This document shows positions 1-64,000 of a stretch of DNA of 64,000 nucleotides, one piece after another. Positions within the stretch are counted from its first letter, which is position 1. Every line of letters begins with the position of its first letter. This stretch comes from Candidatus Levyibacteriota bacterium (GTDB lineage Bacteria; Patescibacteriota; Microgenomatia; Levybacterales; UBA12049): the NCBI GenBank assembly GCA_030651475.1, contig JAUSEW010000029.1:21777-85776 (forward strand), written 5' to 3'. Both the position numbers and the translations under genes were made by a program. Below the pieces are notes generated by a model. The model made no database searches, was not told where the DNA came from, and saw only the letters and a program-made list of their open reading frames with translations.

Positions 1-8
1 AAATCCCG

Positions 9-224
9 ATGGAAGTATCAGGAGACAGAAGAATGGCTTTGGCTATGCGTTGGATAATCCAAGCCGCAAGATCAAGATCGAGTAAAGATTTTCATTTATT
101 TTCAGAAAAGCTGGCAATTGAATTTATGGATGCGGCCCAGAACCTCGGAGAGGCAATTAAGAAAAGAGACGCAGTTGAAAGAATGGCCCAAGCCAACAAG
201 GCGTTCGCCCATTTTAGGTGGTAA
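9..224 (+). CDS. hypothetical protein
   Basis: 71-aa ORF in six-frame track; no recognisable motif; may start upstream of window. Confidence 0.2.
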
Positions 225-225
225 A

Positions 226-597
226 TTATTTGACCAAAATATGGTCTTCTGGTCTCCATCCGGGTTTTGATAAACAACTTACCCAAGTTTCGTTTCCTTT
301 CGCAGAATGAATTTCGCCTGGCTTTATAATAAATTTATCTCCTTTTTTTAATTTATATTTTCTCTTACCTAGCGTAATAATTAAATCGCCTCGTAGGATT
401 TCATAGAATTCAGTAGCCTTTTTATGATAATGAGGTTTTGAATCGTCAATGATGGCAATAGCAATGCCATCTTCTTCGTTATTTTTCGCCGGTTCAATCT
501 CGCAGATAATTTCTGTGGGATTTTCGGGCGGATTTAGAACGATTGTTTTATTAGGATACTTCTTTTTTAATTCAGAAACAACTTTCCTAACATTCAT
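226..597 (-). CDS. cupin-domain protein
   Basis: 123 aa; cupin-like two-motif pattern (HYHKKATEFYEILRGD ... KPGEIHSAKG) recognised by eye. Confidence 0.45.
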   Translation of the reverse strand: MNVRKVVSELKKKYPNKTIVLNPPENPTEIICEIEPAKNNEEDGIAIAIIDDSKPHYHKKATEFYEILRGDLIITLGKRKYKLKKGDKFIIKPGEIHSAKGNETWVSCLSKPGWRPEDHILVK

Positions 598-721
598 AGG
601 GTATATTTTATCAAAATTAAGAAATCATTGTATGGTTATTCCCAAAATTTTATCTCCGGGTTATTTAATGATTTTTATTCAGCGCTAGTTTAGCTAAGTC
701 AATTTAATTCTGTTTGAAAGA

Positions 722-745
722 CTATAATGATACGTATCATTATAG
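722..745. repeat. 24-bp perfect palindrome CTATAATGATACGTATCATTATAG (18-bp core TAATGATACGTATCATTA), copy 1 of 3
   Basis: read directly from sequence; self-complementary; lies 7 bp beyond the stop of the TrpR-like gene. Confidence 0.95.
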
Positions 746-751
746 TGATGA

Positions 752-1195
752 TTAGAAGGCTTTTCTCTTTACTCTTTTTTGCTTCTCATGTTCTTGTTTT
801 TGATATACCCAATTGCTTCCTTTAGATTTTGGAATTTTTGTCAAAACATCTTCGACTTTTTGCCAGAAATTATCTTGATTCTCCATAGCCAGAATCCTTT
901 CTACGACTTTTTTATATCCTTTGCCTGAATATTTGAGCCGTAAACTTACAGAGGCAATGGTTGATGGTGTAACTCGTAAAATTTCTGCAATCGCAGGATA
1001 ATTATGTCCTTTCGCAAGAAGCACGGCTATAGCAAGTCTTTTACTCAACATTATTTTTTCAACCGGGGATAGAAAATCTTCTAAGAAATCTTCGATATCT
1101 TCATTATTTTTTAAACGAGATATCGTAGATTTGAAAATTTCAAACATTCTTTTCTCTACGTCTTTATGTATTGGATATTTAGAAACTTGTGTCAT
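752..1195 (-). CDS. TrpR-like YerC/YecD-family DNA-binding protein
   Basis: 147 aa; segment FLEDFLSPVEKIMLSKRLAIAVLLAKGHNYPAIAEILRVTPSTIASVSLRLKY resembles Bacillus YerC / Trp-repressor fold by eye. Confidence 0.6.
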   Translation of the reverse strand: MTQVSKYPIHKDVEKRMFEIFKSTISRLKNNEDIEDFLEDFLSPVEKIMLSKRLAIAVLLAKGHNYPAIAEILRVTPSTIASVSLRLKYSGKGYKKVVERILAMENQDNFWQKVEDVLTKIPKSKGSNWVYQKQEHEKQKRVKRKAF

Positions 1196-1221
1196 ACTCT
1201 AATGATACGTATCATTAGAGT
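1196..1221. repeat. 26-bp perfect palindrome ACTCTAATGATACGTATCATTAGAGT abutting the start codon of the TrpR-like gene, copy 2 of 3
   Basis: read directly; identical 18-bp core to copy 1; 25 of its bases identical to the copy at 30104-30128. Confidence 0.95.
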
Positions 1222-1297
1222 GCATGTCAAGAGTAGGATTTAGAGTTAAATTAAAAAATAAAATATTAATGCAGACTAGTCTATAGGAGGTTAAATA

Positions 1298-1903
1298 TTA
1301 TTCAATAGTAATTCCGAGGATTTTGGAGCCGATTTGGAGTTTGTTTACGACGTCCATGCCTTTGGTGATGATTCCAAAATTTGTATACTGACCGTTTAAG
1401 AATTGTGAGTCTTTTTTGGTAATGAAAAATTGAGCATCGTTTTGCACTTTTCCATCGCCTCTGCTGGCAATTCCAAGAGAGCCGACAACAAATGGTTTAT
1501 TATTAAACTCAACCGGCATATTGCCTCCGCCTGTTCCATTGCCAAGCGGATCGCCACCTTGTACTACCCAATCTTCAACCCGATGAAATGTAAGATTATT
1601 GTAGAAACCGCTTTTGGCTTTTTGCACAAAATTATTTACAGTATTCGGCGCATCTTTTGAAAAAAGAGAAAGCGTAATATCTCCTTTACTGGTTTTGATA
1701 ATTGCCGTAGAAGTTGCGGTTGGATTTTCTGCCATAGGTGTTATTATAACAGTTGGCGAAGGAGTTGGTGTGGGATTCTTAGAAGGAATAGCCAAGGTTT
1801 CTTTTTGTGCGGGAGAAGCCTGTTGAGAAGATTTGTTGTTTAAGACGAGAACTGCGAAAAATCCCAAGATAAGAATAAATATAACCAAAATAAATTTATT
1901 CAT
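1298..1903 (-). CDS. peptidyl-prolyl cis-trans isomerase, cyclophilin type, with N-terminal membrane anchor/signal
   Basis: 201 aa; cyclophilin signatures FHRV..WVVQGGDP..GTGGGN and hydrophobic N-terminus. Confidence 0.75.
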   Translation of the reverse strand: MNKFILVIFILILGFFAVLVLNNKSSQQASPAQKETLAIPSKNPTPTPSPTVIITPMAENPTATSTAIIKTSKGDITLSLFSKDAPNTVNNFVQKAKSGFYNNLTFHRVEDWVVQGGDPLGNGTGGGNMPVEFNNKPFVVGSLGIASRGDGKVQNDAQFFITKKDSQFLNGQYTNFGIITKGMDVVNKLQIGSKILGITIE

Positions 1904-1916
1904 GTTGGCTATTATA

Positions 1917-2558
1917 TCAAAAATACATCAAATGTAGCCAATCAAATTCTCCTTCCTTGAGAATTTTTTTAACAGCGCCGATGGTTGTTTTGATTCTTCT
2001 TGCCCGTTGGGGTTCTCCGTCAGAAAATTTAGCTGGTTCTTGAGTAATGGTTGGTTTTGGTAAATTGAGCTCATCCAAATTTTCAAGAAATGCATCCAAA
2101 AAAGCTCCATCTCCAGATAATATATCTGACTTACGACAATGATTCGCAATTCCCCTTGCGCATCCTTCACATAGAATATCCGGTATTCCTTCTACAATTT
2201 CCGCTGGATGATTATCAGGCAAGTTTAGAAATTGTTCATCCGTTTGTCTATTATATTTTTCTACCCTATCAGCATCTTCCGTAGAAAAACCAAATAGCTC
2301 ATGAAAATATTTCAAATTTCTAAATACGTCTAGTGGTTCGATATCAGGGCTATTTCCGATAGCAAGATAGAAATAATTCTCCACTCGGAATCTCGTATAT
2401 CTTGCGTGTTCTGCTGCATATTCAACTGGGTTTTCAGCTCTAATCAGAAATGCAAAATCTTTAAGGTGGTGGCCGCGGATTACGAATGGCTTTGATCCAT
2501 CAACCTCTCCATTCACTCTTCGTACAGGATTAAGTACGTGTGTTTCAAGTTCAGACAT
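1917..2558 (-). CDS. hypothetical protein with CEGCARGIANHC cysteine motif
   Basis: 213-aa ORF; no family recognised. Confidence 0.35.
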   Translation of the reverse strand: MSELETHVLNPVRRVNGEVDGSKPFVIRGHHLKDFAFLIRAENPVEYAAEHARYTRFRVENYFYLAIGNSPDIEPLDVFRNLKYFHELFGFSTEDADRVEKYNRQTDEQFLNLPDNHPAEIVEGIPDILCEGCARGIANHCRKSDILSGDGAFLDAFLENLDELNLPKPTITQEPAKFSDGEPQRARRIKTTIGAVKKILKEGEFDWLHLMYF

Positions 2559-2783
2559 AGTGGGAAAGATTATATCATCCTACTCCTCTAGAATGCAAAA
2601 AGAAAATATGGTATACTAATTTTGCAAATTCTAAACTCTAAGCGCTAAATTCTAAACCAGCCTTCGCCAAAGGCTACGGCCGGCATAGTAATATCAAAAT
2701 CAGAATTACAGGAATTCAAAAGAGTTTCGAGCTTATAATTTTAAAAATTTGAATTTATTTAGGTTTTAGGATTTTTTATTATT

Positions 2784-4895
2784 ATGGCTGAAGATAAAAG
2801 ATATGTTGAATTAGATCACATCAGAAACATTGGCATTATTGCCCATATTGACGCGGGTAAAACCACGACTACCGAGCGTATTTTGTACTATACAGGGAAA
2901 ACCTACAAAATCGGAGATATTGATGAGGGGACAACGGTCATGGATTGGATGGAAGAGGAAAAGAAAAGAGGGATCACGATTGTGTCTGCTGCAACTACTG
3001 CATATTGGGGGGGTTACAGATTTAATATTATTGACACTCCTGGACACGTTGATTTTACAGCCGAAGTAGAAAGGTCGCTTCGGGTTTTGGACGGTGGAAT
3101 CACAGTTCTGGATGCAGAAGAAGGAGTTCAATCTCAATCCGAAACTGTCTGGAGACAAGCAGATAAATACAAAGTTCCAAGACTTTGTTTTATTAACAAG
3201 ATGGATAAGGTTGGAGCTGATTTTTTGGCAACTGTCAAAAGCATTGAGGACAGACTCGGAGCAAATACGGCAATTATGGTTTTGCCAATCGGAGCCGAAG
3301 CAACCTTTAAGGGAGTTTATGATTTACTGACCAGAAAATCCGTTATCTGGACAGGAGAAGAATTAGGCGCAAAGTTTGAAATTACTTCGGAAATCCCGGA
3401 AGGAATGGGACAGGAGATTGAAAAATACAGAGCCAAGTTGGTTGAGAAAATTGCAGAAACAGATGATGTGCTGGTCGAAAAATATCTTGCAAATCAAGAG
3501 ATTGGGGTTGAGGAATTAAAGAAAGCCTTAAGGCGGGCAGTTATTGCTTATAAATTAGTTCCGATTTTCGCCGGATCATCCTTGAGGAACAAAGGAGTGC
3601 AGCTTCTTCTGGATGGAGTTGTTGATTATCTTCCATCTCCTGTTGATCTAGATCAAGTGAAAGGAATAAATCCAAAAACAGGGGAAGAAGAAATAAGAAA
3701 ATTAGTTCCCGAAGAGTCAATTGCGGGTTTGGCTTTCAAAATTCAGAATGATCCTCACGTTGGAAAACTTACCTATTTTAGGATTTATTCAGGTAAAGTT
3801 GCGGCCGGAACTTATATTTATAACAGCACTAAAAATATTCAAGAAAGGGTTGGGCGGCTGCTTCTGATGCACTCCAATGAAAGAACGGAAATAAAAGAAG
3901 CGTTTGCCGGAGAAATTATTGCAATCGTCGGACTTAAAGACACGACCACAGGAGATACGCTTTGTGATCCGGAAAAACCAATTATTTTAGAAAAAATTAC
4001 CTTCCCGGAGCCGGTTATATCCCTAGCAATTGAGCCAAAAACGAAATCAGATCAGGAGAAATTGGGATACGCTTTAAAACGTTTGATGGATGAAGATCCG
4101 ACATTTCAGGTTAAGACCAATCATGAAACAGGACAGACAATTATTTCAGGAGTTGGAGAGCTGCAGCTTGAGGTTAAAGTAAATACCATGAAGGCTGATT
4201 TCGGAGTTGAGGCCAATGTCGGAGACCCACAAGTGGCCTACAAAGAAACTATTAGCAGGGAAGCGGAAGGTGAAGGAAAATACATCAAGCAATCCGGAGG
4301 AAAAGGACAATACGGACATTGTCTGTTGAGAGTTACGCCTAAGCCTCGCGGAGAAGGTTTTGAATTTGTTAATGGTGTCAAGGGAGGAGCAATTCCGGCA
4401 ATATTTATATCCTCGATTGAAAAAGGAGTTAAGGAAACAATGGAAAACGGAATTTTGTTGGGTTACCCGATGGTAGATATGACGGTTACGGTTTATGACG
4501 GGTCCTATCATGAAGTTGATTCTTCAGATATTGCCTTTAAGATCGCAGCTTCCCAAGCCTTGCAGGCAGCAACCAAAAAAGCAGGCCTGACACTTTTGGA
4601 ACCAATCATGAAAGTTGAAGTAACAACCCCAAATGAATTTATGGGAGATGTGATTGGAGATTTGTCTTCCAAAAGAGCGCAGATTTCAGGGACAGAAGAG
4701 AGAAGCAGAGCAACGATTATTTTGGCAATGGTGCCTTTGTCAGGGCTTCCTGGTTATGCAACTGCGCTTCGCTCTATGTCTCAAGGCAGAGCGTCTTATT
4801 ATATGGAACCTTCACATTATGAGGAAGTGCCCAAAAATATTCAAGAAGAAATGTTGGCCAAATCTACATTTACAGGAAGGGTTAATGCACAGTAA
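2784..4895 (+). CDS. fusA: translation elongation factor G
   Basis: 703 aa; AHIDAGKTTTTERIL, DTPGHVDF, NKMD GTPase motifs and EF-G domain order. Confidence 0.97.
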   Translation: MAEDKRYVELDHIRNIGIIAHIDAGKTTTTERILYYTGKTYKIGDIDEGTTVMDWMEEEKKRGITIVSAATTAYWGGYRFNIIDTPGHVDFTAEVERSLRVLDGGITVLDAEEGVQSQSETVWRQADKYKVPRLCFINKMDKVGADFLATVKSIEDRLGANTAIMVLPIGAEATFKGVYDLLTRKSVIWTGEELGAKFEITSEIPEGMGQEIEKYRAKLVEKIAETDDVLVEKYLANQEIGVEELKKALRRAVIAYKLVPIFAGSSLRNKGVQLLLDGVVDYLPSPVDLDQVKGINPKTGEEEIRKLVPEESIAGLAFKIQNDPHVGKLTYFRIYSGKVAAGTYIYNSTKNIQERVGRLLLMHSNERTEIKEAFAGEIIAIVGLKDTTTGDTLCDPEKPIILEKITFPEPVISLAIEPKTKSDQEKLGYALKRLMDEDPTFQVKTNHETGQTIISGVGELQLEVKVNTMKADFGVEANVGDPQVAYKETISREAEGEGKYIKQSGGKGQYGHCLLRVTPKPRGEGFEFVNGVKGGAIPAIFISSIEKGVKETMENGILLGYPMVDMTVTVYDGSYHEVDSSDIAFKIAASQALQAATKKAGLTLLEPIMKVEVTTPNEFMGDVIGDLSSKRAQISGTEERSRATIILAMVPLSGLPGYATALRSMSQGRASYYMEPSHYEEVPKNIQEEMLAKSTFTGRVNAQ

Positions 4896-4910
4896 ATAGT
4901 AAATAGGGTA

Positions 4911-4939
4911 TTGACTAGAAGGAAAAAATATTGTATATT
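4911..4939 (+). promoter_or_regulatory. sigma70-like promoter for tuf (TTGACT-17 bp-TATATT)
   Basis: hexamers and 17-bp spacer read directly, about 44 bp upstream of tuf ATG. Confidence 0.5.
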
Positions 4940-4982
4940 TATCAGTGACCTTCCAAAAGGTTAATTTTTTTTGTAAAATTTT

Positions 4983-6170
4983 ATGGCAGAAGCAACTAAA
5001 TATCAAAGAACCAAACCGCATGTTAATATAGGAACCATTGGTCATGTTGACCACGGTAAGACCACTCTTACTGCGGCTATTGCAACAGTTTTGTCTAAAA
5101 AAGGAATGGCGCAGGCCAAAAAGTACGAAGACATAGATAATGCTCCGGAAGAAAAAGCAAGAGGCGTTACCATAAATCTTACTCATATTGAATATGAGAC
5201 AGAAAAACGTCATTATGCTCATATCGATGCTCCTGGACATGCAGATTACATAAAAAATATGATTACAGGCGCCGCTCAAATGGATGGCGCTATTTTGGTT
5301 GTTTCAGCACCGGACGGGCCAATGCCTCAAACAAGAGAGCATATTCTTTTGGCACGACAAGTCGGAGTTCCTGCAATTGTAGTATTTCTTAACAAAGTAG
5401 ATATGGTACAGGATCAGGAATTATTAGACTTGGTAGAAATGGAAGTCAGAGAACTTTTGACTAAGTACCAATATCCGGGAAAAGACACTCCTATTATAAG
5501 AGGTTCGGCTCTTAAAGCTTTGGAGGGAGATCCGGAAGCGGAAAAACAAATAATGGCCCTAATGGATGCAGTTGATACATTTATACCTACTCCAAAAAGA
5601 GATACGGATAAGCCATTCTTGATGCCGGTTGAGGATGTTTTCTCTATTAAAGGCAGAGGAACAGTTGTAACAGGCAGAATTGAAAGAGGAATTGTCAAAA
5701 TTAACGATGCGGTAGAGATAGTCGGACTTAAAGAAACAAAACCAACTATAGTAACAGGTGTTGAAATGTTCAAAAAGCAATTGGATGAGGGTCAGGCAGG
5801 AGATAATGTCGGAGTTTTGCTTCGAGGAATTGAAAAAACAGATGTGGAAAGAGGACAAGTTGTTGCCAAACCGGGAAGTATAACACCCCATAAAGAGTTT
5901 GAGGCGGAGGGATATATTCTTACCAAAGAAGAAGGCGGACGCCATACACCATTCTTTACAGGATACAGGCCTCAATTTTACATTAGAACAACCGATGTGA
6001 CTGCGGAAGTTACTCTTCCAAAAGGTGTAGAAATGGTAATGCCTGGAGACAATACCAAAATGACAGTTAAGCTTATTGCTCCGGTAGCTTTGGAAGAAGG
6101 GCTTAGATTTGCCATCCGCGAAGGCGGAAAAACAGTCGGAGCCGGCGTTATCTCCAAAATAATCGCTTAA
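4983..6170 (+). CDS. tuf: translation elongation factor Tu
   Basis: 395 aa; [25 protein letters not shown] motifs. Confidence 0.98.
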
Positions 6171-6215
6171 GTTTTTAGATTTTAATTTTTTAATCCTCTG
6201 CCCTACAAAAATTAT

Positions 6216-6476
6216 ATGGCTCCAGAAATAGAAATATCACGAGACCAGGAAATTAAGGTATGTCAGTGGATTAAAGCAAAAGGTACGGAAGAATGGCTTT
6301 ATACAGCTGAAAACGACGAAATTGCTATGGCTTCCATCGTAGACAAAGAACCATTAATAATATTTCCGCATTATGCAAATGAAGCAAAGCCCATGCTATA
6401 TTGTAGCGAAAAACTTGCATCCGAACTTGCAAAAGATGGAATCATAACCCTTCCAAAACCTCAACAGAAGAAATAG
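6216..6476 (+). CDS. hypothetical small protein inserted between tuf and rpsJ
   Basis: 86-aa ORF, no recognisable motif. Confidence 0.3.
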   Translation: MAPEIEISRDQEIKVCQWIKAKGTEEWLYTAENDEIAMASIVDKEPLIIFPHYANEAKPMLYCSEKLASELAKDGIITLPKPQQKK

Positions 6477-6539
6477 AAATGCCCCAAATTTTTATTTTTT
6501 ATTTTTGAGTTTTGATATTTGATTTAATGTAAGTGCTCC

Positions 6540-6568
6540 TTGAATAATATTTTCTTATATAGTAAAAT
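6540..6568 (+). promoter_or_regulatory. sigma70-like promoter for rpsJ (TTGAAT-17 bp-TAAAAT), -10 ends 6 nt before the ATG
   Basis: read directly; no room for a Shine-Dalgarno leader. Confidence 0.45.
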
Positions 6569-6574
6569 AGCTGA

Positions 6575-6883
6575 ATGCCTAAAGGAAGAATACGCGTTCG
6601 TTTAAAAAGTTACGATGCAAGAGTGATAGATCTTTGCTGCCAGCAAATCCTAGATACTGCAATTAGGACTGGAGCAAAGGTTGTAGGTCCTATTCCTCTA
6701 CCTACCAAGAGAACTGTTTACGCAGTTAACAAATCTCCATTTATAGATAAAGACGCACGAGACCATTTCGAAATGAGAGTGCATAAAAGATTAATAGATA
6801 TAGTTTCCCCGACAGATAAAACAATTGATAGTCTTACTCATCTCGAACTCCCCGCAGGCGTCAACGTGGAAATAAAAATGTAA
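6575..6883 (+). CDS. rpsJ: 30S ribosomal protein S10
   Basis: 102 aa; IRVRLKSYD..LD........GA.V.GP.PLPT consensus. Confidence 0.95.
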   Translation: MPKGRIRVRLKSYDARVIDLCCQQILDTAIRTGAKVVGPIPLPTKRTVYAVNKSPFIDKDARDHFEMRVHKRLIDIVSPTDKTIDSLTHLELPAGVNVEIKM

Positions 6884-7066
6884 GTTGTTTCTTCGCGCTC
6901 CACCTAAAAATACTCCGTTTGCTAATCGGGGGATGCGATTCCCCCTCCCATCATACGCTTTGTTTCAAATGCGAACAAACAGAATGAAAGAGGGAATTAG
7001 GTAATTCCGCAGGTGTAGCTACAAAAACACCCCAAGGGTGTAAGATGTTGGTTTGCCAAAAGTAGG

Positions 7067-7510
7067 TTAGGGTTTCGTTCCCGTGTCTTTCGAGCTAAAG
7101 CCTAAGTGGCTTTTTAGCGCATTAAGCATGATTTGTTTTGCTTGTTCAATTAGCCCATCTTTCGTTTTATCATCCAGGACTTTATTCTTAAAGCGGAAAA
7201 TCATGTAGGGTTGATCTCCGTAAGCTACAAAATAGTCGTTGATTACGTCTTCTGGTATTTCTAATCCAATAAGTTGTGCTAAAGTTGCTTTTCTTACTTC
7301 CAAATCTCTTTGGTAAAGAGGTCTGAACATTGGCAGGAGAAATTGTTCCTCATCGCAATTGAATCTCCTTTTCCTGAACTCTTTTATTAATTCTTCCGAA
7401 GACGAAACCGCTCTGAGTATAACAACGTTATCTGCAATGTTTTTTTCTGGAATTCCTAATGCCAAAAGCTTTTCTTCCGAGCTTTGTCCATTAATTCTAG
7501 CTTCAGCCAT
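7067..7510 (-). CDS. hypothetical protein on opposite strand between rpsJ and rplC
   Basis: 147-aa ORF; no family recognised. Confidence 0.4.
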   Translation of the reverse strand: MAEARINGQSSEEKLLALGIPEKNIADNVVILRAVSSSEELIKEFRKRRFNCDEEQFLLPMFRPLYQRDLEVRKATLAQLIGLEIPEDVINDYFVAYGDQPYMIFRFKNKVLDDKTKDGLIEQAKQIMLNALKSHLGFSSKDTGTKP

Positions 7511-7635
7511 ATCGACGAATTATAACTTCCTGTTATTGTAAAAGCAAATTTAAACTTATTCTAGCCTCGGGAGAATGGTAGCAGAATAATTTTAAAAATA
7601 TGCTGAAATAAATTCAGAATGACAATTGGAAGCTA

Positions 7636-7664
7636 TTGCATTTATCCCCGTCTTCTTATATAAT
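7636..7664 (+). promoter_or_regulatory. sigma70-like promoter for rplC (TTGCAT-17 bp-TATAAT)
   Basis: read directly. Confidence 0.5.
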
Positions 7665-7744
7665 TACCTTTGAAAGTCATGTTTAACCGACTGGAGGTAA
7701 ATAAGGCTGCATAAATAGAAAGTTTTTGGGATTTTTTCCCTGAA

Positions 7745-7768
7745 GCGACTGTGTGCAGTCGCTTTTTT
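7745..7768 (+). terminator. intrinsic-terminator-like hairpin (GCGACTG-tgtg-CAGTCGC + TTTTTT) in the rplC leader, candidate attenuator
   Basis: perfect 7-bp stem, 4-nt loop, 6-T tract, 14 nt before the rplC ATG. Confidence 0.5.
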
Positions 7769-7781
7769 GGTTTTTGAGATT

Positions 7782-8552
7782 ATGAATGCAATATACGGTA
7801 CGAAAATAAAACAAGCGCAAATGTTCCTGCAAAACGGAACGCGTATCCCTGTTACTCAAATAAAGGTGGACGGTAATGTCGTAGCTGGAATAAAAACAAA
7901 AGACAAAGACTTATACGATGCTTTGCAAATAGGTGTTGGAGTAAGAAAAAGAGCAAATAAATCATTCCTTGGATTTGCAAAAAAAGCAAGTTTAACATTT
8001 ATTCCTAAGTTTTTACGCGAGATAAAGGTTGCGGATGGAGAAAGTCTGCCAAAATTAGGAGATGTTATAAAACCACAAGATGTATTTAAGCCCGGAGATA
8101 TTGTGGATGCCATTGGTATATCCAAGGGTAAAGGTTTTGCCGGAGTTGTTAAAAGGCACCATTTTAAAGGCGGACCCAGAACTCACGGACAATCAGATAG
8201 AGAAAGAGCCCCAGGATCAATTGGACAAACCACAACACCGGGAAGAGTTTATAAAGGAAAAAGAATGGCAGGCCATATGGGCTCGGAAAAAGTTACCATA
8301 AAAAATCTAGAAATCGTCGCAGTAGACGATATTTTTTTGTACGTCAAAGGTTTGGTTCCCGGTAGCGTTAACAGTCTTTTGAAAATAGAAAAAGTTGGAG
8401 AAAGCAAAAAGTTTGTTCCTCTGTATAAAGAGTCCTCCTCCGCTGAAGCTTCGGCGGGCAAGGAAGAGAAGATAGAAGTCGTAAAAGAGCCAAAAGCTGA
8501 AGCTAAGAAGGAAGATAATCAAACTAAGGAGGTAAAAGAAAATGCCAGTTAA
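7782..8552 (+). CDS. rplC: 50S ribosomal protein L3 with Lys/Glu-rich C-terminal extension
   Basis: L3 consensus (GTKIGMTQ-like MNAIYGTKIKQAQMF, KGKGFAGVVKRHHF); ATG at 7782 preferred over TTG at 7767 in ORF track. Confidence 0.9.
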   Translation: MNAIYGTKIKQAQMFLQNGTRIPVTQIKVDGNVVAGIKTKDKDLYDALQIGVGVRKRANKSFLGFAKKASLTFIPKFLREIKVADGESLPKLGDVIKPQDVFKPGDIVDAIGISKGKGFAGVVKRHHFKGGPRTHGQSDRERAPGSIGQTTTPGRVYKGKRMAGHMGSEKVTIKNLEIVAVDDIFLYVKGLVPGSVNSLLKIEKVGESKKFVPLYKESSSAEASAGKEEKIEVVKEPKAEAKKEDNQTKEVKENAS

Positions 8553-9321
8553 AAAAAACGCAAAACGCACCCATTCGACAGGCTCAGGGCAAAACGCAAA
8601 AAAAGTAATTAAAAAGACTGCAGTTAAAAAGCCTGTTATTAAAAAGGTTGTTGCTAAAAAACCAAAGAGCACTTTATCTTTGGAAGTTTTTGATACGAAA
8701 GGAAAATTATCCGAAACCATTTCACTGCCAAAAGAGATATTCGGAGTAGAAGTTAACGATAAACTTCTTGCCCAAGCTGTCAGAGTTTATTTAGCCAATC
8801 AAAGAGAGGGATCTGCGAGGACAAAAACACGAAGTACTGTTCACGGCACAACTAAAAAGGTTTGGCAGCAAAAAGGCACGGGAAGAGCCAGGCATGGTTC
8901 CAGAAAGGCGCCTATTTTTGTTCATGGAGGAATTGCTTGGGGACCAAGACCAAGAGATTTTTCGCTTTCTCTTTCTAAGAAAATGAGGAAAGCGGCATTA
9001 TTTTCGGCTTTATCTCTAAAACAAAAATCCAATGAAATTAAAGGCATAAAAGGTTTAGAAAAACTGACACCAAAAACGAAATTAATAGTAGAGGTTTTGA
9101 ATAATTTGGGAGTAAATAAAGACAATAAAAAAATACTTTTGATAACGCCAAAGGGAAAAGAATTTGAAAACGTTTATCGAGCGGCAAGAAATATTCAAGG
9201 AGTGAGCCTTTTGCCGGCTGACATAATTAATGCATATCAAGTTATGGATAATAAACTGATTTTGCTTATGGATAAATCTCTGGATGTTATCACAAGCAAT
9301 TTTCTAAAGGAGAAAGCATAA
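8542..9321 (+). CDS. rplD: 50S ribosomal protein L4 with Lys-rich N-terminal extension
   Basis: 259 aa; L4 core (VHGTTKKVWQQKGTGRARHGS). Confidence 0.9.
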   Translation: MPVKKNAKRTHSTGSGQNAKKVIKKTAVKKPVIKKVVAKKPKSTLSLEVFDTKGKLSETISLPKEIFGVEVNDKLLAQAVRVYLANQREGSARTKTRSTVHGTTKKVWQQKGTGRARHGSRKAPIFVHGGIAWGPRPRDFSLSLSKKMRKAALFSALSLKQKSNEIKGIKGLEKLTPKTKLIVEVLNNLGVNKDNKKILLITPKGKEFENVYRAARNIQGVSLLPADIINAYQVMDNKLILLMDKSLDVITSNFLKEKA

Positions 9322-9322
9322 T

Positions 9323-9616
9323 ATGTTGAATCTAAATGTTATCATAGCGCCGGTTATAAGCGAAAAATCAACCAAAGGAATCCAGGAGGGTAAATTTACA
9401 TTTAAGGTTGCCAAGACCGCAACAAAGAGAGAAATCAAAAAAGCAATTGAGAATCAATTTAAAGTAAATGTTTTAAAAGTAAAAACCAGTATTGTTAAAG
9501 GAAGACAAAGTAGAGTTGGTGTAAGAAGAATGGAAGTATCACAAAGCAGTTTTAAAAAAGCAATAGTGTCCTTAAAAAAAGGTCAAAAAATCGACATTTT
9601 TGAAGTGGCAGGCTAA
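9323..9616 (+). CDS. rplW: 50S ribosomal protein L23
   Basis: 97 aa; position in operon and L23 pattern (VISEKST...[15 protein letters not shown]). Confidence 0.9.
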
Positions 9617-9620
9617 ATCT

Positions 9621-10361
9621 ATGAGTAAATTAAAATTTATCAAAAAGAAACATTCAGGTAGAGATGTAACAGGAAGTGTATCTGTTCGCCATCAGGGAGG
9701 AGAGCAGAAAAGATTCTTGCGTATTATAGATTTTAAACGGGACAATGTAGGGATTGCAGGAAAAGTAGTTTTGATAGAGTACGATCCAAATAGAAACTGC
9801 GATATAGCTTTGGTCCAATACGCTAATGGAGAGAAACGCTATATCCTAAGACCGGAAGGATTAAATGTAAAAGATATTGTTAAATCAGGTAAAGACGTTG
9901 ATATCAAAGTTGGTAATGCGCTTTCTTTGGAGTCAATACCTGTTGGGACAATTGTTCATAATGTAGAATTGATACCGGGTAAAGGCGGACAAATGGTAAG
10001 AGGAGCAGGGACAGGAGCAGCTGTACAGGTAAAAGAGGGAAAGTATATTCATCTAAAACTTCCATCAGGAGAAATAAGAAGCGTTCTTGGAAAATGTTTC
10101 GCAACGATAGGCACTTTAGGAAATATTATTTTTAAAGATAGGAATTTGGGCAAAGCAGGAGCAAGTATCCATATGGGAATAAGACCTACCGTTAGAGGAG
10201 TAGCTCAAAATCCAAGGTCTCATCCGCATGGGGGCGGAGGAGGCAGAAGCGGCATAGGTATGCCTACGCCAAAAACATACGCCGGAAGACCTGCAGTTGG
10301 TAAAACAAGAAAAAAGAAAAAATATTCAGATAAACATATAATACAAAGGAGGAAGAAATAA
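9621..10361 (+). CDS. rplB: 50S ribosomal protein L2
   Basis: L2 motifs (GRNxxGxITxRHxGGGHK-like, [11 protein letters not shown]); ATG 9621 preferred over TTG 9600. Confidence 0.93.
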
Positions 10362-10362
10362 A

Positions 10363-10647
10363 ATGTCAAGATCGTCTAAAAAAGGTCCATATGTGGATCC
10401 AAAATTACTTAAGAAAGTTATTAAGCAAAAACAATCCGGAGATAGAGGAGCTATTAAAACATGGGCAAGAGCCAGTCAGATCCCACCGGAATTTGTCGGA
10501 CATACATTTGCAGTTCACAATGGACGATTATTTATTAATATTTTCGTAACAGAATCTATGGTTGGACATAGGCTTGGGGAGCTTGCTCCAACCAGAACAT
10601 TTAGAAGTCATGGAAGAGTAGTCGCGAGGGAAATCTCTAAGACTTAA
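10363..10647 (+). CDS. rpsS: 30S ribosomal protein S19
   Basis: 94 aa; [27 protein letters not shown]. Confidence 0.95.
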
Positions 10648-10661
10648 AAAGATATAAAATT

Positions 10662-11009
10662 ATGGAAATTGTAGCAAAAAGTCAATCAGTAGGAATAGCG
10701 CCCAGAAAAATTAGATTAATTGTTGATGCAATACGCAAGATGTCTTTGGAGCAGGCGCTAAACACGCTTTCTACCGTTAATAAGCGCGGAACAAGAGTTA
10801 TTTATAAAACTCTTAAAAGCGCTCTGGCAAATGCTAAAAACTTGAAAAGGCAAAATCAAGAAAACCTTTTCATAAAAAGCATAGAGGTATCCGGAGGTTC
10901 ATTTCTCAAAAGAGCTAAACCGTCAACACGCGGAAGACAGCATCCTTATAAAAAAAGAACAAGTCATATAAAAATAGTATTGGAGGAAAAAAATGGGACA
11001 AAAAGTTAA
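10662..11009 (+). CDS. rplV: 50S ribosomal protein L22
   Basis: 115 aa; operon position and L22 pattern. Confidence 0.9.
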   Translation: MEIVAKSQSVGIAPRKIRLIVDAIRKMSLEQALNTLSTVNKRGTRVIYKTLKSALANAKNLKRQNQENLFIKSIEVSGGSFLKRAKPSTRGRQHPYKKRTSHIKIVLEEKNGTKS

Positions 11010-11640
11010 TCCAAAAATTTTAAGACTGGGATCTTTATATACCTGGAGCAGTCGGTGGTTCGCAGATAAAGGATATAAAGAAACCCTTCTTGAAGATATC
11101 AATCTTAGGAAAGCTATTCTGGAAAGGCTAAAAAATGCCGGTGTATCCGAAGTTCAAATTGAAAGATCGATAAATAGCATGAAATTAATTATTTATGTGG
11201 CCAGACCGGGTATGGTTATCGGCAGAGGAGGAAGCGGTCTTGAAGAAATAAAGGAATTTGTCCATAAGACTCTTAAAATAAGTAAGGATTCCAAAACTGC
11301 GCCAAAAGTAGACATAAGAATAGAGCCGGTTAAGGAACCAAATCTGGACGCTTTCCTAATAGCGAAAAACATCGCAGAACAACTGACCAAAAGAATTCCT
11401 CATAGGCGTGTAATGACTAAGACCCTTGAAAGAATTATGGAATCCGGAGCAAAAGGAGCGAGAATTGTGCTTTCCGGAAGAGTGGGCGGAGCAGAGATAG
11501 GCAGAGTTGAAAAATTGCAGCGCGGCACTCTTCCTTTATCAACAATCAGAGCAAATATTTCATTTTCCCATGTTCCGGCTCTGACGAAAAAAGGTTATGT
11601 CGGAGTAAAAGTTTGGATTAATAGATCGGAAATCAAATAA
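10993..11640 (+). CDS. rpsC: 30S ribosomal protein S3
   Basis: 215 aa; MGQKVNPKILRLG N-terminus, KH domain. Confidence 0.95.
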   Translation: MGQKVNPKILRLGSLYTWSSRWFADKGYKETLLEDINLRKAILERLKNAGVSEVQIERSINSMKLIIYVARPGMVIGRGGSGLEEIKEFVHKTLKISKDSKTAPKVDIRIEPVKEPNLDAFLIAKNIAEQLTKRIPHRRVMTKTLERIMESGAKGARIVLSGRVGGAEIGRVEKLQRGTLPLSTIRANISFSHVPALTKKGYVGVKVWINRSEIK

Positions 11641-11656
11641 TTTTAAATTAAAAAAT

Positions 11657-12076
11657 ATGTTAGCACCAAAAAGAGCAAAATACAGAAAACAACATAGGGG
11701 AATGCTTAGAGGAGTTGCTCATAAAGGTACGGAAATTGCCTTTGGAGAATACGGGCTTATGGCGGAAGAAAGAGGTCTCGTATCAAGCAGACAATTGGAA
11801 GCAGCACGAAGAGCAATTACTCATTATACTCAAAGAGGGGGAAGAATTTGGATAAGAGTTTTTCCTCATAAGCCTATTACGAAAAAACCGCCGGAAACAC
11901 GAATGGGCGGAGGAAAAGGCGATGTTTTTGAATTCGTTGCTGCAGCTAAACCCGGTACGATATTATTTGAAATGGGTGGAGTTTCAAGAGACATAGCGGT
12001 TATGGCATTAAGACTTGCATCGCACAAAATAGGCGTAGCAACGAAATTTATAGAGAAAAAAGCATTACAAGTATAG
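11657..12076 (+). CDS. rplP: 50S ribosomal protein L16
   Basis: 139 aa; MLAPKRAKYRKQHRG. Confidence 0.95.
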   Translation: MLAPKRAKYRKQHRGMLRGVAHKGTEIAFGEYGLMAEERGLVSSRQLEAARRAITHYTQRGGRIWIRVFPHKPITKKPPETRMGGGKGDVFEFVAAAKPGTILFEMGGVSRDIAVMALRLASHKIGVATKFIEKKALQV

Positions 12077-12078
12077 AC

Positions 12079-12282
12079 ATGAAAACAAAAGATAAACAAG
12101 CATTACATACGAAAACAATAGAAGAACTTAAAAAGCTTTTGCAGGATTTAAAGAGCGCTTTGTTCTCTTTATCTCTTGACAAAACACAAAATAAGCTTAA
12201 GAATACAAGGTCAATCTATTTGAAGAGAAAAGAAATTGCGCAAATAGCAACTGTTTTAAGAGAAAAGGAGCTTAAGCTATGA
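12079..12282 (+). CDS. rpmC: 50S ribosomal protein L29
   Basis: 67 aa; position and helical L29 pattern. Confidence 0.85.
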   Translation: MKTKDKQALHTKTIEELKKLLQDLKSALFSLSLDKTQNKLKNTRSIYLKRKEIAQIATVLREKELKL

Positions 12283-12325
12283 CCCGTTCGACAAATGCTC
12301 AGGGTCATAGTGAGGAATTCGAACT

Positions 12326-12562
12326 ATGAAAAAAATATTGGAAGGAATTGTTGTTTCGTTGAAAATGTCAAAGACAGCAGTAGTTAAAATAACAATCGTA
12401 AAGGAACATCCGATGTACAAAAAGCTTGTTAAAAAGCATAGGAAAATAAAAGCAGATACGTCAGATTTAAAATTGTCTTTGGGAGATAAGGTAAGAATGG
12501 AAGAAACAAGACCTATTTCTAGAGATAAACATTTTAAGATTTTGGAGGTTATAAAAAAATGA
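12326..12562 (+). CDS. rpsQ: 30S ribosomal protein S17
   Basis: 78 aa; G.VVS.KM.KT..V..... HP.Y.K pattern. Confidence 0.9.
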
Positions 12563-12933
12563 TTCAACAGAGAACAATTATGCGTCCGGCAGATAATTCG
12601 GGAGCCAAAGAGTTGATGGTTATTCATATTTTTGGCGGATCATCAAGGAAATTTGGATACATAGGAGATATAATAAATTGCGTTGTTAAGGAAGCTAATC
12701 CCATAGGGCAGGTAAAAGACGGACAGGTTGTGAAGGCAATTGTAGTTAGGACAAGAAAAGAATATCGGAGGCCTGACGGTTCGTATATTAGGTTTTCCGA
12801 TAATGCAGCGGTTATAATAGATAATCCGCAGGATAAAAATCCTATAGGTACAAGGGTTTTTGGTCCAATCGCTAGGGAAGTAAAAGAAAAAGGATTTGCA
12901 AAAATCGCCAGTATGGCTGTAGAGGTATTATAA
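12559..12933 (+). CDS. rplN: 50S ribosomal protein L14
   Basis: 124 aa; MIQQRT...ADNSGAK. Confidence 0.95.
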
Positions 12934-12936
12934 GCT

Positions 12937-13242
12937 ATGAAACTTAGAAAAAACGATCAGGTGAAAGTCGTAGTAGGAAAAGATGCCGGCAAGACAGGAA
13001 AAGTAGAAAAGGTTTTTTATAAAAAAGGTTTGGTTTTGATAACCGGTATTAATCAATATAAAAAACATATGAAGGCTAAATCTCAAAATCAACCATCAGA
13101 AATAGTTACTCTAACTAAACCATTGGCGGTTGGAAATGTAATGTTTGTCTGCCCAAATTGCCACAAGCTGGCGCGAATAGGCTTTAAGACTGACGGTAAA
13201 GTTAAAATTAGAATTTGCAAAAAATGTCAGGAGAAAATATAA
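12937..13242 (+). CDS. rplX: 50S ribosomal protein L24 with C-terminal CxxC...CxxC zinc-ribbon-like tail
   Basis: KOW motif KNDQVKVVVGKDAGKTGKV; C-terminus FVCPNC...RICKKC. Confidence 0.88.
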   Translation: MKLRKNDQVKVVVGKDAGKTGKVEKVFYKKGLVLITGINQYKKHMKAKSQNQPSEIVTLTKPLAVGNVMFVCPNCHKLARIGFKTDGKVKIRICKKCQEKI

Positions 13243-13245
13243 ACT

Positions 13246-13797
13246 ATGAATAACTTACAGGTTCAATTTATGAAAACGGGTTTGAAGGAATTGCAAAAAG
13301 AATTGGGAATTAAAAATCCAATGGCTGTTCCGGCTTTAGCAAAAATAGCAATTAATGTAGGAGTTAAGGACGCAATTTTGGATAAAAAGAATGTTGAAAA
13401 AGCAAGTTCTATTTTCGCTCAGATTACCGGTCAAAAGCCAAAAGTGACCAAAGCAAAGAAAGCCATTTCCGGATTTAAGCTAAGAGAAGGAGTAGAAATA
13501 GGTCTTATGACAACTCTAAGGGGTAAAAAGATGTATGATTTTTTTGAGAAATTAGTGTTTATTGTTTTGCCAAGATTACGGGATTTCCATGGAGTGAGTA
13601 CGAAAAGTTTTGACAATAGAGGAAATTACAGTTTGGGTTTTGAAGAGTCTTCCGTATTTCCGGAAGTTGATACGGGAAAAGTAGAAAAAGTTCAGGGTTT
13701 CGAAATGACTATAGTTACGACAGCCAAAAGCAAAAAAGAAGGATTTTTACTACTGCAAAAATTAGGTATGCCTTTTCAAAAGGACGGTAAGATATAA
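13246..13797 (+). CDS. rplE: 50S ribosomal protein L5
   Basis: 183 aa; L5 pattern and operon position. Confidence 0.92.
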   Translation: MNNLQVQFMKTGLKELQKELGIKNPMAVPALAKIAINVGVKDAILDKKNVEKASSIFAQITGQKPKVTKAKKAISGFKLREGVEIGLMTTLRGKKMYDFFEKLVFIVLPRLRDFHGVSTKSFDNRGNYSLGFEESSVFPEVDTGKVEKVQGFEMTIVTTAKSKKEGFLLLQKLGMPFQKDGKI

Positions 13798-13816
13798 AAT
13801 CGTAGTTTAAGAATTT

Positions 13817-14002
13817 ATGGCTAAAGTATCTAGTATTTTAAAATTTAAAAAAAAGCAGAAATTTGAAGGTAGACAAAGAAACCGATGTAATCTTTGTGGA
13901 AGAGCTAGAAGCTATATGAGGCGTTTCGGATTATGCAGATTATGTTTTAGGGAATTAGCGATGAAAGGAGAATTACCAGGGGTTCTTAAATCTACTTGGT
14001 AG
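13817..14002 (+). CDS. rpsZ: 30S ribosomal protein S14 type Z (zinc-binding)
   Basis: 61 aa; CNLCGR...CRLCFRE. Confidence 0.93.
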
Positions 14003-14011
14003 TTTTATTTT

Positions 14012-14404
14012 ATGAATCATAAAGTCTCAGATTTTGTTATCAGAATAAAAAATGCGGTTTTAGCCAGAAGGAAAAAATTTTCCGTTCCTTCATCTAATCT
14101 TATTAAAATAATAGCTGAAACTTTAGTTAAGGCTGGTTTTTTAGACAGCGTAAAAGAAAATAATGTTGACGATAAGAAAGTTTTGGAAATAACCTTAAAA
14201 TATTACAAAAGAATACCTTCCTTAACTGATGTAAAGATTATTTCTAAGCCATCGTTAAGGATTTATGTAGCAGCCAAGTCTCTTCCGGAAGTTTACAGAA
14301 GAGGCAAATACACGCTTATACTTTCAACCAGCAATGGAGTGATGACGGGAAAAGAAGCATATAAGAAAAAGATTGGAGGAGAATTACTTTTTAAGATTTG
14401 GTAA
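14012..14404 (+). CDS. rpsH: 30S ribosomal protein S8
   Basis: 130 aa; D.I.RIKNA pattern. Confidence 0.92.
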   Translation: MNHKVSDFVIRIKNAVLARRKKFSVPSSNLIKIIAETLVKAGFLDSVKENNVDDKKVLEITLKYYKRIPSLTDVKIISKPSLRIYVAAKSLPEVYRRGKYTLILSTSNGVMTGKEAYKKKIGGELLFKIW

Positions 14405-14411
14405 ATAATAT

Positions 14412-14966
14412 ATGTCAAAACTTGCTAAAATTCCGGTTATTTTAACAGAAGGGGTATCGTTTACCTTGGATAACGGTATTGCTAAAATAAGCGGTCCTAA
14501 AGGAAATCTTTCCTTTGCTATTCCGGAAGGTATAGATGCTAAGTCTTTCGAAGGTCGGCTTTTATTTACTCTAAAAAATAAAGATGCTGAAAATAAAAAG
14601 CCGTTGCTGGGACTTACAAGAGCGACTCTTGCAAATATGGTAACCGGTGTTTCCAAAGGTTTTGAGAAGAAACTTGAACTTTCAGGAGTAGGTTATAGAG
14701 CTGCCGTTTCCGGCAACGAACTTAGTCTTTCGATAGGATTTTCGCATCCTGTAAAAGTGTTGGCTCCGCAAGGAATTGCTTTTTCGGTTGCGGAAAGCAC
14801 CATTGTTGTCTCCGGGATAGATAGGTATTTAGTAGGCAATACAGCGGCAAGAATTAGAGCTGTTCGTCCCCCAGAACCATATAAGGGAAAAGGAATTAAA
14901 TATCTCGGAGAAAAGATAAGAAGGAAAGCAGGAAAAGTAGCTAAAGCATTGGGAGCAACGAAATAA
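14412..14966 (+). CDS. rplF: 50S ribosomal protein L6
   Basis: 184 aa; two-domain L6 pattern, operon position. Confidence 0.92.
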   Translation: MSKLAKIPVILTEGVSFTLDNGIAKISGPKGNLSFAIPEGIDAKSFEGRLLFTLKNKDAENKKPLLGLTRATLANMVTGVSKGFEKKLELSGVGYRAAVSGNELSLSIGFSHPVKVLAPQGIAFSVAESTIVVSGIDRYLVGNTAARIRAVRPPEPYKGKGIKYLGEKIRRKAGKVAKALGATK

Positions 14967-14969
14967 AGT

Positions 14970-15314
14970 ATGATAAATACAGTACGAAAATATAAAAAGA
15001 AACTTAGAACCAGGTCAAAGATAAAAGGAAGTCAAAGACCAAGACTGTCTATCTTTAGATCTAACCGTTTTGCGTACGCTCAAATTATTGACGCTGAAGG
15101 AAAAAGCACAATTGTTAGCGCAACAGAAAAAGAATTGGGGAAAGTAGAAATAAAGGGAAAAGTGGAAAAAGCAAAAGCATTGGGATTGCTTTTGGCTAAA
15201 AAAGCGTTAGCGAAAAAAATTAAAGAAGTAGTTTTTGATCGGGGAAACTATGCGTATCATGGAAGAGTAAGCGCTATAGCAGCAGGCGCCAGAGAAGGAG
15301 GATTAAAATTCTAA
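14970..15314 (+). CDS. rplR: 50S ribosomal protein L18
   Basis: 114 aa; RPRLSIFRSNRF..AQIID, DRGNYAYHGRV. Confidence 0.92.
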   Translation: MINTVRKYKKKLRTRSKIKGSQRPRLSIFRSNRFAYAQIIDAEGKSTIVSATEKELGKVEIKGKVEKAKALGLLLAKKALAKKIKEVVFDRGNYAYHGRVSAIAAGAREGGLKF

Positions 15315-15811
15315 TGATGAATACGGGATTTTTACAAAAAAAACCACAAAGCGAATTTGAGGAAAAAATAATCCAAGTAAATAGGGTTTCTAAGAAAACA
15401 AAGGGAGGAAACAAAATTGGATTTTCGGTATTAATGGTGATTGGAAATAAAAAAGGAAAAGTAGGAGTAGGTTTGGGTAAAGCGTTAGACGTATCTTCGG
15501 CAATTAGAAAAGGCGTTGCTCTTGCTAAGAAGCATATGATAGATGTTCCTATTGTGAACGGAACTATTCCATTTGAGCTTTTGGTAAAATTAGGTGCGGC
15601 TAAAATTTTACTAAAACCTGCTCCTAAAGGTAGCGGAGTAATTGCCGGGGGTGCGGTAAGAAGTGTTGTTTCCGCTGCGGGAATTGAAAATATTTCATCT
15701 AAAGTTCTAGGGACGAAAAATAAAGCAAGTAACGTATACACCGCAATGGAAGCTTTGAAAAGATTGGGGCAAAGATATAGAAATATTAAGGAGGCATCCG
15801 CAAATAAATGA
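15314..15811 (+). CDS. rpsE: 30S ribosomal protein S5
   Basis: 165 aa; VNRVSKKTKGGNKIGFSVLMVIGN, GSGVIAGGAVR. Confidence 0.95.
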   Translation: MMNTGFLQKKPQSEFEEKIIQVNRVSKKTKGGNKIGFSVLMVIGNKKGKVGVGLGKALDVSSAIRKGVALAKKHMIDVPIVNGTIPFELLVKLGAAKILLKPAPKGSGVIAGGAVRSVVSAAGIENISSKVLGTKNKASNVYTAMEALKRLGQRYRNIKEASANK

Positions 15812-16248
15812 ATTTAAATAATCTTATAACGATAATAAGGAGAAAAAAAAGGCGTCTTGGTCAGGGTTATGGTTCAGGACGAGGCAAGACAGCAGGTAGA
15901 GGAACAAAAGGACAGAAAGCGCGAGGAATGGTCTCAATTTCATTTGAGGGAGGAGGAGTGTCTCTTATCAAAAGACTCCCCTTTATGCGTGGTAAGGGAA
16001 GATTCAAGCCAGTTAGCGAAAAGCCAATTATTCTAAATCTTGATGCGCTCAATAGTCTGAAAAAGAACAGTAAGGTAGATATAAAAACCTTGATAGAGAA
16101 TAAGTTGGTTGATAAAGACCGCGCAAAAGCAAACGGTGTAAAAATTTTAGGGCGCGGAAAAATAAATATTCCTTTAGATGTAAATTTACCTGTTTCTAAA
16201 TCTGCCGCTTTGAAGATTGAGAAGGCAGGCGGAAAAATACTAAAATGA
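15808..16248 (+). CDS. rplO: 50S ribosomal protein L15 (directly follows rpsE; no L30 gene)
   Basis: 146 aa; [25 protein letters not shown]. Confidence 0.93.
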
Positions 16249-17531
16249 ATAACATTTTGGGGATTTTCAAGAACAGCATTAATACTCCTGAAGTAAGGAA
16301 AAAACTTATTTTTACAGCTTTAATATTCATAGTATTTAGAATATTTGCCCACATACCTGTGTCAGGAGTAGATCTCGTTGCTCTTAAAACCCTTTTTTCT
16401 CAAAATCAATTTTTAGGACTTTTGGATGTTTTTTCAGGGGGAACGCTTGCTAATTTTTCCATTATGGCATTGGGTTTAAATCCCTATATTAATGCTTCAA
16501 TAATTTTGCAACTTTTAACCATGGTATTTCCCAAACTTGAAGAGTTATCGAAAGAAGGAGAAGCGGGTAGGCAAAAAATAAATCAATATACGAGAATGCT
16601 AACGGTGCCTTTGGCGCTTGTACAGGGTGTTGGTATGTACGCACTTTTAAAAAGTCAAAATATTATTTCATTTCTTCCGCCGATAAATTTAATTTCTTTT
16701 CTTCTTACGATGGTAGCAGGGACAATGCTTATGGTTTGGTTTGGAGAACTTATTTCGGAAAAAGGTGTTGGTAATGGAATATCACTTCTTATTTTTGCCG
16801 GAATAGTTGGAAGAATCCCGGTTATTTTTGCTCAAACAGCCGCTACGACAACAGCGACCAACATACTAAATATTATTGTTTTTCTCGTAATGGGGCTTTT
16901 AGTAATTGCTTCAATAGTCATTATAAACGAAGCAACAAGGCAGATAACTGTGTATTATGCCAAGAGAGTTAGGGGAAATAAAATGTATGGCGGTCAGTCA
17001 ACCCACCTTCCCCTTAGAGTTAATCAAGCTGGAGTAATCCCTATAATTTTCGCAGTGTCTTTAGTTCTTTTGCCCTCTTTAATTGCTAATTATTTAACGG
17101 CGTCCAGCAATCCTTCCTTAAGAAGCGTTGCGACAACGATCTCTTTGTGGTTTAATCCAGAAGGGATATTCTATAATGCTTTGTATTTTTTCTTGGTAGT
17201 AGGATTTACGTATTTTTATACGGCAGTGATTTTTAATCCAAAGAAAATTTCCGAAGAGATCCAAAAATACGGAGGTTTTATTCCAGGTATTAGGCCTGGC
17301 AGCCCTACGGCTTCGTATCTAAATTATATTCTAACAAGGATAACTTTGGCCGGAGCAATTTTCCTAGGTATTATAGCCATATTTCCTACAATCGCCAAAC
17401 TTTTTTCAAACGTTCAGACTCTTATTCTGGGAGGCACAGGGATATTGATTGTCGTATCGGTTGTCCTGGAAACAATAAAAGCGATAGAAGCGCAGCTTGT
17501 TATGAGAAATTACGAAGGATACAATAAATAG
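16245..17531 (+). CDS. secY: preprotein translocase subunit SecY
   Basis: 428 aa; 10-TM pattern and SecY signatures; spc operon position. Confidence 0.95.
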
Positions 17532-17548
17532 TGAGCGGAGTCGAATCT

Positions 17549-18085
17549 ATGAAGATAATTTTAATAGGAATTCAGGGAGCAGGAAAATCAACTCAGGGGA
17601 ATTTACTTTCGGAAAAATTAAAAATTCCTTATCTCTCAACAGGGCATATTTTTAGATTTCTGGCAAAAGAGAAAACTAAACTTGGCCGCTATATAAAAGA
17701 GATAATGAATGCCGGATATCTTATTCCGGATAAAAAAACAGTTTCTATTGTCAGCAATTATCTTAAACGTCCGGAATATGCTAATGGCTATATCTTGGAT
17801 GGTTTTCCGAGAACCCTTGATCAGGTAAAAGAATTTAAAAACGGAGTTGATAAAGTAGTTTATTTAAAAGTTTCAGATAAAGAGGCTCTCTGGAGACTTT
17901 CCTATAGAAATGGAGACAACAGAGAAGACGAGACCCTAGCTGCTCTTAGGAAAAGAATTGAGCTTTTTCATAAGCTCACAGAACCTGTTTTGGATTATTA
18001 TAAGAACAAAGGGAATTTAGTTGAGGTAGACGGAGAAAAAGCAGTTGAGGAAGTGCATAAAGAAATTTTGGAAAAGATAAAATAA
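17549..18085 (+). CDS. adk: adenylate kinase (short type, no zinc lid)
   Basis: P-loop GIQGAGKSTQ, GFPRTLDQ motif; ATG 17549 preferred over GTG 17531. Confidence 0.85.
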   Translation: MKIILIGIQGAGKSTQGNLLSEKLKIPYLSTGHIFRFLAKEKTKLGRYIKEIMNAGYLIPDKKTVSIVSNYLKRPEYANGYILDGFPRTLDQVKEFKNGVDKVVYLKVSDKEALWRLSYRNGDNREDETLAALRKRIELFHKLTEPVLDYYKNKGNLVEVDGEKAVEEVHKEILEKIK

Positions 18086-18107
18086 TATATCCTCTTAATT
18101 TTAAAAA

Positions 18108-18662
18108 ATGATCATTGTTTTTATCGGGCCACCATATGCCGGCAAAGATACTCAAGGAAGACTTTTAAGTCAGGAGTTTGGAAATATGCCCATTTTTAGT
18201 ATGGGTCATTTAATTCGTGAAGCACGAGAGTCTGGCAACGAAACGTTTATAAAAGCTTACGATGCATATGCTTTGAAAGGATTCCATCTTCCAACAGCGA
18301 TAAAATTTCCTTTACTTAAGGAAAAAATGGATCAAGCAAGAGACGGATTTATATTGGATAATTTTCCGGCAACAAAAGATGATCTTGTGATGCTTAATAA
18401 CTATTTATTGCAGGCAAATAAAAAAATTAATAAAGTAATATATATAGATATATCAGAGGAAGAGATGAGAAAGCGTTTTAAAAACGCATTCCGTGGCAGA
18501 AAAGACGATGATCCAGATATCGTAGCCACAAGGAGGGAAATTCAAAATCAGGATAGAGTTCCTGTCCTTGAATTTTATAAAAGTCAAAATCTTCTCTCGG
18601 AAATAAATGGCGAAGAAGATATAGATAAAATTCATAAAGAAATTTTGGAAAAGTTACAATAA
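18108..18662 (+). CDS. adenylate-kinase-like paralog with degenerate P-loop (GPPYAGKDTQ)
   Basis: 184 aa; same length and shared C-terminus HKEILEK with adk; DNFPATKDD in place of GFPRT. Confidence 0.65.
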   Translation: MIIVFIGPPYAGKDTQGRLLSQEFGNMPIFSMGHLIREARESGNETFIKAYDAYALKGFHLPTAIKFPLLKEKMDQARDGFILDNFPATKDDLVMLNNYLLQANKKINKVIYIDISEEEMRKRFKNAFRGRKDDDPDIVATRREIQNQDRVPVLEFYKSQNLLSEINGEEDIDKIHKEILEKLQ

Positions 18663-18674
18663 AGAACAATTAAT

Positions 18675-19478
18675 ATGATTAATATTAAAACGAATGAAGA
18701 GATTGAAATAATGCAACTGGGGGGGGAAATTTTAGCTGATGTTTTGTTTAAGGTTTTAGAGCATGCGAAAGTTGGGGTTTCGGAACTTGAATTAGATAAA
18801 TTGGCAGAAGAGTTGATTCTGAAAGCAGGAGGAGAACCTGGATTTAAAAAAGTTGCAAATTATAATCATACAATATGCGTATCCACGAACAATGTTGTGG
18901 TACACGGAATACCGACTAATTATAAATTTAAAAAAGGGGATGTTGTCGGAATAGACTGCGGAGTGTATTTTAAAGGATTTCATACGGATGCCGCACATAC
19001 GGTGCGAGTTAAAAGTTTCCCGCCTCAGCGGGATCCCTCAAGCGATGGGACAAAGTTTAAAGTTCAAAGTTCGGATGGGGTAGATAGGTTTTTAGAAACT
19101 GGAAAAAAAGCGTTGGAAAAAGGAATAGAGCAGGCGAAAATTGGCAATAGAGTGGGGCATATTTCTAAAGCAATACAGGATACGGTTGAAGGAAAAGGTT
19201 ACTCCATAGTTAGAAGTTTGGTTGGGCATGGGGTAGGCAGAAAACTTCATGAGGATCCTGAAGTTCCCGGATTTTTAAATGTTCCCATTCAGAGAACACC
19301 GCTTCTTAAAGAGGGAATGACTATAGCAATTGAAGTCATTTACAATATGGGCAAAAGAGATGTTGTATATGCTAATAATGATGGATGGACGATTAAAACT
19401 AAAGATGGAAGTATTTCCGGCCTTTTCGAAAGAACAGTTGCCATAACCAAAGAGAGTCCTAGGATACTAACCGTATAG
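18675..19478 (+). CDS. map: methionine aminopeptidase type I
   Basis: 267 aa; pita-bread motifs (GIDCGV, GHGVG, EPEV), operon position. Confidence 0.9.
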   Translation: MINIKTNEEIEIMQLGGEILADVLFKVLEHAKVGVSELELDKLAEELILKAGGEPGFKKVANYNHTICVSTNNVVVHGIPTNYKFKKGDVVGIDCGVYFKGFHTDAAHTVRVKSFPPQRDPSSDGTKFKVQSSDGVDRFLETGKKALEKGIEQAKIGNRVGHISKAIQDTVEGKGYSIVRSLVGHGVGRKLHEDPEVPGFLNVPIQRTPLLKEGMTIAIEVIYNMGKRDVVYANNDGWTIKTKDGSISGLFERTVAITKESPRILTV

Positions 19479-19549
19479 CATTGCTCTTTCTAGGCCAATT
19501 TGATATAATTTAAGATTACAAGCCAAAAGTTTGGTTTGATAATTTTTTT

Positions 19550-19768
19550 ATGGCTCATCAGGGGTCTTTTGAAGTAGAAGGAGTAGTAAAGGAATCATTG
19601 CCCAACACTCTTTTTAGAGTAGAATTATCTAATAAGAGTATTATTCTTTGTCATTTATCAGGCAAGATGAGGGTGCATTTTATAAAGATTTTGCCCGGAG
19701 ATAAAGTTCGGATAGAAATGACACCGTATGATAAGGCAAAAGGAAGAATAGTATATCGTTATAAGTAA
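19550..19768 (+). CDS. infA: translation initiation factor IF-1
   Basis: 72 aa; S1-like IF-1 consensus (G.V.E.LPN..F.V.L.N......SGKMR...I.ILPGDKV..E.TPYD..KGRI..R). Confidence 0.95.
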
Positions 19769-19847
19769 ACGGTTAGTTAATTAGCGTCTAGCGGTTAGTT
19801 TGAAACGAACTAAACGCTGAATGCTAGCAAACTAAACGCTATATGAT

Positions 19848-19961
19848 ATGAAAGTTCAAGCCAGTATAAAAGCAAGATGTGCTAAATGTAAAATTCTTAA
19901 AAGAAAAGGTGTTCTAAGAGTGGTGTGTGAGAACCCTAAGCACAAACAAAGACAAGGATAA
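19848..19961 (+). CDS. rpmJ: 50S ribosomal protein L36 (not in ORF track, below length cut-off)
   Basis: translated by hand: [37 protein letters not shown]; Cx2C...Cx4H zinc ribbon. Confidence 0.9.
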
Positions 19962-19962
19962 T

Positions 19963-20388
19963 ATGAGAATTGCCGGATTTAATATACCTGACGAAAAAAG
20001 AGTAGACATAGCGCTTACTTATCTTTATGGTATAGGAAGAAATAATGTGGTTAGCGTTCTTGCCAAGGCTCAAGTTGATCCTACAGTAAGAGTTAAGGAT
20101 CTTTCTGAAGATGAGCAGAAGAAAATCCAGCAGGCACTAGATAAATACAAAATAGAGGGGGATTTGAGAGCGGAAGTTACATCGAACATTAAAACCCTAA
20201 AAGAAATTGGTTCCTACAGGGGACAAAGACATGCCAAAAATCTACCTGTAAGAGGACAAAGAACCAGATCTAATGCGCGAACAAAAAGAGGTAAGAGGTT
20301 AACGATTGGTGCTATCAAAAAAGAAACGGCTGTGAAGATGGGTATTGTTGATAAAGAAGCTGATTCTAAGGAGCCGGTTAAAAAATAA
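19963..20388 (+). CDS. rpsM: 30S ribosomal protein S13
   Basis: [14 protein letters not shown] start (ATG 19963 preferred over 19927); S13 consensus. Confidence 0.93.
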
Positions 20389-20393
20389 TTTTT

Positions 20394-20795
20394 ATGGACG
20401 AACTTAAAAAAATTAAAAAAGAGGAAAAAAAGAAGAAAAATGTTTCCGTATCGAGTAGAGGCAGAATATACATAACTTCTACATTTAATAATACGTTAGT
20501 TACAATTACCAACGATAAAGGAGATACTATTGCTTGGAGTTCGGCCGGCGCTGCAGGATTTAAGGGTACCAGAAAATCAACGCCATATGCCGCAAGTTCA
20601 GCTGGAGAAGCGGTCTCCAGGAAAGCAGCAGAAAAGGGTTTAAAAACGGTTGATGTGTACGTAAAAGGTCCAGGTTCAGGCAGAGATTCTGCTCTTAGAG
20701 CGATTAAAGCAGGCGGATTATCAATATCGTCAATTTCCGATATAACGCCCATTCCCCACAACGGACCTAGGGCAAAAAAGAAAAGGAGAATATAA
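20394..20795 (+). CDS. rpsK: 30S ribosomal protein S11
   Basis: 133 aa; S11 pattern (NNT.VT.TD..G......SAG..GFKG.RKSTP.AA). Confidence 0.95.
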
Positions 20796-21400
20796 TGGCT
20801 AGATATATAGGACCAAAACATAAATTAGCAAGAAGAGAAGGAGTAAATATTTTAGATAAGCAATCTCCGAGTCTTTTGAGGCGTTTAAATACGCCGCCCG
20901 GAATGCATGTGGTAAGGGGAAAAAAGCGAATGTCTGAATATGGAGAACAGCTTAGAGAAAAACAAAAAGCAAAAGCAGTATACGGACTTTTGGAGAAACA
21001 ATTCAAGAGTTTAGTAAGAACCGTAGAAAAGAAAAAAGGAGAAACAGGAGAGATGCTTATTCAGCTTTTGGAAACAAGATTGGATAATATCGTATACAGA
21101 TTGGGTTTTGCGAAAACAAGAGCACAGGCTCGTCAATTTGTTTCCCACAAACACATACTCGTTAACGGTAAAAAAATTAATATTCCCTCTTTCCCGATAA
21201 AAATAGATGACGTTATTTCACTTGTCCCAGCCATACAGAATAATCCGCAAGTTGTAGCTCTGACTAAGGAAAAAAATGAGAATCTTTTACCTTTCTTAAA
21301 AAGAGAAGCCTTAGTTGGGAAACTTATAAGAATGCCAAAGAGAGAAGATCTAGTATTTCCGTTCGATTTGCAACAGATTATTGAATATTATTCAAGATAG
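20795..21400 (+). CDS. rpsD: 30S ribosomal protein S4
   Basis: 201 aa; [16 protein letters not shown]. Confidence 0.95.
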   Translation: MARYIGPKHKLARREGVNILDKQSPSLLRRLNTPPGMHVVRGKKRMSEYGEQLREKQKAKAVYGLLEKQFKSLVRTVEKKKGETGEMLIQLLETRLDNIVYRLGFAKTRAQARQFVSHKHILVNGKKINIPSFPIKIDDVISLVPAIQNNPQVVALTKEKNENLLPFLKREALVGKLIRMPKREDLVFPFDLQQIIEYYSR

Positions 21401-22337
21401 TGGTACAATACACTTTATGTTAAATCCTAAGTTTACAGTGAAAGAAGAAAAGGCCAGCGCAGAGTATACAGAGTTTATTATTGAGCCTTTAGATCCTGGT
21501 TATGGGCAAACATTGGGAAATGCGTTGAGACGCGTACTTCTTACTTCTATCCCTGGAGCAGCGGTTACATCCGTTAGGATTTCCGGAGTAAAGCATAGAT
21601 TTTCTACAGTTCCGGGCCTCAAAGAAAATATAGTTGATCTTTTGCTTAACATTAAAGGTCTCAATATCCGTTTGCTCAATTCGAAAACATCCAGCACGAT
21701 CAAGCTTTCAGTTAAAGGGCAAAAAAAGATATTGGCGCAAGATCTGGATCTTTCGGAGGACGTTGAAGTTGTAGATAAAAATCACTATATAGGATCTCTA
21801 AGCGACAAAAAGGCAAAATTGGAGATAGAGCTAACAGTTGAAAGAGGTATGGGTTATTCATTGGCTACTGAAAGAAAAATTGCGACTGTTGGCGTAATCC
21901 CAACAGATGCCGTCTTTAGTCCTGTTAAAAGAGTCAGTTATGAAATTCAAGCGACCAGGGTTGGCAGACAAACAGATTTAGATAAGTTAATTCTTAAAGT
22001 TTGGACCAATGGCGTAATTACTCCTCGTGAAGCATTAGATGAAGCCGCAAGAATCGCATCATCTTACTTTCTGCAAATTTATGAACCAAAAACTTTCGTA
22101 AGTTCAGAAAGCTCTTCCTCCAGTGCAGTTTCCGATAGTCTTTTAAAACTTACGGTAGATGAACTTGATTTGCCAACTAGAATCTACAATAGTCTTAGAA
22201 ACGGAGAAATAGAAACAATAGGGCAACTATTAGAGAAATCAAAAAAAGACTTAATGTCAATGAGAAATATGGGAATAAAATCTATAGCAGCAATAGAAGC
22301 AAAACTTAAAGAAAAAGGCGTATCGTTAACGGTTTAA
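21381..22337 (+). CDS. rpoA: DNA-directed RNA polymerase subunit alpha
   Basis: 318 aa; N-terminal dimerisation domain and C-terminal domain pattern (VDELDLPTRIYNSL). Confidence 0.93.
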   Translation: MNIIQDSGTIHFMLNPKFTVKEEKASAEYTEFIIEPLDPGYGQTLGNALRRVLLTSIPGAAVTSVRISGVKHRFSTVPGLKENIVDLLLNIKGLNIRLLNSKTSSTIKLSVKGQKKILAQDLDLSEDVEVVDKNHYIGSLSDKKAKLEIELTVERGMGYSLATERKIATVGVIPTDAVFSPVKRVSYEIQATRVGRQTDLDKLILKVWTNGVITPREALDEAARIASSYFLQIYEPKTFVSSESSSSSAVSDSLLKLTVDELDLPTRIYNSLRNGEIETIGQLLEKSKKDLMSMRNMGIKSIAAIEAKLKEKGVSLTV

Positions 22338-22452
22338 GACGCTCGGGGGTCCTGTCAGAAGTTTCCCTCCCGCCAGTGCTCCTGAAGCTTCGCTCAGATG
22401 CGCGCTGTCGGGAACCTTTCCACTTCTGCCACCCCTTTAGTTTTTAATTCAT
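22338..22452 (+). other. GC-rich, highly self-complementary intergenic element between rpoA and rplQ
   Basis: about 105 nt of markedly higher GC than surroundings; long imperfect pairing GGGGTCCTGTCAGAAG.../...CTTCTGCCACCCC with nested inner stems. Confidence 0.5.
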
Positions 22453-22950
22453 ATGAAAAAAAATGTTTTCGGAAGACAATTTAAAAGAGACAAAAATCAA
22501 AGAACTGCTTTGTTTAAAGGCTTAATGTCAGCGTTAATTATAAATGGCAGAATAAAAACAACGCAAGAAAAAGCAAAAGCGATTAAGGGAGATATAGAAA
22601 AATTAGTAACCAAATCCAAAAAAGGCGAGGCTTCGAGAAGGCTCTTGCAAAAAGTTTTGGCCCCAAATTTAGTAGACAAGTTGATAAAAGAAATAGGGCC
22701 AAGATTTTCTAAAAGACCGGGAGGATACACGAGGATTATAAGAATCGGACGAAGAGTATCTGATAATGCGTCAACGGTTTTCATAGAATGGGTGGAAGGG
22801 GAAACAGTAAGAATAGAAAAGCCCGTGCTCCAAATAAGTGAGCCAAAAAAGAAGGAAGTCACAAGGGAAGTTGAAAGTAAAAAATCCCAGCCAAAGGCTG
22901 GTCGTCCAAAGGATGGAAAAACAATAGTTAAAAAGGAGTCTAAAAAATAA
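22453..22950 (+). CDS. rplQ: 50S ribosomal protein L17 with Lys-rich C-terminal extension
   Basis: 165 aa; L17 core and operon position. Confidence 0.9.
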   Translation: MKKNVFGRQFKRDKNQRTALFKGLMSALIINGRIKTTQEKAKAIKGDIEKLVTKSKKGEASRRLLQKVLAPNLVDKLIKEIGPRFSKRPGGYTRIIRIGRRVSDNASTVFIEWVEGETVRIEKPVLQISEPKKKEVTREVESKKSQPKAGRPKDGKTIVKKESKK

Positions 22951-23393
22951 TGAGAAAAGATACCCAAGCAACAAAAGCAACGGATATAAAAAGAGTGTGG
23001 CATTTAATCGATCTTAAAGGACAAACCTTGGGAAGAATTTGCAGTAAGATCGCCAATCTTTTAATGGGTAAATCAAAGCCATACTTCATAAGAAATTTGG
23101 ATTGCGGAGATTACGTAGTGGCAATAAATGCGAAAGAAGTAAAAGCTACGGGTAACAAAGAGCTATTAAAAAAATATTATTATTATTCCGGTTATCCTGG
23201 CGGTTTGAGAACAGAAACCCTTGAGAATTTAAGAGATAAAAACCCTAAGGAAATTATCCGCCATGCGGTATCGGGAATGTTGCCGCAGAATAGATTAAGA
23301 GATAGAATGTTTACCAGATTGTTTATTTTTCCAGATGCCAACCATTCATACAAAGACAAATTTTCGGCCAAAGGCCGATCAGCCTCTGGCTGA
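22950..23393 (+). CDS. rplM: 50S ribosomal protein L13
   Basis: 147 aa; WHLIDLKGQTLGR. Confidence 0.93.
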   Translation: MRKDTQATKATDIKRVWHLIDLKGQTLGRICSKIANLLMGKSKPYFIRNLDCGDYVVAINAKEVKATGNKELLKKYYYYSGYPGGLRTETLENLRDKNPKEIIRHAVSGMLPQNRLRDRMFTRLFIFPDANHSYKDKFSAKGRSASG

Positions 23394-23399
23394 AATAAT

Positions 23400-23861
23400 A
23401 TGGAGGATAAAAAAATAATAGAACCAAAAGTTGATAAAAAGGATTATATCTTCGCAGTTGGCAGACGTAAGGAGGCCATAGCCGGAGTGCGTTTTCATAA
23501 AAAAGATAAAGTTTCGTGGGGGGATATAACGGTAAACAAAGGAGAAATATTTGTTAATAAAATGCCGGCAGAAAAATATTTCGGAAGCCAAGCTGTAAAT
23601 GTATATAGCGAGCCATTGCGTCTTGCTAATATGGAGAATAAGTTTGCCATAACGGTTATTGTCAGAGGCGGAGGAAAATTTGGACAATTGGATGCTATGG
23701 TTTTGGGTATAGCAAGAGCGTTAAATCAATTAGACAGAGATAAATTTCGTCCGGCTCTTAAAAAACAGGGATTTCTTACTCGGGATTCCAGAACTAGGGA
23801 ACGTAGGAAAGTGGGAATGGGCGGTAAAGCAAGAAGAAGAAAACAAAGTCCTAAGAGGTAA
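23400..23861 (+). CDS. rpsI: 30S ribosomal protein S9
   Basis: 153 aa; C-terminal GGKARRRKQSPKR. Confidence 0.93.
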   Translation: MEDKKIIEPKVDKKDYIFAVGRRKEAIAGVRFHKKDKVSWGDITVNKGEIFVNKMPAEKYFGSQAVNVYSEPLRLANMENKFAITVIVRGGGKFGQLDAMVLGIARALNQLDRDKFRPALKKQGFLTRDSRTRERRKVGMGGKARRRKQSPKR

Positions 23862-24456
23862 ACTTTTTATAAAGTTTTATAAATTCTTCATTTTTTGACA
23901 AGAGTTTAGTTTCTTGCTCGCACCAGACAGAATAAGTACCGGGTTTTTGTTCGATTTCCCTTAAGAACTCCTGCCATTTTATCCATCTTACCCTCTCTAC
24001 CTCGCCGCGATTTAATAAAGGTTTTTTATCGCTAAACGCAATAAGGACAGGACAGATCTCATTTTCAACAATACCATTCATTTCTGCTTTGTAAGAAAAG
24101 TCGGGTAAAATTTCAAATAACTTATCTATCTTAATCCCCAATTCAAAATTTAATCTTCTCTTAGCAGCATCTATATTTGATTCATTAAGCATTGGGTGTC
24201 CGCAGACGGAATTTGACCAAACCAGAGGCCACGTCTTTTTCTTACCGCTTCGTTGCTGAAGAAGTAATTGTCCCTTAGAATTGAAAAGAAAAACGGAAAA
24301 TGCCCTATGTAAAGGAGTATTACTGTTATGTGTTGCTAATTTCGGAGCAATCCCCAATACGTTATTATTTTTATCAACTAAAACTACATAATCTTCTACT
24401 TTTTCCATAATGCAAACAAAAAACTTATCAGTAAGTAGATTAACAAAATCTGCCAA
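23851..24456 (-). CDS. idi: isopentenyl-diphosphate delta-isomerase type 1 (Nudix)
   Basis: HRAFSVFLFNSKGQLLLQQRSGKKKTWPLVWSNSVCGHP matches IDI-1 signature; true start possibly internal Met (MEKVEDYVV). Confidence 0.85.
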   Translation of the reverse strand: MADFVNLLTDKFFVCIMEKVEDYVVLVDKNNNVLGIAPKLATHNSNTPLHRAFSVFLFNSKGQLLLQQRSGKKKTWPLVWSNSVCGHPMLNESNIDAAKRRLNFELGIKIDKLFEILPDFSYKAEMNGIVENEICPVLIAFSDKKPLLNRGEVERVRWIKWQEFLREIEQKPGTYSVWCEQETKLLSKNEEFIKLYKKFTS

Positions 24457-24728
24457 AGCATAACTGAAATGAAAACAGTGCTAAGAAATAGAGAGATAGC
24501 TTCTCTTTTTAATCCATACGTATTTATCAGAACAGACCCAATTCTCCCAAACATAAATAAAATAATAAGCCCAACGAAGGGAGAGAAAATTACAGGTAAA
24601 AGGACAGGACGTCTTGTAACTTGCCTTATGGTTATAAATGGGTGAAATATAAGACCAATAAGAGTTTTTGTAAAAATGTACGCGCTAAAAATTAAAAATG
24701 TACTTTTTTTCATAGTCCTTCGATACAT
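24396..24728 (-). CDS. small integral membrane protein
   Basis: 110 aa, three hydrophobic segments. Confidence 0.35.
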   Translation of the reverse strand: MYRRTMKKSTFLIFSAYIFTKTLIGLIFHPFITIRQVTRRPVLLPVIFSPFVGLIILFMFGRIGSVLINTYGLKREAISLFLSTVFISVMLWQILLIYLLISFLFALWKK

Positions 24729-24781
24729 TCGATAAACTCAGTATCGCACTGAGCGAAGTCGAATGTGCGACAAGCTCAGGA

Positions 24782-25009
24782 TTATAACTTTCCAAAAATT
24801 TTCAAAATAAATTCACTGTAATTTTTCCCCAAAATGAAATGCAGGATTAAAGTAAAAATAATAGAAAGGGGAATTAAGATTCGCCAAGGATGATTTCCTA
24901 GCCAAGAACTTACGGAAAGAAATACTTTAGGCAGAAACATGCTCCTTAAAATTTTCTCCTGCTCTTGCGCCCTTTCTTCCAAAGTCTTAAGGAATTCGTG
25001 TTCGTTCAT
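24782..25009 (-). CDS. small membrane protein immediately downstream of ECF sigma factor (candidate anti-sigma factor)
   Basis: 75 aa, one TM segment; 4-bp overlap with sigma gene. Confidence 0.35.
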   Translation of the reverse strand: MNEHEFLKTLEERAQEQEKILRSMFLPKVFLSVSSWLGNHPWRILIPLSIIFTLILHFILGKNYSEFILKIFGKL

Positions 25010-25575
25010 GGTTCGACTTCGCTCACCATCTTCGATACTTCTGCACGGTCATAGGCGAGCTTAAAGCTTTGCCGAGCTCTAAAAAGAAGAGATTCGGCAG
25101 CTTTAAATGATAACTTTAATTTTACGGCAAGTTCTTTTACCGGAACTTGATCTTCGTAGTGTAGCTTGAGAACTTTTTGGTAGCTAATTGATAGACTCTG
25201 AAGAGATAATTCAATTCTGTCACGGATTTTATTTTTTTCAAACTGGAACTCCGGTTGATTTATTTCAGCTGCGGCAATTTGCAGAAAAGGCATTTGAGAT
25301 AAAAGTATGGATTTAATTTTCTGTTTGCGATAAAAATCAACGGTTTTATTATGGGCGATTCCATAAAGCCAAGCCAAAACGCTTTCATGCCTTCTTAGCA
25401 AAGATAACGAATCAATTGCTTCCAAGAAAACATCATTTGTTAATTCTTGAGCATCTTCGTGTCTCGCAAGCCTTTTTAAAAAATAGGATAAAATTTTTGG
25501 AGAATAAGATTTATAAAACTCAATTACTGCCTTACTATCTCCAGAAAGAATACGTTTTATGAAAGAAAAAGACAT
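25006..25575 (-). CDS. RNA polymerase sigma-70 family, ECF-type sigma factor
   Basis: 189 aa; region 2 (DAQELTNDVFLEA, VLAWLYGIAHNKTVDFYRK) and region 4 HTH. Confidence 0.75.
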   Translation of the reverse strand: MSFSFIKRILSGDSKAVIEFYKSYSPKILSYFLKRLARHEDAQELTNDVFLEAIDSLSLLRRHESVLAWLYGIAHNKTVDFYRKQKIKSILLSQMPFLQIAAAEINQPEFQFEKNKIRDRIELSLQSLSISYQKVLKLHYEDQVPVKELAVKLKLSFKAAESLLFRARQSFKLAYDRAEVSKMVSEVEP

Positions 25576-25653
25576 AGGGAGATTATATCAGATTTTTGCT
25601 GCGAATGATTTTGGGAAATTTTACGACTAGATAGAAGGAGGTATTGACGTACT

Positions 25654-26808
25654 ATGGATTTTCGTGCTTATGTAAGTGTTGATAAGAGACGTAAGGCAGT
25701 AGAAGATAATTTAAAAGTTAACCTTTCTAATATTGGCAATTATTCCTTTGATTCAAAGCTGGCATCTTCAAGAAATTGCGAGAATATGATTGGAGCAGTT
25801 CAAATTCCATTAGGGATTGCTGGGCCTTTAAAAATAAAAAGCGATTTCTCTGAAGATGAAGTTTTTTTACCGTTAGCTACAACAGAAGGGGCTTTAGTTG
25901 CATCTGTAAATAGGGGATGTAAGGTAATTACTCTAAGCGGAGGAGTAACTGTTAATAGCCAAAGGATAGGAATAACAAGAGCTCCGGTTTTTGTGGTGAA
26001 TAATCAAAAAGAAGGTAAAAAGTTCGTAGAGTGGGTAAATTCTAGCTTTAAACTTCTTAAGCAAGTTACGGAATCCACTTCATCTCATCTGACCCTTTTA
26101 GATATAAAATCTACCTTCATGGGAAGAAATGTTTATTTAAGATTTAGATTTGATTCACAAGATGCAATGGGCATGAATATGGCAACAATTGCGTGTACCA
26201 AAGCGGCATCTTTTATAGAAAAAGAAACAAAAGCGCGATTAGTGGCGATTTCCGGGAATATGTGTGTTGATAAAAAGCCTAGTTTATTAAATTTTATTGA
26301 AGGAAGAGGGTATTCCGTTTCAGCTGACATATTAATCCCACGAAAAATTGTAGAATCTACGTTAAAGTCTAAAACAGAAAGTATCGTCGAAGTCGCGCAG
26401 CGCAAGCTAATGTACGGGTCTTTACTTTCGGGCAGTGTTGGGGCAAATGCTCACTATGCAAATATTTTATCAGCTATGTTTATAGCGACTGGACAAGACG
26501 CAGCGCATGTGGCAGAATGTTCTGTAGGTATAACAACAGCGGAAGAAATAAAGGGTGATCTCTATGTCTCAATATATCTACCCGATCTCGTGGTAGGAAC
26601 AGTTGGCGGAGGAACATCTCTTGAAACCCAAAAAGAAGCATTATCAATTATGGGAATTAGTGGTGGCAATAATGGAAAAAATGCAAGAAAATTAGCAGAA
26701 ATTATTGGAGGAGCTGTGCTCGCAGGAGAGATTTCCTTATTAGCATCTTTAGCGGATAATTCTTTAGCATCAGCTCATCGGAAATTAGGGAGGGGAGAAA
26801 AAATATAA
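25654..26808 (+). CDS. hmgA: 3-hydroxy-3-methylglutaryl-CoA reductase (class-I-like catalytic domain)
   Basis: 384 aa; ENMIG, DAMGMNM, GTVGGGT signatures. Confidence 0.9.
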   Translation: MDFRAYVSVDKRRKAVEDNLKVNLSNIGNYSFDSKLASSRNCENMIGAVQIPLGIAGPLKIKSDFSEDEVFLPLATTEGALVASVNRGCKVITLSGGVTVNSQRIGITRAPVFVVNNQKEGKKFVEWVNSSFKLLKQVTESTSSHLTLLDIKSTFMGRNVYLRFRFDSQDAMGMNMATIACTKAASFIEKETKARLVAISGNMCVDKKPSLLNFIEGRGYSVSADILIPRKIVESTLKSKTESIVEVAQRKLMYGSLLSGSVGANAHYANILSAMFIATGQDAAHVAECSVGITTAEEIKGDLYVSIYLPDLVVGTVGGGTSLETQKEALSIMGISGGNNGKNARKLAEIIGGAVLAGEISLLASLADNSLASAHRKLGRGEKI

Positions 26809-26812
26809 AATT

Positions 26813-27850
26813 ATGACAGGAATTGTTGGATACGGAACCTATATTCCGAAATATCGTCTTAGACTTTCTGAAATTGCCAAGGTGTGGGGAAAGGATACGG
26901 CCGAAATAGAAAATGGACTGCGTATTTCTGAAAAAGCTGTTCCTGGTTTTGATGAAGATGCCGTAACTATGGGAGTGGAAGCATCAAAAAAAGCCATTGC
27001 TATGGCAGGTATTAATCCTTCTTCTCTGCAAAGCGTATATTTTGGTTCAGAAAGTCATCCTTACGCTGTTAATCCTTCTTCAACAACACTTGGAGAATAT
27101 TTGGGTATAGGAAATAATTATTTTGCGGCAGATTTGGAGTTTGCCTGCAAAGCCGCTACAGCCGGCATGCAGATAACAGTGGGATTAATAGATAGCAAAA
27201 ATATAAAATATGGTTTGGTTGTGGGAAGTGACACTGCTCAAGGTAAACCTCACGATGCGTTAGAATATACAGCAGCGAGTGCCGCATGCGCGTACATTTT
27301 GGGGAATAAGGAAACAGAAATTATTGCAAAAATTCTGGAAATGTCATCCTTCTCATCCGACACTCCTGATTTCTGGAGAAGGGATGGAGCCAAATATCCA
27401 TCCCATTTTGGAAGATTTACTGGCGAACCGGCGTATTTTACTCACATAATTCAAGAGGGGAAAAATTTACTTGCAAAAAGCAAACTTAAGCCTGAAGATT
27501 TTGACTACTGTGTTTTTCATATGCCTAACGGTAAATTTCCAAGAGTTGTTGCTAAAAAACTTGGATTTACCTCCGGGCAACTAGCACAATCTCTTATAGT
27601 TGATAAAATTGGCAATCCGTATTCAGCATCTGCATTGATGGGATTAGCAAGCGTCCTAGATATTGCAAAACCAAAACAAAAAATATTCTTTGTTTCTTAC
27701 GGATCGGGTGCAGGATCAGATGGTTTCATATTTGAAACTACGAGTAGAATTTTACAAAAACAAAAAAAGATAATTACAGTCTCAAAGCAAATGGAAGATA
27801 AGATTTATATTTCCTATCCAACTTATTTAAGACAAACACACGTCATATGA
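26813..27850 (+). CDS. hydroxymethylglutaryl-CoA synthase (archaeal / short type)
   Basis: 345 aa; thiolase-fold HMGCS pattern, N-terminal GIVGYGTYIPKYRL. Confidence 0.85.
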   Translation: MTGIVGYGTYIPKYRLRLSEIAKVWGKDTAEIENGLRISEKAVPGFDEDAVTMGVEASKKAIAMAGINPSSLQSVYFGSESHPYAVNPSSTTLGEYLGIGNNYFAADLEFACKAATAGMQITVGLIDSKNIKYGLVVGSDTAQGKPHDALEYTAASAACAYILGNKETEIIAKILEMSSFSSDTPDFWRRDGAKYPSHFGRFTGEPAYFTHIIQEGKNLLAKSKLKPEDFDYCVFHMPNGKFPRVVAKKLGFTSGQLAQSLIVDKIGNPYSASALMGLASVLDIAKPKQKIFFVSYGSGAGSDGFIFETTSRILQKQKKIITVSKQMEDKIYISYPTYLRQTHVI

Positions 27851-28995
27851 AAATAAATATATTGGGAACTCATGCAACGAAATTTGGAGAGTTATGGAAT
27901 ATATCTCCGCGTGCATTAGCAAGGGAGGCAATGGAAAATGCATTAAATGCATCCGGCTTGAAAGCATCTGATATAGACGCTTTATATGTAGGGAATATGT
28001 TGTCCGGAATTTTGGGTAATCAAGCGAATTTAGGATCCTTGCTCGTTGAAGAGCTGGGTGTTCAAGTTCCCGCTTTTAGAATAGAAGGCGCTTGCGCTTC
28101 AGGAGGTTTAGCTTTGCATAACGCGATTAACAGTCTTAAAGCGGGGCAATATAAAACAGTTTTGGTTTTAGGTATAGAAAAAATGACAGATCATAGTCAA
28201 GATGAGATTACAAATGCTTTAATGTCTGCGGGATCGGACGAAGAGCGTTTGGCTGGTGCAACATTTCCCGGAGTATATGCGCTAATGGCCCAAGCCTATA
28301 TGCAGCAATATAAAGTAAGCGAAGAAGATTTGGCTTGCGTTTCCGTAAAAAACCATTATCATGGAACGCTAAATCCCAAAGCTCAATTCCAATTTCCCAT
28401 AACCATAGCCGATGTTATGAGAAGCGCAAAGATTGCTGATCCGCTCAAACTTCTAGATTGTTCTCCGATTTCAGATGGGGCTGCGGCAGTTGTTATTACC
28501 AGCGAAAATATTCTTAAAAAAAATAAGAAACCCATACAGATTATTGCAAGCGAAGTAGCCACAGACACGCTTAGTCTTCATGACAGAAAATCTTTTACCA
28601 GTTTGAGTGCCGTTGTTGAAGCATCTACGAAAGCGTATGGAAAAGCAGGATTAAAACCTTCGGATATTGATGTTGCTGAAATTCATGATTGTTTTTCAAT
28701 TTCAGAGGCGATTGCAACAGAAGATTTAGGTTTTTCTAAAAAGGGCGAAGGTGCAAGGGATATTGCCAAAGGCAAGAGAACGCTTTTTAAAGGGGATATT
28801 ATTTGTAATCCATCGGGAGGACTAAAAGCCTGCGGTCATCCTGTTGGAGCAACAGGCATAAAGCAGATAGTCGAGCTTACGGAACAGCTTAGAGGAGAAG
28901 CTGGGAAACGTCAGGTTGAAAAAGCAAGGATTGGTTTGGCTCACAATGTCGGGGGAAGCGGTACGATAGCGGCAATTCATATTTTACAAAAATAG
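27847..28995 (+). CDS. acetyl-CoA C-acetyltransferase (archaeal-type thiolase)
   Basis: 382 aa; thiolase pattern with active-site Cys (EGACASGG), HDCFSI, NPSGG. Confidence 0.85.
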   Translation: MKINILGTHATKFGELWNISPRALAREAMENALNASGLKASDIDALYVGNMLSGILGNQANLGSLLVEELGVQVPAFRIEGACASGGLALHNAINSLKAGQYKTVLVLGIEKMTDHSQDEITNALMSAGSDEERLAGATFPGVYALMAQAYMQQYKVSEEDLACVSVKNHYHGTLNPKAQFQFPITIADVMRSAKIADPLKLLDCSPISDGAAAVVITSENILKKNKKPIQIIASEVATDTLSLHDRKSFTSLSAVVEASTKAYGKAGLKPSDIDVAEIHDCFSISEAIATEDLGFSKKGEGARDIAKGKRTLFKGDIICNPSGGLKACGHPVGATGIKQIVELTEQLRGEAGKRQVEKARIGLAHNVGGSGTIAAIHILQK

Positions 28996-29000
28996 ATATT

Positions 29001-29303
29001 ATGATAACATCACCGGTAAAACTTTGGAGAAGGCAAAAAAATACATCAGCTCTTATAGGGAAAAAAGGGAAAATTTTGCAGTGGACAATTATTCGGGTTC
29101 CGGCTAAATCTTTTATTGATCAAGCGCCGTACCCTGTTGTAATTGTGAAAATGCAAAATGGAGAAAATATGATTGGGCAATTAGTTGACTGGCAGGAAAA
29201 AGATTTGATAGTAGGGAAAGACGTTATTGCTGTTTTGCGAAGATTGAGAACGGAAGGGAAAGAAGACGTTATCTACTACAACATTAAATTCAAGCCTCTA
29301 TGA
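29001..29303 (+). CDS. DUF35-family OB-fold protein (thiolase/HMGCS partner), lacking zinc-ribbon
   Basis: 100 aa; OB-fold pattern; no cysteines; position right after thiolase as in archaea. Confidence 0.6.
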   Translation: MITSPVKLWRRQKNTSALIGKKGKILQWTIIRVPAKSFIDQAPYPVVIVKMQNGENMIGQLVDWQEKDLIVGKDVIAVLRRLRTEGKEDVIYYNIKFKPL

Positions 29304-30367
29304 AAAAAATTCAAGTTTCTGCCCCGGGTAAGTTACATTTATTGGGCGAACACGTGGTAGTACACGGAAAACCAGCTATTATTGCAACGGTAAATAAACG
29401 CTGTTTTGTAGAAATTACTCCCCGAAAAGATAGGAAAATAGAAATTATTTCTGAAAATTTGAAAGCAAGTAAGATAGTTACGGAAAAAGAAATTATTGCA
29501 AAAACTAAAGAAGCGCAAACAAAATGGGAAACTTATATAAAAACTAATGAGATATCTCTTCTTAAGTCTATAGCTTCAGATCCCTTAGACTTTCCGATTA
29601 TTGTTATTGGTGAGACTTTAAAATATCTTAACAAAACTTTACCATTTGGTTTTACTCTATCAATAAAATCAGATATTCCAATTGGTTCCGGGATGGGATC
29701 TTCTGCGGCACTTAGTGTTTCTATAGCTGGTGCCATGTATTTATTGTTTAATAAAAATTTAGATAAAGAAGTTATAAATGAAATTGCCTATCTTGCAGAA
29801 CAAAAGAAACACGGCCTTCCGTCCGGAGGAGACAATGTTGCTAGTTGTTTTGGAGGAATGGTTTGGTATCGTAAAGAAACACCAGACTTAAAAATTATCA
29901 AACCAATTCCTTTTTCCTTCCCCCGAAAATTGGCAAAGAATTTTGTCGCCATTCATACAGGTATTCCAATTGAATCAACAGGCGAAATGGTAAGTATCGT
30001 ACGGGGACTATATCAAACAAAAAAAGATTTTGTTGAAAATATTTTATCAAGCCAGGAAAAACTAACACGAGAGCTTCTATCTGCAATAAAGGATGGCGAC
30101 GACACTCTAATGATACGTATCATTAGAGCGGGAGAGAAAAACCTTGAAGCGTTAGGGGTTGTAGGAAAAAAGGCACAAGCTATAATTAGGGAAATAGAAA
30201 AGTTAGGAGGAGCGGCAAAAATATCTGGAGCAGGAGGTATTAAGAATGGGTCGGGAATGCTTCTTGCTTACCATAAAACACCAGTAGCTCTTGATGAAGC
30301 TTGTTTGCAATTTAAACTTACGAATAGTAAAATAGCGCTTGGAGACGAGGGCTTAAGACAGGAGTAA
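29300..30367 (+). CDS. mvk: GHMP kinase, mevalonate kinase-like
   Basis: 355 aa; APGKLHLLGEHVVV N-terminus, PIGSGMGSSAA motif 2; contains 24-bp palindrome copy 3. Confidence 0.75.
   Translation: MKKIQVSAPGKLHLLGEHVVVHGKPAIIATVNKRCFVEITPRKDRKIEIISENLKASKIVTEKEIIAKTKEAQTKWETYIKTNEISLLKSIASDPLDFPIIVIGETLKYLNKTLPFGFTLSIKSDIPIGSGMGSSAALSVSIAGAMYLLFNKNLDKEVINEIAYLAEQKKHGLPSGGDNVASCFGGMVWYRKETPDLKIIKPIPFSFPRKLAKNFVAIHTGIPIESTGEMVSIVRGLYQTKKDFVENILSSQEKLTRELLSAIKDGDDTLMIRIIRAGEKNLEALGVVGKKAQAIIREIEKLGGAAKISGAGGIKNGSGMLLAYHKTPVALDEACLQFKLTNSKIALGDEGLRQE
30105..30128. repeat. 24-bp perfect palindrome CTCTAATGATACGTATCATTAGAG inside mvk coding sequence, copy 3 of 3
   Basis: read directly; 25 nt (30104-30128) identical to 1196-1220. 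Confidence 0.95.
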
Positions 30368-30371
30368 AATT

Positions 30372-31226
30372 ATGGTACCCATAAACTATGGAGGAAGAAT
30401 TGAAAGTAGAGGTCCTGAAACCTATAGGAGTCAGTCCTTATTAGACACTATTTTTCAAGCAACTGGTTTAGAAAATTTTCAAGGAAGTGCAGTTGTTATC
30501 GATTTAATGTCGGGTCCTGGAGGAATAGCGCTTAATCTTCAGAAAAAAGCCTCCAGACATTCTTATGCTGTTCTAGATTATGATCAGGAACAATTAGCCA
30601 AAATAGGGGAGCACGAGCCCGTAAATAAGATATTGGCTGATGTAAGGAATGTATCTTCTGTTGTTAAAGGAGAATCTGTAGATATCGCAACTGCTCGTTA
30701 TGGGATTAAGGATATACCTCAAGGGCAACAGCTTCAAGCGCTCAAAGGTATTAATGAGATATTGAGACCAGGAGGAGTTTTTGTGCTTACAGATATGATT
30801 TCCTTGGAAGGTGAAGGATTGCAGAGGTGGCTTAACATACAACATAGTCAAAAGCAGCAGCTTAGCGGAAGAGAAATTGAAAAAGAGGGAGAGTGTTATA
30901 TCCCGACAGAAAAAGAGTGGCTAGCGATGTTAAAAGAAGTGGGTTTTGAAGCGGAAGTTTTTGGTTATTATACAAGTCCTATTTCTACTGGGGATTGGCT
31001 TACGGGAAATCAATTTGGTAATCCAAAATCACCGGAAGCGGCCAGGAAAAAAGCTATTATGGACGAGATAATAATGAACGCTCCAGAAGGTGTGAAAAAA
31101 GCGTTTAATGTGCGACAAGGAGTGAATGGTATGGAAATTGATTATCCAGTTGTTATAATAAGAGCAGTTAAGAAAGTAGCAGAGTCTGGTTTGCCTACTG
31201 CTGGTGATTTATATGCCGCAAGCTAA
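30372..31226 (+). CDS. class I SAM-dependent methyltransferase
   Basis: 284 aa; motif I VIDLMSGPGGIA, motif post-I ILRPGGVFVL. Confidence 0.7.
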   Translation: MVPINYGGRIESRGPETYRSQSLLDTIFQATGLENFQGSAVVIDLMSGPGGIALNLQKKASRHSYAVLDYDQEQLAKIGEHEPVNKILADVRNVSSVVKGESVDIATARYGIKDIPQGQQLQALKGINEILRPGGVFVLTDMISLEGEGLQRWLNIQHSQKQQLSGREIEKEGECYIPTEKEWLAMLKEVGFEAEVFGYYTSPISTGDWLTGNQFGNPKSPEAARKKAIMDEIIMNAPEGVKKAFNVRQGVNGMEIDYPVVIIRAVKKVAESGLPTAGDLYAAS

Positions 31227-32190
31227 AAAGATTACTGTTTCGGCGCCGGGGAAATTAATGCTTTTAGGTGAGCATGCTGTTGTCTATGATCATCCCTGTT
31301 TGGTAACTGCTGTTGACCAAAGAATGCGGGCAACTGTTGAAACTTTAGATTCTTTAGAATTCCAATTGGAAGCAGAAGACGTAAAGGTTACCGGTTATAA
31401 AAAGCCTTTAAGCGAAGTTGGTATTGGAGATATCCCAAAGGGCGCAAAATTTGTAGAAATTGCTCTAAAAAATATTAATGAAAAATATCCTCTTAAAACA
31501 GGATTAAAAATAACAACTACATCGGAATTCTCTTCCCAATTCGGATTTGGATCTTCTTCCGCATCAACAGTCTGTACGATAAAAGCGGTTTCTGAAATTC
31601 TGGGTTTGAATTTATCTGAAAAAGCAATTTTTGATCTTGCGTTTAAAACTGTTTTGGATATTCAGGGAAAAGGATCGGGTTTTGATGTGGCAGCTGCGGT
31701 TTATGGCGGAACTCTGTATTTCGTAACCGGCGGAAAAGTAATTGAGCCTTTAGATATTAAATCATTGCCGTTAATTGTTGGATATAGCGGAGTAAAAGGA
31801 GACACAGTAACGTTGATGAACAAAGTAAAAGAGACTTTTGCCGATAAACAAGGTCGTCTTAATCAAATTTATAATAGTATTGAAGCCTTGGTTGATCAAG
31901 CAAAAATGGTACTTCTTAAAAGCGATTGGAAAACATTTGGAGACCTAATGAATCAGAATCAGAAATATTTAAGCGAATTAGGAATTAGTATTGAAAAACT
32001 TGATAATATGATTAAAGGCGCACTTGATGCAGGCGCTTATGGCGCAAAGCTTTCCGGCGCAGGAGGAGGGGATTGTATGATTGCTATTGCGACAGAAGAA
32101 AAAAAACAAGCAGTTGAGCAAGGCATCAATGCAGTTGGCGGAGAAGTTATCAATGTTGGCACCAACGCAGAAGGCGCAAGAGTGGAATAA
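31204..32190 (+). CDS. GHMP kinase (mevalonate / phosphomevalonate kinase; assignment ambiguous)
   Basis: 328 aa; APGKLMLLGEHAVVY, GFGSSSAS, KLSGAGGGDCMIA motifs; 23-nt overlap with upstream methyltransferase gene. Confidence 0.7.
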   Translation: MIYMPQAKKITVSAPGKLMLLGEHAVVYDHPCLVTAVDQRMRATVETLDSLEFQLEAEDVKVTGYKKPLSEVGIGDIPKGAKFVEIALKNINEKYPLKTGLKITTTSEFSSQFGFGSSSASTVCTIKAVSEILGLNLSEKAIFDLAFKTVLDIQGKGSGFDVAAAVYGGTLYFVTGGKVIEPLDIKSLPLIVGYSGVKGDTVTLMNKVKETFADKQGRLNQIYNSIEALVDQAKMVLLKSDWKTFGDLMNQNQKYLSELGISIEKLDNMIKGALDAGAYGAKLSGAGGGDCMIAIATEEKKQAVEQGINAVGGEVINVGTNAEGARVE

Positions 32191-32194
32191 AATT

Positions 32195-32971
32195 ATGGGA
32201 CATGAAGCATCATTAGTGCCAGATATTTTGCCTCCAGGTAGAAGAATTGCTCTGATAGATATAGATGGTACATTGACTGAGGGTCTTACCATCTCTTCGT
32301 TTGCTGAATACTTAGACAATAACGATTCTTTTAATTCATCTTCGTGGGATCATATGCAGGAAGATTTTTCTCGTTATAGCGCCAGCGATCATGGACATGC
32401 TGCTTATGAGCAATTTGCCGTAGATTTAGTATTGCATTATGCTGATGGATTAAGAGACTACAGAGTAAGCGATGTCGAAGCTATGGCTGGCAAGTTTTTT
32501 GTTTCTGTGCAAAGAAATGAGGTTCCTGAATACAGAGTGTATCCATTTTCTCCTCAGCTAGTTCATCTTATGAATAAAATAGGAACAACAATAGCAGTTT
32601 CCGGTTCTCCAGCTGAGTCACTTGCTCCGTTAAAACGCATTCTTAATTTAGGAGATTTAAGAGCTACTGCTATTGGACAAAAGAATGGAATCTATACAGG
32701 AAGAGTAGATATTAATTTGGCATTAGACTCTGAAAAGAAAAAGGTAGTTGGGGAATATATAGCTGAAGATACAGATAGCGCACGCTCTTTTGCTTTTGGA
32801 GATACGATGCATGATTTGCCCATGCTGGAAGCTGTGGGAAATCCTTTTGTGGTTGGAGATAATTCGCATTTACTAGCTGTTGCAAGAAGAAGGGGATGGT
32901 CTATAATTAATTCTGACAATGCTATTGATCAAGTAGCGCAGAGAATAAACACTTTATTTAAGAATACTTAA
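32195..32971 (+). CDS. HAD-superfamily hydrolase, subfamily IB-like
   Basis: motif I IALIDIDGTLTE, motif IV GDTMHDLPML; ATG 32195 chosen because ORF-track start 32081 overlaps upstream gene. Confidence 0.65.
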   Translation: MGHEASLVPDILPPGRRIALIDIDGTLTEGLTISSFAEYLDNNDSFNSSSWDHMQEDFSRYSASDHGHAAYEQFAVDLVLHYADGLRDYRVSDVEAMAGKFFVSVQRNEVPEYRVYPFSPQLVHLMNKIGTTIAVSGSPAESLAPLKRILNLGDLRATAIGQKNGIYTGRVDINLALDSEKKKVVGEYIAEDTDSARSFAFGDTMHDLPMLEAVGNPFVVGDNSHLLAVARRRGWSIINSDNAIDQVAQRINTLFKNT

Positions 32972-33948
32972 TGAAAGCAACTGCAGTAGCCCCGTCAAAT
33001 ATAGCATTCGTCAAATATTGGGGTAAAAAAGACGAAAAGCTTCGACTTCCTGAAAACGGCAGTATCTCCATGAATTTAAATAATCTTCAGACTACAACAA
33101 CTGTTGAGTTTAATAAAGATTTTAGAGAAGACTTAATTATCATTAACGATCAGAAAGAGGAAAATGAAGGAAGCAGAGCTATAAAGCATTTAGATAGAAT
33201 TAGAATTCTTGCAAAAATAAATTACAAAGCAAAAGTAGTAACTAAAAATAATTTTCCTACAGGTACCGGACTTTCTTCATCTGCATCAGGTTTTGCAGCG
33301 TTAACTTTAGCCGGCGCAAAAGCAGCTGGATTAAATCTGTCGGAAAAAGAATTGTCAATTCTTGCAAGACAAGGATCTGGTTCTGCTTGCCGTTCTATTC
33401 CAGGTGGATTCGTAGAATGGTTAGATGGGGATACAAGCGATACATCTTATGGCGTGTCGTTATATCCTAAAAATTATTGGGACATTGTTGATGTGGTTGC
33501 TGTTGTTAGTAAAAACAAAAAAGAAGTTAGCACGACTGAAGGACAAAAATTGGCAAAATCAAGTCCGTTTTTTCCGATTCGTTTAGCAAGAATAAAAGAA
33601 AAAATTAGATTAATAAAACAATATTTGAAGGAAAAAGATTTTAAAAATTTCGGAGAATTGTTGGAAGCGGAAGCATTGGAACTTCATGCAATTATGTTAA
33701 CCTCAACACCTTCGCTTATATATTGGTTGCCGGGAACTTTGAAAGTTATGCATGCTGTTAAAAGATGGAGAGCTGAAGGATTACAAGTTTATTTTACTGT
33801 TAATACAGGGCAGGATATTCATCTGATTTGTCAAAAAAAAGACGTTGAAAAAGTTGTTAAAAAAGCAGAAGAGATATTAGATGTTCAAAAAACAATTGTC
33901 AATTATCCTAGCAAAGGAGCGCATTTAATTTCAGCACATCTTTTTTAA
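32971..33948 (+). CDS. mvaD: diphosphomevalonate decarboxylase
   Basis: 325 aa; SNIAFVKYWGKKDE, GLSSSASGFAAL. Confidence 0.88.
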   Translation: MKATAVAPSNIAFVKYWGKKDEKLRLPENGSISMNLNNLQTTTTVEFNKDFREDLIIINDQKEENEGSRAIKHLDRIRILAKINYKAKVVTKNNFPTGTGLSSSASGFAALTLAGAKAAGLNLSEKELSILARQGSGSACRSIPGGFVEWLDGDTSDTSYGVSLYPKNYWDIVDVVAVVSKNKKEVSTTEGQKLAKSSPFFPIRLARIKEKIRLIKQYLKEKDFKNFGELLEAEALELHAIMLTSTPSLIYWLPGTLKVMHAVKRWRAEGLQVYFTVNTGQDIHLICQKKDVEKVVKKAEEILDVQKTIVNYPSKGAHLISAHLF

Positions 33949-34838
33949 AAAGTTCTTTTTTCTATAATTTCAACTAAATCTAAAAATTTCTTTTTATATT
34001 TTATTTCCATTTCCATATTTGCAATAATTATTTTAGCGCTCTTTATATTATCTTTAACTATCTCTTTTTGAGATGCTAAGTCTTTATGTTTTCGGTTGGT
34101 ATCAAATATATCGTCTTGAGATTGAAAAGCTATGCCCAATCCCAATCCTAATTCTTTGCAAAACCTTTCTGCGTGCGAAGTTAATTCTCCTGCCAAGGAC
34201 GCACCAATCAATAAGGGATAAATAAAAGAGTATCTTGCTGTTTTTAGATAGTTTATCTTAGAATTTAAAGTCGGTATTATTTTTTGGCGTGATTGAGAAT
34301 CAATATCGAGCATTTGACCCACTATTGTTCCATCAACCATATCGAAAAAAAACTTTCTTACTCTTTGAATTGCAGATTGATCAAAGTCCAAATTTAAATT
34401 TATAATTTCCGTAGCCCAATTGAAGAAAAGATCTCCTAAAAGAATTGCCTGTGAGTTACCGAAATGTTCATAATTTTTATTTCCCCTTTCTTTTTTTAAT
34501 TTCTCACCAATATATATATGAGAGGCATATATTCCATGACGCATGTTTCCTTTATCCATAATATCATCATGGATAAGTGCAAATATATGAAAGATCTCGA
34601 GTGCAATTAATAATTTCAGAACTTTTTCTGTTTCCTTTCCTCCAAAAGCCTGATATGTTAGAAATGCGATAAATGGGCGTATGCGTTTTCCGCCTGATAA
34701 AGTAATTTTTTTAGCATAGTTAATATAGTCAATAATTGAAGAATCTTTGGTATAATTAATAATGCTCTTCATTTTTTTATCAAGGTAGTCCTGGAGATAG
34801 GGGTCAAATTTTTGTTTAAATACTTCTAAGTCGTTCAT
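33945..34838 (-). CDS. short-chain trans-polyprenyl diphosphate synthase (FPP/GGPP synthase family)
   Basis: 297 aa; first DDxxD (LIHDDIMD) and second (FQSQDDIFD) Asp-rich motifs. Confidence 0.85.
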   Translation of the reverse strand: MNDLEVFKQKFDPYLQDYLDKKMKSIINYTKDSSIIDYINYAKKITLSGGKRIRPFIAFLTYQAFGGKETEKVLKLLIALEIFHIFALIHDDIMDKGNMRHGIYASHIYIGEKLKKERGNKNYEHFGNSQAILLGDLFFNWATEIINLNLDFDQSAIQRVRKFFFDMVDGTIVGQMLDIDSQSRQKIIPTLNSKINYLKTARYSFIYPLLIGASLAGELTSHAERFCKELGLGLGIAFQSQDDIFDTNRKHKDLASQKEIVKDNIKSAKIIIANMEMEIKYKKKFLDLVEIIEKRTF

Positions 34839-34842
34839 TGTT

Positions 34843-35625
34843 TTATTTTAATCTTGCTCCAAATCTTCTTTCTCTTTTAGAATAATCAATTAAAGCTCTT
34901 ACGAAGTCCTTCATATCGGCGTCCGGTAAAAGCTTTGAGATAGAGTAAAATTCTGAATTCTGGTTAAGCCAGCCAATGTCGGAAGTTCTTTGTTCGCCGC
35001 TAGTTCTTATTATTAGATCTGCAGGATGAATTTCTCCTTGACCATCTCTTAACCTTTTTAACATATCATGAGTAATTTTGGTATTTTTTGGAAGTTTTTG
35101 TATTTCCTGCATGATTCTTAATTCCTGATCTTCTCCTCCAAAATCAATTGCGATGCAAAGAATTTTTCCTTTGTTGTTTTTTGTCATATCTTCAACTTTT
35201 CGCATAGTATCTTTTAAGTTCAAGGGGATTCTATCTTTTCTGCCAATATGGATAAAGCGGCTTTTATTTTTTAAAAGGTCTGGCGTAATTTCTTTTATTG
35301 CTCCTTCAAAAAGTTTCATTAAATCCTCAACTTCTTTTTTTGACCTTTTCCAGTTATCGGCAGCAAATCCCCAAATAGTAATAGTATTTATAGGTAATTC
35401 CTGTAAATTACTTAAGACATTTTTTAGAACCCTATATCCTTGTTGATGTCCAATAATAGGAATGCTGTTTAGCCTTCTTGCCCATCGTCCATTACCATCA
35501 GGAATAATTAATAGATGATTAGGAAATTTTCCTTCAGGGATACTCTTTAAATCCGGAAATCTTTCGAAAATACTCTTTTTCATAAAGCAGATTGTAATTG
35601 TATCCTGAAAAATAGCAAAATGCAA
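34843..35625 (-). CDS. uppS: undecaprenyl-diphosphate synthase (cis-prenyltransferase)
   Basis: 260 aa; HLLIIPDGNGRWA, TIWGFAADNWKRS. Confidence 0.88.
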   Translation of the reverse strand: MHFAIFQDTITICFMKKSIFERFPDLKSIPEGKFPNHLLIIPDGNGRWARRLNSIPIIGHQQGYRVLKNVLSNLQELPINTITIWGFAADNWKRSKKEVEDLMKLFEGAIKEITPDLLKNKSRFIHIGRKDRIPLNLKDTMRKVEDMTKNNKGKILCIAIDFGGEDQELRIMQEIQKLPKNTKITHDMLKRLRDGQGEIHPADLIIRTSGEQRTSDIGWLNQNSEFYSISKLLPDADMKDFVRALIDYSKRERRFGARLK

Positions 35626-35654
35626 TTTATTATAGTTTCTGATATAATGCTTTA

Positions 35655-36299
35655 ATGGTTAAGAAAGCAAAAGCCGTAGCGAAAATTAAAGAAGATAAAA
35701 AATCATTTATTCTTGAAAAGCTTAAGACCCCAAGGGTTTTTATAACTCTTATCGTCATTCTTGTTGCAGGATTATTATTCTACTTCAGGGGACTTTTCGT
35801 AGCAGCTGTAGTTAACGGAGAACCCATTACAAGGCTTTCGTTAATTTCGCAGATGGAGAAAAAAGACGGTAAGCAAATGCTTTCTACTCTTGTAACCCAA
35901 ACTCTTATTTCCCAGGAGGCAAAGAAAAGTAAAATAGACGTTAGTCAGCAGGAAATAGATGCAGATATCAAAAAGATTGAAGCAGGCCTTACGAGCCAAG
36001 GTCAGACTCTTGACCAGGCGATGCTTGCTCAAGGGATAACCAGAGAAGATTTATCAAAAGACATTAGAATTCAAAAATTGGTAGAGAAAATGTTCGCCAA
36101 AGATGTGAAAGTTGCAGATAGTGAAGTCACAGATTATATAGATAAAAACCAAAGCTCAATTCCTACAAATTTAACTTCAGATGATGTTAAGAAACAGGTA
36201 AGACAGCAATTGGAACAACAGAAATTGTCAACAGTTTTCCAAGCTTGGTTGGATAGTGCCCAGAAGAACGCCAAAATAAACTACTTCGTAAACTATTAA
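35655..36299 (+). CDS. membrane-anchored SurA N-terminal-domain-like chaperone protein
   Basis: 214 aa; N-terminal TM then helical SurA-N-like region; no PPIase domain. Confidence 0.45.
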   Translation: MVKKAKAVAKIKEDKKSFILEKLKTPRVFITLIVILVAGLLFYFRGLFVAAVVNGEPITRLSLISQMEKKDGKQMLSTLVTQTLISQEAKKSKIDVSQQEIDADIKKIEAGLTSQGQTLDQAMLAQGITREDLSKDIRIQKLVEKMFAKDVKVADSEVTDYIDKNQSSIPTNLTSDDVKKQVRQQLEQQKLSTVFQAWLDSAQKNAKINYFVNY

Positions 36300-36305
36300 G
36301 AATAA

Positions 36306-36572
36306 ATGGTAAAATTTAAAATAGACCAGAAAATTGTAGAAAAGATCGGTTGGGCGGCTTCAATAATAGCTATTCTGATGTGGTTTTCATTTTTTGACCA
36401 AATTCGTTTAAATCTTGCCGGACAAAAAGGCTCATTAATAATTCCAATAGTAGTTACGGTAAACTGTATTTTATGGACATTGTTTGGACTAGGAAAGAAG
36501 AATTGGCAAATAGTTGCTTCTAATGTGCCGGGGATATTCATTGGGATTATTACAGCAATAACCGCGTTATAA
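36306..36572 (+). CDS. small 3-TM membrane protein, SemiSWEET / PQ-loop-like
   Basis: 88 aa; resembles SemiSWEET layout (TM1 ... FFDQIRL ... ) by eye. Confidence 0.35.
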   Translation: MVKFKIDQKIVEKIGWAASIIAILMWFSFFDQIRLNLAGQKGSLIIPIVVTVNCILWTLFGLGKKNWQIVASNVPGIFIGIITAITAL

Positions 36573-36598
36573 GATAAAATCCAATACCTCGTAAGCTG

Positions 36599-36856
36599 TT
36601 AATCTAAGATAGGTTTACCAAATTTTATTAAATTATCTTTCTTTTTCCTGCGCCATCCTTTAATTTGTTTTTCGCGTCTTCTAGCTTGTAATAGTGTTAA
36701 AAACTTTTCTGAATAGACTAATTTAAAATTTTTATTTCTTTTTGTGAATTCCGCACCATCCCCTTTATTATGTCTTTGAAGTCTCGCTTGAAGATTATCG
36801 GTAACACCAACATATAGATGATTTTTGGAGTTTTTTAGGATATATAAAGAGTACAT
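36599..36856 (-). CDS. GIY-YIG nuclease family protein (stand-alone)
   Basis: 85 aa; YSLYILKNSKNHLYVGVTDNLQARLQRHN ... LVYSEKF ... IKGW. Confidence 0.75.
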   Translation of the reverse strand: MYSLYILKNSKNHLYVGVTDNLQARLQRHNKGDGAEFTKRNKNFKLVYSEKFLTLLQARRREKQIKGWRRKKKDNLIKFGKPILD

Positions 36857-36929
36857 TCTGATTTGCCCTTCGGTAAACTCAGGGCTCTTCGCCTACGCTC
36901 ATAGTCGAAGACTCTGAGCTTGTCGAAGA

Positions 36930-37000
36930 GTCGGGGCGCTGAGAATCGAACTCAGACCACATGACCCCCAGCCACGCATTCTACCACTAAACTACGCCCC
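36930..37000 (-). tRNA. tRNA-Pro (anticodon GGG)
   Basis: folded by hand: 7-bp acceptor stem starting C1-G72, T-arm CTGAG-TTCGATT-CTCAG, anticodon loop CTGGGGG with U33 and G37; no encoded CCA. Confidence 0.8.
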
Positions 37001-37068
37001 GTTTTGCAAAGCAGAATCGAATTTGATCTATTGCATTATAACAAAATATTGCTACAATAAACATAATT

Positions 37069-38145
37069 ATGGGCAGGACACCTAATTCTCAAAAATCTAC
37101 AGCTTCAATTAGTAATTCAGAATCTTCACATAAATTAGATGCAGTTAAGCTCGCCATGGAGCAAATAGAAAAACAGTACGGAAGGGGCTCTATAATGCGG
37201 TTTGGCGAAGCTGGCCAGAAGCTGGATATCTCTGTCATCTCAACAGGGTGTCTTCCCGTAGACTTGGCGCTTGGAGTAGGCGGAGTGCCAAGAGGAAGAA
37301 TTATAGAAGTCTTTGGTCCCGAAGCCTCGGGAAAAACCACGATTTGTTTATCAATCATCGCCCAAGCCCAGAAGCATGGAGGAATTGCAGCCTTTATAGA
37401 TGCGGAGCACGCTTTGGATCCTCTGTGGGCAAGAACCATTGGGGTTAAGCTGGATGAACTTCTTATTTCCCAGCCGGATACAGGAGAACAAGCTTTGGAG
37501 ATCGCAGAAAGTTTGATTCGAAGCGGAGGAGTAGACGTTCTGGTTATAGATTCTGTGGCAGCGTTAGTTCCTCGAGCGGAAATAGAAGGAGAAATGGGAG
37601 ATTCCATGATGGGGCTTCACGCAAGACTTATGTCGCAAGCTTTGAGAAAACTTACAGGGGCTATTTCTAAATCCAAGACAATAGCAATTTTTACCAACCA
37701 GCTAAGGCAAAAAATAGGAGTTATGTTCGGAAACCCTGAAACCACAACCGGAGGTTTGGCGCTTAAGTTTTACTCTTCCGTTAGGATGGATGTTCGCAAA
37801 ATAGAAACGATAAAAGATGGAGATAGGGCTATCGGCTCAAGACATAGAGTAAAAATAGTTAAGAATAAGGTGGCTACGCCTTTTAGGATTGCAGAATTTG
37901 ACGTGATGGCTGATACGGGAATTTCCAGAGAGGGAGGAATAGTAGATGTAGGTGTTGAGATGGGAATTATTCAAAAGTCAGGAGCATTTTTCAGATTTGG
38001 GGAATTAATGCTTGGCCAAGGTAAGGAAGCAGCGAAAATATTTCTTAAGGAAAAGCCTGATATTGCTAAAAAGATTGTGGATGAGATTTTGAAAAAAAGC
38101 AAAACCTCCGGCACCCCTGTTGAAGTAGGAATTGAAGAGAAATAG
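37069..38145 (+). CDS. recA: recombinase RecA
   Basis: 358 aa; GPEASGKTT Walker [18 protein letters not shown]. Confidence 0.95.
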
Positions 38146-38151
38146 ATAATC

Positions 38152-38622
38152 ATGGAGGAGTTTGAGAAGTTTTACAATAAGGCGCTGAAGTTCTTATCCT
38201 ATCGTCCTCGATCGGAAAAAGAAATCCGCGATAAATTATTTCAAAAAAAGACGCCTCAAGATTTAATTGAAAAAATTGTTTCAAAGCTTAAAGAACAGAA
38301 GTTTATTAATGATGAAGAATTTGCGAAATTGTGGATTGAAAGCAGAAATAGATCTAAGCCACGCAGTTTACGTTTGATTAAATTAGAATTAAAGCGAAAA
38401 GGAATCGAAGGAGACATTATTGACAAAATGACTAATGATGAAGGATTAATGATTAAAGATTTGGAATCGGCTAAAAAGCTTGTTGCAAAGAGAATGGCAA
38501 GATTGAAGGGTTTGGATAGGCAAAAGATTTATGAAAAACTGGGGAGGTTTTTGGCTTCAAAGGGATTTGGTTGGGATACGATAAAACAGGTGATTGACGA
38601 AGTATTAAGCGAAGGAGTATAA
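38152..38622 (+). CDS. recX: regulatory protein RecX
   Basis: 156 aa; helical repeat pattern typical of RecX; directly downstream of recA. Confidence 0.75.
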   Translation: MEEFEKFYNKALKFLSYRPRSEKEIRDKLFQKKTPQDLIEKIVSKLKEQKFINDEEFAKLWIESRNRSKPRSLRLIKLELKRKGIEGDIIDKMTNDEGLMIKDLESAKKLVAKRMARLKGLDRQKIYEKLGRFLASKGFGWDTIKQVIDEVLSEGV

Positions 38623-38792
38623 TATTTCTAAGGATAAAGACAATAGATTTGTCAGCCCCACTTCGTCCCGATTAGATCGGGACTTCGAGGGGCAAGAGGT
38701 AATTTTAGGAAGTTATGGCTATAAATCCTAAATCGACAAATATTCAAAAAGGGCATTAGTTTGCTCTTTTCTTCTATTGTCTCCATAAAATT

Positions 38793-40064
38793 ATGAATTC
38801 GCCGCAAAATGATTTATTAACTCTTGAGAGGAAACTTCTTGAAAAAGAGGAGAAGCTTGAGCGTGCAAAAGAGGAAATAGAAAAAGAAAAACAAAACCTT
38901 GCAAAGAAAAAAGAAGAATATATAGAAAAACTGCATAAAGCTTCAGGAATGACAGGAGAGGAAGCCAAGCAGCAGCTTATCAAAGAGACGGAAGAAAAAG
39001 AAGCTCAAGTAACAGCAAGAATTATTAAGCAAAGGGAAGAAGAGGCAAGGTTAACAGCCGATAAGAAAGCGCAGGAAATCCTCATCGACAGCATGCAGCA
39101 TGGGGCCTTAAATTACATCGCCGAATATACCGTGTCTACGGTCAAAATCACAGATGAAGATATTAAGGGAAGAATTATCGGTAAAGAAGGCCGCAATATT
39201 AAGGCATTTGAACAGGCAACAGGGGTAGATGTTGATTTGGATGAGGAAGGCATTATTAGGCTTTCCTGTTTTAACCAGGTAAGAAGAGAAATAGCCAGGC
39301 GGGCGTTGGAAAAACTTATTAAAGATACAAGAATACAGCCTTTTAGAATAGAAGAGATTGTAAATCAAACAAAACAAGAGCTGGAAAAAATTATGTCCGA
39401 AGAAGGAGAAAAACTTGCGCATGAAGTTGGAGTTTTCAATCTGGCGCCGGAACTTTTAGCGATGTTGGGTAAATTTAAATTCAGAACCTCATATGGGCAA
39501 AATTTAATTGTCCATACGCTTGAAGAAACCAAAATTGGTATTCATATTGCTCAAGAGGTTGGAGCAGATGTCAATATTGTGAGACTGGGATGTTTATTTC
39601 ATGATATCGGTAAAGTTGTTGATGGAGAAGGAAGTCATGTAAAACTCGGAGTAGAATTTCTAAAAAGATTTAATCTGCCGGAAAAAATTGTTAACTGCGT
39701 TGCCGAACATCATGAAGACAAGCCTTTTTCTGCGATGGAATCGGTGATAGTTTATATAGCGGATGCGATTTCCGGAGCTCGCCCCGGCGCAAGATACGAA
39801 GACGTTGAAGAATATGCAAAAAGATTGAAAGATATGGAGGATATAGCCAAAAGTTATGAAGGCGTTGAAGATGCGTATGCTTTCGAAGCAGGCAGAGAAT
39901 TAAGAGTTATTATAAATCCGGGTGAACTTGATGATAGCCAAACAGTTATAGTGGCAGGAAAAATTAGAGAAGAAGTAGCGAAAAAATTAGCAGTTCCCGG
40001 AGAAGTTAAGGTTACGGCAATTAGAGAATTTCGCGCAATATCTTCTGAAACCCCGAACTTTTAG
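38793..40064 (+). CDS. rny: ribonuclease Y (KH + HD domains; no N-terminal TM segment in this ORF)
   Basis: 423 aa; KH motif IIGKEGRNIK, HD motif LFHDIGK; downstream of recA-recX as in Firmicutes. Confidence 0.85.
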   Translation: MNSPQNDLLTLERKLLEKEEKLERAKEEIEKEKQNLAKKKEEYIEKLHKASGMTGEEAKQQLIKETEEKEAQVTARIIKQREEEARLTADKKAQEILIDSMQHGALNYIAEYTVSTVKITDEDIKGRIIGKEGRNIKAFEQATGVDVDLDEEGIIRLSCFNQVRREIARRALEKLIKDTRIQPFRIEEIVNQTKQELEKIMSEEGEKLAHEVGVFNLAPELLAMLGKFKFRTSYGQNLIVHTLEETKIGIHIAQEVGADVNIVRLGCLFHDIGKVVDGEGSHVKLGVEFLKRFNLPEKIVNCVAEHHEDKPFSAMESVIVYIADAISGARPGARYEDVEEYAKRLKDMEDIAKSYEGVEDAYAFEAGRELRVIINPGELDDSQTVIVAGKIREEVAKKLAVPGEVKVTAIREFRAISSETPNF

Positions 40065-40145
40065 TAATTTGATATATTGACAACTCGCAATTTACATTGT
40101 ATTGTTAAGCTAATTATTCTGTCCAAGAATAGGAGGTGAAACAAT

Positions 40146-40418
40146 TTGACAAAAAGAGAATTAACAGAGGTTGTTGCTAAAAAAGCTAATTTAACCATTA
40201 AAGCTGCAAGAGATTCTGTGCAAGCAGTCATAAACTCCATTAGGGATTCATTAAAAAGAGGAGAGAAGGTTGTGATCACAGGATTCGGAACATTTTCAGT
40301 TAGACAAAGAGTCGAAAGAGTCGGAAGAAATCCAAAAACAGGTGAAAAAATAACCATAACGGCGAGAAAGGCTCCCGGATTTACTCCCGGAAAGACTCTT
40401 AAAAAAGCAGTAAGATAG
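40146..40418 (+). CDS. hup: DNA-binding protein HU
   Basis: 90 aa; GFGTF..R....RNP.TGE signature. Confidence 0.9.
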   Translation: MTKRELTEVVAKKANLTIKAARDSVQAVINSIRDSLKRGEKVVITGFGTFSVRQRVERVGRNPKTGEKITITARKAPGFTPGKTLKKAVR

Positions 40419-40433
40419 AATTAGGTAATTTGT

Positions 40434-41468
40434 ATGACCATCAGACTTAGGACAGCTTTTTATCTAGGGCTGACCATTCTTGCGTTATGGTTTATTTACA
40501 TAGGAAGAGAAATACTCATTCCTTTTATTTTGGCAGGTATTTTTGCTTACATATTTAATCCTGTTGTTAATTTCTTTTCGAATAGGATAAAACTTTCTAG
40601 GTCACTCTCGATAATTATCATTTATCTTATCATTGTTTCTATTTTTGTAGTTTCAAGTTTATTTTTGGTAAGACAGATAATTGACGAATCATCGGAACTT
40701 AAAAATCTTACAAATAATCTACTAAAAACTACAAAATCCCAAATCGAAACTCTTCCGTATTGGCTTAAACCAACCGCTCAAGAAACAATTTCTTCTTTAG
40801 AAAAATCAAGAATATTTTTGCCGTTGGATATATTCAGTTTTTTCCCCGGCGCAATATCCAGAATAGTAAGTTTTTTCATTTTCCTTTTTTCAGGATTCTA
40901 TTTTCTGAAAGAGGGAAAAAGTATGATTGATAAACTTTTAAATTTTGTACCCAAAAATCATAGGATAGATGTTGAAATATTGCTTTTTAAAATAAATAGT
41001 GTATTGGGGGCTTACCTTCGTGGCCAAATCCTGATAGTAGCCATAGTATCCCTTATGCTTTTTGTAGCTCTTTCCATACTTGGAGTTAGATTTTCTTTAA
41101 TTTTGGCGATTTTCTCCGGCTTCGCAGAGATAGTTCCGATTATAGGACCGATTGTGGCAGGAGGCGTGGCGGCTTTGGTGGTTCTAGTAACGGGAACCGT
41201 TAATTTTTCGTTAACCCCCATTTATGGAGCTCTAGTTGTAGCAGTTGTTTATTTTGTAATTAGGCAATTTCAAGATTATTTTATAAACCCCTATGTTATG
41301 GGCAAGATAACTAAACTTCATCCCTTAATTATCCTTTTTGCGGTATTGGCAGGAGGACACGTATGGAGTCTTTTGGGAGTTATATTGGCGGTTCCTATAG
41401 CCGCAATTATTAAAATTCTCTTAGAGTTTTCCGTAAATAAGATAAACGAACAAACGAACAAAAAGTAA
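40434..41468 (+). CDS. AI-2E family transporter / UPF0118 membrane protein
   Basis: 344 aa; about 8 TM segments with architecture typical of PerM/AI-2E family. Confidence 0.45.
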   Translation: MTIRLRTAFYLGLTILALWFIYIGREILIPFILAGIFAYIFNPVVNFFSNRIKLSRSLSIIIIYLIIVSIFVVSSLFLVRQIIDESSELKNLTNNLLKTTKSQIETLPYWLKPTAQETISSLEKSRIFLPLDIFSFFPGAISRIVSFFIFLFSGFYFLKEGKSMIDKLLNFVPKNHRIDVEILLFKINSVLGAYLRGQILIVAIVSLMLFVALSILGVRFSLILAIFSGFAEIVPIIGPIVAGGVAALVVLVTGTVNFSLTPIYGALVVAVVYFVIRQFQDYFINPYVMGKITKLHPLIILFAVLAGGHVWSLLGVILAVPIAAIIKILLEFSVNKINEQTNKK

Positions 41469-41477
41469 GCCTTTCAT

Positions 41478-41506
41478 TTGCCTTTAGTTCTTCAATGTAC
41501 TACAAT
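41478..41506 (+). promoter_or_regulatory. sigma70-like promoter for rnpB (TTGCCT-17 bp-TACAAT)
   Basis: read directly, about 10 nt upstream of predicted RNase P RNA 5' end. Confidence 0.5.
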
Positions 41507-41516
41507 ACGTTCTGCT

Positions 41517-41916
41517 CTAGGAAGAAGATCCGTTACTCCGCCAATCGGCGGAGAGGAAAGTCCAGACAGGCGTAAACCCTTGCACCAGTAATGGTGCAGG
41601 GTAAAGACGGGGATGGAGCGTAAGCTCCGACTAGCAATAGCTGGTATTCTAATCCTTTACTCACATGCGGGATTAGAAGCAGGTTCTGAATTAACAGGAC
41701 TTGAGAGCAACAGAGACGAGTGAGAGTGAAACGGGTAATCCCACCTGCTGCAACTTTCGAACGATGCGTTTGACCATCTTTACGGGAGCATCAAAGAAAG
41801 GCATCACTTAAAAAGTGGCGTATGTGACTAATTATCACAAACGAGATAGATTACGGACTATAGTCCTGAGAGAAATCGAAGGATTAAAAACAGAATCTGG
41901 CTTATTCTCTTCCTAG
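41517..41916 (+). ncRNA. rnpB: RNase P RNA (bacterial type A-like)
   Basis: universally conserved P4 strands GAGAGGAAAGTCCAGAC and ACAGAATCTGGCTTA; P1 pairing CTAGGAAGA/TCTTCCTAG; P3 hairpin CTCCGCC-aatc-GGCGGAG. Confidence 0.85.
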
Positions 41917-41944
41917 AGCACTTTATTTGTTATTCTCCTAGTTT

Positions 41945-42634
41945 ATGGCTGAAAAACAAACTGCTTTAAGTAATGAAAACAGGGATTCTTTTGAAGCAAG
42001 ACTGTTCGGATGCTTCTCGCCTCTTGATACGAAAAATATAATGTATGCATATGATGTTGCAAAAATTGCTCATGGTCAAAAATTACAAAAAAGAGATAGC
42101 GGTGAACGATATTTTGAACATCCCAGAGCTGTTGCCTTGATTTTGCTTGATGAGTGTGAGATAAAAGACGCAGCAATTATAAAAGGCGCTCTAATACATG
42201 ACGTATTAGAAGACACGGGATTTTTTGGAAATGCTCATTACTTAACTTACCAGCAATTAATCGAGGAAGCAGAGTATAGAATTAGTTTGTTATTTGGAGA
42301 GGAGACAGCGGGAATTGTAATAGATGTATCGAAACCAAATGGTACAGACATGGTGGGAAAAACAGCAGGTGAAATAGACGACATGTATCATAGAAATCTT
42401 GAAAACGCTCCGGCAAAGAGTTTGTTGGTAAAGATGGCAGATGTTCTACATAATAATCGTACACTTCTATCTACAACACTTAAGAAACAACACCATCGGG
42501 TGGAGGAGACAGAAGGAGTCTATTTAGACATGTTTAAAAGAAAAGTTCTTCCAGAATATCCAAATGAAGGAGGCTATCTTTTGGATCAAATAAAGTTAGC
42601 CGTAAATAGAACTCGTTTAAGTTGGCGAAAATAG
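41945..42634 (+). CDS. HD-domain (p)ppGpp hydrolase, small alarmone hydrolase-like
   Basis: 229 aa; RelA/SpoT HD signature EHPRAVA...ALIHDVLEDT. Confidence 0.65.
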   Translation: MAEKQTALSNENRDSFEARLFGCFSPLDTKNIMYAYDVAKIAHGQKLQKRDSGERYFEHPRAVALILLDECEIKDAAIIKGALIHDVLEDTGFFGNAHYLTYQQLIEEAEYRISLLFGEETAGIVIDVSKPNGTDMVGKTAGEIDDMYHRNLENAPAKSLLVKMADVLHNNRTLLSTTLKKQHHRVEETEGVYLDMFKRKVLPEYPNEGGYLLDQIKLAVNRTRLSWRK

Positions 42635-42640
42635 CTTTAG

Positions 42641-45508
42641 TTAATTTGTACTGCAAAGCATTTTGTATTCGCAAGTTACGCAGAGCATATTTTTACTGCA
42701 TTTGAAATCACTTTTTTCAATTTCTGCAATTTTTTGAATTAGTTCGTTTTCTAATTTATCCAAATCTTCCTGCTTGAAGTTCATAGATTTTTTGGTATTT
42801 CCCTCAAGGAAATGAAGCGTTAGGGCTATATCTTTGGGATTTCGATTAAGTACGCTATCTTTAATCCGTGTTGCTGCCAGGGCATACATGGCAAGCTGAA
42901 GTTCGTGAGCCTCATGTGCTTTGGGATTATCTTGCCCTGTTTTATAATCAATAATTTCGATACCGTTACCTTTTTTGTCTATTCTATCGATTTTACCAAA
43001 AACTTTGACGCCATTCTTAAGCATAAAATTAAATGGCATTTCAAGTCCAAGAATTTTGGTTTTTGGGTTATACTCTTTTTTATAAAATTCTTCCAGTATT
43101 GCAATCGCTTGGGTGAATCTTTCTTCTTCATGTTTTTTATTTGTGTATCCTTCACTAATCCATTCGGTTTTAAGTATATTCAGTAAATCTTTTAGTGATT
43201 GGGTTTTCCCATCTTGAATATTTTTGTAAAAATTGTACAAAGTGCTGTGAATAGAAATACCAAAACTCTGGACACCGGCAATGGGAGTTGGGATGTTGAA
43301 AATAACCTTTGCTTTATAGTGAAGGGGGCAGATATCAAAACTCTGAAGATTTGAATATGTAATGTAGGAGACTTTATATGATTGTTTTGTCTCTTTGACT
43401 TCTTCTTTCTCCTCATAGTCGGATAGTATTTCCGTAAGGGATAGCTGTTGGGTTTGATTTTTTATTTCCTCTTGTTCCTGCAATTTTGGAAGCGCTTCGT
43501 AAATAAAAGGGGAAAGTTTTTTTGTCCGTTTAGCAGTTGCATAAAAATTAGCTGCTGTAAAATATAATCTTTCTTTTGCCCGCGTCATGCCAACATAAAA
43601 AAGTCTTCTTTCTTCTTCCAGATGAAAATCACTATTAGGATCTATTTTTTCCTTAATAATTCCCAGAGGCAGTGGGATTTTTTCATTTCTTTCACGCGAC
43701 GGGAAACGGTCGGATACAAGATTTACCAAGAATACAACCTTAAATTCAAGTCCTTTTGAAGAATGAACGGTCAAAATATTAACTGCATTTCTGTCTTTCC
43801 TGTCAATGTCCGCTGCTTGAGGACTGTCTCCCATTTGAAGCATGAGATTTAACCATTCGACGATGGTAAATATGTTAGCGTCATGACGTTCTGTCTCAAA
43901 ACTTTTTATTCTGTCAAAAAACTTTGCAATATTCTGGACTCTTCGTTCTTCTTTGACTGAATCTGTAGAATTAAGAGTCTCAAATAATCTTGAATCAAGC
44001 AGGAAATAATAGAGAATTTGTCCGGCTGTTTCTTTTTTGCTTTTCTCCAGATGTCTTTCTGCCATTTTTCTAAAATTTGTTAATTTTTCTTGCGTTTCAG
44101 GTTTTAGGAAAGATTGTTCGACATTGAAAAGTGCTTCAAAAAGAGTAAGATTTCTTTTTTTGGCAAAATTAAGTAAATAATTCAGTTCAATGTAGGGGAT
44201 GCTAAATATATCCATCGAAAGAACTCTGAAAAGAGATACTGAATCTGAAAGATTTGTCAGGAACATAAGATAAGCAATTAAGTCTTTTATTTCTTCCTGC
44301 TGGAAAAGATATCCGGGGCCTAAAAATTGAAAGGGGATTCTGTGTCTTTGTAAAGAAGCTGTAATTATACTTGCATGATTATTGGCTCTTACCAAAATCG
44401 CGACATCTTTATATTCATATTTGCTTTGAGTTAGCTCTTGGATTTTCTTGGCAATGGTATCTGCTTCGTCTTCCGATCGATTTTCATGAATGAATTCGAC
44501 TTCTTGTTTGTGTGCCTTGGAATTACTTTTGAGTTTTTTATCAATACCCTCAACAACTTCTAGTCGGTTGGGATTATTGTGTTGGATAAGTCGATACGCT
44601 GCATCCAAAATAGTCTGGATAGATCTATAATTATTATTCAAAGTGACAGTTTTGGCAGTTGGGAAATTTTTTTTAAATTGCAAAACATTGGAAACCGCAG
44701 CGCCTCTAAATCTGTATATTGATTGATCGTCATCAGCAACTACGGCAATATTTTTATCTTTTCCGGCGAGGGCAATTGCCAACTCATTTTGCGCATAATT
44801 GGTATCCTGAAATTCATCAACCAGAATAGATTTGAATTGATTTTGATATTTTTTCAGAATATTCTTTCTTGTCCGGAATAGCAGTAGGGTATTTGAAATA
44901 AGATCTGAAAAATCCATAACTGATTCTTTTATTTTCAATTCTTCATATTTTTTATAAGCATTTGCCAATTCCAAATATTGATCTTTTTCCTCTATCGATT
45001 TTTGAGTTTTCGCCCAATTAAGATATTCACCGGGTGATACATCTTCATCCTTAAGTCTTGAGAAATGCGAAAGCAGAGCATCCAGAAATTTTGTAGGATT
45101 TCCAAGAGGTCTAAAAAGTTTAAGATCCATATTGAAAATGTTTTTTCGGAGCAAAAGCATGGATTCTGCTTCCGAAATCAATTTATATCCTGGATCCAGT
45201 CCTATGGTATGCGCGTCGTCTCGAAGAATTCTGTCACAAAAACCATGAAAGGTCATAATCCACATTTGGGTATAACCATACGGCATTGCGATATCTACGC
45301 GTTCTTCCATTTCGCGGGCTGCCTTATCCGTAAAAGTTAGGGCTAGAATTTGGGAGGGAGGAATATTTTTTTCCAAAACTAAGTATTTTATTCTTTCTGT
45401 TATGACAGTTGTTTTGCCTGTTCCTGCGCCTGCAATAATGAGAAGCGGTCCGTTTCCATGGCGTACTGCTTCAAGCTGTTCCTTATTGAGGATTTTTTTG
45501 TCTTCCAT
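42641..45508 (-). CDS. UvrD/PcrA-family helicase fused to C-terminal PD-(D/E)xK nuclease with Cas4/AddB-like cysteines
   Basis: 955 aa; Walker A AGAGTGKT, helicase motifs; C-terminal EIIDYKTG and C...CxxCx5C cluster. Confidence 0.8.
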   Translation of the reverse strand: MEDKKILNKEQLEAVRHGNGPLLIIAGAGTGKTTVITERIKYLVLEKNIPPSQILALTFTDKAAREMEERVDIAMPYGYTQMWIMTFHGFCDRILRDDAHTIGLDPGYKLISEAESMLLLRKNIFNMDLKLFRPLGNPTKFLDALLSHFSRLKDEDVSPGEYLNWAKTQKSIEEKDQYLELANAYKKYEELKIKESVMDFSDLISNTLLLFRTRKNILKKYQNQFKSILVDEFQDTNYAQNELAIALAGKDKNIAVVADDDQSIYRFRGAAVSNVLQFKKNFPTAKTVTLNNNYRSIQTILDAAYRLIQHNNPNRLEVVEGIDKKLKSNSKAHKQEVEFIHENRSEDEADTIAKKIQELTQSKYEYKDVAILVRANNHASIITASLQRHRIPFQFLGPGYLFQQEEIKDLIAYLMFLTNLSDSVSLFRVLSMDIFSIPYIELNYLLNFAKKRNLTLFEALFNVEQSFLKPETQEKLTNFRKMAERHLEKSKKETAGQILYYFLLDSRLFETLNSTDSVKEERRVQNIAKFFDRIKSFETERHDANIFTIVEWLNLMLQMGDSPQAADIDRKDRNAVNILTVHSSKGLEFKVVFLVNLVSDRFPSRERNEKIPLPLGIIKEKIDPNSDFHLEEERRLFYVGMTRAKERLYFTAANFYATAKRTKKLSPFIYEALPKLQEQEEIKNQTQQLSLTEILSDYEEKEEVKETKQSYKVSYITYSNLQSFDICPLHYKAKVIFNIPTPIAGVQSFGISIHSTLYNFYKNIQDGKTQSLKDLLNILKTEWISEGYTNKKHEEERFTQAIAILEEFYKKEYNPKTKILGLEMPFNFMLKNGVKVFGKIDRIDKKGNGIEIIDYKTGQDNPKAHEAHELQLAMYALAATRIKDSVLNRNPKDIALTLHFLEGNTKKSMNFKQEDLDKLENELIQKIAEIEKSDFKCSKNMLCVTCEYKMLCSTN

Positions 45509-45581
45509 GGAGATATTTTACCACACCCAAAACACCTTAATTAAAGGAAACTTACTGTCATTTTCGTAGCTTACTACATTC

Positions 45582-46001
45582 CTACTCAACAACTATTGTT
45601 CCCGTCTGACTTGGATTTAGATGGTCATGATAGCTGTATGTTCCAGGTTTATCAAACCCAAGCTGCACGGATGATCCGTCACCAAACTCCCCTAAATTAA
45701 GAGGAGGATAGGCAAGATGAGTTGGATGTACTGCTGAATTCACAGTAACTGTCGTTCCACTTTTATTCATCCAAACAACTTTTGTCCCGGCCTTAATTGT
45801 TAAAGTTTGAGGTACGAATCCGGAAGTCGTTACAGTAACGATAGCCTCGCTTTGCTTCTGTTCTTGAGCAGGAGAAGTTGTTACTTGTTGACTTTGAGAT
45901 CCTTGTTGAACTGGAGCTTGGTTCGAGCTCTTTTTAGCTCCAAATATAAATACTCCGGCAATTATAGCAATAGCGATTATGACAATTAAAAATTTACCCA
46001 T
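45582..46001 (-). CDS. membrane-anchored cupredoxin-like protein (Cys ligand replaced by Asp)
   Basis: 139 aa; C-terminal PGTYSYHDHLNP..GTIVVE resembles plastocyanin/pseudoazurin copper site but without Cys. Confidence 0.4.
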   Translation of the reverse strand: MGKFLIVIIAIAIIAGVFIFGAKKSSNQAPVQQGSQSQQVTTSPAQEQKQSEAIVTVTTSGFVPQTLTIKAGTKVVWMNKSGTTVTVNSAVHPTHLAYPPLNLGEFGDGSSVQLGFDKPGTYSYHDHLNPSQTGTIVVE

Positions 46002-46042
46002 TTCGTTTTATTCACCTCCCTTATTCCATAAGTGACTTTTTC

Positions 46043-47032
46043 TTAATCTTCTATTTCTTTTACGGCGACTTCCTCAAGGCTTTTAGTTGAATTAAGTTTT
46101 TGGCCAAGCTGTCCGAACACATTGCTGACATTGGAAAACTGTCCCGAAGCATTATTGATATGTCTGCCCAAGATTTCCATATTCCCCGAAACTTTTTCGT
46201 AGTCACCCTGCATAGCTCTTAACATTTTGAAAACCTCACGGGAACGTCCTTCAATTTTCTTCCCTTCAAATGAAAGAAGTATTGTTTGAAGATGGGCATA
46301 AAGAGTACTTGGGGATACAACGTAGACTCTGGATCTTTTCGCAAAATCCATAACCTCGGTTATATTGACTAGCTCATAGTATACGGACTCGCTTGGTACG
46401 TACATTAACGCAAAATCCATTGTACCTTCTTCAGGAAGAATATATTTCCTAGCGATATCTGTTATATGTTTTTTTACATCCCTAATAAATTCTTTTTGGA
46501 TATCATTTTTTTCTTTTTCACTTTCTGCTTTGGTCATTTTCTGGAAATTCTCCATGGGGAATTTTGAGTCTATGGGCAAAATGCCCGCATCGGTTTTTAT
46601 CGCCGCATCAACTCTTTGTCCTGATTTAAATTGATATTGCAAATTGAAACTATTTTTAGGAAACATCTGCGATATAAGGTCTTTAAGAACCTGTTCTCCG
46701 ATATTTCCTCGTAGTTTCGGACTTTTAAGAAAATCCTGAAGTTCCCGCATGCCTCTTCCGATTTCACTCATCTCCCCAACTTCTTTGCCAACATCTCTAA
46801 TAACAGCAGCTGCCTTGTCAAGCCGTTCATTTAATTGTTTTGAATTTTCCTGAAGGGTTTTTACCATGTTAGTTGAAGATGAGTTAATAGAGCCCTGCAT
46901 GCTTTTTAGCCATTCAAGCAGGGTATCGTCAGGTTTATTGCTGGAAGATGATAGCTTTTTGTTGATGATAAAAATAATAATACCAAAGCCTACAAATACG
47001 AGAACTAGAATAAGGATAATTTGGATATTCAT
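46043..47032 (-). CDS. rmuC: DNA recombination protein RmuC
   Basis: 329 aa; N-terminal TM, coiled-coil, C-terminal DFALMYVPSESVYYE region typical of RmuC. Confidence 0.65.
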   Translation of the reverse strand: MNIQIILILVLVFVGFGIIIFIINKKLSSSSNKPDDTLLEWLKSMQGSINSSSTNMVKTLQENSKQLNERLDKAAAVIRDVGKEVGEMSEIGRGMRELQDFLKSPKLRGNIGEQVLKDLISQMFPKNSFNLQYQFKSGQRVDAAIKTDAGILPIDSKFPMENFQKMTKAESEKEKNDIQKEFIRDVKKHITDIARKYILPEEGTMDFALMYVPSESVYYELVNITEVMDFAKRSRVYVVSPSTLYAHLQTILLSFEGKKIEGRSREVFKMLRAMQGDYEKVSGNMEILGRHINNASGQFSNVSNVFGQLGQKLNSTKSLEEVAVKEIED

Positions 47033-47106
47033 TATATTAATAACTATTTCTACTATACACCATTGACAAAGTTTTTTTAATAGTTTAGGATATTTATTGT
47101 TCTTTT

Positions 47107-47397
47107 ATGTCAAATTTTTCTACGTCCAGAACTATAATCTTTGCAGTATTTGCAATTGCGTTACTAATTGTTGCCTTTGTATTAGTTTTTAATAAAAAAG
47201 GAATACAAGTTACGAGCCAATTGCTATCGCCTATAAGCCAAGTTTCTCCAACAGTAGTGAATGTGACTTCCCAAAATGCGGATAAGGTGGTGGAAGATAC
47301 AGACAAAGCAATACAAGAATCTACTAGTCAATTAGACAGTGATCTTAATTCTTTGGATAACATAGATCAAACACAGGATAGTACAGCCGGATTATGA
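47107..47397 (+). CDS. small membrane-anchored hypothetical protein
   Basis: 96 aa; N-terminal TM. Confidence 0.3.
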   Translation: MSNFSTSRTIIFAVFAIALLIVAFVLVFNKKGIQVTSQLLSPISQVSPTVVNVTSQNADKVVEDTDKAIQESTSQLDSDLNSLDNIDQTQDSTAGL

Positions 47398-48224
47398 AAA
47401 AATATATTATTAGCGCTTCATTATTACTATTAGTACTTTTGGCAGCTCAATCTGCTTTAGCAAAATCTGCTGATGGGGAAGGTAATGTCGTGAAGGATGC
47501 AAATAACTTGCTTAGGCAAGCGCAGAATACGATAAATAATTCAAGTAAAGCCGCTGTTAGAGAGCAGGAGCAGATTATCAGATTAAAACAGCAGGGAGAC
47601 AAAATGGTTACGCAAAGGATAGCATCTCTAAATATCCTTATTGCTCGTATAAACAACGATAAACGTCTTACAAGCGATGAAAAGACAGCATTATCGTCAG
47701 ATGTGCAGAATGCTATAAGCGGTTTAACTGCTCTTAAGACAAAAATTGACGCGGATACAACAGTTGGAGATTTAAAGGCAGACATAAAACAAATTGCTAC
47801 AAACTATAAAGTTTATGAAGTGCTTGAGCCCAAGATGAGGATTTTAGTTGTTATAGATAATCTTCAGGATATTTCTAATAGACTTAGTCGGCTTTCACCA
47901 AAGCTGCAAGTCTTTATTGATGATCTTAAAGGTCAAAATAAAAATGTTTCAGATCTCCCGATTTTACTTAACGATATTAATTCCAACCTTTCGGCAATCA
48001 ATACCAAATTGTCTGCGGATAAAATTGCAATTATGAATATTAGCGTAAATACAGTTAATGCTAAGGATGCTTTCGTTTCAGTACGAAAAGACTTGGCGCA
48101 AGTTCGGGCTGATTTCGCCAAAATACGCCACGATATAGCGTTGATGAGAGAAAACCTTAAGGGAGTTCTTAAAAATACAACTGCCGGTCCCTCATTAGCT
48201 CCAAGCGCAGTACCCCTCAACTAA
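47394..48224 (+). CDS. secreted helical/coiled-coil hypothetical protein
   Basis: 276 aa; signal peptide MKKYIISASLLLLVLLAAQSALA. Confidence 0.4.
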   Translation: MKKYIISASLLLLVLLAAQSALAKSADGEGNVVKDANNLLRQAQNTINNSSKAAVREQEQIIRLKQQGDKMVTQRIASLNILIARINNDKRLTSDEKTALSSDVQNAISGLTALKTKIDADTTVGDLKADIKQIATNYKVYEVLEPKMRILVVIDNLQDISNRLSRLSPKLQVFIDDLKGQNKNVSDLPILLNDINSNLSAINTKLSADKIAIMNISVNTVNAKDAFVSVRKDLAQVRADFAKIRHDIALMRENLKGVLKNTTAGPSLAPSAVPLN

Positions 48225-48368
48225 ATAATTCAGTTTTCGTAAAGTCTTTAATCAAAATATAATTCAGGATTAGCTTTTATTTTTTGCCCCACCTTATCTT
48301 ACCGTTCGCCTTTTCAATCCTATTCGAATACGGCTCTCGGAGCGATTGATCGGTGGGCAAGCATGATT

Positions 48369-49463
48369 CTACTCAAAGTAAAGTTCAGGATTTGCTATAA
48401 TATTTCTCCAATCCTCCTGTTTGCCATTGAAAAAGGCTGCCGAAGCGATCATTGCAGCGTTGTCAGTACATAACCTTTTTTCTGGACAGAAAAAAGGAAT
48501 TTTCAATTTTAAATTTTCAATTTTCAATTGGAACTCGTCACGGAGTTTTTGATTTGCTGCGACTCCGCCTCCAAGGAGAATTGATCTAACTTTATATTGT
48601 TGCGCGGCTTTAATTGTTTTGGAAACTAAGACATCAATAATTGCCTGCTGCGAAGAAGCAGAGATATCTTGAATGTATCTTTGGCTAAACTTTTCATTTT
48701 TATTTTTCAATGTTTCTCTTAAAACTGCGGTTTTAAGACCGGAAAACGAAAAGTCATAATCTTTTGAACCAATCATTGGTCTTGGAAAAGAAAATGCTTT
48801 TGGATTACCGTTTTTTGCAAATTTTTCAATTTCTGCGCCTGCAGGATAGGGAATTCCCAAAAGTCGTCCTATCTTATCAAAAGCTTCTCCCGCCGCATCA
48901 TCGCGTGTACCGCCAAGCCAGTGAATGCTGCCATGTTTTTCCATAAGGACTAAATCTGTATGTCCTCCAGATACAACGAGAGTAATTAATGGGAATTCTA
49001 TATTAGCGTTTAGCGTATAGCGTTTAGCGTTTAGTTTAGGATTTAGGATTTCGGATTTAGGATTTGCGCGAATGAAATTCGCGTAGATGTGTCCGATAAG
49101 ATGGTTAACCGGAACTATTGGTTTTTTTAAAACATAAGCAAGAGTTCTTGCGGTTTCTACTCCTACCAATAGAGATCCGATTAGTCCCGGACCAACAGTA
49201 ACGGCGATTACGTCGATCGAACCCGCGGGGTTTTGTACGTCAACCCCGCGGGTTGAACTCAATGCTTCTTTTATGACCGGAATCATATATTTCACTTGTT
49301 CACGGGCAGCAATATTGGGTATAATTCCTCCTGTTTTAGAATGAAGCGCCAACGAAGAAGCAACTACATTGGATAAAATTTTCAACTCTTTAGTTTTAAT
49401 ATTGGCATCTATAATTGCGACTCCTGTTTCATCGCAGCTTGTTTCTATACCTAAAATTTTCAT
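48369..49463 (-). CDS. tsaD: tRNA N6-adenosine threonylcarbamoyltransferase TsaD
   Basis: 364 aa; MKILGIETSCDETGVAIID, HxxGH metal site; contains repeat-encoded insertion. Confidence 0.9.
   Translation of the reverse strand: MKILGIETSCDETGVAIIDANIKTKELKILSNVVASSLALHSKTGGIIPNIAAREQVKYMIPVIKEALSSTRGVDVQNPAGSIDVIAVTVGPGLIGSLLVGVETARTLAYVLKKPIVPVNHLIGHIYANFIRANPKSEILNPKLNAKRYTLNANIEFPLITLVVSGGHTDLVLMEKHGSIHWLGGTRDDAAGEAFDKIGRLLGIPYPAGAEIEKFAKNGNPKAFSFPRPMIGSKDYDFSFSGLKTAVLRETLKNKNEKFSQRYIQDISASSQQAIIDVLVSKTIKAAQQYKVRSILLGGGVAANQKLRDEFQLKIENLKLKIPFFCPEKRLCTDNAAMIASAAFFNGKQEDWRNIIANPELYFE
49003..49065. repeat. nine tandem heptamers (TTAGCGT x4-like then AGGATTT x4-like) inside tsaD
   Basis: read directly: ttagcgt ttagcgt atagcgt ttagcgt ttagttt aggattt aggattt cggattt aggattt; 63 nt, in-frame. 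Confidence 0.9.
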
Positions 49464-49467
49464 AAGA

Positions 49468-49902
49468 TTAAGGGTTCTCTATCTTTACGAAATCTCCCTT
49501 TTTAAAGTTATACTTCTCGGATAATCCCGCATTTATTTCCAGAACCGTATCGGATAGTTTTTCAGGACGATAAATAGCAGGATTTTGGTCTTTTTGCGGA
49601 GGCTGTAAGTTTTGATAAATTGCAACGATTCTATTATTGCCAATAAAAATAATATCAATTGGAAATTTCATATCTTTCATCCAAAAAGAATAATAAGAGG
49701 CAGTACCGAATGGAAAAAGCATACCTTGGTTTTGGGGAAGATTTGAGTATTTAGCCAAACCTATTTCTTTATCCCTAGAGCTTTTGGCAATGTAAAGATT
49801 AAAGCTGTGATTATTTATTGTAATTTTTGGCGTTTTTGCCAAAGTTGAAACACCAATTAAAAAAAAGGAAAGCGCCAAAAGGAAAAAAAACCTCTTTCTC
49901 AT
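49468..49902 (-). CDS. DUF192-family protein with signal peptide
   Basis: 144 aa; MLFPF...SFWMKDMKFPIDIIF pattern typical of DUF192. Confidence 0.6.
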   Translation of the reverse strand: MRKRFFFLLALSFFLIGVSTLAKTPKITINNHSFNLYIAKSSRDKEIGLAKYSNLPQNQGMLFPFGTASYYSFWMKDMKFPIDIIFIGNNRIVAIYQNLQPPQKDQNPAIYRPEKLSDTVLEINAGLSEKYNFKKGDFVKIENP

Positions 49903-50384
49903 AAATCTTTAGAAATTAATTCTGCGAGCCGGGTTGTAGATTGATCTTTTATTATTTCCGTAACTATAACAACAATTCCATTCACTTTTTTTGCCTGTCG
50001 TTCTTTATGATGTATTGAGGAATCACCTTTCGTTATTGCAATTATAGAGGGTTTGATTCGCGTTATTATCTCATCGTATTGATCATTGGTAATTAAATCC
50101 GGCAAAAGAACTACGTAGGTCACAATTTCAAGAGCTTCCAGAAGAGATGCTCTATCTTCTTGGGTATTTATGGGGCGATTTTTTCCTTTAAGTTTTTTGA
50201 TATTAGCGTCACTTTCCAAGAGAACAAATAAAGTATCTCCCTGTTTTTTCGCGTTTTCCAGGAAAGTTAAATGTCCGATATGCAAAATATCAAAGCATCC
50301 CCCAACCAGAATAATGCTTTCGTTATTTTTCCGGATTTCTTCTGCAATGATGGCAGCTTCTTCCACTGTTAAAATCTTTTTCAT
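49899..50384 (-). CDS. cytidylyl/adenylyltransferase-fold protein (RfaE domain II / TagD / RibL-like)
   Basis: 161 aa; (H/T)xGH motif GGCFDILHIGH. Confidence 0.6.
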   Translation of the reverse strand: MKKILTVEEAAIIAEEIRKNNESIILVGGCFDILHIGHLTFLENAKKQGDTLFVLLESDANIKKLKGKNRPINTQEDRASLLEALEIVTYVVLLPDLITNDQYDEIITRIKPSIIAITKGDSSIHHKERQAKKVNGIVVIVTEIIKDQSTTRLAELISKDL

Positions 50385-50385
50385 A

Positions 50386-51801
50386 TTACTCTTTGGTTCC
50401 CCGAAGATAAATAGCCCGCCAAGCTTGAAAATTAGAAGTAAATTTATCGGATAAATATTCTTTATTATCTTTCATTACTGTTCTTGCAAAAGAAACATTT
50501 GCGCCCCAAGCGGAAAAGTCAATCTGTTTAATGGTTCCTTTAGGCAGAGTTGGATCATCTTGATAAACATCCGGCGGGGGAGGAACTTCATTTGTAACAA
50601 TAGGCTTGGTCAAAGTTACACTTCTTCCGTCAGTTGTCCCATAAAGAGAAAATGTCAGCTGTTCAATATCCGGATTGATTGAAGTTTGGATAAGAATATA
50701 TTTATCGGTATCATTTTTGAACTTAAAATCTACGTTGGGAGAGTATACTGTCGCATCAATTCCCGGAGGGCTATCTTGCTCGTAATAACCAACTCTATAT
50801 GCATGAGCATGCCTTTCTATTATCGGAAGTCCTGCATTGAGAACTGCTCTAAAAAGCGTTGTGGAAACCTGACATACTCCTCCTCCGTCTCCAAGCACTG
50901 TTCTTCCGTTTTCTATAACATACGCCTGCTGATATCCTGTAAATGCGGATACGTCTCCCAAAGCTTTATTGAAAGAAAATACCTCGTTTGGCGCTACCAA
51001 AATTCCATTCAGTCTGGTTGCCGCCAAAGTTACGTTATAAACTCTATTTACTATAGAATGCTGGAAAAGAGAATTTCCTTCCCCAATGAGCTCTTTAATT
51101 CCAAGGTTATTAATCTTATCTATTGTGATTTTTGGTTTTAGTATTTTAACAGGAATAGAAATAATTAAGCTTTTAATTTTCCCTGTTGCTACGAGCTGGA
51201 TGTTGGAATTAAGTTCACTTTTTATAGCGTCAATATCTATTTCCTGGCCATCGGAGGAAGGAGTAAAAACAGACACTTTGCCATTTTGCAGATTAAATAC
51301 TGCGTCAACAGGCGCTACATACATTTTATTGGCAATTGGCGTTAATAAGCTTTGCAGTCTTTCTTCCGAGTAATGATAAGAAGTCTTAAGATTTATCTCG
51401 TTAAGGTAAGCACTTAGAATTAGATTTATGTTTGAGAGTATTCCTTCGGAGCGCCCTAAACTAATTGCCTGTTTTGCGATAAGATTTTCGTCAAATCCGT
51501 AATTAATATCTTTAGCATAAATTGTGATAGTCTCGTCATTGCTTAAGAAAACAAATTTCGTATTGCCAAATGCGTCATTTTTTTTAGAAAAATAATCTTT
51601 TATTTGCTGTTCGGTTTTTCCGCCCAAAGTTATCTTGTCGGCTGTGATACCGGGATAAACTACGTTGGCATTTATTTTCTCAAAAATAATAAGAGCAAAA
51701 CTCGCCAATAAAAAAATGCCCAAAGACGCGCCAATGATAACCCATAGAGTTTCTTTGGCAATTTTAGCCAATTTATGTTTCTTAGTATGCAAGATTTTCA
51801 T
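50386..51801 (-). CDS. VanW-family protein with N-terminal TM anchor
   Basis: 471 aa; VanW core LGDGGGVCQVSTTLFRA. Confidence 0.7.
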   Translation of the reverse strand: MKILHTKKHKLAKIAKETLWVIIGASLGIFLLASFALIIFEKINANVVYPGITADKITLGGKTEQQIKDYFSKKNDAFGNTKFVFLSNDETITIYAKDINYGFDENLIAKQAISLGRSEGILSNINLILSAYLNEINLKTSYHYSEERLQSLLTPIANKMYVAPVDAVFNLQNGKVSVFTPSSDGQEIDIDAIKSELNSNIQLVATGKIKSLIISIPVKILKPKITIDKINNLGIKELIGEGNSLFQHSIVNRVYNVTLAATRLNGILVAPNEVFSFNKALGDVSAFTGYQQAYVIENGRTVLGDGGGVCQVSTTLFRAVLNAGLPIIERHAHAYRVGYYEQDSPPGIDATVYSPNVDFKFKNDTDKYILIQTSINPDIEQLTFSLYGTTDGRSVTLTKPIVTNEVPPPPDVYQDDPTLPKGTIKQIDFSAWGANVSFARTVMKDNKEYLSDKFTSNFQAWRAIYLRGTKE

Positions 51802-51841
51802 TTGATATGGGGCATATGTGGTATTATACTAAATATAGCAT

Positions 51842-53242
51842 ATGGATGAGAATACGATTTTTCAAAACCCTAAGGTATTTGTGCCCTCCCAGCAAGAAGT
51901 TCCTTCTCCCTTGCCTGAATCGGAATTACCTCAAGATATGCAAGCGCAAAGCCCCAATAGGAATATTTTAAAATTTATTATAGCGTTAATTACTGTTGCT
52001 GTCTTAGTTTTTCTTTTTGTTAAGATGGTGATTCCCGGTTTGCAGAAACCAAAAGAAACTCAAGTTACGCTGTCGTACTGGGGTTTATGGGAAAGTCCTT
52101 CGGTAATGCAGTCGGTAATAACAAAGTTTGAAAAAGAGAACCCAAATATTAAAATTAGCTACGCAGTCCAGGATGTAAAACAGTATAGAGAAAGACTTGG
52201 TACCAGAATTAAAAACGGTACGGGACCTGATATTTTCAGTTTTCATAATACATGGCTACCAATGTTGTCTTCGGATCTTTTGCCTTTGCCAAAAGAAACA
52301 CTTACCAAAGAGGACTTTACGAAGTGGTTTTATCCTGTCGCAGGAAACGATTTAATTAAAAATGGGGCAATATATGGAATTCCGGTTGGAATAGATACTC
52401 TTTCTCTTTATGTCAACACGACACTTTTCGAGGGAGCTAATCTTCAGCCGCCGACCACCTGGGTTGATTTTGCCAATTATGCAAAAAGACTTACGATTAA
52501 AGATGCCGGTAATAAAATAACAACTTCAGGAGCCGCTTTGGGAACGTTCAATAACATTACTCATGCTCCGGATATAGTTTCTTTGCTTTTCGCTCAGAAC
52601 GGAGTAAATTTGTATGATATTCCTAAAACCTCTCAAGCCGCAAGCGAAGCGTTAATTTTCTATACAGCATTTGCAATGGGGAATAGTAATATTTGGGATA
52701 GCACTTTGGATCAATCAATGTTAGCTTTTGCGAAAGGAAATCTGGCTATGTATTTTGGTTACTCTTGGGACTTTTTTGCGATAAAAGCCATAAATCCCAA
52801 TCTTGCGTTTGCTATCTATCCTGTGCCTCATCTTGGCAGTCAAAATATGACAATCGCAAGTTATTGGGCAAATGGCGTTTCCGTAAAGAGCAGTCACCAG
52901 AAAGAAGCGCTTTTATTTATTAAATTTTTAGCCAAAAAAGAAACTGAAGAAAAACTTTTTACGGAAGAATCAAAAACCAGATTTTTTGGACAACCTTACG
53001 CGAGAACGGATTTAGCGGATTCTTTGAAAACTAATACTTTTGTATATCCTTTTATCTTACAGGCAAAAGATGCGGTTTCTTCGTTTTTCGTAGACAGCAC
53101 GTATGATAATGGTTTAAATTCCAAAATGAATGCTTATCTTGGCAAGGCAGTAGAGTCTGTTTTGGGAAATACGTCTCCTCAAACTGCGGTAGATGCTCTT
53201 TCGCAAGGAGTAACGCAAGTTCTCAAACAGTACGGCCAGTGA
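51842..53242 (+). CDS. extracellular solute-binding protein (sugar-type ABC transporter substrate-binding family) with N-terminal TM anchor
   Basis: 466 aa; size, TM anchor and SBP family-1-like pattern. Confidence 0.5.
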   Translation: MDENTIFQNPKVFVPSQQEVPSPLPESELPQDMQAQSPNRNILKFIIALITVAVLVFLFVKMVIPGLQKPKETQVTLSYWGLWESPSVMQSVITKFEKENPNIKISYAVQDVKQYRERLGTRIKNGTGPDIFSFHNTWLPMLSSDLLPLPKETLTKEDFTKWFYPVAGNDLIKNGAIYGIPVGIDTLSLYVNTTLFEGANLQPPTTWVDFANYAKRLTIKDAGNKITTSGAALGTFNNITHAPDIVSLLFAQNGVNLYDIPKTSQAASEALIFYTAFAMGNSNIWDSTLDQSMLAFAKGNLAMYFGYSWDFFAIKAINPNLAFAIYPVPHLGSQNMTIASYWANGVSVKSSHQKEALLFIKFLAKKETEEKLFTEESKTRFFGQPYARTDLADSLKTNTFVYPFILQAKDAVSSFFVDSTYDNGLNSKMNAYLGKAVESVLGNTSPQTAVDALSQGVTQVLKQYGQ

Positions 53243-53273
53243 AACGCCTCACCAATAATAGTATAATGCCCTC

Positions 53274-54155
53274 ATGCAAAAAAGTATAAAAAAGGCAGTT
53301 TTACGGACTCTTATTTATAGTGATATTTTCGACTATCCTCTTTCAAAAGAAGAGATTTGGAGATTTTTGATTGGGCAAAAAATTGGCAGGGAATCTTTTA
53401 AAAAAGAGTTAAAGAGTTTGGCTAAATCTGAATCTACGCCCTTGGGGTGTAGCTATAAAAATAATTTCCATTATCTTTTGGGTCGGGAAAAAATTGTAGA
53501 AAAAAGAATCGAAAGAGAAAAAATAAGCAGAAGAAAACTTAAAATTGCGAGAAAAGCAGCGAGATGGCTTTCGTATATTCCCACCACGCTTTTTGTAGGA
53601 GTAAGCGGAGCATTGGCGTTAAAAAATTCCCATAAAGATGATGACATAGATTTATTTATTGTCACTTCCAAAAACACCCTTTGGTTTACGAGATTATTGA
53701 TGGTTATCTTGCTTATGTTGATCGGACAGTACAGGAAGCGCAATGCAAAAGATGTTTGTGATAAAATTTGTTTGAATATGTTAATTGACGAAACGTCCTT
53801 GCAATTGCCGTTGAAACAGCAGGATTTATACGGCGCGCATGAAGTTATTCAACTAATGCCAATTTCTGTCAAAAACAATATGCATCACAGATTTTTGCAA
53901 GCAAATAAATGGACGGAAAAGTTTCTGCCAAACGCAATAGAAAGAACCAAAAGCGGGCAAAAAAAATCATTATTCTTAATTCATAATTCATTATTCATTT
54001 TAGAGTGGTTAGCAAAACAACTTCAACTTTGGTTTATTAATAAACATAAAACAATAGAAGTGGTTTCCGATAATTTTCTTGCTTTTCACCCCTTAAATTA
54101 CAGGAGAAAGATCCTTAATTTATATAATCAAAAAATAAAAAAATATGGAATTTAA
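53274..54155 (+). CDS. hypothetical protein with nucleotidyltransferase-fold motif
   Basis: 293 aa; GVSGALALKNSHKDDDIDLFIV fits GS-x9-13-DxD of Pol-beta-type nucleotidyltransferases. Confidence 0.4.
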   Translation: MQKSIKKAVLRTLIYSDIFDYPLSKEEIWRFLIGQKIGRESFKKELKSLAKSESTPLGCSYKNNFHYLLGREKIVEKRIEREKISRRKLKIARKAARWLSYIPTTLFVGVSGALALKNSHKDDDIDLFIVTSKNTLWFTRLLMVILLMLIGQYRKRNAKDVCDKICLNMLIDETSLQLPLKQQDLYGAHEVIQLMPISVKNNMHHRFLQANKWTEKFLPNAIERTKSGQKKSLFLIHNSLFILEWLAKQLQLWFINKHKTIEVVSDNFLAFHPLNYRRKILNLYNQKIKKYGI

Positions 54156-55155
54156 TTTAGTAGCTTGCGGGGGAACGTTTGACCATTTTCATAAAGGACA
54201 TAGGGAATTATTGAAGTTAGCTTTTTCTTTAGGTAAAAAAGTGATTGTTGGAGTAACAAGCGATAATTATCTCAAGGGTTCAAAATTCAAAATTCAACAT
54301 TCAAAGTTTGTAGAATCTTACGAAAAAAGAAAAGAGGAGGTTTTAGGTTTTATAAAAGAGGAGAAGGTCTTAGATAGGGTAGGGATAGTGGAAATAAATG
54401 ATTTGTTTGGACCTACGTTGTCCTATGATTTAGCAATAGACGCGATTGTCGTATCGGAGAGTACCAAAGAGGGTGCAAGAACTATAAATAAATATCGTAC
54501 GGATAAAGGATTACCCCGGCTAGAAATGTTCATCTTGCCAATGGTTTTGGCGAAAGACGGAGGGGAAATATCTTCTTTTAGGATAAGAAACGGAGAAATA
54601 GATAGGGAAGGGAGACCCTACATTAATCCTTTATGGCTTAAGCATAAGTTACTTTTAACGGAAGCAATAAAAAGAAGATTGGAAAAACCATTTGGCGTTA
54701 TCATAAAAGACCTTAAAGAATTACCTAGCCAAAATATTCAGTTTGTCATAACGGTCGGAGATGTTACTACGAAGAAGTTCAACGATTTGTATTTAAAACA
54801 GAATATCGCGGTTGTAGATTTTAAGGTGGGCAGAAAAATTATGTTTTCCAGAATCGAAGAGTTGGGATTTTCAGGGATAGAAATAGTAGTTAAAATTAAT
54901 AATCTGGCAGGCTGTCTTACTCCGGACATTTTTAAAGGAGTGCGGAATGCATTGAAGCAGGGATTGGAAAATAGGATAATTATTAAGATAGAAGGAGAGG
55001 AAGATTTGTCAGTATTGCCTTTGGTTTTAGCTTCGCCTCTTAACTGCGTTGTTTTCTATGGACAGCCGAATGAAGGAATAGTGCGCGTAGTGGTTTCGGA
55101 GGAAATTAAGAAAATTGCTTATGGGTTAGTTGATGGGTTTGAGATGCTGAAATAA
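54145..55155 (+). CDS. archaeal-type phosphopantetheine adenylyltransferase fused to putative DUF359 (GTP-dependent dephospho-CoA kinase-like) domain
   Basis: N-terminal domain GGTFDHFHKGH ... SSFRIRNGEID matches archaeal PPAT; C-terminal half has VGDVTT, VDFKVGR and GEEDL motifs. Confidence 0.55.
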   Translation: MEFNLVACGGTFDHFHKGHRELLKLAFSLGKKVIVGVTSDNYLKGSKFKIQHSKFVESYEKRKEEVLGFIKEEKVLDRVGIVEINDLFGPTLSYDLAIDAIVVSESTKEGARTINKYRTDKGLPRLEMFILPMVLAKDGGEISSFRIRNGEIDREGRPYINPLWLKHKLLLTEAIKRRLEKPFGVIIKDLKELPSQNIQFVITVGDVTTKKFNDLYLKQNIAVVDFKVGRKIMFSRIEELGFSGIEIVVKINNLAGCLTPDIFKGVRNALKQGLENRIIIKIEGEEDLSVLPLVLASPLNCVVFYGQPNEGIVRVVVSEEIKKIAYGLVDGFEMLK

Positions 55156-55195
55156 ATTCAGCATGATATTGAGAAAGAGCTAGTACTAGAGGTTA

Positions 55196-55224
55196 TTGAC
55201 AAGCAGTCTGTTTTAGGATATATT
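55196..55224 (+). promoter_or_regulatory. sigma70-like promoter for greA (TTGACA-17 bp-TATATT)
   Basis: read directly. Confidence 0.5.
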
Positions 55225-55235
55225 TGCGTTGTAAT

Positions 55236-55270
55236 ATCCCTCAAAATTAAACGCGGAGGGATTTTGTTTT
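55236..55270 (+). terminator. intrinsic-terminator-like hairpin (ATCCCTC...GAGGGAT + TTTGTTTT) in greA leader
   Basis: 7-bp perfect stem, 13-nt loop, U-tract, 12 nt before greA ATG. Confidence 0.45.
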
Positions 55271-55282
55271 AATAAGGAATAT

Positions 55283-55753
55283 ATGGATAGTAAGAAAACA
55301 TATTTAACAAAAGAAGGATTAGGCGAACTTAAAAAAGAGTGCGAGGATCTTATTAACGTAAAAAGACCGGATGTTCTTTCCAGAGTTTCTCAAGCAAGAA
55401 ATATGGGAGACTTGTCTGAAAACGCAGAGTATACGGCAGCAAGAGAAGAACTGACGTTGATAGACACCAGAATTGACGAACTGGAAGAGCTTTTGAAACA
55501 AGTAATTTTGATAAACGAACGGGGCCAAAATGGCCATAGTATCGTTAAATTGGGTTCAAAGGTAACGGTTGAGGTAAAAGGCAAAAAAGAGGAATTTGCC
55601 GTAGTTGGAGAAATGGAAGCAAACCCTGAAGAAAAGAAAATTTCCCATAAATCTCCTATAGGCAGCGCGCTTCTTGGTAAAAAGGTTGGAGAAAAAGTCG
55701 AAGTAGAAGCCCCGGCAGGGAAAATAACCTACGCCATAGTATCGATTAATTAA
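55283..55753 (+). CDS. greA: transcription elongation factor GreA
   Basis: 156 aa; coiled-coil N-domain and FKBP-like C-domain pattern. Confidence 0.9.
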   Translation: MDSKKTYLTKEGLGELKKECEDLINVKRPDVLSRVSQARNMGDLSENAEYTAAREELTLIDTRIDELEELLKQVILINERGQNGHSIVKLGSKVTVEVKGKKEEFAVVGEMEANPEEKKISHKSPIGSALLGKKVGEKVEVEAPAGKITYAIVSIN

Positions 55754-55768
55754 GGCTATTTAAGATAA

Positions 55769-56446
55769 TTGTCAATGGATGATCCTACGGTTGAAAAAGA
55801 AATGTTGAATCAAGTAATCGTTGAATCAGTAACAAAGATTCCCTTAGGTGGAAAAGAAGAATTTCTAACCGAAGTAATAGATGTTGAAAAAAGTGCTTGG
55901 CGTCCCGAGCTTCAGGCTTCAAAGAAAAAATTCGTTTCTAGATTAGAGATATTTCCTCAAGGTTTTATAGTTGCAAAAGTAGAAGGTAGAATAAAGGGAG
56001 TTACTACTTCCCAAATTACCACATATGATCCGTTAGAGAAAAAAACATGGAATGAGATTACAGATAACGGTATGATCAAAAGAACTCATAATCCCGCTGG
56101 AAATGCATTATACGTTGTGTCAGTTGCGGTAGCAGCGGACGCTCAAGGAATGGGTGTAGGAAGTAAATTAGTAGAAGAGCAAAAAAAAATAGCTAGGCAA
56201 TTAGGACTTAAGTTAGTCTTTCTAGGGGCTAGAATTCCAGGATACAATAAGTATTGCGAACAAAACGGAGAAATTTCCGTAGAAGAATATTTAGCGCTCA
56301 AGAATCAGAACGGCGAGTCAGTTGATCCCGAAATTAGATTTTATGAAAGACAAGGATTACGTGCCTCTAAAATTATTCCGGAATTTGAGCCAGATATCGA
56401 TAGCAGAAACTACGGAGTCGTGGTAGCTTGGGAGAATACGGATTAG
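55769..56446 (+). CDS. GNAT-family N-acyltransferase (paralog 1)
   Basis: 225 aa; motif A AQGMGVGSKL, motif B-like EIRFYERQG. Confidence 0.5.
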   Translation: MSMDDPTVEKEMLNQVIVESVTKIPLGGKEEFLTEVIDVEKSAWRPELQASKKKFVSRLEIFPQGFIVAKVEGRIKGVTTSQITTYDPLEKKTWNEITDNGMIKRTHNPAGNALYVVSVAVAADAQGMGVGSKLVEEQKKIARQLGLKLVFLGARIPGYNKYCEQNGEISVEEYLALKNQNGESVDPEIRFYERQGLRASKIIPEFEPDIDSRNYGVVVAWENTD

Positions 56447-56473
56447 GCTAAAAACCCGCACACAATATACAGG

Positions 56474-57127
56474 CTAAACCGTGAAGAGAGATTTTAAGAT
56501 AGAGAAAGCTTTATTGATATCTTCATCTTGAAAAACTAATGTTAATTCGCGACTCGTCGAAACAATTTCTATTATATTGACGTTTTCCCAGACTAGCGAC
56601 TTTAGAAATGAGTAGATTACGCCTGGTGATCTTGCAGCCTCCTCAGGTAAGTAAATAGTAATAGAAGACAAATTGTCAATGTCGGAAATAATAGTTTCTT
56701 TTTGAAGATAGAGAAGTATTTCTTTTTTTAAACTATCACTTATAATCATCGTCGTTTCAGAAAGCCCTTCGGTTAATGTAAGAAAATGTCGTTTTTTTAT
56801 AGGGTGCACTTGAAAGAAGGTAGAGCAGGATTCATAAAGAGTGTCAGAATTAACCAGAGTTACAAGGGATAGGCGAGAACGGATAGCGATTTCAGGTTGG
56901 GTTTTAAATATATTTTTATAATTGATATTGGGCTTAATCCTATTTTTCAATCTATTGATAGCCATGATTATAGAACTCTGACTCGTTTTTTTTATCAACA
57001 TTTTTTCAATTTCTGGTTTTATATATTTTGCAAGAGCAGAGCTATTTATAATTCCCTTAGCAAAGGCTTCAGTTAAGTAACGAGACCTTTTTATTATTGT
57101 TTCTGTTACCTGAGGTACAGTAACCAT
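56474..57127 (-). CDS. hypothetical protein, possible ACT-like regulatory domains
   Basis: 217 aa; C-terminal beta-alpha-beta-beta-alpha pattern; weak. Confidence 0.25.
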   Translation of the reverse strand: MVTVPQVTETIIKRSRYLTEAFAKGIINSSALAKYIKPEIEKMLIKKTSQSSIIMAINRLKNRIKPNINYKNIFKTQPEIAIRSRLSLVTLVNSDTLYESCSTFFQVHPIKKRHFLTLTEGLSETTMIISDSLKKEILLYLQKETIISDIDNLSSITIYLPEEAARSPGVIYSFLKSLVWENVNIIEIVSTSRELTLVFQDEDINKAFSILKSLFTV

Positions 57128-57243
57128 ATGTTAAAATTTTAACATAATGTATGGGATTTGTCAATAATTTATCAAAATTTGACATCGTTACTAATAAATA
57201 ATATAGTGTTTTTTATGTTCCCCAAGAACAGTTAATTAAAATT

Positions 57244-58077
57244 ATGACAAATTTAAGAGAAAATGGCGTATTAATGGGTGTTGCTGTAGGCGTAAGGCAA
57301 GAATCGTTACTCGGTAAATACGAAGTTAGACCTTATAAGCCTGAAGATGCAATTACAATATATAACGAGCTGGAGGTACCAAATTGGGCACCTTGGCTAA
57401 GGGCATCAGCCGAAACTTTGGCAAAAAGAGCAGAGGTTTTCCCAGATGGGCAGCTTGCTGTATGGGAAGGAAAACGTCCAATAGTTAATATATCTCTATC
57501 TAGGTTTAATTACGATGGAAACCCAGACAACCTTTCCACATGGGATGAACTAATGGGAGTTCCCGCTACGGGCAAAGATACATTTGATCTAAATGGAAAT
57601 GCTTTAGGAATGATGTCAATTAATGTCCATCCAGATTATCAAGGTAAAGGTTTGACAAAAGTTGTAATTGATGCTGTTAAAGATAGAGCAGTTAAATTAG
57701 GCGTAACTCATATAATGGGTTCATTTAGACCGAGTCAGTTTGGCGAATATAGTACCCAGAATCCAAATGCTAGTATTAAAGAATATATTGATAAAAAAAG
57801 AAAAGAAGATAATATGCCTCATGATGCATGGTTAAGAGCATTGACAAAAAATGGCATGAGAATGTTGCGTATAGATGATGCAGCAATGGTAATACCAGAT
57901 GTAACAAGAAGTGAATTTGAAGATTATAAAAAATCATATAAGCCAGAAAAATGGAAACAAATAGCTCCTAGTGTATGGAGATGTGGGGAAACGGGAGTAT
58001 GGTTAGCTGGAGAGAGATCAGCCGTTTATGTCGAAAGTAATGTTTGGGGAATTTTGGACAAAAACGGAACCTCTTAA
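57244..58077 (+). CDS. GNAT-family N-acyltransferase (paralog 2)
   Basis: 277 aa; motif A YQGKGLTKVV; alignable by eye with 55769..56446. Confidence 0.5.
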   Translation: MTNLRENGVLMGVAVGVRQESLLGKYEVRPYKPEDAITIYNELEVPNWAPWLRASAETLAKRAEVFPDGQLAVWEGKRPIVNISLSRFNYDGNPDNLSTWDELMGVPATGKDTFDLNGNALGMMSINVHPDYQGKGLTKVVIDAVKDRAVKLGVTHIMGSFRPSQFGEYSTQNPNASIKEYIDKKRKEDNMPHDAWLRALTKNGMRMLRIDDAAMVIPDVTRSEFEDYKKSYKPEKWKQIAPSVWRCGETGVWLAGERSAVYVESNVWGILDKNGTS

Positions 58078-58122
58078 TTGAAAAAATAAATTAAAACTTT
58101 CAAGATGATATAATACCTCTTA

Positions 58123-59082
58123 ATGACTGTTTTTGAAAATTTTCCACTTTCAGATATTATTTATTACGGAATTGGCGGGAAAGCTAGGTTTGTTTTGAGA
58201 GTTCAAAATAAAAAAGATCTTCTCGAGGCTTTGGAGTTTATCAGAACAAAGAAGATTAAAAAAGTATTGACTGTTGGATTTGGATCGAATCTCTTAGTGT
58301 CAGATAGTTTTTTTAATGGCGCAGTTTTGTGGTTCTGCAGGGCAGAATTTCCGCAAATAAAGTTTTTAGAAAATGGTTTAGTAAAAGTTTTCGCAGGAGA
58401 AAATCTTGACGACGTTATTCAATTCTCATTTCAGCATAATTTGATTGGTTTGGAATGGGCAGGAGGACTTCCCGGAACAATCGGAGGGGGAATTCGGGGA
58501 AATGTCGGTGCATTTGGCGGAGAAATAAAAAATTCAATTGAAAAAGTAGAAGTTTTCGATATTATCACTAACGAAATAAAAGTTTTAGACAATAAAGATT
58601 TAAAATTTTCGTATAGAAATAGTTACGTAAAAGAGAATAAAAACTTAATCGTTGTAAACGCATTTTTTAAGCTCTCAAAAGCAAATGAAAAAGAACTAGC
58701 GCAGGCAAAAAAGATTTATTTTTCCCATATAGATTACAGGAAGAAAAATCATCCTCTGGATTATCCATCCTGCGGATCTGTTTTTAAAAATATCACCGAC
58801 AAAGAGAATGTTGAGAGAATATTAAATGTTTGGCCGGATATAAAAGAGCAAACTGAAGACAAATGGCATGGGAAAGTGGCAATGGGCTATGTAATAAATA
58901 GATTGGGATTTTCAGGAAAAACATACGGAGGGGCGCAGGTTGCCGAAAAACACGCAAATTATATTCTCAATAAAAACAATGCTACATTTAATGATGTTGA
59001 AACTTTGATCCAGGAGATAAAAGATAAGTTTAATAAAACATTTGGTTTTTACCCCGAAGTTGAGGTGGAAATTATATCTTGA
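58123..59082 (+). CDS. murB: UDP-N-acetylenolpyruvoylglucosamine reductase
   Basis: 319 aa; FAD-binding GIGGKA, GFGSNLL, C-terminal MurB domain. Confidence 0.85.
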   Translation: MTVFENFPLSDIIYYGIGGKARFVLRVQNKKDLLEALEFIRTKKIKKVLTVGFGSNLLVSDSFFNGAVLWFCRAEFPQIKFLENGLVKVFAGENLDDVIQFSFQHNLIGLEWAGGLPGTIGGGIRGNVGAFGGEIKNSIEKVEVFDIITNEIKVLDNKDLKFSYRNSYVKENKNLIVVNAFFKLSKANEKELAQAKKIYFSHIDYRKKNHPLDYPSCGSVFKNITDKENVERILNVWPDIKEQTEDKWHGKVAMGYVINRLGFSGKTYGGAQVAEKHANYILNKNNATFNDVETLIQEIKDKFNKTFGFYPEVEVEIIS

Positions 59083-59150
59083 CAACGATAATAGTCTGTG
59101 GTAAATTGGCTTAAGCTTAATGAATATTAATTTTGTTTTTTCAAAAAAAA

Positions 59151-59184
59151 CCAAGAAAAACCCTCTATAGGGGTTTTGTCTTGG
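59151..59184. terminator. long imperfect hairpin CCAAGAAAAACCCTCTATAGGGGTTTTGTCTTGG flanked by A8 / T-rich tracts (bidirectional terminator candidate)
   Basis: read directly; downstream of murB. Confidence 0.4.
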
Positions 59185-59213
59185 TTAAGTTTTAAATTTC
59201 AGAACCAATACGA

Positions 59214-59236
59214 ACCCCTCAAAAGAGGGGTTTTTA
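59214..59236 (+). terminator. intrinsic terminator ACCCCTC-aaaa-GAGGGGT + TTTTT
   Basis: perfect 7-bp GC-rich stem plus T5; lies inside the ORF-track N-terminus of 59176..60315, arguing for the later start. Confidence 0.6.
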
Positions 59237-59250
59237 TTTGGAAAAAAGAT

Positions 59251-60315
59251 ATGGGAAACATAGAGGAAAGTGAAAAATTTATACATCAAGACGTTCCGAA
59301 GATTGAGCCAGGACTAGAGAGTTCTGTGGGGCCATTGTGGCCACCAGCGAAAGCTTCCTCCGAGCGATTAAAAGGTATTTATACTTTGGGAGTAGTTCGA
59401 GATGTACATGATTTAAATAATATTTTTGGGCATCTTCAGAATAGTGACCCAAACATAAGCCGTGTAAGTCTAAGAGCTGTTGTTGACAATTCCTTTATTA
59501 AGGATATAGCGAGTAATGGGGATGGAGAATTCATTGAGGCGATAATTCCATTGGAAGGTACGCAAGAAGCATTTGCGCCAACAAGTATCGTATACTTTGG
59601 GCACAATAATTCGAATAGGACTCCTGTCACAGAAGAGATAGAACAGTATAGGAGGAATCTTTTTGATGCGCTTCGTATAATACCTCGGTCTGCTGATGAG
59701 GTGCTTGAGCGACCAAAAGCAGATGGCTACAAAATTTCTATCTGTAAACTTCCTGAAAATAGTTCTCTGCGTGAGGCAATTCTAGATCAAGTAACAGAGC
59801 TATATGCACGATTTGGATGGGGAAGAGTTGAAGTATCGAAGATACTTTTTAAATCAAGTAATATAATTGGTATTGCTACAAAAGATGAGCGTATCGTTTC
59901 AGCAGGTATTGCGGAAACAGCGGTAATTCCTATAGGTAGCAACACATTACGTATGGTTGAAATTACAGAAGCTGCGACCCGAGATGGTCATGACCGCCGA
60001 GGTGTATATACTGCGGTTTCAACGCAATTGCTTTTAGAAATTGCGCAACGATCAAAAGCACGCAATATCTTTGACGGAGAGGTAGATGTGGTATTTGGAG
60101 AATGCAATGGAAATGCTAAAGGTGTTCTTCATACTGCACGAATTCAAGGCAGAACTTTTGCAACAGAAGTAGGCGCGCAATTTGGTCTTTCTAATAGTGG
60201 AATTTTACCTCAACACGTGCCAATATCTGGCGCGCCAAGAACGACTAGATATAATGATTTATTCCCTGCATATATTGCGAGAAACAAGTTGTATGAAATG
60301 TATGGAAAACAATAA
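59251..60315 (+). CDS. hypothetical protein (possibly GNAT-fold)
   Basis: ATG 59251 chosen downstream of terminator; no confident family. Confidence 0.35.
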   Translation: MGNIEESEKFIHQDVPKIEPGLESSVGPLWPPAKASSERLKGIYTLGVVRDVHDLNNIFGHLQNSDPNISRVSLRAVVDNSFIKDIASNGDGEFIEAIIPLEGTQEAFAPTSIVYFGHNNSNRTPVTEEIEQYRRNLFDALRIIPRSADEVLERPKADGYKISICKLPENSSLREAILDQVTELYARFGWGRVEVSKILFKSSNIIGIATKDERIVSAGIAETAVIPIGSNTLRMVEITEAATRDGHDRRGVYTAVSTQLLLEIAQRSKARNIFDGEVDVVFGECNGNAKGVLHTARIQGRTFATEVGAQFGLSNSGILPQHVPISGAPRTTRYNDLFPAYIARNKLYEMYGKQ

Positions 60316-61387
60316 TAGCCCTATAGATTTGCTAGAAAAGTTAGTAAGTATTTTTTCGGTAACTGGGAGTGAGAATGCTATTCACTTGCTGATCGAAAAG
60401 CTTCTTTTGAAAAATAATTTTAATGTTCAAAAACAGAGGATAGCTAAAGATAGATGGAATCTGTTTGCCCAAAGAGGAAATGGAAAATCGGCAATTTTAT
60501 TTTTAGGACACATGGATACTATACCTGCCGGTAATGGTTGGAAAACAAATCCCCACGTGTTAGTTAAAAATAATGGCAGACTTTATGGCTTAGGGGCGAG
60601 CGACATGAAAGGAGGAATTGCAGCATTTCTTTCTGCAGCTACGAAAACGAATGCGTACGTTAAGATCTTGCTGACAGTTGATGAAGAAAATATTTCCGAA
60701 GGCGCATGGAAAGCAATCAAAATAAAAAGTTTTTTCAAAGACGTAAAGCTGATTATTTCAGCAGAGTCAAATTTCACTCTTAAGGAAAATGATATTACAG
60801 TTGGTCGAACAGGGCGTTGCGTATACGAGGTACTTTTTAAGGGAAAAGAAGAGCATATCATACGATATAAAGAAGGAACAGATGCAATAGAGCTTCTTGG
60901 AAAATTTGTTAATAAGCTTTATGAAAGACGATCGGTTTTATTTCAATCGTCACAAACAATAGCGCAAGTTAGAAAAATTGAAGGTGAGTCTGTAGGTATG
61001 AGTGTATGCGGAATGGCAAAACTTGAAGTAGAAGTGTTATTGGGATCAGGGGATTCTATAGGCAGTGTCTGTCGTGTTCTTAAGCAGCTTGGTGCTTCAA
61101 AAGTAAATATTAAAAAAAGAAAAACACCATATCTAGAGTCTTATTATTTTGATAGTTTTCCGTATGGCGATTTGATCGGAAAAATAGTAAAAAAACATAT
61201 TGGTAATTCTATGAAATTGACCACAAGGATCTCTGTTGCCGACGATAACGTGCTGGCAACGCTAGGGATACCAGTTATTACGTGGGGAGCAATAGGCGGA
61301 AATGAGCACACAGCAAATGAGTTCGTGAACGAAGATAGTTTGCTGAAATTACATAATGTATATTTGGAATTTCTTAATTCGATATAA
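60302..61387 (+). CDS. M20-family metallopeptidase / deacylase (ArgE/DapE-like)
   Basis: motifs LGHMDTIPAG, GASDMKGG, EE pair; ATG 60302 preferred over upstream in-frame start. Confidence 0.7.
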   Translation: MENNNSPIDLLEKLVSIFSVTGSENAIHLLIEKLLLKNNFNVQKQRIAKDRWNLFAQRGNGKSAILFLGHMDTIPAGNGWKTNPHVLVKNNGRLYGLGASDMKGGIAAFLSAATKTNAYVKILLTVDEENISEGAWKAIKIKSFFKDVKLIISAESNFTLKENDITVGRTGRCVYEVLFKGKEEHIIRYKEGTDAIELLGKFVNKLYERRSVLFQSSQTIAQVRKIEGESVGMSVCGMAKLEVEVLLGSGDSIGSVCRVLKQLGASKVNIKKRKTPYLESYYFDSFPYGDLIGKIVKKHIGNSMKLTTRISVADDNVLATLGIPVITWGAIGGNEHTANEFVNEDSLLKLHNVYLEFLNSI

Positions 61388-61453
61388 TTTAGTACAATAC
61401 AATTATGTTTTGGGTGGATGGAGTAAATTTCAGATTTAAAGTATACTAATAAA

Positions 61454-62896
61454 ATGCAAGATACAGATTTTAGGAAAGTTCGTTTGGAAAAACTTGAAAA
61501 AATAAAAGCTTTGGGGTGGAATCCATATCCAGCCTCTTTTGATAAGAAGCAAACAATTGCTGATGCTTTAGGAAGCGAGGGGAAAGTTGTCAAAACCGCA
61601 GGAAAGATCTTCTCTTATAGAGAGCATGGAAATATCGCATTTGCGGATCTGAAAGATGAAACAGGAAAAATACAGATTTTCTTTCAGAAAAAATTGCTTG
61701 GAGAAGATTACAAAAATCTCAAGCTTTTGGATATAGGAGATTATATAGGCGTTGAGGGAAAAGTTATCAAAACAGTCGCAGGTGAAATTTCTATAGCTCC
61801 AACTTCTTATACCTTACTTACGAAATCACTTAGTCCTCTTCCTAGTGAATTTTTTGGCTTAAAAGATACGGAACTTCGTTATCGTCAACGCTACCTGGAT
61901 CTTTTAATTAATCCAGAGATACGAATGCATTTTAATAATAGAACGAAATTAATTAGTGGCGTTCGAGAATATCTTGATAATTTAGGTTTTTGGGAAGTGG
62001 AGACGCCTACTCTCCAGCCTCTGTATGGTGGAGCAAATGCAAAGCCTTTTAAAACTCATGTAAACGCATTGGATACTGATATGTATTTAAGAATTGCTGA
62101 TGAGCTATATCTAAAAAGACTTGTTATTGGTGGGTACGAAAAAGTTTATGAGATCTGCAAAGATTTTCGTAACGAAGGAATAGACCACACTCATTTTCCG
62201 GAATTTACAATGATTGAGTGGTACGAAGCATACGCAGATTATCAAAGAGTTATGGATGTTGCAGAAGGTTTGTTTAAACATCTAGGAAAAAAATTGTATG
62301 GACACACAACGCTTGAAGTAGAAGATAAGAAAATAGATATTGGTAAAAAATGGCCAAGAATAGAAATGTCAGTTATTATGAAAGAAAAGTTGGGATTGGA
62401 TGTTGAAAAAGAAACTACGGAAAATTTAAATGCTTATGCGAAAAAGAATTGTTCAGGAATGCAATTATTGGGCGGAGAAACAAAAGGACAGGTTATTTTT
62501 GCGATTTTTGAACATAAAATTCCGCAACTTCTTAATGAACCGACTTGGATTGTTGATTACCCGGAAGATGTAAGTCCATTATCAAAACCCCATAGAAGTA
62601 AGCTGGGATGGGTTGAAAGATTTGAGGGATATATTGGCGGAAAAGAGATTTGTGATGGGTGGAGTGAGTTAACAGATCCACAAGTGCAAAGACAAAGGTT
62701 TACTCAAGACGTTAAGGCTGCAAGAAAAGATAAAGAAGAGGCGCAGCAAGTTGATGAAGATTTTCTAACGGCAATGGAATATGGAATGCCACCACTTGGC
62801 GGAATTGGAATTGGCATAGATAGGCTAGTTATGTTTTTTACAAATAAATGGGCGATAAAAGAAATAGTTCTTTTTCCAACTCTTCGCTCAAAATAA
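61454..62896 (+). CDS. lysS: lysine--tRNA ligase (class II)
   Basis: 480 aa; N-terminal OB anticodon-binding domain, class II motifs (FRNEG, GGIGIGIDRL). Confidence 0.93.
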   Translation: MQDTDFRKVRLEKLEKIKALGWNPYPASFDKKQTIADALGSEGKVVKTAGKIFSYREHGNIAFADLKDETGKIQIFFQKKLLGEDYKNLKLLDIGDYIGVEGKVIKTVAGEISIAPTSYTLLTKSLSPLPSEFFGLKDTELRYRQRYLDLLINPEIRMHFNNRTKLISGVREYLDNLGFWEVETPTLQPLYGGANAKPFKTHVNALDTDMYLRIADELYLKRLVIGGYEKVYEICKDFRNEGIDHTHFPEFTMIEWYEAYADYQRVMDVAEGLFKHLGKKLYGHTTLEVEDKKIDIGKKWPRIEMSVIMKEKLGLDVEKETTENLNAYAKKNCSGMQLLGGETKGQVIFAIFEHKIPQLLNEPTWIVDYPEDVSPLSKPHRSKLGWVERFEGYIGGKEICDGWSELTDPQVQRQRFTQDVKAARKDKEEAQQVDEDFLTAMEYGMPPLGGIGIGIDRLVMFFTNKWAIKEIVLFPTLRSK

Positions 62897-62897
62897 A

Positions 62898-63515
62898 ATG
62901 CAGAAAATCCTCATTGCAACTAGGAACGAAGGAAAACTTAAGGAATTCAAACATTTTCTTTCCGGCCTTAAAGCGAATATTGTTTCTCTTGCGGATTTAG
63001 GTATTAAAGATAAAGTTGAGGAGGTTGGAGAAACTTACAAAGAAAATTCGCAAGCTAAGGCATTAGCTTATTCTAAGAAGAGCGGATTACCCGCAATAGC
63101 GGATGATGGAGGAATAGAAATAGAAGCTTATGGTGGTGCACCGGGAATAAAAAGCAAAAGATGGTTAGGAGAAGAATCAACAGAAGGAGATATTATAAAT
63201 TACATGAGAAAAGTTGCAAAAGAATTGCCTAATAACAATAGAAGAGCATTTTTTAAAACTGTTGTGTCATTAGCGATGCCGAACGGAAAAGTTTGGAGCG
63301 TTAATGGTGAGATTGAGGGAATTATCGCAGAAAAACCTTATTTAAAACCTTTAAAAGGATATCCGTACCGTTCATTTTTCTATTTGCCAAAAATTAAAAA
63401 ATATTATCATGAAGATCAATTGACCGACAGAGAACAAAAGCTCTATAATCATAGATATAAGGCGGTTCAGAAATTAAAACCAATAATCAAGAAAGTATTA
63501 ATGATAAATGATTAA
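62898..63515 (+). CDS. rdgB: non-canonical purine NTP pyrophosphatase (RdgB/HAM1 family)
   Basis: 205 aa; ATRNEGKLKEF N-terminus. Confidence 0.8.
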   Translation: MQKILIATRNEGKLKEFKHFLSGLKANIVSLADLGIKDKVEEVGETYKENSQAKALAYSKKSGLPAIADDGGIEIEAYGGAPGIKSKRWLGEESTEGDIINYMRKVAKELPNNNRRAFFKTVVSLAMPNGKVWSVNGEIEGIIAEKPYLKPLKGYPYRSFFYLPKIKKYYHEDQLTDREQKLYNHRYKAVQKLKPIIKKVLMIND

Positions 63516-63524
63516 GGATTAATT

Positions 63525-64000
63525 ATGATTGATTTAAAGTTTTTACGGGAGAATCCGAAAATTGTTCAAAAAGCAGCAAAAGATAAAAATATTGATATTA
63601 ATATTAATCATATCTTAGAGATTGATGCAAAATATAAAGAGCTGCAATTAAAAGTACAAAAAATAAGAGAGGAAAGAAACGTATTGGTTGGCGAAATAAA
63701 AGGAAGGCCTACTTCAGATCAAATAGAAAAAGGAAAAAATATAAAAGTAAAACTGGAAAAAGAAGAAAACTCATTGAATGCGGTAGGAGATGAATTAAAA
63801 ACATGGCTTTTAAAAATTCCTAATCTTCCAAAGTCTGATGTGAAAGTTGGCAAAGATGAAAGCGAAAATGAAATTATTAAAAAAGTTGGAGATCCAAAGC
63901 AATTTTCATTTACCCCGAAAGACCATCTGGAATTAGGAGAAGCGTTGGACATTATTGATGTAAAACGAGCAACAAAAGTTTCTGGTTCGAGATTTGGATA
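63525..64000 (+). CDS. serS: serine--tRNA ligase, N-terminal part (3' end beyond window)
   Basis: MIDLKFLRENP... coiled-coil N-domain typical of SerS; not in ORF track because no stop in window. Confidence 0.8.
   Translation, partial: MIDLKFLRENPKIVQKAAKDKNIDININHILEIDAKYKELQLKVQKIREERNVLVGEIKGRPTSDQIEKGKNIKVKLEKEENSLNAVGDELKTWLLKIPNLPKSDVKVGKDESENEIIKKVGDPKQFSFTPKDHLELGEALDIIDVKRATKVSGSRFG

Follow-up and report, generated by a model that had tools for sequence, protein, structure and literature searches.

A HAD-IB phosphatase-type gene within the mevalonate operon of a Candidatus Levyibacteriota bacterium and its probable link to isoprenoid precursors

In E. coli, the Nudix enzyme NudB converts IPP and DMAPP to IP and DMAP, from which AphA, Agp and YqaB release the alcohol (PMC6058358). 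The same chemistry on C5 prenyl phosphates is proposed here for a HAD-family protein encoded within a mevalonate operon, and, as in the NudB route, a Nudix-fold gene (IDI or IDI-like) accompanies the HAD gene in many clusters. The E. coli enzymes are promiscuous housekeeping proteins, exploited in engineered strains and, unlike this HAD, not encoded with the pathway. YqaB is itself a HAD-family enzyme, of a different HAD subfamily from the protein studied here, and the HAD enzyme Cof converts the diphosphate HMP-PP to the monophosphate. Isopentenyl phosphate is a real intermediate in the plant IP/IPP cycle, which involves IPK and Nudix hydrolases, and in the alternative mevalonate pathway that Chloroflexi and haloarchaea use (MVK-PMD-IPK). 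Of the four mevalonate pathway variants known to us, none is known to include a phosphatase; a literature search on mevalonate operons containing a HAD or another phosphatase found no earlier description. CPR bacteria are reported to carry enigmatic IPK homologues, and Hoshino & Gaucher 2018 set their pathway apart as one that combines bacterial and archaeal features; that work left the role of the IPK homologues open and makes no mention of the HAD gene (PMC6107057).

Among named HAD-IB subfamilies, the nearest to the HAD of our 64-kb window (the whole stretch of DNA that was analysed) is TIGR01490 (HAD-SF-IB-hyp1), against which it scores 82.5 bits, below the cutoff of 98.3. The window HAD falls in a clade separate from TIGR01490, with its own cap signature, and shares 22% identity with the TIGR01490 'hyp1' protein of Bordetella pertussis (PDB 3fvv), a protein of unknown function. 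Identity to the HAD-IB enzymes SerB/PSP (PDB 1f5s, 3n28, 1l8l) is 15-18%, and the locus has no serine-pathway context; identity to the HAD-IB phosphoserine:homoserine phosphotransferase ThrH (PDB 1rku) is 14%, and there is no sign here of transfer or of a donor.

The gene (Table 1) lies exactly where the sequence-only reading had placed a DxDGT hydrolase, DIDGT motif included, and runs from an ATG at 32195 to a TAA stop at 32969-32971. All four catalytic motifs of the HAD superfamily (I, DxDx(T/V); II, S/T; III, K/R; IV, (G/S)DxxxD) are present, and they are invariant in 30 relatives. Pfam PF12710 matches with an E value of 8e-12, and the HAD-IB model TIGR01488 gives 47.8 bits against a cutoff of 45, consistent with the HAD-IB phosphatase-type enzyme that had been suggested. 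The AlphaFold model (mean pLDDT 91.4) has the Rossmannoid core fold of the superfamily, and its helices at residues 32-42, 48-62, 68-86 and 91-106, between motifs I and II, form the inserted alpha-helical C1 cap that defines subfamily IB; the best-ranked structural matches are all HAD-IB. Orthologues share 42-84% identity. A chance ORF or pseudogene is excluded by the homologues, the intact motifs and the confident model, and by its motifs the gene is a real HAD-type phosphatase gene, predicted to be catalytically intact. The product would be a soluble, catalytically competent phosphohydrolase with D22 as nucleophile, D24 as the Asp+2 general acid/base and a helical C1 cap; neither sequence nor model contains a transmembrane or obvious membrane-anchoring segment.

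Table 1 Features of the HAD gene and of the mevalonate operon and its neighbours in the window
Feature	Coordinates	Strand	Basis or remark
HAD-IB hydrolase (gene under study)	32195..32971	+	258 aa; Pfam, HMM, AlphaFold model, orthologues
HAD motif I, DIDGT (D22-I-D24-G-T26)	32258-32272	+	DxDGT motif
HAD motif II, SGSP (S136-G-S-P)	32600-32611	+	
HAD motif III, K181	32735-32737	+	
HAD motif IV, GDTMHD (G202-D203-x3-D207)	32798-32815	+	
Type 1 isopentenyl-diphosphate isomerase (Nudix fold)	23851..24456	-	NF002995, 213 bits vs cutoff 127
HMG-CoA reductase	25654..26808	+	First gene of operon; PF00368, E 2e-123
Archaeal-type HMG-CoA synthase	26813..27850	+	Domain match; Hoshino & Gaucher 2018, PMC6107057
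Archaeal-type acetoacetyl-CoA thiolase	27847..28995	+	Domain match; PMC6107057
DUF35/OB-fold protein	29001..29303	+	PF01796; partner of archaeal-type thiolase and HMGCS
GHMP kinase A, divergent MVK-like	29300..30367	+	TIGR00549, 182.7 bits
Class I SAM-dependent methyltransferase	30372..31226	+	Variable slot between kinases A and B
GHMP kinase B, MVK-like	31204..32190	+	TIGR00549, 207.5 bits vs cutoff 163
MVD-like decarboxylase	32971..33948	+	Conserved downstream partner of HAD
Trans-polyprenyl diphosphate synthase	33945..34838	-	PF00348; convergent with operon
Cis-prenyltransferase (undecaprenyl diphosphate synthase)	34843..35625	-	PF01255

The HAD gene is enclosed in a nine-gene operon from HMGR to MVD, with intergenic distances all within -14 to +5 nt. 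It abuts both neighbours, as had been claimed: the stop of the upstream GHMP kinase, at 32190, is followed by a 4-nt gap, and the stop codon of the HAD shares 1 nt with the start codon of the decarboxylase (TAATG). The HAD is probably co-transcribed and translationally coupled with this MVK-like kinase and the PMD/DMD-type decarboxylase. Their earlier labels, "second GHMP kinase" and "MVD", are right as family assignments by Pfam and HMM scores. Every gene family of the classical mevalonate pathway (AACT, HMGS, HMGR, MVK, PMK, DMD, IDI) is represented, and with a decarboxylase, IDI-I and two MVK-like kinases in this full set, the pathway formally lacks no step. By HMM score, however, both kinases come out as MVK, and neither passes a PMK model. 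Kinase A, which occurs in CPR clusters and is missing beside Chloroflexota triads, is a candidate phosphomevalonate kinase. Kinase B, whose best PDB matches are archaeal mevalonate kinases, shares 46-57% identity with the kinase of CPR and Chloroflexota triads, and synteny identifies it as the conserved upstream partner of the HAD.

Comparison of relatives places the window HAD in a small, distinct clade (clade I): about 40 clusters score 233-377 bits, then, after a gap, come generic members of TIGR01490 with scores near 100 bits, and an E value below 1e-30 is reached by 101 representatives out of 1.8 billion. A genome-collection scan with an 11-sequence alignment gave three loci; a metagenome scan based on that alignment found distant, generic HADs only. 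Clade I members (42-100% identity; CPR and Chloroflexota) stand among mevalonate genes in eight of the nine distinct places examined, so the link between HAD and pathway is no accident of the window genome. The usual arrangement is a kinase-HAD-decarboxylase triad. Three loci at 84% identity (L001, L002 and L003) have the same operon as the window; L004 and L013 (48-49%) have the order kinase A-kinase B-HAD-MVD-165aa-IDI-UPPS, L007 (42%) has kinase-HAD-MVD, and L006 (49%) a rearranged HAD-HMGR-HMGCS. In the Chloroflexota loci L008 and L012 (43-44%), the bare kinase-HAD-MVD triad sits in an otherwise unrelated neighbourhood. The three genes are similarly diverged (about 45-60%), which argues that they travel as a unit. 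Two relatives, the clade I member L011 (49%) and a Roizmanbacteria protein, L009 (35%), have no isoprenoid genes nearby.

The best PDB match of the neighbouring decarboxylase is the phosphomevalonate decarboxylase of Anaerolinea thermophila (318 bits, vs 220 for the best MDD), a biochemically validated enzyme (AthPMD) with isopentenyl phosphate as its product. PMD-type residues are a non-Lys at SeMDD-21, Arg at 27 and Thr at 192 (Dellas 2013, Table 4). The two switch positions were deduced by setting the sequences of PDB 6n0x and 6n0z against native ones from Anaerolineae and Enterococcus, together with the published statement that mutagenesis can turn PMD specificity into DMD (PMC9254496). 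The window enzyme is mixed at its specificity positions, with an MDD-like Lys and PMD-like (MPD-like) Arg and Thr; Thr replaces MDD Arg193, and Gln occupies the position of Met in MDD and of His in AthPMD. The specificity set thus appears half-switched between PMD and DMD types, and the assignment of the enzyme is ambiguous. Unlike the alternative pathway, the locus combines the MDD-type Lys with a second GHMP kinase and has no IPK in the window. The sequence-only reading had likewise seen no IPK, and PF00696 was absent from the roughly 50 window ORFs scanned (at least 110 aa, all those that lie outside the core ribosomal-protein cluster) and from the called genes of L001, L004, L012 and L013; no IPK was seen in any HAD locus. 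The non-canonical branch hinted at by that reading is backed to some extent by the decarboxylase, which is nearest to AthPMD and has half-switched residues; on the other side stand the window without an IPK and the representation of all classical gene families. The HAD was rejected as a general companion of PMD, the Anaerolinea and Bellilinea PMD loci being without it.

A sister clade (clade II, 33-37% identity) provides a second context. In both places examined, which come from related genomes, its members lie beside IspH, a ThiL-like kinase and an IDI-like Nudix protein, and the Curtissbacteria locus additionally has UPPS and a Nudix::polyprenyl-synthase fusion; no mevalonate enzymes are within range of these loci. 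The ThiL-like kinase family converts a monophosphate to a diphosphate, and a literature search on a ThiL-like IP kinase found nothing relevant. The two clades have cap and hairpin residues in common that are missing in generic relatives, namely D57, Y71, F74, A75, V79, H81, N174, A176, N216 and F218. These common residues argue that the substrate is identical or similar in mevalonate and non-mevalonate contexts, and since the metabolites common to both cluster types are C5 prenyl (di)phosphates, we propose such a substrate. The clade II context would thereby favour C5 prenyl phosphates over mevalonate phosphates, narrowing the earlier list of candidate pathway phosphates. A Nudix-HAD fusion, P0085, was discarded as evidence for a link with IDI, its Nudix domain having no match to IDI models.

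It is highly likely that the HAD is an isoprenoid-pathway-linked HAD-IB enzyme. Its small clade would be specialised for the metabolism of isoprenoid precursors; relatives occur almost only in gene clusters for these precursors, and a phosphate of the pathway is very probably what the enzyme acts on. The fold, the intact motifs, the operon structure, the synteny in two isoprenoid cluster types and the common cap residues are observed here; the substrate class, the reaction direction (hydrolysis rather than transfer) and the physiological role are inferred. Gene context and conservation suggest, tentatively and at somewhat less than an even chance, a phosphatase for a C5 isoprenoid phosphate, as to both substrate and role. 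Most probably the enzyme would strip the terminal phosphate, converting IPP/DMAPP to IP/DMAP or IP/DMAP to the alcohol, and would in this way set the IP:IPP balance or drain surplus C5 diphosphate in an organism that may need the output of the pathway, undecaprenyl phosphate, in small amounts only. The clade accompanies isoprenoid-precursor genes in two phyla and in two types of cluster, which makes it a concrete and cheaply testable candidate. It bears on how these reduced organisms regulate or redirect their C5 phosphate pools, on whether isopentenyl phosphate really occurs in them as an intermediate, and on whether their 'MVD' proteins act as phospho- or diphospho-mevalonate decarboxylases. 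A specific IP/IPP phosphatase, if that is what it is, would also be of use in engineering isoprenol or IP-bypass pathways; a promiscuous valve would amount to a modest improvement in annotation.

Several observations run counter to a C5 role. A hydrolase that undoes ATP-costly steps while stoichiometrically coupled to the pathway enzymes looks wasteful for an energy-poor CPR cell. The cap, with its conserved acidic D57, has few conserved basic residues, which is unexpected for a diphosphate substrate. L011 and L009 lie away from isoprenoid genes, the clade II contexts number two, from related genomes, and in the Anaerolineae that carry the validated PMD, the gene next to it is not a HAD of this kind.

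The tightest partners of the HAD, kinase and decarboxylase, share mevalonate 5-phosphate and not IPP, which both tells against a C5 substrate and, with kinase B-HAD-decarboxylase as the minimal clade I unit, introduces a rather unlikely alternative. Here the HAD would be a mevalonate-phosphate phosphatase acting on mevalonate 5-phosphate or 5-diphosphate, or on dead-end 3-phospho or 3,5-bisphospho side products of the GHMP kinase and decarboxylase, in flux control or metabolite repair of the lower mevalonate pathway. HAD enzymes favour phosphomonoesters, the HAD-IB substrates known so far, phosphoserine among them, are small polar acids, and the conserved cap residues D57 and H81 could bind a hydroxyl or carboxylate. 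Against this, the cap showed no conserved Arg or Lys comparable to the Arg with which phosphoserine phosphatase binds a carboxylate, and clade II carries the same cap signature beside IspH, the ThiL-like kinase and Nudix genes, with mevalonate enzymes not within range. Larger substrates are distinctly unlikely: as a cytoplasmic polyprenyl-diphosphate phosphatase, the HAD would turn new undecaprenyl diphosphate (or FPP) into the carrier lipid in its monophosphate form and complete a 'make C55-P' supercluster. UPPS and trans-prenyl synthase genes do adjoin the operon in the window, L004/L013 and L028, and MVA/cis-IPPS synteny has been noted (PMC6107057). Many conserved residues of the cap are aromatic or aliphatic (F36, L40, Y71, F74, V79, L86), and the main product of the CPR pathway is presumably the peptidoglycan lipid carrier. 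HAD-type lipid phosphatases such as PgpC and the lipins exist. Yet prenyl synthases are never immediate neighbours of the HAD, the protein has no membrane segment in sequence or model, and the Chloroflexota triads and L006/L007 have it by C5/C6-level enzymes with UPPS not in view.

An unrelated housekeeping phosphatase (for phosphoserine, histidinol phosphate, a sugar phosphate or similar) hitch-hiking in the operon is quite improbable, even though annotation from sequence alone yields just 'HAD-IB family phosphatase', some sources label relatives 'phosphoserine phosphatase', and L011 and L009 lie outside isoprenoid clusters. The isoprenoid association persists down to 33% identity, across phyla, gene-order rearrangements and two pathway types. 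Phosphoserine phosphatase, which the sequence-only reading had named as the rival to its own proposal, was rejected: the SerB HMM gives 23 bits against a cutoff of 144, and neither SerA, SerC nor any other serine-pathway gene was found among the window ORFs scanned, so that proposal is not refuted on this count. Histidinol-phosphatase was rejected likewise (NF052360, 59.9 bits vs cutoff 280; NF052359, 37.7 vs 400), with no histidine genes among those ORFs and no pathway context. Highly improbable, finally, is anabolic phosphoryl transfer of the ThrH type, in which Asp22~P would be passed onto isoprenol/prenol, mevalonate, IP or MVA-5-P to make up for an absent kinase, IPK or PMK for instance. 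There is no evident phosphoryl donor, nearly all HAD-IB enzymes characterised to our knowledge are hydrolases, and kinase A in CPR clusters or the ThiL-like kinase in clade II clusters could do that job.

On a more novel reading, which we regard as unlikely, the HAD would be a dedicated step, and not a safety valve, in an undescribed lower isoprenoid-precursor route of CPR and some Chloroflexota. Isopentenyl phosphate would then be handled, without a canonical IPK, by the HAD together with the decarboxylase, half-switched between PMD and DMD, and a kinase of non-canonical type. The monophosphate kinase could be GHMP kinase A in mevalonate-type clusters or the ThiL-like kinase in IspH-type clusters, and the HAD would generate or interconvert IP/IPP (or DMAP/DMAPP), or pass phosphate to a pathway acceptor.

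The methyltransferase between kinases A and B was rejected as a conserved partner: it is missing in L001, L004 and L013 and unrelated to the methyltransferase of L028, and in L001, a related Levybacteria locus, the slot holds an unrelated 357-aa ORF. The likely start of kinase B is the ATG at 31213. The NCBI product of the HAD gene, MDO8621462.1, is 272 aa long and begins at an upstream ATG at 32153; most orthologues favour the Met at 32195.

The product of the phosphatase gene in the mevalonate operon has a complete HAD active site, with DIDGT at residues 22-26, S136-G-S-P, K181 and G202-D-T-M-H-D207, together with the Asp+2 residue that phosphatases, mutases and phosphotransferases characteristically have. 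It matches Pfam PF12710 (E 8e-12) and passes TIGR01488, the NCBIfam model for HAD-IB, with 47.8 bits against a cutoff of 45, and in an AlphaFold2 model built with 11 homologues (mean pLDDT 91.4) motifs I and II are separated by four cap helices. The motifs, the family matches and the model show that the gene is real and that the sequence-only reading was correct in describing a DxDGT, HAD-IB-like hydrolase. Its claim that the gene abuts both neighbours also held, as 4 nt separate the stop codon of the preceding GHMP kinase from the HAD ATG, and the HAD TAA shares one base with the ATG of the downstream decarboxylase (TAATG). Its fold and motifs place the protein in HAD subfamily IB; it is soluble, without a membrane segment. 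The NCBI entry MDO8621462.1, annotated as a HAD-IB family phosphatase of Candidatus Levybacteria bacterium, is 100% identical but starts at an ATG 42 nt upstream of 32195, whereas most orthologues begin at the 32195 Met.

The protein belongs to a clade of its own and scores under the curated cutoffs for TIGR01490 (82.5 bits against 98.3), SerB (23 against 144) and two HAD-type histidinol phosphatase models (60 and 38 against 280 and 400). Phosphoserine phosphatase, the competing identity considered in the sequence-only reading, was thus not indicated by the SerB score, and neither SerA nor SerC was found in a scan of approximately 50 window ORFs with a minimum length of 110 aa, which took in every such ORF beyond the core ribosomal-protein cluster. 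The same ORFs contained no BacA/PAP2 and, as that reading had noted, no amino-acid-kinase-fold isopentenyl phosphate kinase (IPK).

The HAD gene is the eighth of nine in an operon with -14 to +5 nt between successive genes, and is co-transcribed with the decarboxylase gene that it overlaps. The order is HMG-CoA reductase, archaeal-type HMG-CoA synthase, archaeal-type thiolase, DUF35/OB partner, GHMP kinase A, SAM methyltransferase, GHMP kinase B, HAD and MVD-like decarboxylase. Genes for a trans-prenyl synthase and a cis-prenyltransferase (UPPS) are convergent with the operon, and a type 1 IPP isomerase (NF002995, 213 bits against 127) is encoded on the opposite strand, approximately 1.2 kb upstream of where the operon's first gene lies and 8 kb from HAD. 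This layout agrees with the Microgenomates pattern of bacterial-type lower-pathway genes, archaeal-type thiolase and cis-prenyltransferase synteny described by Hoshino and Gaucher in 2018, whose text reports IPK homologues without an assigned role in some CPR and makes no mention of a phosphatase (PMC6107057). With 182.7 bits for A and 207.5 for B, the two GHMP kinases exceed the mevalonate kinase cutoff of 163 bits, and neither passes any phosphomevalonate kinase model. Kinase A may act as a PMK or may phosphorylate a different monophosphate, for instance IP; it is absent beside the Chloroflexota triads (kinase B, HAD and decarboxylase). The methyltransferase slot is variable, being occupied in L001 by an unrelated 357-aa ORF without family hits and empty in L004 and L013.

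Coordinates of the phosphatase gene and associated features in the window and in compared loci (L numbers)
Feature	Sequence	Positions	Remarks
HAD-IB-type phosphatase	window	32195-32971	+ strand; 258 codons
DIDGT motif	window	32258-32272
GHMP kinase A	window	29300-30367	~85-aa insertion relative to the 271-aa counterparts in L004 and L013
Class I SAM-dependent methyltransferase	window	30372-31226	between the two kinases; weak UbiE/MenG-like matches
GHMP kinase B	window	31204-32190
MVD-like decarboxylase	window	32971-33948
Thiolase/HMG-CoA synthase/DUF35 trio	window	26813-29303	archaeal-type; already known for CPR (Hoshino and Gaucher 2018)
Adenylate-kinase-family genes, tandem	window	17531-18085; 18108-18662	after SecY, ribosomal protein cluster
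IspH-type cluster	L027	1-3163	Curtissbacteria-like genome
IspH-type cluster	L028	3067-9762	Curtissbacteria-like genome
Acylphosphatase	L014	14443-14745	~3.5 kb downstream of PMD gene; Anaerolineae
Acylphosphatase	L015	14454-14753	~3.5 kb downstream of PMD gene; Anaerolineae
Decarboxylase, frameshifted	L008	8791-9757	break near codons 43-61
Decarboxylase, frameshifted	L012	8770-9856	break near codons 43-61
165-aa ORF, conserved	L004	5824-6321	no family hit; between decarboxylase and IDI
165-aa ORF, conserved	L013	9760-10257	no family hit; between decarboxylase and IDI

A word-indexed search returned only 11 close HAD relatives (42-84% identity) before reaching generic TIGR01490 proteins, and a full profile search returned 101 representatives at E<1e-30 among 1.8 billion. 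In a second profile search, approximately 40 clusters scored 233-377 bits and three scored 180-196, after which scores dropped to about 100 bits, the level of actinobacterial TIGR01490 proteins; this gap sets the HAD clade apart from them. Gene contexts were examined at 14 loci. Mevalonate genes surround the HAD gene of clade I, which contains the window protein, at eight of nine distinct places. The operon of the window recurs in L001, L002 and L003 (84% identity), while the Patescibacteria loci L004 and L013 (48-49%) have the order kinase A, kinase B, HAD, decarboxylase, 165-aa ORF, IDI and UPPS. L007 (42%) retains kinase B, HAD and decarboxylase, and L006 (49%) has the differing order HAD, HMGR, HMGCS. 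In the Chloroflexota loci L008, on a 505-kb contig of an ‘uncultured Chloroflexia’ MAG, and L012, only the triad is present, amid glycine-cleavage, MTHFR and GGDEF genes. The sole exception is L011 (49%), which lacks mevalonate genes within 8 kb. Between CPR and Chloroflexota, the three proteins diverge in step (46-57% identity for kinase B, 42-49% for HAD and 52-60% for the decarboxylase), indicating that the triad moves as a unit. The HAD-decarboxylase stop-start overlap is kept in the CPR loci (1-8 nt), with a 4-nt gap in L012. The isoprenoid link is lost in the more distant relatives L009 (Roizmanbacteria, 35%) and L005 (33%). The frameshifts in the L008 and L012 decarboxylase genes may reflect homopolymer error, the contig naming suggesting long-read assemblies, or a pseudogene. 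The 165-aa ORF is weakly similar to the window IDI (36% over 72 aa, E 3e-5), and the UPPS of L004 and L013, at 417-424 aa, extends approximately 180 aa beyond the usual C-terminus.

In a simple neighbour-joining tree, built without support values, two members of 33-37% identity (L027 and L028) fall in a sister clade, clade II (n=19), next to clade I (n=37). In L027, IspH (divergent) comes first, then HAD, a ThiL-like kinase and an IDI-like Nudix protein. L028 (Candidatus Curtissbacteria, MCR4325087.1) has UPPS, a Nudix::polyprenyl-synthase fusion, IspH, a methyltransferase, an IDI-like Nudix protein and a ThiL-like kinase, with HAD divergent from these. The two genomes are related, but the ThiL-Nudix segment has opposite orientations in the two loci, with HAD still adjacent. 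The IspH proteins pass their cutoff (208-222 bits against 188), while the ThiL-like proteins (157-159 against 184) and the Nudix proteins (71-84 against the IDI cutoff of 127) fall below theirs; the ThiL-like, PurM-superfamily enzyme may be a non-canonical isopentenyl/dimethylallyl phosphate kinase. Residues D57, Y71, F74, A75, V79 and H81 in cap helices 2-3, N174 and A176 in the hairpin, and N216 and F218 are common to clades I and II and absent in the outgroup. This cap signature, common to mevalonate and IspH contexts, suggests a substrate common to both; judged from only two clade II contexts, this is more likely a C5 prenyl (di)phosphate than a mevalonate phosphate. An acylphosphatase gene adjoins HAD in L027 and L028; its occurrence near both HAD and PMD genes may be coincidence.

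The best solved relatives of the window decarboxylase are 6n0x/6n0y/6n0z (316-318 bits), compared with 220 bits for the best classical diphosphomevalonate decarboxylase. 6n0x is the Anaerolinea thermophila phosphomevalonate decarboxylase (PMD) with bound mevalonate 5-phosphate, and mutagenesis by Thomas et al., as recounted in the same article, changed PMD specificity to DMD (PMC9254496). The 6n0x and 6n0z sequences differ at YWG[N/K]RD and G[H/M]ALA; since native Anaerolineae have N and H where Enterococcus MDD has K and M, these two positions are presumably the specificity switch. Following the residue scheme of Dellas 2013 (Table 4), all seven HAD-linked decarboxylases have an MDD-like K at the first switch position, an MPD-like Arg at the S. 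epidermidis-27 position, and Thr in place of MDD Arg193. The second switch position is His in five of the seven and Gln in the window and L001; the window enzyme thus combines an MDD-like Lys, PMD-like Arg and Thr, and Gln where MDD has Met and AthPMD has His. With such mixed residues, the HAD-linked decarboxylases are half-switched and could by sequence use either MVA-5-P or 5-PP, and the window ‘MVD’ is not a plain MVD. Neither HAD-IB nor MVK was found beside the Anaerolinea and Bellilinea PMD genes, so HAD is not a general companion of PMD.

We consider the protein very probably an isoprenoid-pathway-linked HAD-IB phosphatase; an unrelated housekeeping phosphatase is improbable. We tentatively favour a C5 isoprenoid phosphate as its substrate. 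The enzyme would take off the terminal phosphoryl group, converting IPP/DMAPP to IP/DMAP or IP/DMAP to the alcohol, and could balance or drain the C5 pool. Cof, a HAD enzyme, hydrolyses HMP-PP to HMP-P, and YqaB is likewise a HAD enzyme. There is a precedent in E. coli, where IP/DMAP are made by NudB and hydrolysis is completed by AphA, Agp and YqaB (PMC6058358).

A mevalonate-phosphate phosphatase or repair enzyme would act on a metabolite common to the triad enzymes, but the clade II context speaks against it, and we regard it as unlikely. Less probable still is a cytoplasmic polyprenyl-diphosphate phosphatase: the nearby UPPS and the hydrophobic cap would fit, but not the missing membrane anchor or the Chloroflexota triads. 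What counts most against a purely hydrolytic role of any kind, including the favoured C5 phosphatase, is the cost, since an enzyme made stoichiometrically with the pathway would undo its ATP-dependent steps. A ThrH-like phosphotransferase would instead take the place of a kinase step, and is the reading to which we give least credence.

None of the four described mevalonate pathway variants (classical, haloarchaeal/Chloroflexi, Thermoplasma-type and archaeal) includes a phosphatase (PMC9254496), and literature searches turned up no description of the HAD gene in mevalonate or isoprenoid clusters. What is new is the conserved pathway association of this HAD-IB clade, its fold and family being already known. 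A more interesting reading, though a less likely one, takes HAD as the sign of a variant, so far undescribed, in the way CPR and Chloroflexota handle C5 precursors. More distant HAD relatives also occur as fusions (P0039, P0041, P0075, P0085, P0140 and P0165); they are joined to a winged-helix-like domain at the N-terminus together with an unknown domain of approximately 200 aa, in proteins of about 510 aa, or to a non-IDI-like Nudix domain, a cytidylyltransferase or a C-terminal HD phosphohydrolase.

Follow-up and report, generated by a model that had tools for sequence, protein, structure and literature searches.

A UvrD-Cas4-like helicase-nuclease encoded next to rmuC in Patescibacteria and its proposed role in recombinational repair

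Introduction

Several described systems combine a superfamily 1 (SF1) helicase with a nuclease. In AddAB, AddA consists of a motor and a nuclease, and AddB of an inactive helicase and an Fe-S nuclease. The Dna2 motor belongs to SF1B and moves in the 5'->3' direction. The 5' strand is threaded through, and cut by, the AdnA nuclease of AdnAB, whose Fe-S subdomain is located at the fork (PMC8789073). UvrD-Cas4-like fusions form the largest branch of the PF12705 Cas4-like proteins and were described in the context of type III restriction-modification (RM) genes, of Dcm/Vsr, or as stand-alone genes; from the RM and Dcm/Vsr contexts, a defence or ancillary role was inferred for the family (Hudaiberdiev et al. 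2017, PMC5704561). We found no biochemically characterised member of this fusion family in the literature searched. Nuclease activity of an RmuC domain was demonstrated in ShdA (PMC10270631).

Here we analyse a helicase-nuclease gene located near rmuC in a 64,000-nt stretch (the window) from Candidatus Levyibacteriota bacterium (GCA_030651475.1 JAUSEW010000029.1:21777-85776).

Results and Discussion

A PcrA/UvrD-like motor joined to an AdnA-like nuclease

A preliminary description, made from the sequence, had proposed a 955-amino-acid (aa) protein with a UvrD helicase and a C-terminal nuclease. Translation yielded an ORF of exactly this extent (Table 1). Its Pfam matches were UvrD-helicase (PF00580; residues 7-283, 1.3e-78), UvrD_C (PF13361; residues 288-653, 3.5e-59), PDDEXK_1 (PF12705; residues 716-952, 8.7e-36) and Cas_Cas4 (residues 838-953, 30.5 bits vs a gathering score of 22.7), so that all domains suggested for a search were found. 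PF00580, PF13361 and PF12705 in one ORF define a UvrD-Cas4-like fusion, and the protein belongs to this family: a UvrD-like SF1 helicase is followed by a four-cysteine Cas4-like PD-(D/E)xK domain. As judged from its sequence, the gene product is a single chain of a UvrD/PcrA-type SF1A motor and a C-terminal PD-(D/E)xK nuclease. The architecture is not novel, since it has been known from the 2017 computational description, and the protein itself already has a 100% identical database entry, named 'ATP-dependent DNA helicase [Candidatus Levybacteria bacterium]'. Unlike the described contexts, however, the patescibacterial gene lies in a conserved housekeeping neighbourhood with rmuC.

Table 1. 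Features of the helicase-nuclease locus (window coordinates; res, residues of the encoded protein)
Feature	Position in protein	Coordinates	Strand	Evidence
Helicase-nuclease gene (955 aa + stop)		42641..45508	(-)	ORF, translation, Pfam and NCBIfam
SF1A UvrD/PcrA-type helicase core	res 1-655	43544..45508	(-)	Pfam UvrD-helicase and UvrD_C, PDB matches
Q motif	Q11
Walker A, GAGTGKT	res 27-33
DEFQD	res 231-235
Motif III, DDDQSIYRFRGA	res 259-270
Motif V	res 580-589
Motif VI, VGMTRA	res 639-644
Predicted-disordered, sequence-variable linker	res 656-715	43364..43543	(-)	AF2 pLDDT, alignment
Short linear motif QLSLTEIL	res 688-695	43424..43447	(-)	Alignment of homologs
PD-(D/E)xK nuclease domain, Cas4/AdnA/AddB Fe-S class	res 716-955	42644..43363	(-)
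C727 codon, first predicted Fe-S ligand (F-x-x-C-P-L-x-Y)	C727	43328..43330	(-)	Invariant in alignments
Codons of the C-terminal three predicted Fe-S ligands	C943-x2-C946-x5-C952	42653..42682	(-)	Invariant
Cupredoxin-like protein, 139 aa		45582..46001	(-)	PF13473 1.4e-9
RmuC, 329 aa		46043..47032	(-)	PF02646 2.9e-54
recA-recX		37069..38622	(+)	Pfam RecA 6.4e-130, RecX domains

All SF1A motif residues were invariant in 50 aligned representatives; some homologs carry an intein inserted at motif III. The closest solved structure by sequence was PcrA (1pjr, 3e-102), and a full-length AF2 model also had its best structural match in PcrA/UvrD (32% identity). The motor is apparently intact and active and, by homology, would translocate 3'->5'. 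Residues 1-655 thus match PcrA and UvrD best, in sequence as well as in structure, but the C-terminal domain of PcrA/UvrD/Rep proteins is replaced here by the linker and the nuclease. The protein was not assigned to their equivalogs: it scored 488.3 against a cut-off of 911.2 for pcrA and 392.6 against 1144 for uvrD, and its C-terminus consists of linker and nuclease.

For the nuclease, the preliminary description had listed one upstream cysteine (DICPLHY, C727) and a C937-x5-C943-x2-C946-x5-C952 tail. All five cysteines are present, and C727, C943, C946 and C952 were invariant across relatives (C727 in three aligned homolog sets, n = 50, 49 and 15), giving the canonical Cas4/AddB/AdnA pattern C...CxxCx5C. 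C937 did not hold up as part of it: cysteine occupies this position in 34 of the 49 homologs from Microgenomates and in 12 of the 50 representatives of a broader set, which marks it in the alignments as clade-specific and outside the invariant set. Also invariant among the relatives were the catalytic residues H754, E823, D841, D854-x-K856, Q871 and Y875. A profile search against the PDB retrieved AdnA (6.4e-13) with a match that covers the CxxCx5C tail and aligns the cysteines with the AdnA tail CANCPVRSSC; Foldseek likewise returned AdnA (2e-10). By profile and modelled structure, the closest solved relative is AdnA, which in mycobacterial AdnAB is the Fe-S nuclease for the 5' strand. The four cysteines are predicted Fe-S ligands, and the predicted fold and catalytic residues match those of AdnA, AddB, Cas4 and Dna2. 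By homology, the nuclease would act on the 5' strand.

Comparison with AdnAB shows the same H...D...DxK residues and the same CxxCx5C Fe-S tail in AdnA and in the window protein. However, AdnAB pairs two paralogous motor-nuclease subunits in a heterodimer, with the Fe-S nuclease on the inactive, motor-like domain of AdnA. Here there is one gene and, in the loci compared, no partner gene, and the nuclease follows an intact PcrA-like motor in the chain; adjacent paralogous subunits with the Fe-S nuclease on the ATPase-inactive one were not found, Walker A and motifs II, III and VI being intact. With AddAB the protein shares analogous parts, namely an SF1A 3'->5' motor like that of AddA and an Fe-S nuclease of the 5'-strand type like that of AddB, but it is a single chain with a single nuclease and lacks an inactive helicase domain for Chi scanning. 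The proposal that it is AddAB compressed into one chain was therefore overstated: it has one motor and one nuclease, and the helicase is PcrA/UvrD-like (NCBIfam, 488 bits for PcrA-like vs 198 bits for AddA-like).

Further identities were rejected. Scores were far below the cut-offs for AddA (addA_Gpos, 197.6 vs 707.65; addA_alphas, 161 vs 860.75), AddB (addB_alphas, 41.6 vs 486.5), RecB (TIGR00609, 170.9 vs 696.05) and below that for CRISPR Cas4 (TIGR00372, 42.8 vs 65), and neither recC/recD nor cas genes were present among the annotated neighbours. Dna2/Bad was discarded because the domain order is reversed, with the nuclease N-terminal in Dna2 and C-terminal here, and because the helicase matches SF1A PcrA/UvrD. 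Gabija was discarded because the GajB models match as generic UvrD, with no GajA partner or defence matches in the flanks.

Proposed end resection and a putative clamp-binding motif

We consider it rather probable, with modest confidence, that the helicase-nuclease is a recombinational-repair enzyme that works with RmuC in a one-motor, one-nuclease resection. Starting at a DNA end or fork, the motor would move 3'->5' along one strand, and the Fe-S nuclease tethered to it would cut the displaced 5' strand in the manner of AdnA and AddB, leaving a 3' tail for RecA; RmuC perhaps assists. [quoted passage not shown] If so, it would be of use to lineages in which RecBCD has been reported absent.

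The flexible linker of about 60 aa between motor and nuclease stands where canonical PcrA/UvrD has its C-terminal domain. In the full-length AF2 model (pTM 0.53) it is disordered, with pLDDT < 50 for residues 685-707, and the model gives no placement of the helicase relative to the nuclease domain. Linkers of 49 homologs showed no sequence conservation apart from the QLS motif, in which Q688 and L689 were invariant; the family consensus is Q-L-S-[LIF]-[LF]-[DE]-[WYF]. This resembles a beta-clamp-binding motif, for which we required an exposed Q-phi-x-[L/M]-[F/L] or Q-phi-x-[L/M]-x-[F/L]. Among 228 relatives, all with <70% identity, the strict consensus Q[LIVA]x[LM][FL] was present in 66, compared to 4.7 expected from shuffled linkers, and the relaxed consensus in 162. 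The beta clamp possibly recruits the helicase-nuclease through this putative motif.

The motif bears on an alternative, in which the protein is a UvrD/PcrA paralog coupled to replication or excision repair and tethered to the clamp via QLS; it would act like Dna2, unwinding and trimming 5' flaps, reversed forks or gaps rather than resecting double-strand ends. A conserved Q-L-S-[LIF]-[LF] in an otherwise variable, disordered linker, its fit to the clamp-binding consensus QL[S/D]LF and the PcrA/UvrD-like helicase are consistent with this role, and E. coli RecB also binds the clamp. However, the window protein has QLSLTE, in which the fifth residue is T, and falls outside the strict consensus together with the Levybacteria clade (QLSL[T/P/S][E/D]), and end resection is compatible with the same motif. 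We regard this alternative as unlikely, though deserving some weight.

Conserved association with rmuC in a housekeeping neighbourhood

As had been described, the cupredoxin-like gene and rmuC share the orientation of the helicase-nuclease gene. Both lie upstream of it, and the intergenic gaps are 73 and 41 bp. RmuC has an N-terminal transmembrane-like segment, a coiled coil and a PD-(D/E)xK-type domain (D142, D155-x-K157); its acidic/Lys residues and the N-terminal hydrophobic segment were kept in 59 of 59 sequences. To follow the neighbourhood, we used loci from 80 Patescibacteria species, 71 of which were informative for rmuC. In 60 of the 71, rmuC was directly upstream of the helicase-nuclease gene on the same strand, and where genes were called in related loci, the gaps were 6-51 bp. 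Thus, rmuC is a conserved partner gene. The other proposed neighbour proved sporadic: the cupredoxin-like gene, whose Cys-less product is membrane-anchored at its N-terminus, was present in just 13 of the 80 loci. In four Levybacteria loci (L001-L004) it is missing, and rmuC directly adjoins the helicase gene. It is a variable insertion, probably unrelated, and not a functional partner. Promoter and terminator scans gave chance-level results only and thus no support for co-transcription.

The gene order is tsaD-rmuC-(cupredoxin)-helicase-nuclease, with RNase Y-recX-recA convergent. The recA-recX genes, separated by 4.0 kb from the helicase-nuclease gene on its 3' side, are context outside the putative operon. 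Their synteny is retained in the Levybacteria loci, and the arrangement with tsaD, RNase Y and recA-recX has been kept across a phylum-level radiation. Because of this gene context, a role in repair and recombination is most likely in this clade rather than anti-phage defence. A check for defence-island context in relatives had been suggested; across the 80 loci, the neighbours are housekeeping genes.

That RmuC and the helicase-nuclease form an anti-phage or anti-plasmid module degrading invading DNA appears quite improbable to us, although several observations point that way. Other UvrD-Cas4-like fusions adjoin type III RM, Dcm/Vsr and MORC-like genes and are predicted defence components, and a homolog on a Methanomethylovorans plasmid neighbours one helicase-related and one HSP90-family gene. 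RmuC domains occur in Shield and DRT defence systems, membrane-anchored ShdA is a proven defence nuclease, and in PADLOC the helicase matched GajB and RTasHel, and RmuC matched RTasRmuC. These PADLOC matches, however, are generic UvrD/RmuC domain matches, the flanks had none, and no GajA, reverse transcriptase (RT), RM or other defence gene was found among about 20 annotated neighbours. The stable synteny also argues against a defence module, as do the gene's composition, its GC content being similar to that of neighbouring genes, and the plasmid and phage matches, which are only distant (24-26% identity). Shield ShdA resembles the RmuC described here, which is anchored in the membrane and has an RmuC domain with conserved PD-(D/E)xK residues, but ShdA is Pseudomonas-restricted, located in defence islands and without a helicase-nuclease partner, whereas here rmuC is a core gene.

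Processing of imported DNA by the helicase-nuclease and membrane-anchored RmuC, in competence or nucleotide scavenging by auxotrophic CPR, would agree with the anchor-like segment in all 59 RmuC orthologs and with DNA degradation and reduced transformation efficiency by ShdA, but it is purely speculative and seems to us hardly credible; neither the window nor the loci inspected showed linkage to com or pilus genes.

Relatives and paralogy

Among 600 pattern-matching candidate stretches listed from species-representative genomes, at least 474 relatives were confirmed. All 80 loci kept were from Patescibacteria, and at least 120 Levybacteria clusters showed 73-88% identity to the helicase-nuclease. 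It is a chromosomal, vertically inherited and conserved gene of Patescibacteria (CPR); its neighbour-like GC content and the motif III inteins of some homologs also fit a core gene.

The same loci were searched for the adjacent addB or adnA partner that would make this an ordinary AddA. In the 80 loci, we detected no second Cas4/AddB-like nuclease ORF and no adjoining AddB/AdnA-like partner, and the large adjacent ORFs examined were unrelated. An AddA/AdnB-type subunit with its AddB/AdnA partner elsewhere in the genome would have the observed domain order, a UvrD helicase followed by a RecB-family nuclease as in AddA, RecB and AdnA/B, and one fragment was named 'ATP-dependent helicase/DNAse subunit B' by JGI. 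Yet the AddA, AddB and RecB scores given above are far too low, and the Fe-S nuclease is of the AddB/AdnA type on a fully intact motor. The second helicase encoded nearby in relatives is PcrA-like, with intact motifs and no nuclease domain. We judge such a subunit very improbable.

This second helicase, a canonical PcrA-like protein (690 bits), is encoded separately in non-Levybacteria relatives, and the fusion is therefore a specialised paralog. The fusion helicase domains share 33-56% identity among themselves vs 30-34% with the clade's own PcrA. A similarity ranking, with the Hudaiberdiev sequences outside the comparison, would agree with a grouping of the fusion helicases apart from canonical UvrD/PcrA: fusions scored 341-758 bits vs 208-291 bits for CPR PcrA-like helicases.

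Domain structure and conservation

The three minus-strand ORFs of the locus lie exactly where the preliminary description had placed them (see the table), and the 955-aa helicase-nuclease is a real feature. A Pfam search of the product matched UvrD-helicase at residues 7-283 (1.3e-78), UvrD_C at 288-653 (3.5e-59) and PDDEXK_1 at 716-952 (8.7e-36). Cas_Cas4 was matched at residues 838-953 with 30.5 bits (gathering score, 22.7). The domain-level description, a helicase and a nuclease in one polypeptide, was thus correct.

Features of the helicase-nuclease locus in the window
Feature	Position (nt)	Strand	Product or remark
recA-recX	37069-38622		
Helicase-nuclease gene	42641..45508	-	955 aa
Conserved linker motif	43424-43447	-	residues 688-695
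Extended -10-like element	45515-45523	-	TGGTAAAAT
Cupredoxin-like gene	45582-46001	-	139 aa; N-terminal membrane anchor, Gln/Ser-rich spacer, several His (H92, H95, H125, H127)
rmuC	46043..47032	-	329 aa
Two overlapping ORFs	47107-48224	+	96 and 276 aa

Conservation was judged from alignments of 50 full-length representatives, of 49 Microgenomates homologs and of 15 species loci. Throughout these three sets, the SF1A motifs Q11, Walker A GAGTGKT, DEFQD, motif III, motif V and motif VI were unvarying, as were the nuclease residues H754, E823, D841, D854-Y-K856 and Q871..Y875. The same was true for four of the five cysteines (C727, C943, C946 and C952), the spacing of which corresponds to the canonical C...CxxCx5C of Cas4, AddB and AdnA. 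The strings from which an iron-sulfur pattern had been proposed, SFDICPLHY and the tail FKCSKNMLCVTCEYKMLCSTN, are present in the 955-aa product. However, C937, the first Cys of the proposed "C-x5-C", is variable: it is Cys in 34 of 49 close relatives and in only 12 of 50 broad representatives.

Relatives of the motor and the nuclease

The helicase half (residues 1-655) was nearest to PcrA/UvrD/Rep, with 488 bits to TIGR01073 (pcrA), which is under the equivalog cut-off of 911 bits. PDB PcrA 1pjr matched this half at 3e-102, and the full-length model showed 28-33% identity to PcrA/UvrD. AddA (198 bits), RecB (171 bits) and AdnB (8e-38) were much farther away. When the nuclease domain was used as a single sequence, there was no match among PDB sequences. 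With a family profile of the nuclease, the AdnA nuclease domain was the top PDB match (6.4e-13, aligned over its full length with the CxxCx5C tail), followed by the AdnB core, ACE1 (an Argonaute-associated Cas4-family enzyme), Cas4 SSO0001 and AddB. An AlphaFold model of residues 640-955 (75 sequences) had a mean pLDDT of 89, and Foldseek retrieved AdnA first (2e-10), then ACE1, AddB and Dna2. Since profile and fold both rank AdnA first, the nuclease can be assigned to the iron-sulfur class. In AdnAB, the Fe-S-class nuclease threads and cuts the 5' strand, and the Fe-S subdomain is located at the fork (PMC8789073). In AdnA and AddB, such a nuclease is carried on an inactive motor-like domain, whereas here it is joined to an apparently active PcrA-like motor.

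In the full-length AF2 model (pLDDT 80, pTM 0.53), linker residues 685-707 were predicted to be disordered (pLDDT <50). Whole-chain superpositions gave rmsd values of about 30 A for AddA/RecB and 12-13 A for AdnA/AddB, but were set aside as evidence because the interdomain geometry of the model is unreliable at this pTM. To call the protein "AddAB in one chain", as in the preliminary description, is an over-reading: it combines a PcrA-like motor with an AdnA/AddB-like nuclease and has neither a second nuclease nor a Chi-scanning domain.

A conserved motif in the linker

The otherwise unconserved, disordered linker contains one conserved motif, Q688-L689-S690-[LIF]-[LF]-[DE]-[WYF] (alignments A3 and A4), with Q688 and L689 unvarying in 49 homologs. 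Among 228 family members with <70% identity to the query, 162 have Q-phi-x-phi-phi. The strict clamp-binding consensus, Q[LIVA]x[LM][FL], is present in 66 of them, a strong enrichment over the 4.7 matches obtained on average (12 at most) when linkers were shuffled. The linker motif resembles the canonical beta-clamp-binding sequence QL[S/D]LF; PolC uses QLSLF, a tight-binding peptide is QLSLPL, and clamp binding by E. coli RecB was recently reported (bioRxiv 10.1101/2025.08.20.671105). In the window protein and the Levybacteria clade the motif reads QLSL[T/P/S][E/D][I/V]L, which keeps the first four positions and fails the strict consensus (QLSLTE in the window). Because of this degeneracy, the putative beta-clamp recruitment site is proposed as a lead for the family at large and, with less weight, for the window protein.

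A known fusion family

A 100% identical protein is deposited at NCBI as [quoted passage not shown]. The fusion architecture is also already known from computational work: Hudaiberdiev et al. (2017) described a Cas4-like PF12705 domain fused to a UvrD-like helicase (PMC5704561); in their analysis, such fusions form the largest branch of PF12705, and their helicase domains are monophyletic. Our literature search found no biochemical study of any member of the fusion family. Added by the present analysis are the clade-wide housekeeping context, the conserved pairing with rmuC, the canonical PcrA alongside and the conserved linker motif.

Searching with the nuclease domain alone retrieved 3965 cluster representatives at E<=1e-3, 1330 at <=1e-10 and 99 at <=1e-30. 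Full-length representatives were mostly 900-1050 aa long, with the nuclease C-terminal. For 10 distant representatives, the names of cluster members carried no taxonomic information. Given the 1330 representatives at <=1e-10, the family is large as well as uncharacterised, and a single biochemical study would let thousands of genes be annotated. The helicase domain of the query was 33-56% identical to those of other fusion proteins (341-758 bits) and 30-34% identical to PcrA-like helicases of the same bacterial group (208-291 bits). This similarity ranking, which is not a tree, is consistent with a single fusion clade.

Some longer members of 1170-1330 aa (homologs P0118, P0125 and P0194) contain inteins (PF14890/Hint) at helicase motif III, at the position corresponding to residues 263/264 of the window protein. 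Intein insertion is typical of conserved replication and repair genes. An odd architecture was seen in proteins P0123, P0127 and P0134 (1047-1297 aa), which have four to five tandem PDDEXK_1/Cas4-like nuclease domains and no helicase; one cluster mate of such proteins is named "RecB family exonuclease".

Genomic context and pairing with rmuC

The window is a Patescibacteria (Levybacteria) chromosome segment of low GC (about 36%) and uniform composition, and the neighbours of the helicase-nuclease gene are housekeeping genes. One flank harbours recA-recX, RNase Y, an AI-2E transporter and an HD protein; the other contains tsaD, DUF192, cytidylyltransferase, VanW and greA. Flanking ORFs of no assigned family had no meaningful match in PADLOC. 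Levybacteria contigs keep the order tsaD - rmuC - (cupredoxin) - helicase-nuclease, with RNase Y - recX - recA convergent. In the P0292 lineage, the cupredoxin gene is absent and rmuC is separated from the helicase gene by 20 bp.

A one-genome-per-species scan confirmed at least 474 of 600 pattern-matching candidate stretches as relatives. The 80 loci among the matches listed are all from Patescibacteria (Levy-, Woese-, Gottesman-, Roizman-, Shapiro- and Peregrinibacteria, plus Saccharimonadales). Complete Patescibacteria chromosomes with the gene include CP066693.1, CP066686.1, CP066689.1 and OZ246397.1. Where at least 1.5 kb of upstream sequence was available, rmuC preceded the helicase-nuclease gene in the same orientation in 60 of 71 loci, with gaps of 6-51 bp in loci with called genes; it was downstream in two further loci, both from Peregrinibacteria/Peribacteria. 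recA was located within 10 kb in 21 of the 80 loci, essentially the Levybacteria clade. RmuC orthologs retain D142, D155-x-K157 and other acidic residues, and all 59 have an N-terminal hydrophobic segment. In the membrane-bound ShdA, the RmuC domain is a non-specific nuclease (PMC10270631). The conserved link would provide a testable handle on the housekeeping role of RmuC.

The cupredoxin-like gene was present in 13 of the 80 loci, between rmuC and the helicase gene only in some Levybacteria. Its product has no cysteine and therefore cannot be a type-1 blue copper protein. Given this limited occurrence, the extracytoplasmic location and the missing Cys, it was rejected as a functional partner.

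Divergent from rmuC are two overlapping ORFs, the shorter of which encodes a product with a hydrophobic beginning. Neither had a Pfam family, and in PADLOC they gave only weak coiled-coil-type matches (LmuB, 9.5e-5; AriB, 1.2e-3). In one Levybacteria lineage (L005-L007:15696-15974), a small GIY-YIG ORF, absent in the window, lies between RNase Y and recX. At the locus of a distant relative with 32% identity (L089:6584-9554), the called gene spans only UvrD_C and the nuclease. Before it lies a 450-aa ORF for which no family is recorded and which may be the N-terminal part of the helicase, split off or diverged; downstream is a RarA/MgsA-like gene, and rmuC is missing upstream.

Search for a partner subunit

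An adjacent addB or adnA partner, which according to the preliminary description would mark the protein as an ordinary AddA, was looked for and was absent from the 80 loci. In each locus, the nuclease family profile matched only the helicase-nuclease gene, and the sole double match was a split gene. Fourteen loci had large flanking ORFs (>=700 aa); six of these ORFs, among them the directly adjacent ones, were examined, and none was related to helicase-nucleases (RNA polymerase beta', ClpB, glycosyltransferases, an HTH protein and one without Pfam match).

Of the 57 loci that extend at least 5 kb downstream, 27 contain a second UvrD-family gene. It is convergent and lies 2-4 kb downstream, with FemAB-family genes in between. 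In its product, Walker A, motif II and motif III are intact, a nuclease domain is missing, and the score to PcrA (TIGR01073) is 690 bits. On all these grounds the gene was rejected as an AddB/AdnA-like partner and is regarded as the lineage's PcrA. With a separate PcrA nearby, the fusion protein is a specialised paralog, at least outside Levybacteria. In non-Levybacteria Microgenomates (L039-L086; e.g., L046:13137-14960 and L066:12655-14490), the second helicase has about 610 aa. This ORF ends soon after the SRF motif and appears to be without the C-terminal extension of canonical PcrA/UvrD.

Proposed function

Most likely, the helicase-nuclease is a recombination/repair enzyme. Its motor is intact and of the 3'->5' type, its nuclease is predicted to be of the Fe-S class that handles 5' strands, a flexible tether is modelled between the two, rmuC is a conserved partner, and the housekeeping synteny is stable. 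The motor would unwind from a DNA end or fork while the tethered nuclease degrades the displaced 5' strand, leaving a 3' tail for RecA; RmuC could supply a second nuclease. Alternatively, the protein could be a defence component, as contexts of the family elsewhere suggest. The fusions of Hudaiberdiev et al. adjoin type III RM or Dcm/Vsr genes, or stand alone, and were predicted to serve in defence or to be ancillary (PMC5704561). A homolog on a Methanomethylovorans plasmid adjoins a helicase-related gene and an HSP90-family gene, and RmuC domains are employed in Shield and DRT systems. The distribution of the present clade, however, fits defence poorly; plasmid and phage relatives are only remote (24-26% identity).

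A repair role would also be of interest for the DNA-repair inventory of CPR bacteria. Roizmanbacteria are reported to lack RecBCD, and CPR generally may lack it (PMC6509639), which makes it plausible that the helicase-nuclease stands in for RecBCD in resection. If so, it would fill a gap in this inventory. The single-chain combination of an active SF1A motor and an AdnA/AddB-type Fe-S nuclease would then represent the minimal parts for generating a RecA substrate. To our knowledge, all characterised bacterial end-resection machines (RecBCD, AddAB and AdnAB) are multi-subunit. We regard as rather unlikely the full scheme, in which the rmuC/helicase-nuclease pair would be the double-strand-break and fork-processing machine of Patescibacteria, with one PcrA-like motor, one Fe-S 5'-strand nuclease, beta-clamp recruitment via the QLS motif and membrane-anchored RmuC as second cutter, functionally replacing RecBCD/AddAB/AdnAB.

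Expression signals

Scans of 42300-47500 for sigma-70 promoters (20 found, 15.9 expected) and terminators (4 found, 3.5 expected) were at chance level, so operon structure was judged from orientation and spacing only. On this basis, the conserved partner rmuC is probably co-transcribed with the helicase-nuclease gene. Matches to the Gram-positive-type SOS box (CGAACN4GTTCG, <=2 mismatches) were below chance (6 versus 13 expected), with none upstream of rmuC, the helicase-nuclease gene or recA. The extended -10-like element, which was not flagged by the consensus scan, stops 6 nt short of the helicase-nuclease ATG. A Shine-Dalgarno sequence is not evident at this start, whereas the cupredoxin-like gene has one (GGGAGGTG). 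It is possible that the helicase gene is transcribed here from a promoter of its own, into a leaderless mRNA or one with a short leader.

Follow-up and report, generated by a model that had tools for sequence, protein, structure and literature searches.

Short in-frame heptanucleotide arrays with stop-removing substitutions in tsaD of an uncultured Levybacteria-type bacterium

The Rickettsia palindromic elements (RPEs) are dispersed palindromic elements of 100–150 nt that belong to one sequence family. They are reportedly small selfish elements lying in frame in conserved genes, as Ogata et al. are said to have described in 2000. An excess of heptameric simple sequence repeats (SSRs) has been reported in many bacteria, together with a polymerase-slippage hypothesis that is linked to the 7-nt unit size (Rehm 2015, PMC4692102, citing Mrazek 2007). 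The repeats described there tend strongly towards about four units, a preference ascribed to G-quadruplex formation; they are rich in G, lie mostly between genes and are under-represented within coding sequence (PMC4692102). Heptamers can also act within genes: in neuO of E. coli K1, a tract of 5'-AAGACTC-3' units in the 5' coding region produces phase variation, with tracts of 3–53 copies and 65.6% of genomes out of frame (PMC13001214). Our literature search found no prior description of heptamer arrays in CPR genomes or of low-copy in-frame heptamer arrays in conserved genes; Lin and Kussell 2012 makes no mention of heptamers.

Here, we describe three short in-frame arrays of 7-base units in tsaD of an uncultured Levybacteria-type (CPR) bacterium, each with one change that removes a stop codon, and place them in a pattern that extends across Levybacteria and some other CPR genomes. 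The stretch of DNA analysed (hereafter the window) is 64 kb long; recA, recX and RmuC are among its genes.

The host gene (positions 48369–49463, minus strand) is an intact 364-aa ORF for the tRNA t6A37 threonylcarbamoyltransferase subunit TsaD and keeps the invariant motifs of its family. Its product is 100% identical to the database protein P0001, which comes from a MAG and is named TsaD at its source, and it matches solved TsaD structures with E = 4e-77. Membership in the TsaD/Kae1/Qri7 family holds over the full length, with PF00814, the HxxxH metal motif (H121, H125), SGGHT, the GGTRDDAAGEAFDK segment and CTDN all present. The collections searched contained no relative above 80% amino-acid identity. 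An AlphaFold model of the protein has a mean pLDDT of 82 and a pTM of 0.83. Elsewhere in the gene, a separate GC palindrome at 49220–49254 folds at −28.8 kcal/mol (z = −4.65).

Two of the arrays adjoin each other at what we call site 1, between the HxxxH and VSGGHT motifs. The forward-strand letters at 49003–49065 are TTAGCGT, TTAGCGT, ATAGCGT, TTAGCGT, TTAGTTT, AGGATTT, AGGATTT, CGGATTT and AGGATTT, exactly the nine 7-bp units in 63 nt that the original prediction had read there, and the minus-strand ORF remains open throughout, as it had also held. On that strand the tract translates to RANPKSEILNPKLNAKRYTLNANIE. Tandem Repeats Finder (TRF) divides it into TTAGCGT at 49003–49034 (4.6 copies, 92% matches) and TTTAGGA at 49035–49065 (4.4 copies, 91% matches). 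The latter, array 1a, is AAATCCT ×4.4 on the coding strand and encodes NPKSEILNPK in codon view, while the former, array 1b, is CTAAACG (or ACGCTAA) ×4.6 and encodes LNAKRYTLNA. A third array, also found by TRF, lies at 48498–48529 on the minus strand (site 2), where AATTGAA ×4.6 (forward AATTTTC) encodes LKIENLKLKI at residues 312–322.

Each of the three arrays has a single imperfect unit, and in every case this is the unit that abolishes an in-frame stop. At 49052, the sole mismatch of array 1a falls inside the would-be stop codon, with AAATCCG in place of AAATCCT turning an in-frame TAA into GAA (Glu). At 49017, array 1b has ACGCTAT for ACGCTAA, so that TAA becomes TAT (Tyr), and at 48511 the site 2 array has a coding-strand T for G, which changes TGA to TTA (Leu); all three substitutions are given as read on the minus strand. 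Both the site 2 array and this stop-removing role of the odd units were missing from the original prediction.

The two sites differ in how the protein accommodates them. Alignment identifies site 1 as an insertion, since the solved structure of Thermotoga TsaD (6nak) leaves a gap of 18 residues that faces KSEILNPKLNAKRYTLNA exactly. The proposal that the tract encodes a low-complexity loop agrees with the AlphaFold model, in which residues 134–152 are the only internal segment with pLDDT below 50; the loop is predicted to be disordered and at the protein surface. At site 2 the array replaces 11 codons with length unchanged, the segment measuring 26 aa in relatives with or without an array, and the model places it, with pLDDT above 90, at a helix end and turn.

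We scored match and mismatch runs at each period and took 30 composition-preserving (first-order Markov) shuffles as the null. The window contains four strong arrays of period 7 and none of periods 4–6 or 8–15, and the 30 shuffles of the window contained none at any period. At a lower threshold there are eight period-7 arrays against 0.35 expected, with the other periods near expectation. Besides those in tsaD, heptamer arrays on the plus strand comprise ATTCATA/AATTCAT ×4.0 at 53972–53999, in an ORF with no Pfam match (53274–54155), TTCAAAA ×3.7 at 54279–54304, in a cytidylyltransferase-DUF359 gene (54145–55155), and a weaker AAAGTTC ×3 at 19052–19072, in the methionine aminopeptidase gene map (18675–19478). 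The unit of the 53972–53999 array is also the unit at tsaD site 1 in lineages L001, L004 and L024.

Across about 1 Mb of related loci we counted 79 non-redundant period-7 arrays, 64 inside long ORFs and 15 outside; the first 0.57 Mb has about 10.7 arrays per 100 kb for period 7 versus 0–1.2 for other periods. On the coding strand the units are A/T-rich and have no G-tracts (A 213, T 120, C 70, G 45). Array density is 14-fold higher in tsaD than in flanking genes, a figure inflated by shared ancestry. Arrays of about 32–33 nt recur at the same permissive sites with lineage-specific units in tsaD, a UvrD-like helicase, a ValRS-like gene and a membrane protein, and recX is also among the genes with similar arrays. 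The tsaD arrays are thus one case of a wider pattern, and the view that microsatellite-like arrays are unusual in a core gene does not hold for this clade, where tsaD and other housekeeping genes carry them repeatedly. An assembly artefact was ruled out, as similar arrays occur, always in frame, in independent assemblies from many studies.

We compared 74 unique tsaD orthologues of at least 55% identity, 10 of them cut by contig ends. With an intact ORF defined by the alignment length lying within a single open frame, all the uncut genes are open save that of L069, whose apparent frameshift is explained by a run of masked N. The interval from HIYAN to SGGH spans 29 codons in L007, 36 in L084, 37 in L118, 38 in L089 and 45 in both the window and L002, so the repeat number at site 1 does vary among orthologues, as had been anticipated. 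Array-length differences between lineages are whole 21-nt blocks, that is, three units or 7 aa. In L007 both site 1 arrays have collapsed, and at array 1b it is 21 nt shorter than L084. At array 1a, exactly 21 nt are absent in L089, and L118 has a perfect AAATCCG array in the same place. Array 1b is identical in L089 at 33 of 33 nt, though the two TsaD proteins differ at 20% of conserved alignment columns, and its TAT fix is also found in L002, L013, L084, L089 and L152. In other lineages, site 1 holds a 90–110-nt inverted-repeat element in frame, and palindromic and MITE-like inserts occupy the same tsaD sites in some.

These comparisons bear directly on the suggestion that gain or loss of one unit might switch tsaD, in other words that the gene is a phase-variable contingency locus whose frame is toggled at high frequency by single-unit slippage, as in neuO. 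With contingency loci the arrays share a unit length indivisible by three and a position within an ORF, the heptanucleotide in-ORF mechanism is documented (PMC13001214), and repeat number varies between lineages. Contingency loci, however, have a long uninterrupted tract that slips often, in an accessory gene that typically serves the cell surface or interaction with a host. The tsaD arrays have only 4.4–4.6 copies, each with an interrupting substitution, no complete orthologue is frameshifted at an array, and the lineages differ in 21-nt steps. Moreover, TsaD is a core tRNA-modification enzyme, and similar arrays lie in the ValRS-like gene, the helicase, map and recX. We therefore regard phase variation as highly improbable. 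Programmed frameshifting was also considered, the X XXY YYZ slippery pattern being present in some units, and rejected: most units lack it, and the zero frame encodes conserved protein throughout.

The imprint of the reading frame extends to the wider collection. Array length has its mode at 32–33 nt (4.6–4.7 copies, 11 codons); lengths of 30–34 nt account for 45 of 64 coding arrays versus 5 of 15 outside long ORFs (Fisher p = 0.015), and by the scoring used no single-unit array in the roughly 1 Mb exceeds 34 nt. In 24 arrays the consensus unit would create an in-frame stop; there, 24 of 35 mismatches fall in the stop codon, which makes up 10% of positions, and 15 of these arrays are free of any other mismatch; of the stop-free arrays, 23 of 40 are perfect. 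The site 2 stop is fixed in other ways elsewhere, by TGT in L082 and by TTG in a TAG-type array of L006. The site 2 unit, TTGAAAA in the window, is TTAGAAA in all units of L006, L084 and L090. In L092 the array is made of perfect TTGGAAA units, and the stop-fix unit is gone from it, because TGG requires no fix.

Conservation within the arrays reaches the level of the codon. Where the amino acid is the same, codons are identical in 45 of 45 comparisons at site 2 (five lineages) and in 9 of 10 and 6 of 6 at the site 1 arrays of L002; in the rest of the gene this identity is 0.38–0.51 (about 46%), and the amino-acid-specific expectation for array codons is about 5 of 9–10 per lineage. Identity drops right outside the arrays, and rare codons such as CGC and ACG are conserved within them as well.

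One reading of this pattern is adaptation at the protein level, with NPKSEILNPK, LNAKRYTLNA and LKIENLKLKI selected, for example as a loop that binds a partner or as an amphipathic heptad helix, and as lineage-specific features of TsaD, and the DNA periodicity incidental. The window's array peptides do recur in orthologues that are only 65–70% identical, three readings of a 7-nt unit produce a period of 7 residues, which suits amphipathic helices, and site 2 is predicted to lie within a confidently folded helix. Selection on a peptide, however, does not predict conservation of codons, rare CGC and ACG included; sister lineages have unrelated peptides at one and the same site (EIHNSEFIIHNS, ANSKFEIRNSKF, EPRTKNQEPRT, or none); the period is 7 nt and not 21 nt; and the prediction for site 1 is disorder. 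Protein-level adaptation is accordingly an improbable explanation.

The codon identity could also stem from selection that acts on the nucleic acid, DNA or RNA, if the arrays are a functional element such as a set of protein-binding iterons, a regulatory site within the gene or a structured RNA, under direct purifying selection. Codon conservation above that of the rest of the gene is consistent with this, as is the constant length of about 33 nt, about three helical turns. Yet the units vary freely by lineage and site, with no common recognition sequence, and array positions follow protein-permissive sites in several unrelated genes. The arrays show no RNA structure relative to shuffles (z = 0.51 and −0.03), which argues against such an element and against an RPE- or MITE-like hairpin, and Rfam gave no credible match (the best reached 17.5 bits, the gathering score being 100). 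We consider a nucleic-acid element quite improbable.

The remaining question is how the arrays come to be. Simple slippage fails to account for their origin, because it cannot carry a 1.7-copy seed to 4.7 copies at one stroke, because intermediates with one or two added units would frameshift an essential gene, and because an array of a stop-containing unit would need its fix at birth. The reading we favour, which we hold to be somewhat more probable than its negation, is that strands misalign in a 7-nt register in the course of replication or repair and that selection for an open frame filters the outcome, the arrays being tolerated by-products and not a switch. From the patterns above we infer that the nascent strand may misalign in this register throughout Levybacteria-type CPR genomes, with either of two outcomes. 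Were the misalignment left unresolved, whole units would be gained or lost, and in genes only net changes of three units would survive; each site 1 array may thus represent about three units (21 nt, 7 aa) beyond a seed of 1.3–1.7 copies. Were the strand to realign after a few copied bases, sequence would pass to the neighbouring unit at the same length, a form of conversion that would maintain the periodicity of the DNA and could turn native sequence into an array in place. Protein-level selection would confine the arrays to permissive sites, and units with TAA, TAG or TGA would retain one variant copy at the in-frame position. Copy number would be held to about five, presumably because longer arrays would frameshift an essential gene too often. 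Against this frame-selection ceiling, the arrays outside long ORFs (n = 15) also end at about 33 nt. Replacement at site 2 without a change in length likewise places a demand on the misalignment reading, as it requires the hypothetical realignment outcome or paired +21/−21 events.

In a different process, heptamer-phased cassettes of about 33 nt would be copied from one array site to the next, inside a gene or genome-wide, by ectopic conversion or template switching and would overwrite an equal length, the survivors being copies that land in the codon phase in which the stop fix works. Site 2 arrays replace and do not insert, and array lengths are narrowly set at 32–33 nt, or 11 codons. The site 2 array of L002 is identical at 31 of 33 nt to array 1b of the window, and the ACGCTAA arrays at the two tsaD sites have unit, TAT fix and codon phase in common. 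ACGCTAA is an uncommon unit (its class ranks 307 of 1,172 in the window) that is present at both tsaD sites (1b and 2) and at a third location elsewhere, not in tsaD, with the unit phase alike at all three; ACGCTAR arrays start in the unit phase AA|CTAAACG at each of these places, the third being in L006 and L091. This shared phase and fix looks more like copying of a finished array than independent local slippage. AAATTGA-type arrays at site A, at site 2 and upstream of tsaD in L093 point the same way, and the presence of recA, recX and RmuC in the window is compatible with such movement. On the other side, the clean 21-nt differences at site 1 suit gain or loss of units and not a 33-nt cassette; most units are site- or lineage-specific and form a graded series at one site, as in-place change predicts; flanking homology between donor and acceptor is scant; and an exact ACGCTAA array was not found in viral contigs. 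We judge movement between sites to be unlikely. A bolder version, to which we give a distinctly low probability, is that a process of Levybacteria-type CPR bacteria, distinct from ordinary slippage, writes or copies quantised heptamer cassettes of about 33 nt, can overwrite 11 codons of essential genes in place and can shift one cassette from site to site, and that the same mechanism might underlie the four-unit preference of heptamer repeats in other bacteria. Such a process would be a templated micro-conversion or a micro-mobile repeat system.

Whichever process generates them, the arrays offer a natural experiment on the bacterial heptamer excess, which has been known since 2007 and has no accepted mechanism (PMC4692102). 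Because they occupy fixed, alignable positions of conserved proteins, a phylogeny allows each birth, collapse, change of unit and stop fix to be counted, and the reading frame tells mutational output apart from selective tolerance. The arrays also show that in reduced genomes an essential enzyme can withstand having whole structural segments rewritten again and again, a folded helix end included. By introducing lineage-specific stretches of low complexity into core CPR proteins, they can lead alignments, trees and domain boundaries astray. If cassettes do move between sites, they would represent a new kind of very small repeat dynamics.

Among the described systems, neuO shares with tsaD a translated 7-nt unit inside an ORF and the condition that full-length product is made only if the repeats contribute a multiple of three units. 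Unlike the perfect copies of neuO, a mostly OFF, phage-borne accessory gene whose unit poses no stop problem, the tsaD arrays are interrupted, always open and set in a core gene. The resemblance to RPEs is that essential proteins tolerate short repetitive DNA in frame at sites exposed on their surface, but the tsaD arrays, about 33 nt long, repeat directly in tandem, have units that are lineage-specific and lack an inverted repeat. As in the general model of concerted evolution by slipped-strand mispairing or gene conversion, units are more alike within an array than between lineages and one substitution can be found in every unit; in contrast to that model, there are only about 4.7 units of 7 nt, they lie in essential ORFs, and one unit is kept different by selection against a stop. 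The heptameric SSR excess (Mrazek et al. 2007; the cyanobacterial STRR; GGGAATC/GGGGAYT of Xanthomonas and Nostoc) is similarly specific to period 7 and centred on about four units. Compared with those published repeats, the CPR arrays are A/T-rich, lie predominantly (64 of 79) in long ORFs of conserved genes, and are kept in frame, stop-fixed and concertedly evolving at fixed protein sites.

The 49003-49065 tract lies in a 364-codon open reading frame on the minus strand (48369-49463) whose product shows 100% identity to a MAG protein that is annotated as TsaD. The product has the PF00814 domain, and its match to solved TsaD structures reaches E = 4e-77. Because the full set of invariant family residues is kept, the enzyme looks functional from its sequence. 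As originally predicted, the tract comprises nine 7-nt units, reading (TTAGCGT)2, ATAGCGT, TTAGCGT, TTAGTTT, (AGGATTT)2, CGGATTT and AGGATTT, or (AAATCCT)4, AAACTAA and (ACGCTAA)4 on the coding strand, with the translation ANPKSEILNPKLNAKRYTLNAN. Tandem Repeats Finder (TRF) resolves it into two arrays, 1b (49003-49034; 4.6 copies, 92% matches) and 1a (49035-49065; 4.4 copies, 91% matches), which together form site 1. A third tsaD array, at site 2 (48498-48529; coding-strand AATTGAA, 4.6 copies), encodes LKIENLKLKI.

Residues KSEILNPKLNAKRYTLNA, located after the HxxxH helix and before the VSGGHT strand, lie opposite an 18-residue gap in Thermotoga TsaD (6nak). In an AlphaFold model based on 35 orthologues (mean pLDDT 82, pTM 0.83), residues 134-152 are the sole internal segment with pLDDT below 50 and lack secondary structure, which bears out the proposal that the tract is an in-frame insertion within a loop. 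The site 2 array is not an insertion: residues 312-322 form a helix end and turn with pLDDT above 90, and the segment spans 26 residues in relatives whether or not they carry an array, against 24 residues for Thermotoga.

We scored arrays by runs, with 30 composition-preserving (first-order Markov) shuffles as the null. The 64-kb window contains four strong arrays of period 7 and none of periods 4-6 or 8-15, and the shuffles yielded none. At a lower threshold, eight period-7 arrays were observed against 0.35 expected, with other periods near background. The tsaD gene, 1.7% of the window, holds three of the six best arrays; with its two adjacent arrays merged, it holds two of five sites (binomial estimate ~3e-3).

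A heptamer array traverses all three frames every 21 nt, and units containing TAA, TAG or TGA therefore yield an in-frame stop. In each of the three tsaD arrays the lone imperfect unit abolishes this stop, by TAA to GAA at 49052 (array 1a), TAA to TAT at 49017 (1b) and TGA to TTA at 48511 (site 2). An open frame requires such a mismatch in any case; what carries information is the near-absence of others. The 24 stop-class arrays contain 35 mismatches, of which 24 fall in the stop codon (10% of positions); 15 of these arrays have no other mismatch. Of the stop-free arrays, 23 of 40 are perfect. Fixes for one unit vary by lineage: TGA becomes TTA or TGT, and the TAA of AATTCAT arrays becomes GAA or AAA.

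The window comes from a member of Candidatus Levybacteria (Microgenomates, CPR). For comparison we used the DNA of 160 orthologous loci (numbered L), with 74 unique orthologue genes; the nearest relative is 80% identical in TsaD. Arrays recur at five places in TsaD (window residues 18-31, 67-83, 132-157, 213-223 and 312-322), at a density across the unique orthologues of 0.55 per kb versus 0.04 per kb in the flanks, a contrast inflated by shared ancestry. Site 1 arrays vary by lineage and are often perfect (AATTCAT, AAATTCG, AAATTTC, AAATTCA, GAATTTC, AAAGTTC, GAACCAA, ACAGACT, AAATGTC, AAATCCG), and site 2 arrays cover about the same eleven codons in every case (TTGAAAA, TTAGAAA, TTGGAAA, ACGCTAA, AGAGTTC, TCAGTTC, AATCGTC, AATACGA, AAATGGA). 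As arrays are present in many independent assemblies, we reject an assembly artefact.

Some lineages have no array at site 1, or carry there an in-frame 90-110-nt element (L005 3446-3553, L006 3449-3538, L081 2103-2192, L090 743-841) with terminal inverted repeats TTAATTTGTCATTGCGAG / CTCGCAATGACAAAATAA and peptides such as SLRAKRSN...PRNDK. It resembles the Rickettsia palindromic elements, which are found inserted in genes. Within the window tsaD, 49220-49254 is a perfect GC-rich hairpin with 13-nt arms AACCCGCGGGGTT/AACCCCGCGGGTT and a 9-nt loop (RNA fold -28.8 kcal/mol, z = -4.65); it encodes STRGVDVQNPAGS in frame, represents an insertion by comparison with Thermotoga TsaD, and occupies a place (residues 67-83) that carries arrays in other lineages. 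Its palindrome is also present in L001, and a single arm in L152. A low-complexity insert, SNLYPPSSK..L.SSTIYRP, recurs in many lineages at site A of TsaD (alignment columns ~105-140; orthologue proteins P0005, P0010, P0017, P0026, P0030, P0061 and P0113), some with a common C-terminal DDVLQ extension. Third-party records label L001, L009, L012, L013, L016-L018 and others 'uncultured Gammaproteobacteria bacterium', probably a taxonomic mislabel, as TsaD and its neighbours are clearly Levybacteria-like.

The GH...SGGH segment spans 29 codons in L007 (both arrays collapsed, TCT AAA CTA AAC GCT GAC), 36 in L084 and 38 in L089 (second array expanded), 37 in L118 (first only) and 45 in the window and L002 (both expanded). 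Exactly 21 nt of array separates L007 from L084, and likewise L089 from the window; repeat number therefore varies between lineages, as had been anticipated, but only in frame-preserving triples. Ten of the 74 unique genes are cut by contig ends and the rest are single open frames, except in L069, broken by a masked run of N. Phase variation of tsaD, in line with the original suggestion that single-unit slippage may frameshift the gene, is rejected or down-weighted: the arrays are low-copy and interrupted, the frames are always open and the gene is core, whereas neuO has 3-53 copies and is out of frame in 65.6% of genomes (PMC13001214).

Codon identity, scored only at positions with the same amino acid in the window and the compared lineage, is 38-51% outside arrays. 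At site 2 it is 45/45 across L004, L016, L093, L082 and L007, and nucleotide identity drops directly beyond the array. L002 matches the window in 9/10 codons of array 1a and 6/6 of 1b. The amino-acid-specific expectation for arrays is ~5 of 9-10 per lineage. The L089 array is identical to 1b at 33/33 nt, including rare CGC and ACG codons. This conservation at the codon level, together with unrelated peptides at one site, leads us to reject or down-weight peptide-level adaptation. A DNA or RNA element embedded in the gene fares similarly: no sequence is common to the arrays, and folding and Rfam revealed no array RNA structure or family. Where TTGAAAA and TTAGAAA arrays occupy one site, every unit bears the same substitutions, and the stop-free TTGGAAA array of L092, having lost the former fix unit, is perfect. 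Together with the codon identity, these observations indicate that units are homogenised on an ongoing basis, the fix unit being held by selection only when needed.

ACGCTAA, an uncommon unit (class rank 307 of 1,172), occurs in the same unit phase at site 1b, site 2 and a third location outside tsaD, and the two tsaD sites share the TAT fix and codon phase. This recurrence keeps alive a model in which arrays are copied and pasted between sites, which we nonetheless consider unlikely. At the ends of L006 and L091 (from 7245), outside tsaD, an ACGCTAR-type array (AACTAGACGCTAGACGCTAAT...AACTAAACGCTAAC) shows the unit at unrelated places.

Coding arrays peak at 32-33 nt, with 45 of 64 at 30-34 nt and, by run scoring, none longer. 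Arrays outside long ORFs spread over 19-33 nt (5 of 15 at 30-34 nt; Fisher p = 0.015 versus coding) and likewise end near 33 nt. The coding peak agrees with a seed of 1.3-1.9 copies plus three units, or 4.3-4.9 copies. Longer heptamer-phased tracts are only adjoining arrays of unlike units, as in the 63-nt tsaD tract and non-coding L134 (5750-5812, 6480-6700) and L045 (4535-4567, 4766-4795). In the non-coding tracts the unit drifts (CCAATAT, CCAATAA, CCAATTT, CCAATGG; TTTGAGA, TTTTGAT, TTTGACA); those of L134 flank a small two-gene cassette, and L045 has an inverted pair with one common unit ~200 nt apart. By TRF, degenerate window arrays (70-81% matches) reach 5.6 copies, at or near gene ends or intergenic: AAACTCT x4.6 (2626-2657), ATTTTTG x5.6 (6488-6525) and ATTAATG x5.4 (63497-63534).

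Weaker window arrays lie in genes for methionine aminopeptidase, RecX (AATGATT x5, 38427-38461), a Ham1-family protein and a cytidylyltransferase-DUF359 fusion, and at the EF-G gene 3' end. Near tsaD (37069-38622, 42641-45508, 46043-47032) are recA, recX, a UvrD-type helicase-PD-(D/E)XK nuclease fusion and RmuC; the same helicase kind bears heptamer arrays in other lineages. Lineage-specific arrays occur at orthologous sites of genes we named by reading their sequences, namely a UvrD/PcrA-like helicase (L013, L016, L087, L118), a valyl-tRNA-synthetase-like gene (L037, L147) and a 272-residue membrane protein (L006, L019). Arrays are also present in further CPR loci, one of them from Nealsonbacteria; none were found in a few non-CPR outgroup loci.

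Of the accounts considered, a 7-nt-register misalignment filtered by selection has the best support. Such misalignment would arise during replication or repair, and within ORFs net three-unit changes would survive. Transient misalignment followed by realignment could move sequence between adjacent units, which would account for homogeneity and in-place conversion; selection would restrict arrays to permissive segments, retain stop fixes and limit copy number. Misalignment leaves unexplained the one-step gain of three units by a seed, the viable birth of stop-containing arrays, the ~33-nt ending outside ORFs and ACGCTAA at three places. In the CPR literature, our search found no description of low-copy, size-quantised in-frame arrays recurring at fixed sites in essential conserved genes, combined with substitutions that remove stops and with concerted evolution at the DNA level. 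An excess of heptamer SSRs is already known, as are heptanucleotide repeats inside ORFs, and misalignment of this kind would be the CPR expression of the excess noted in bacteria (PMC4692102).
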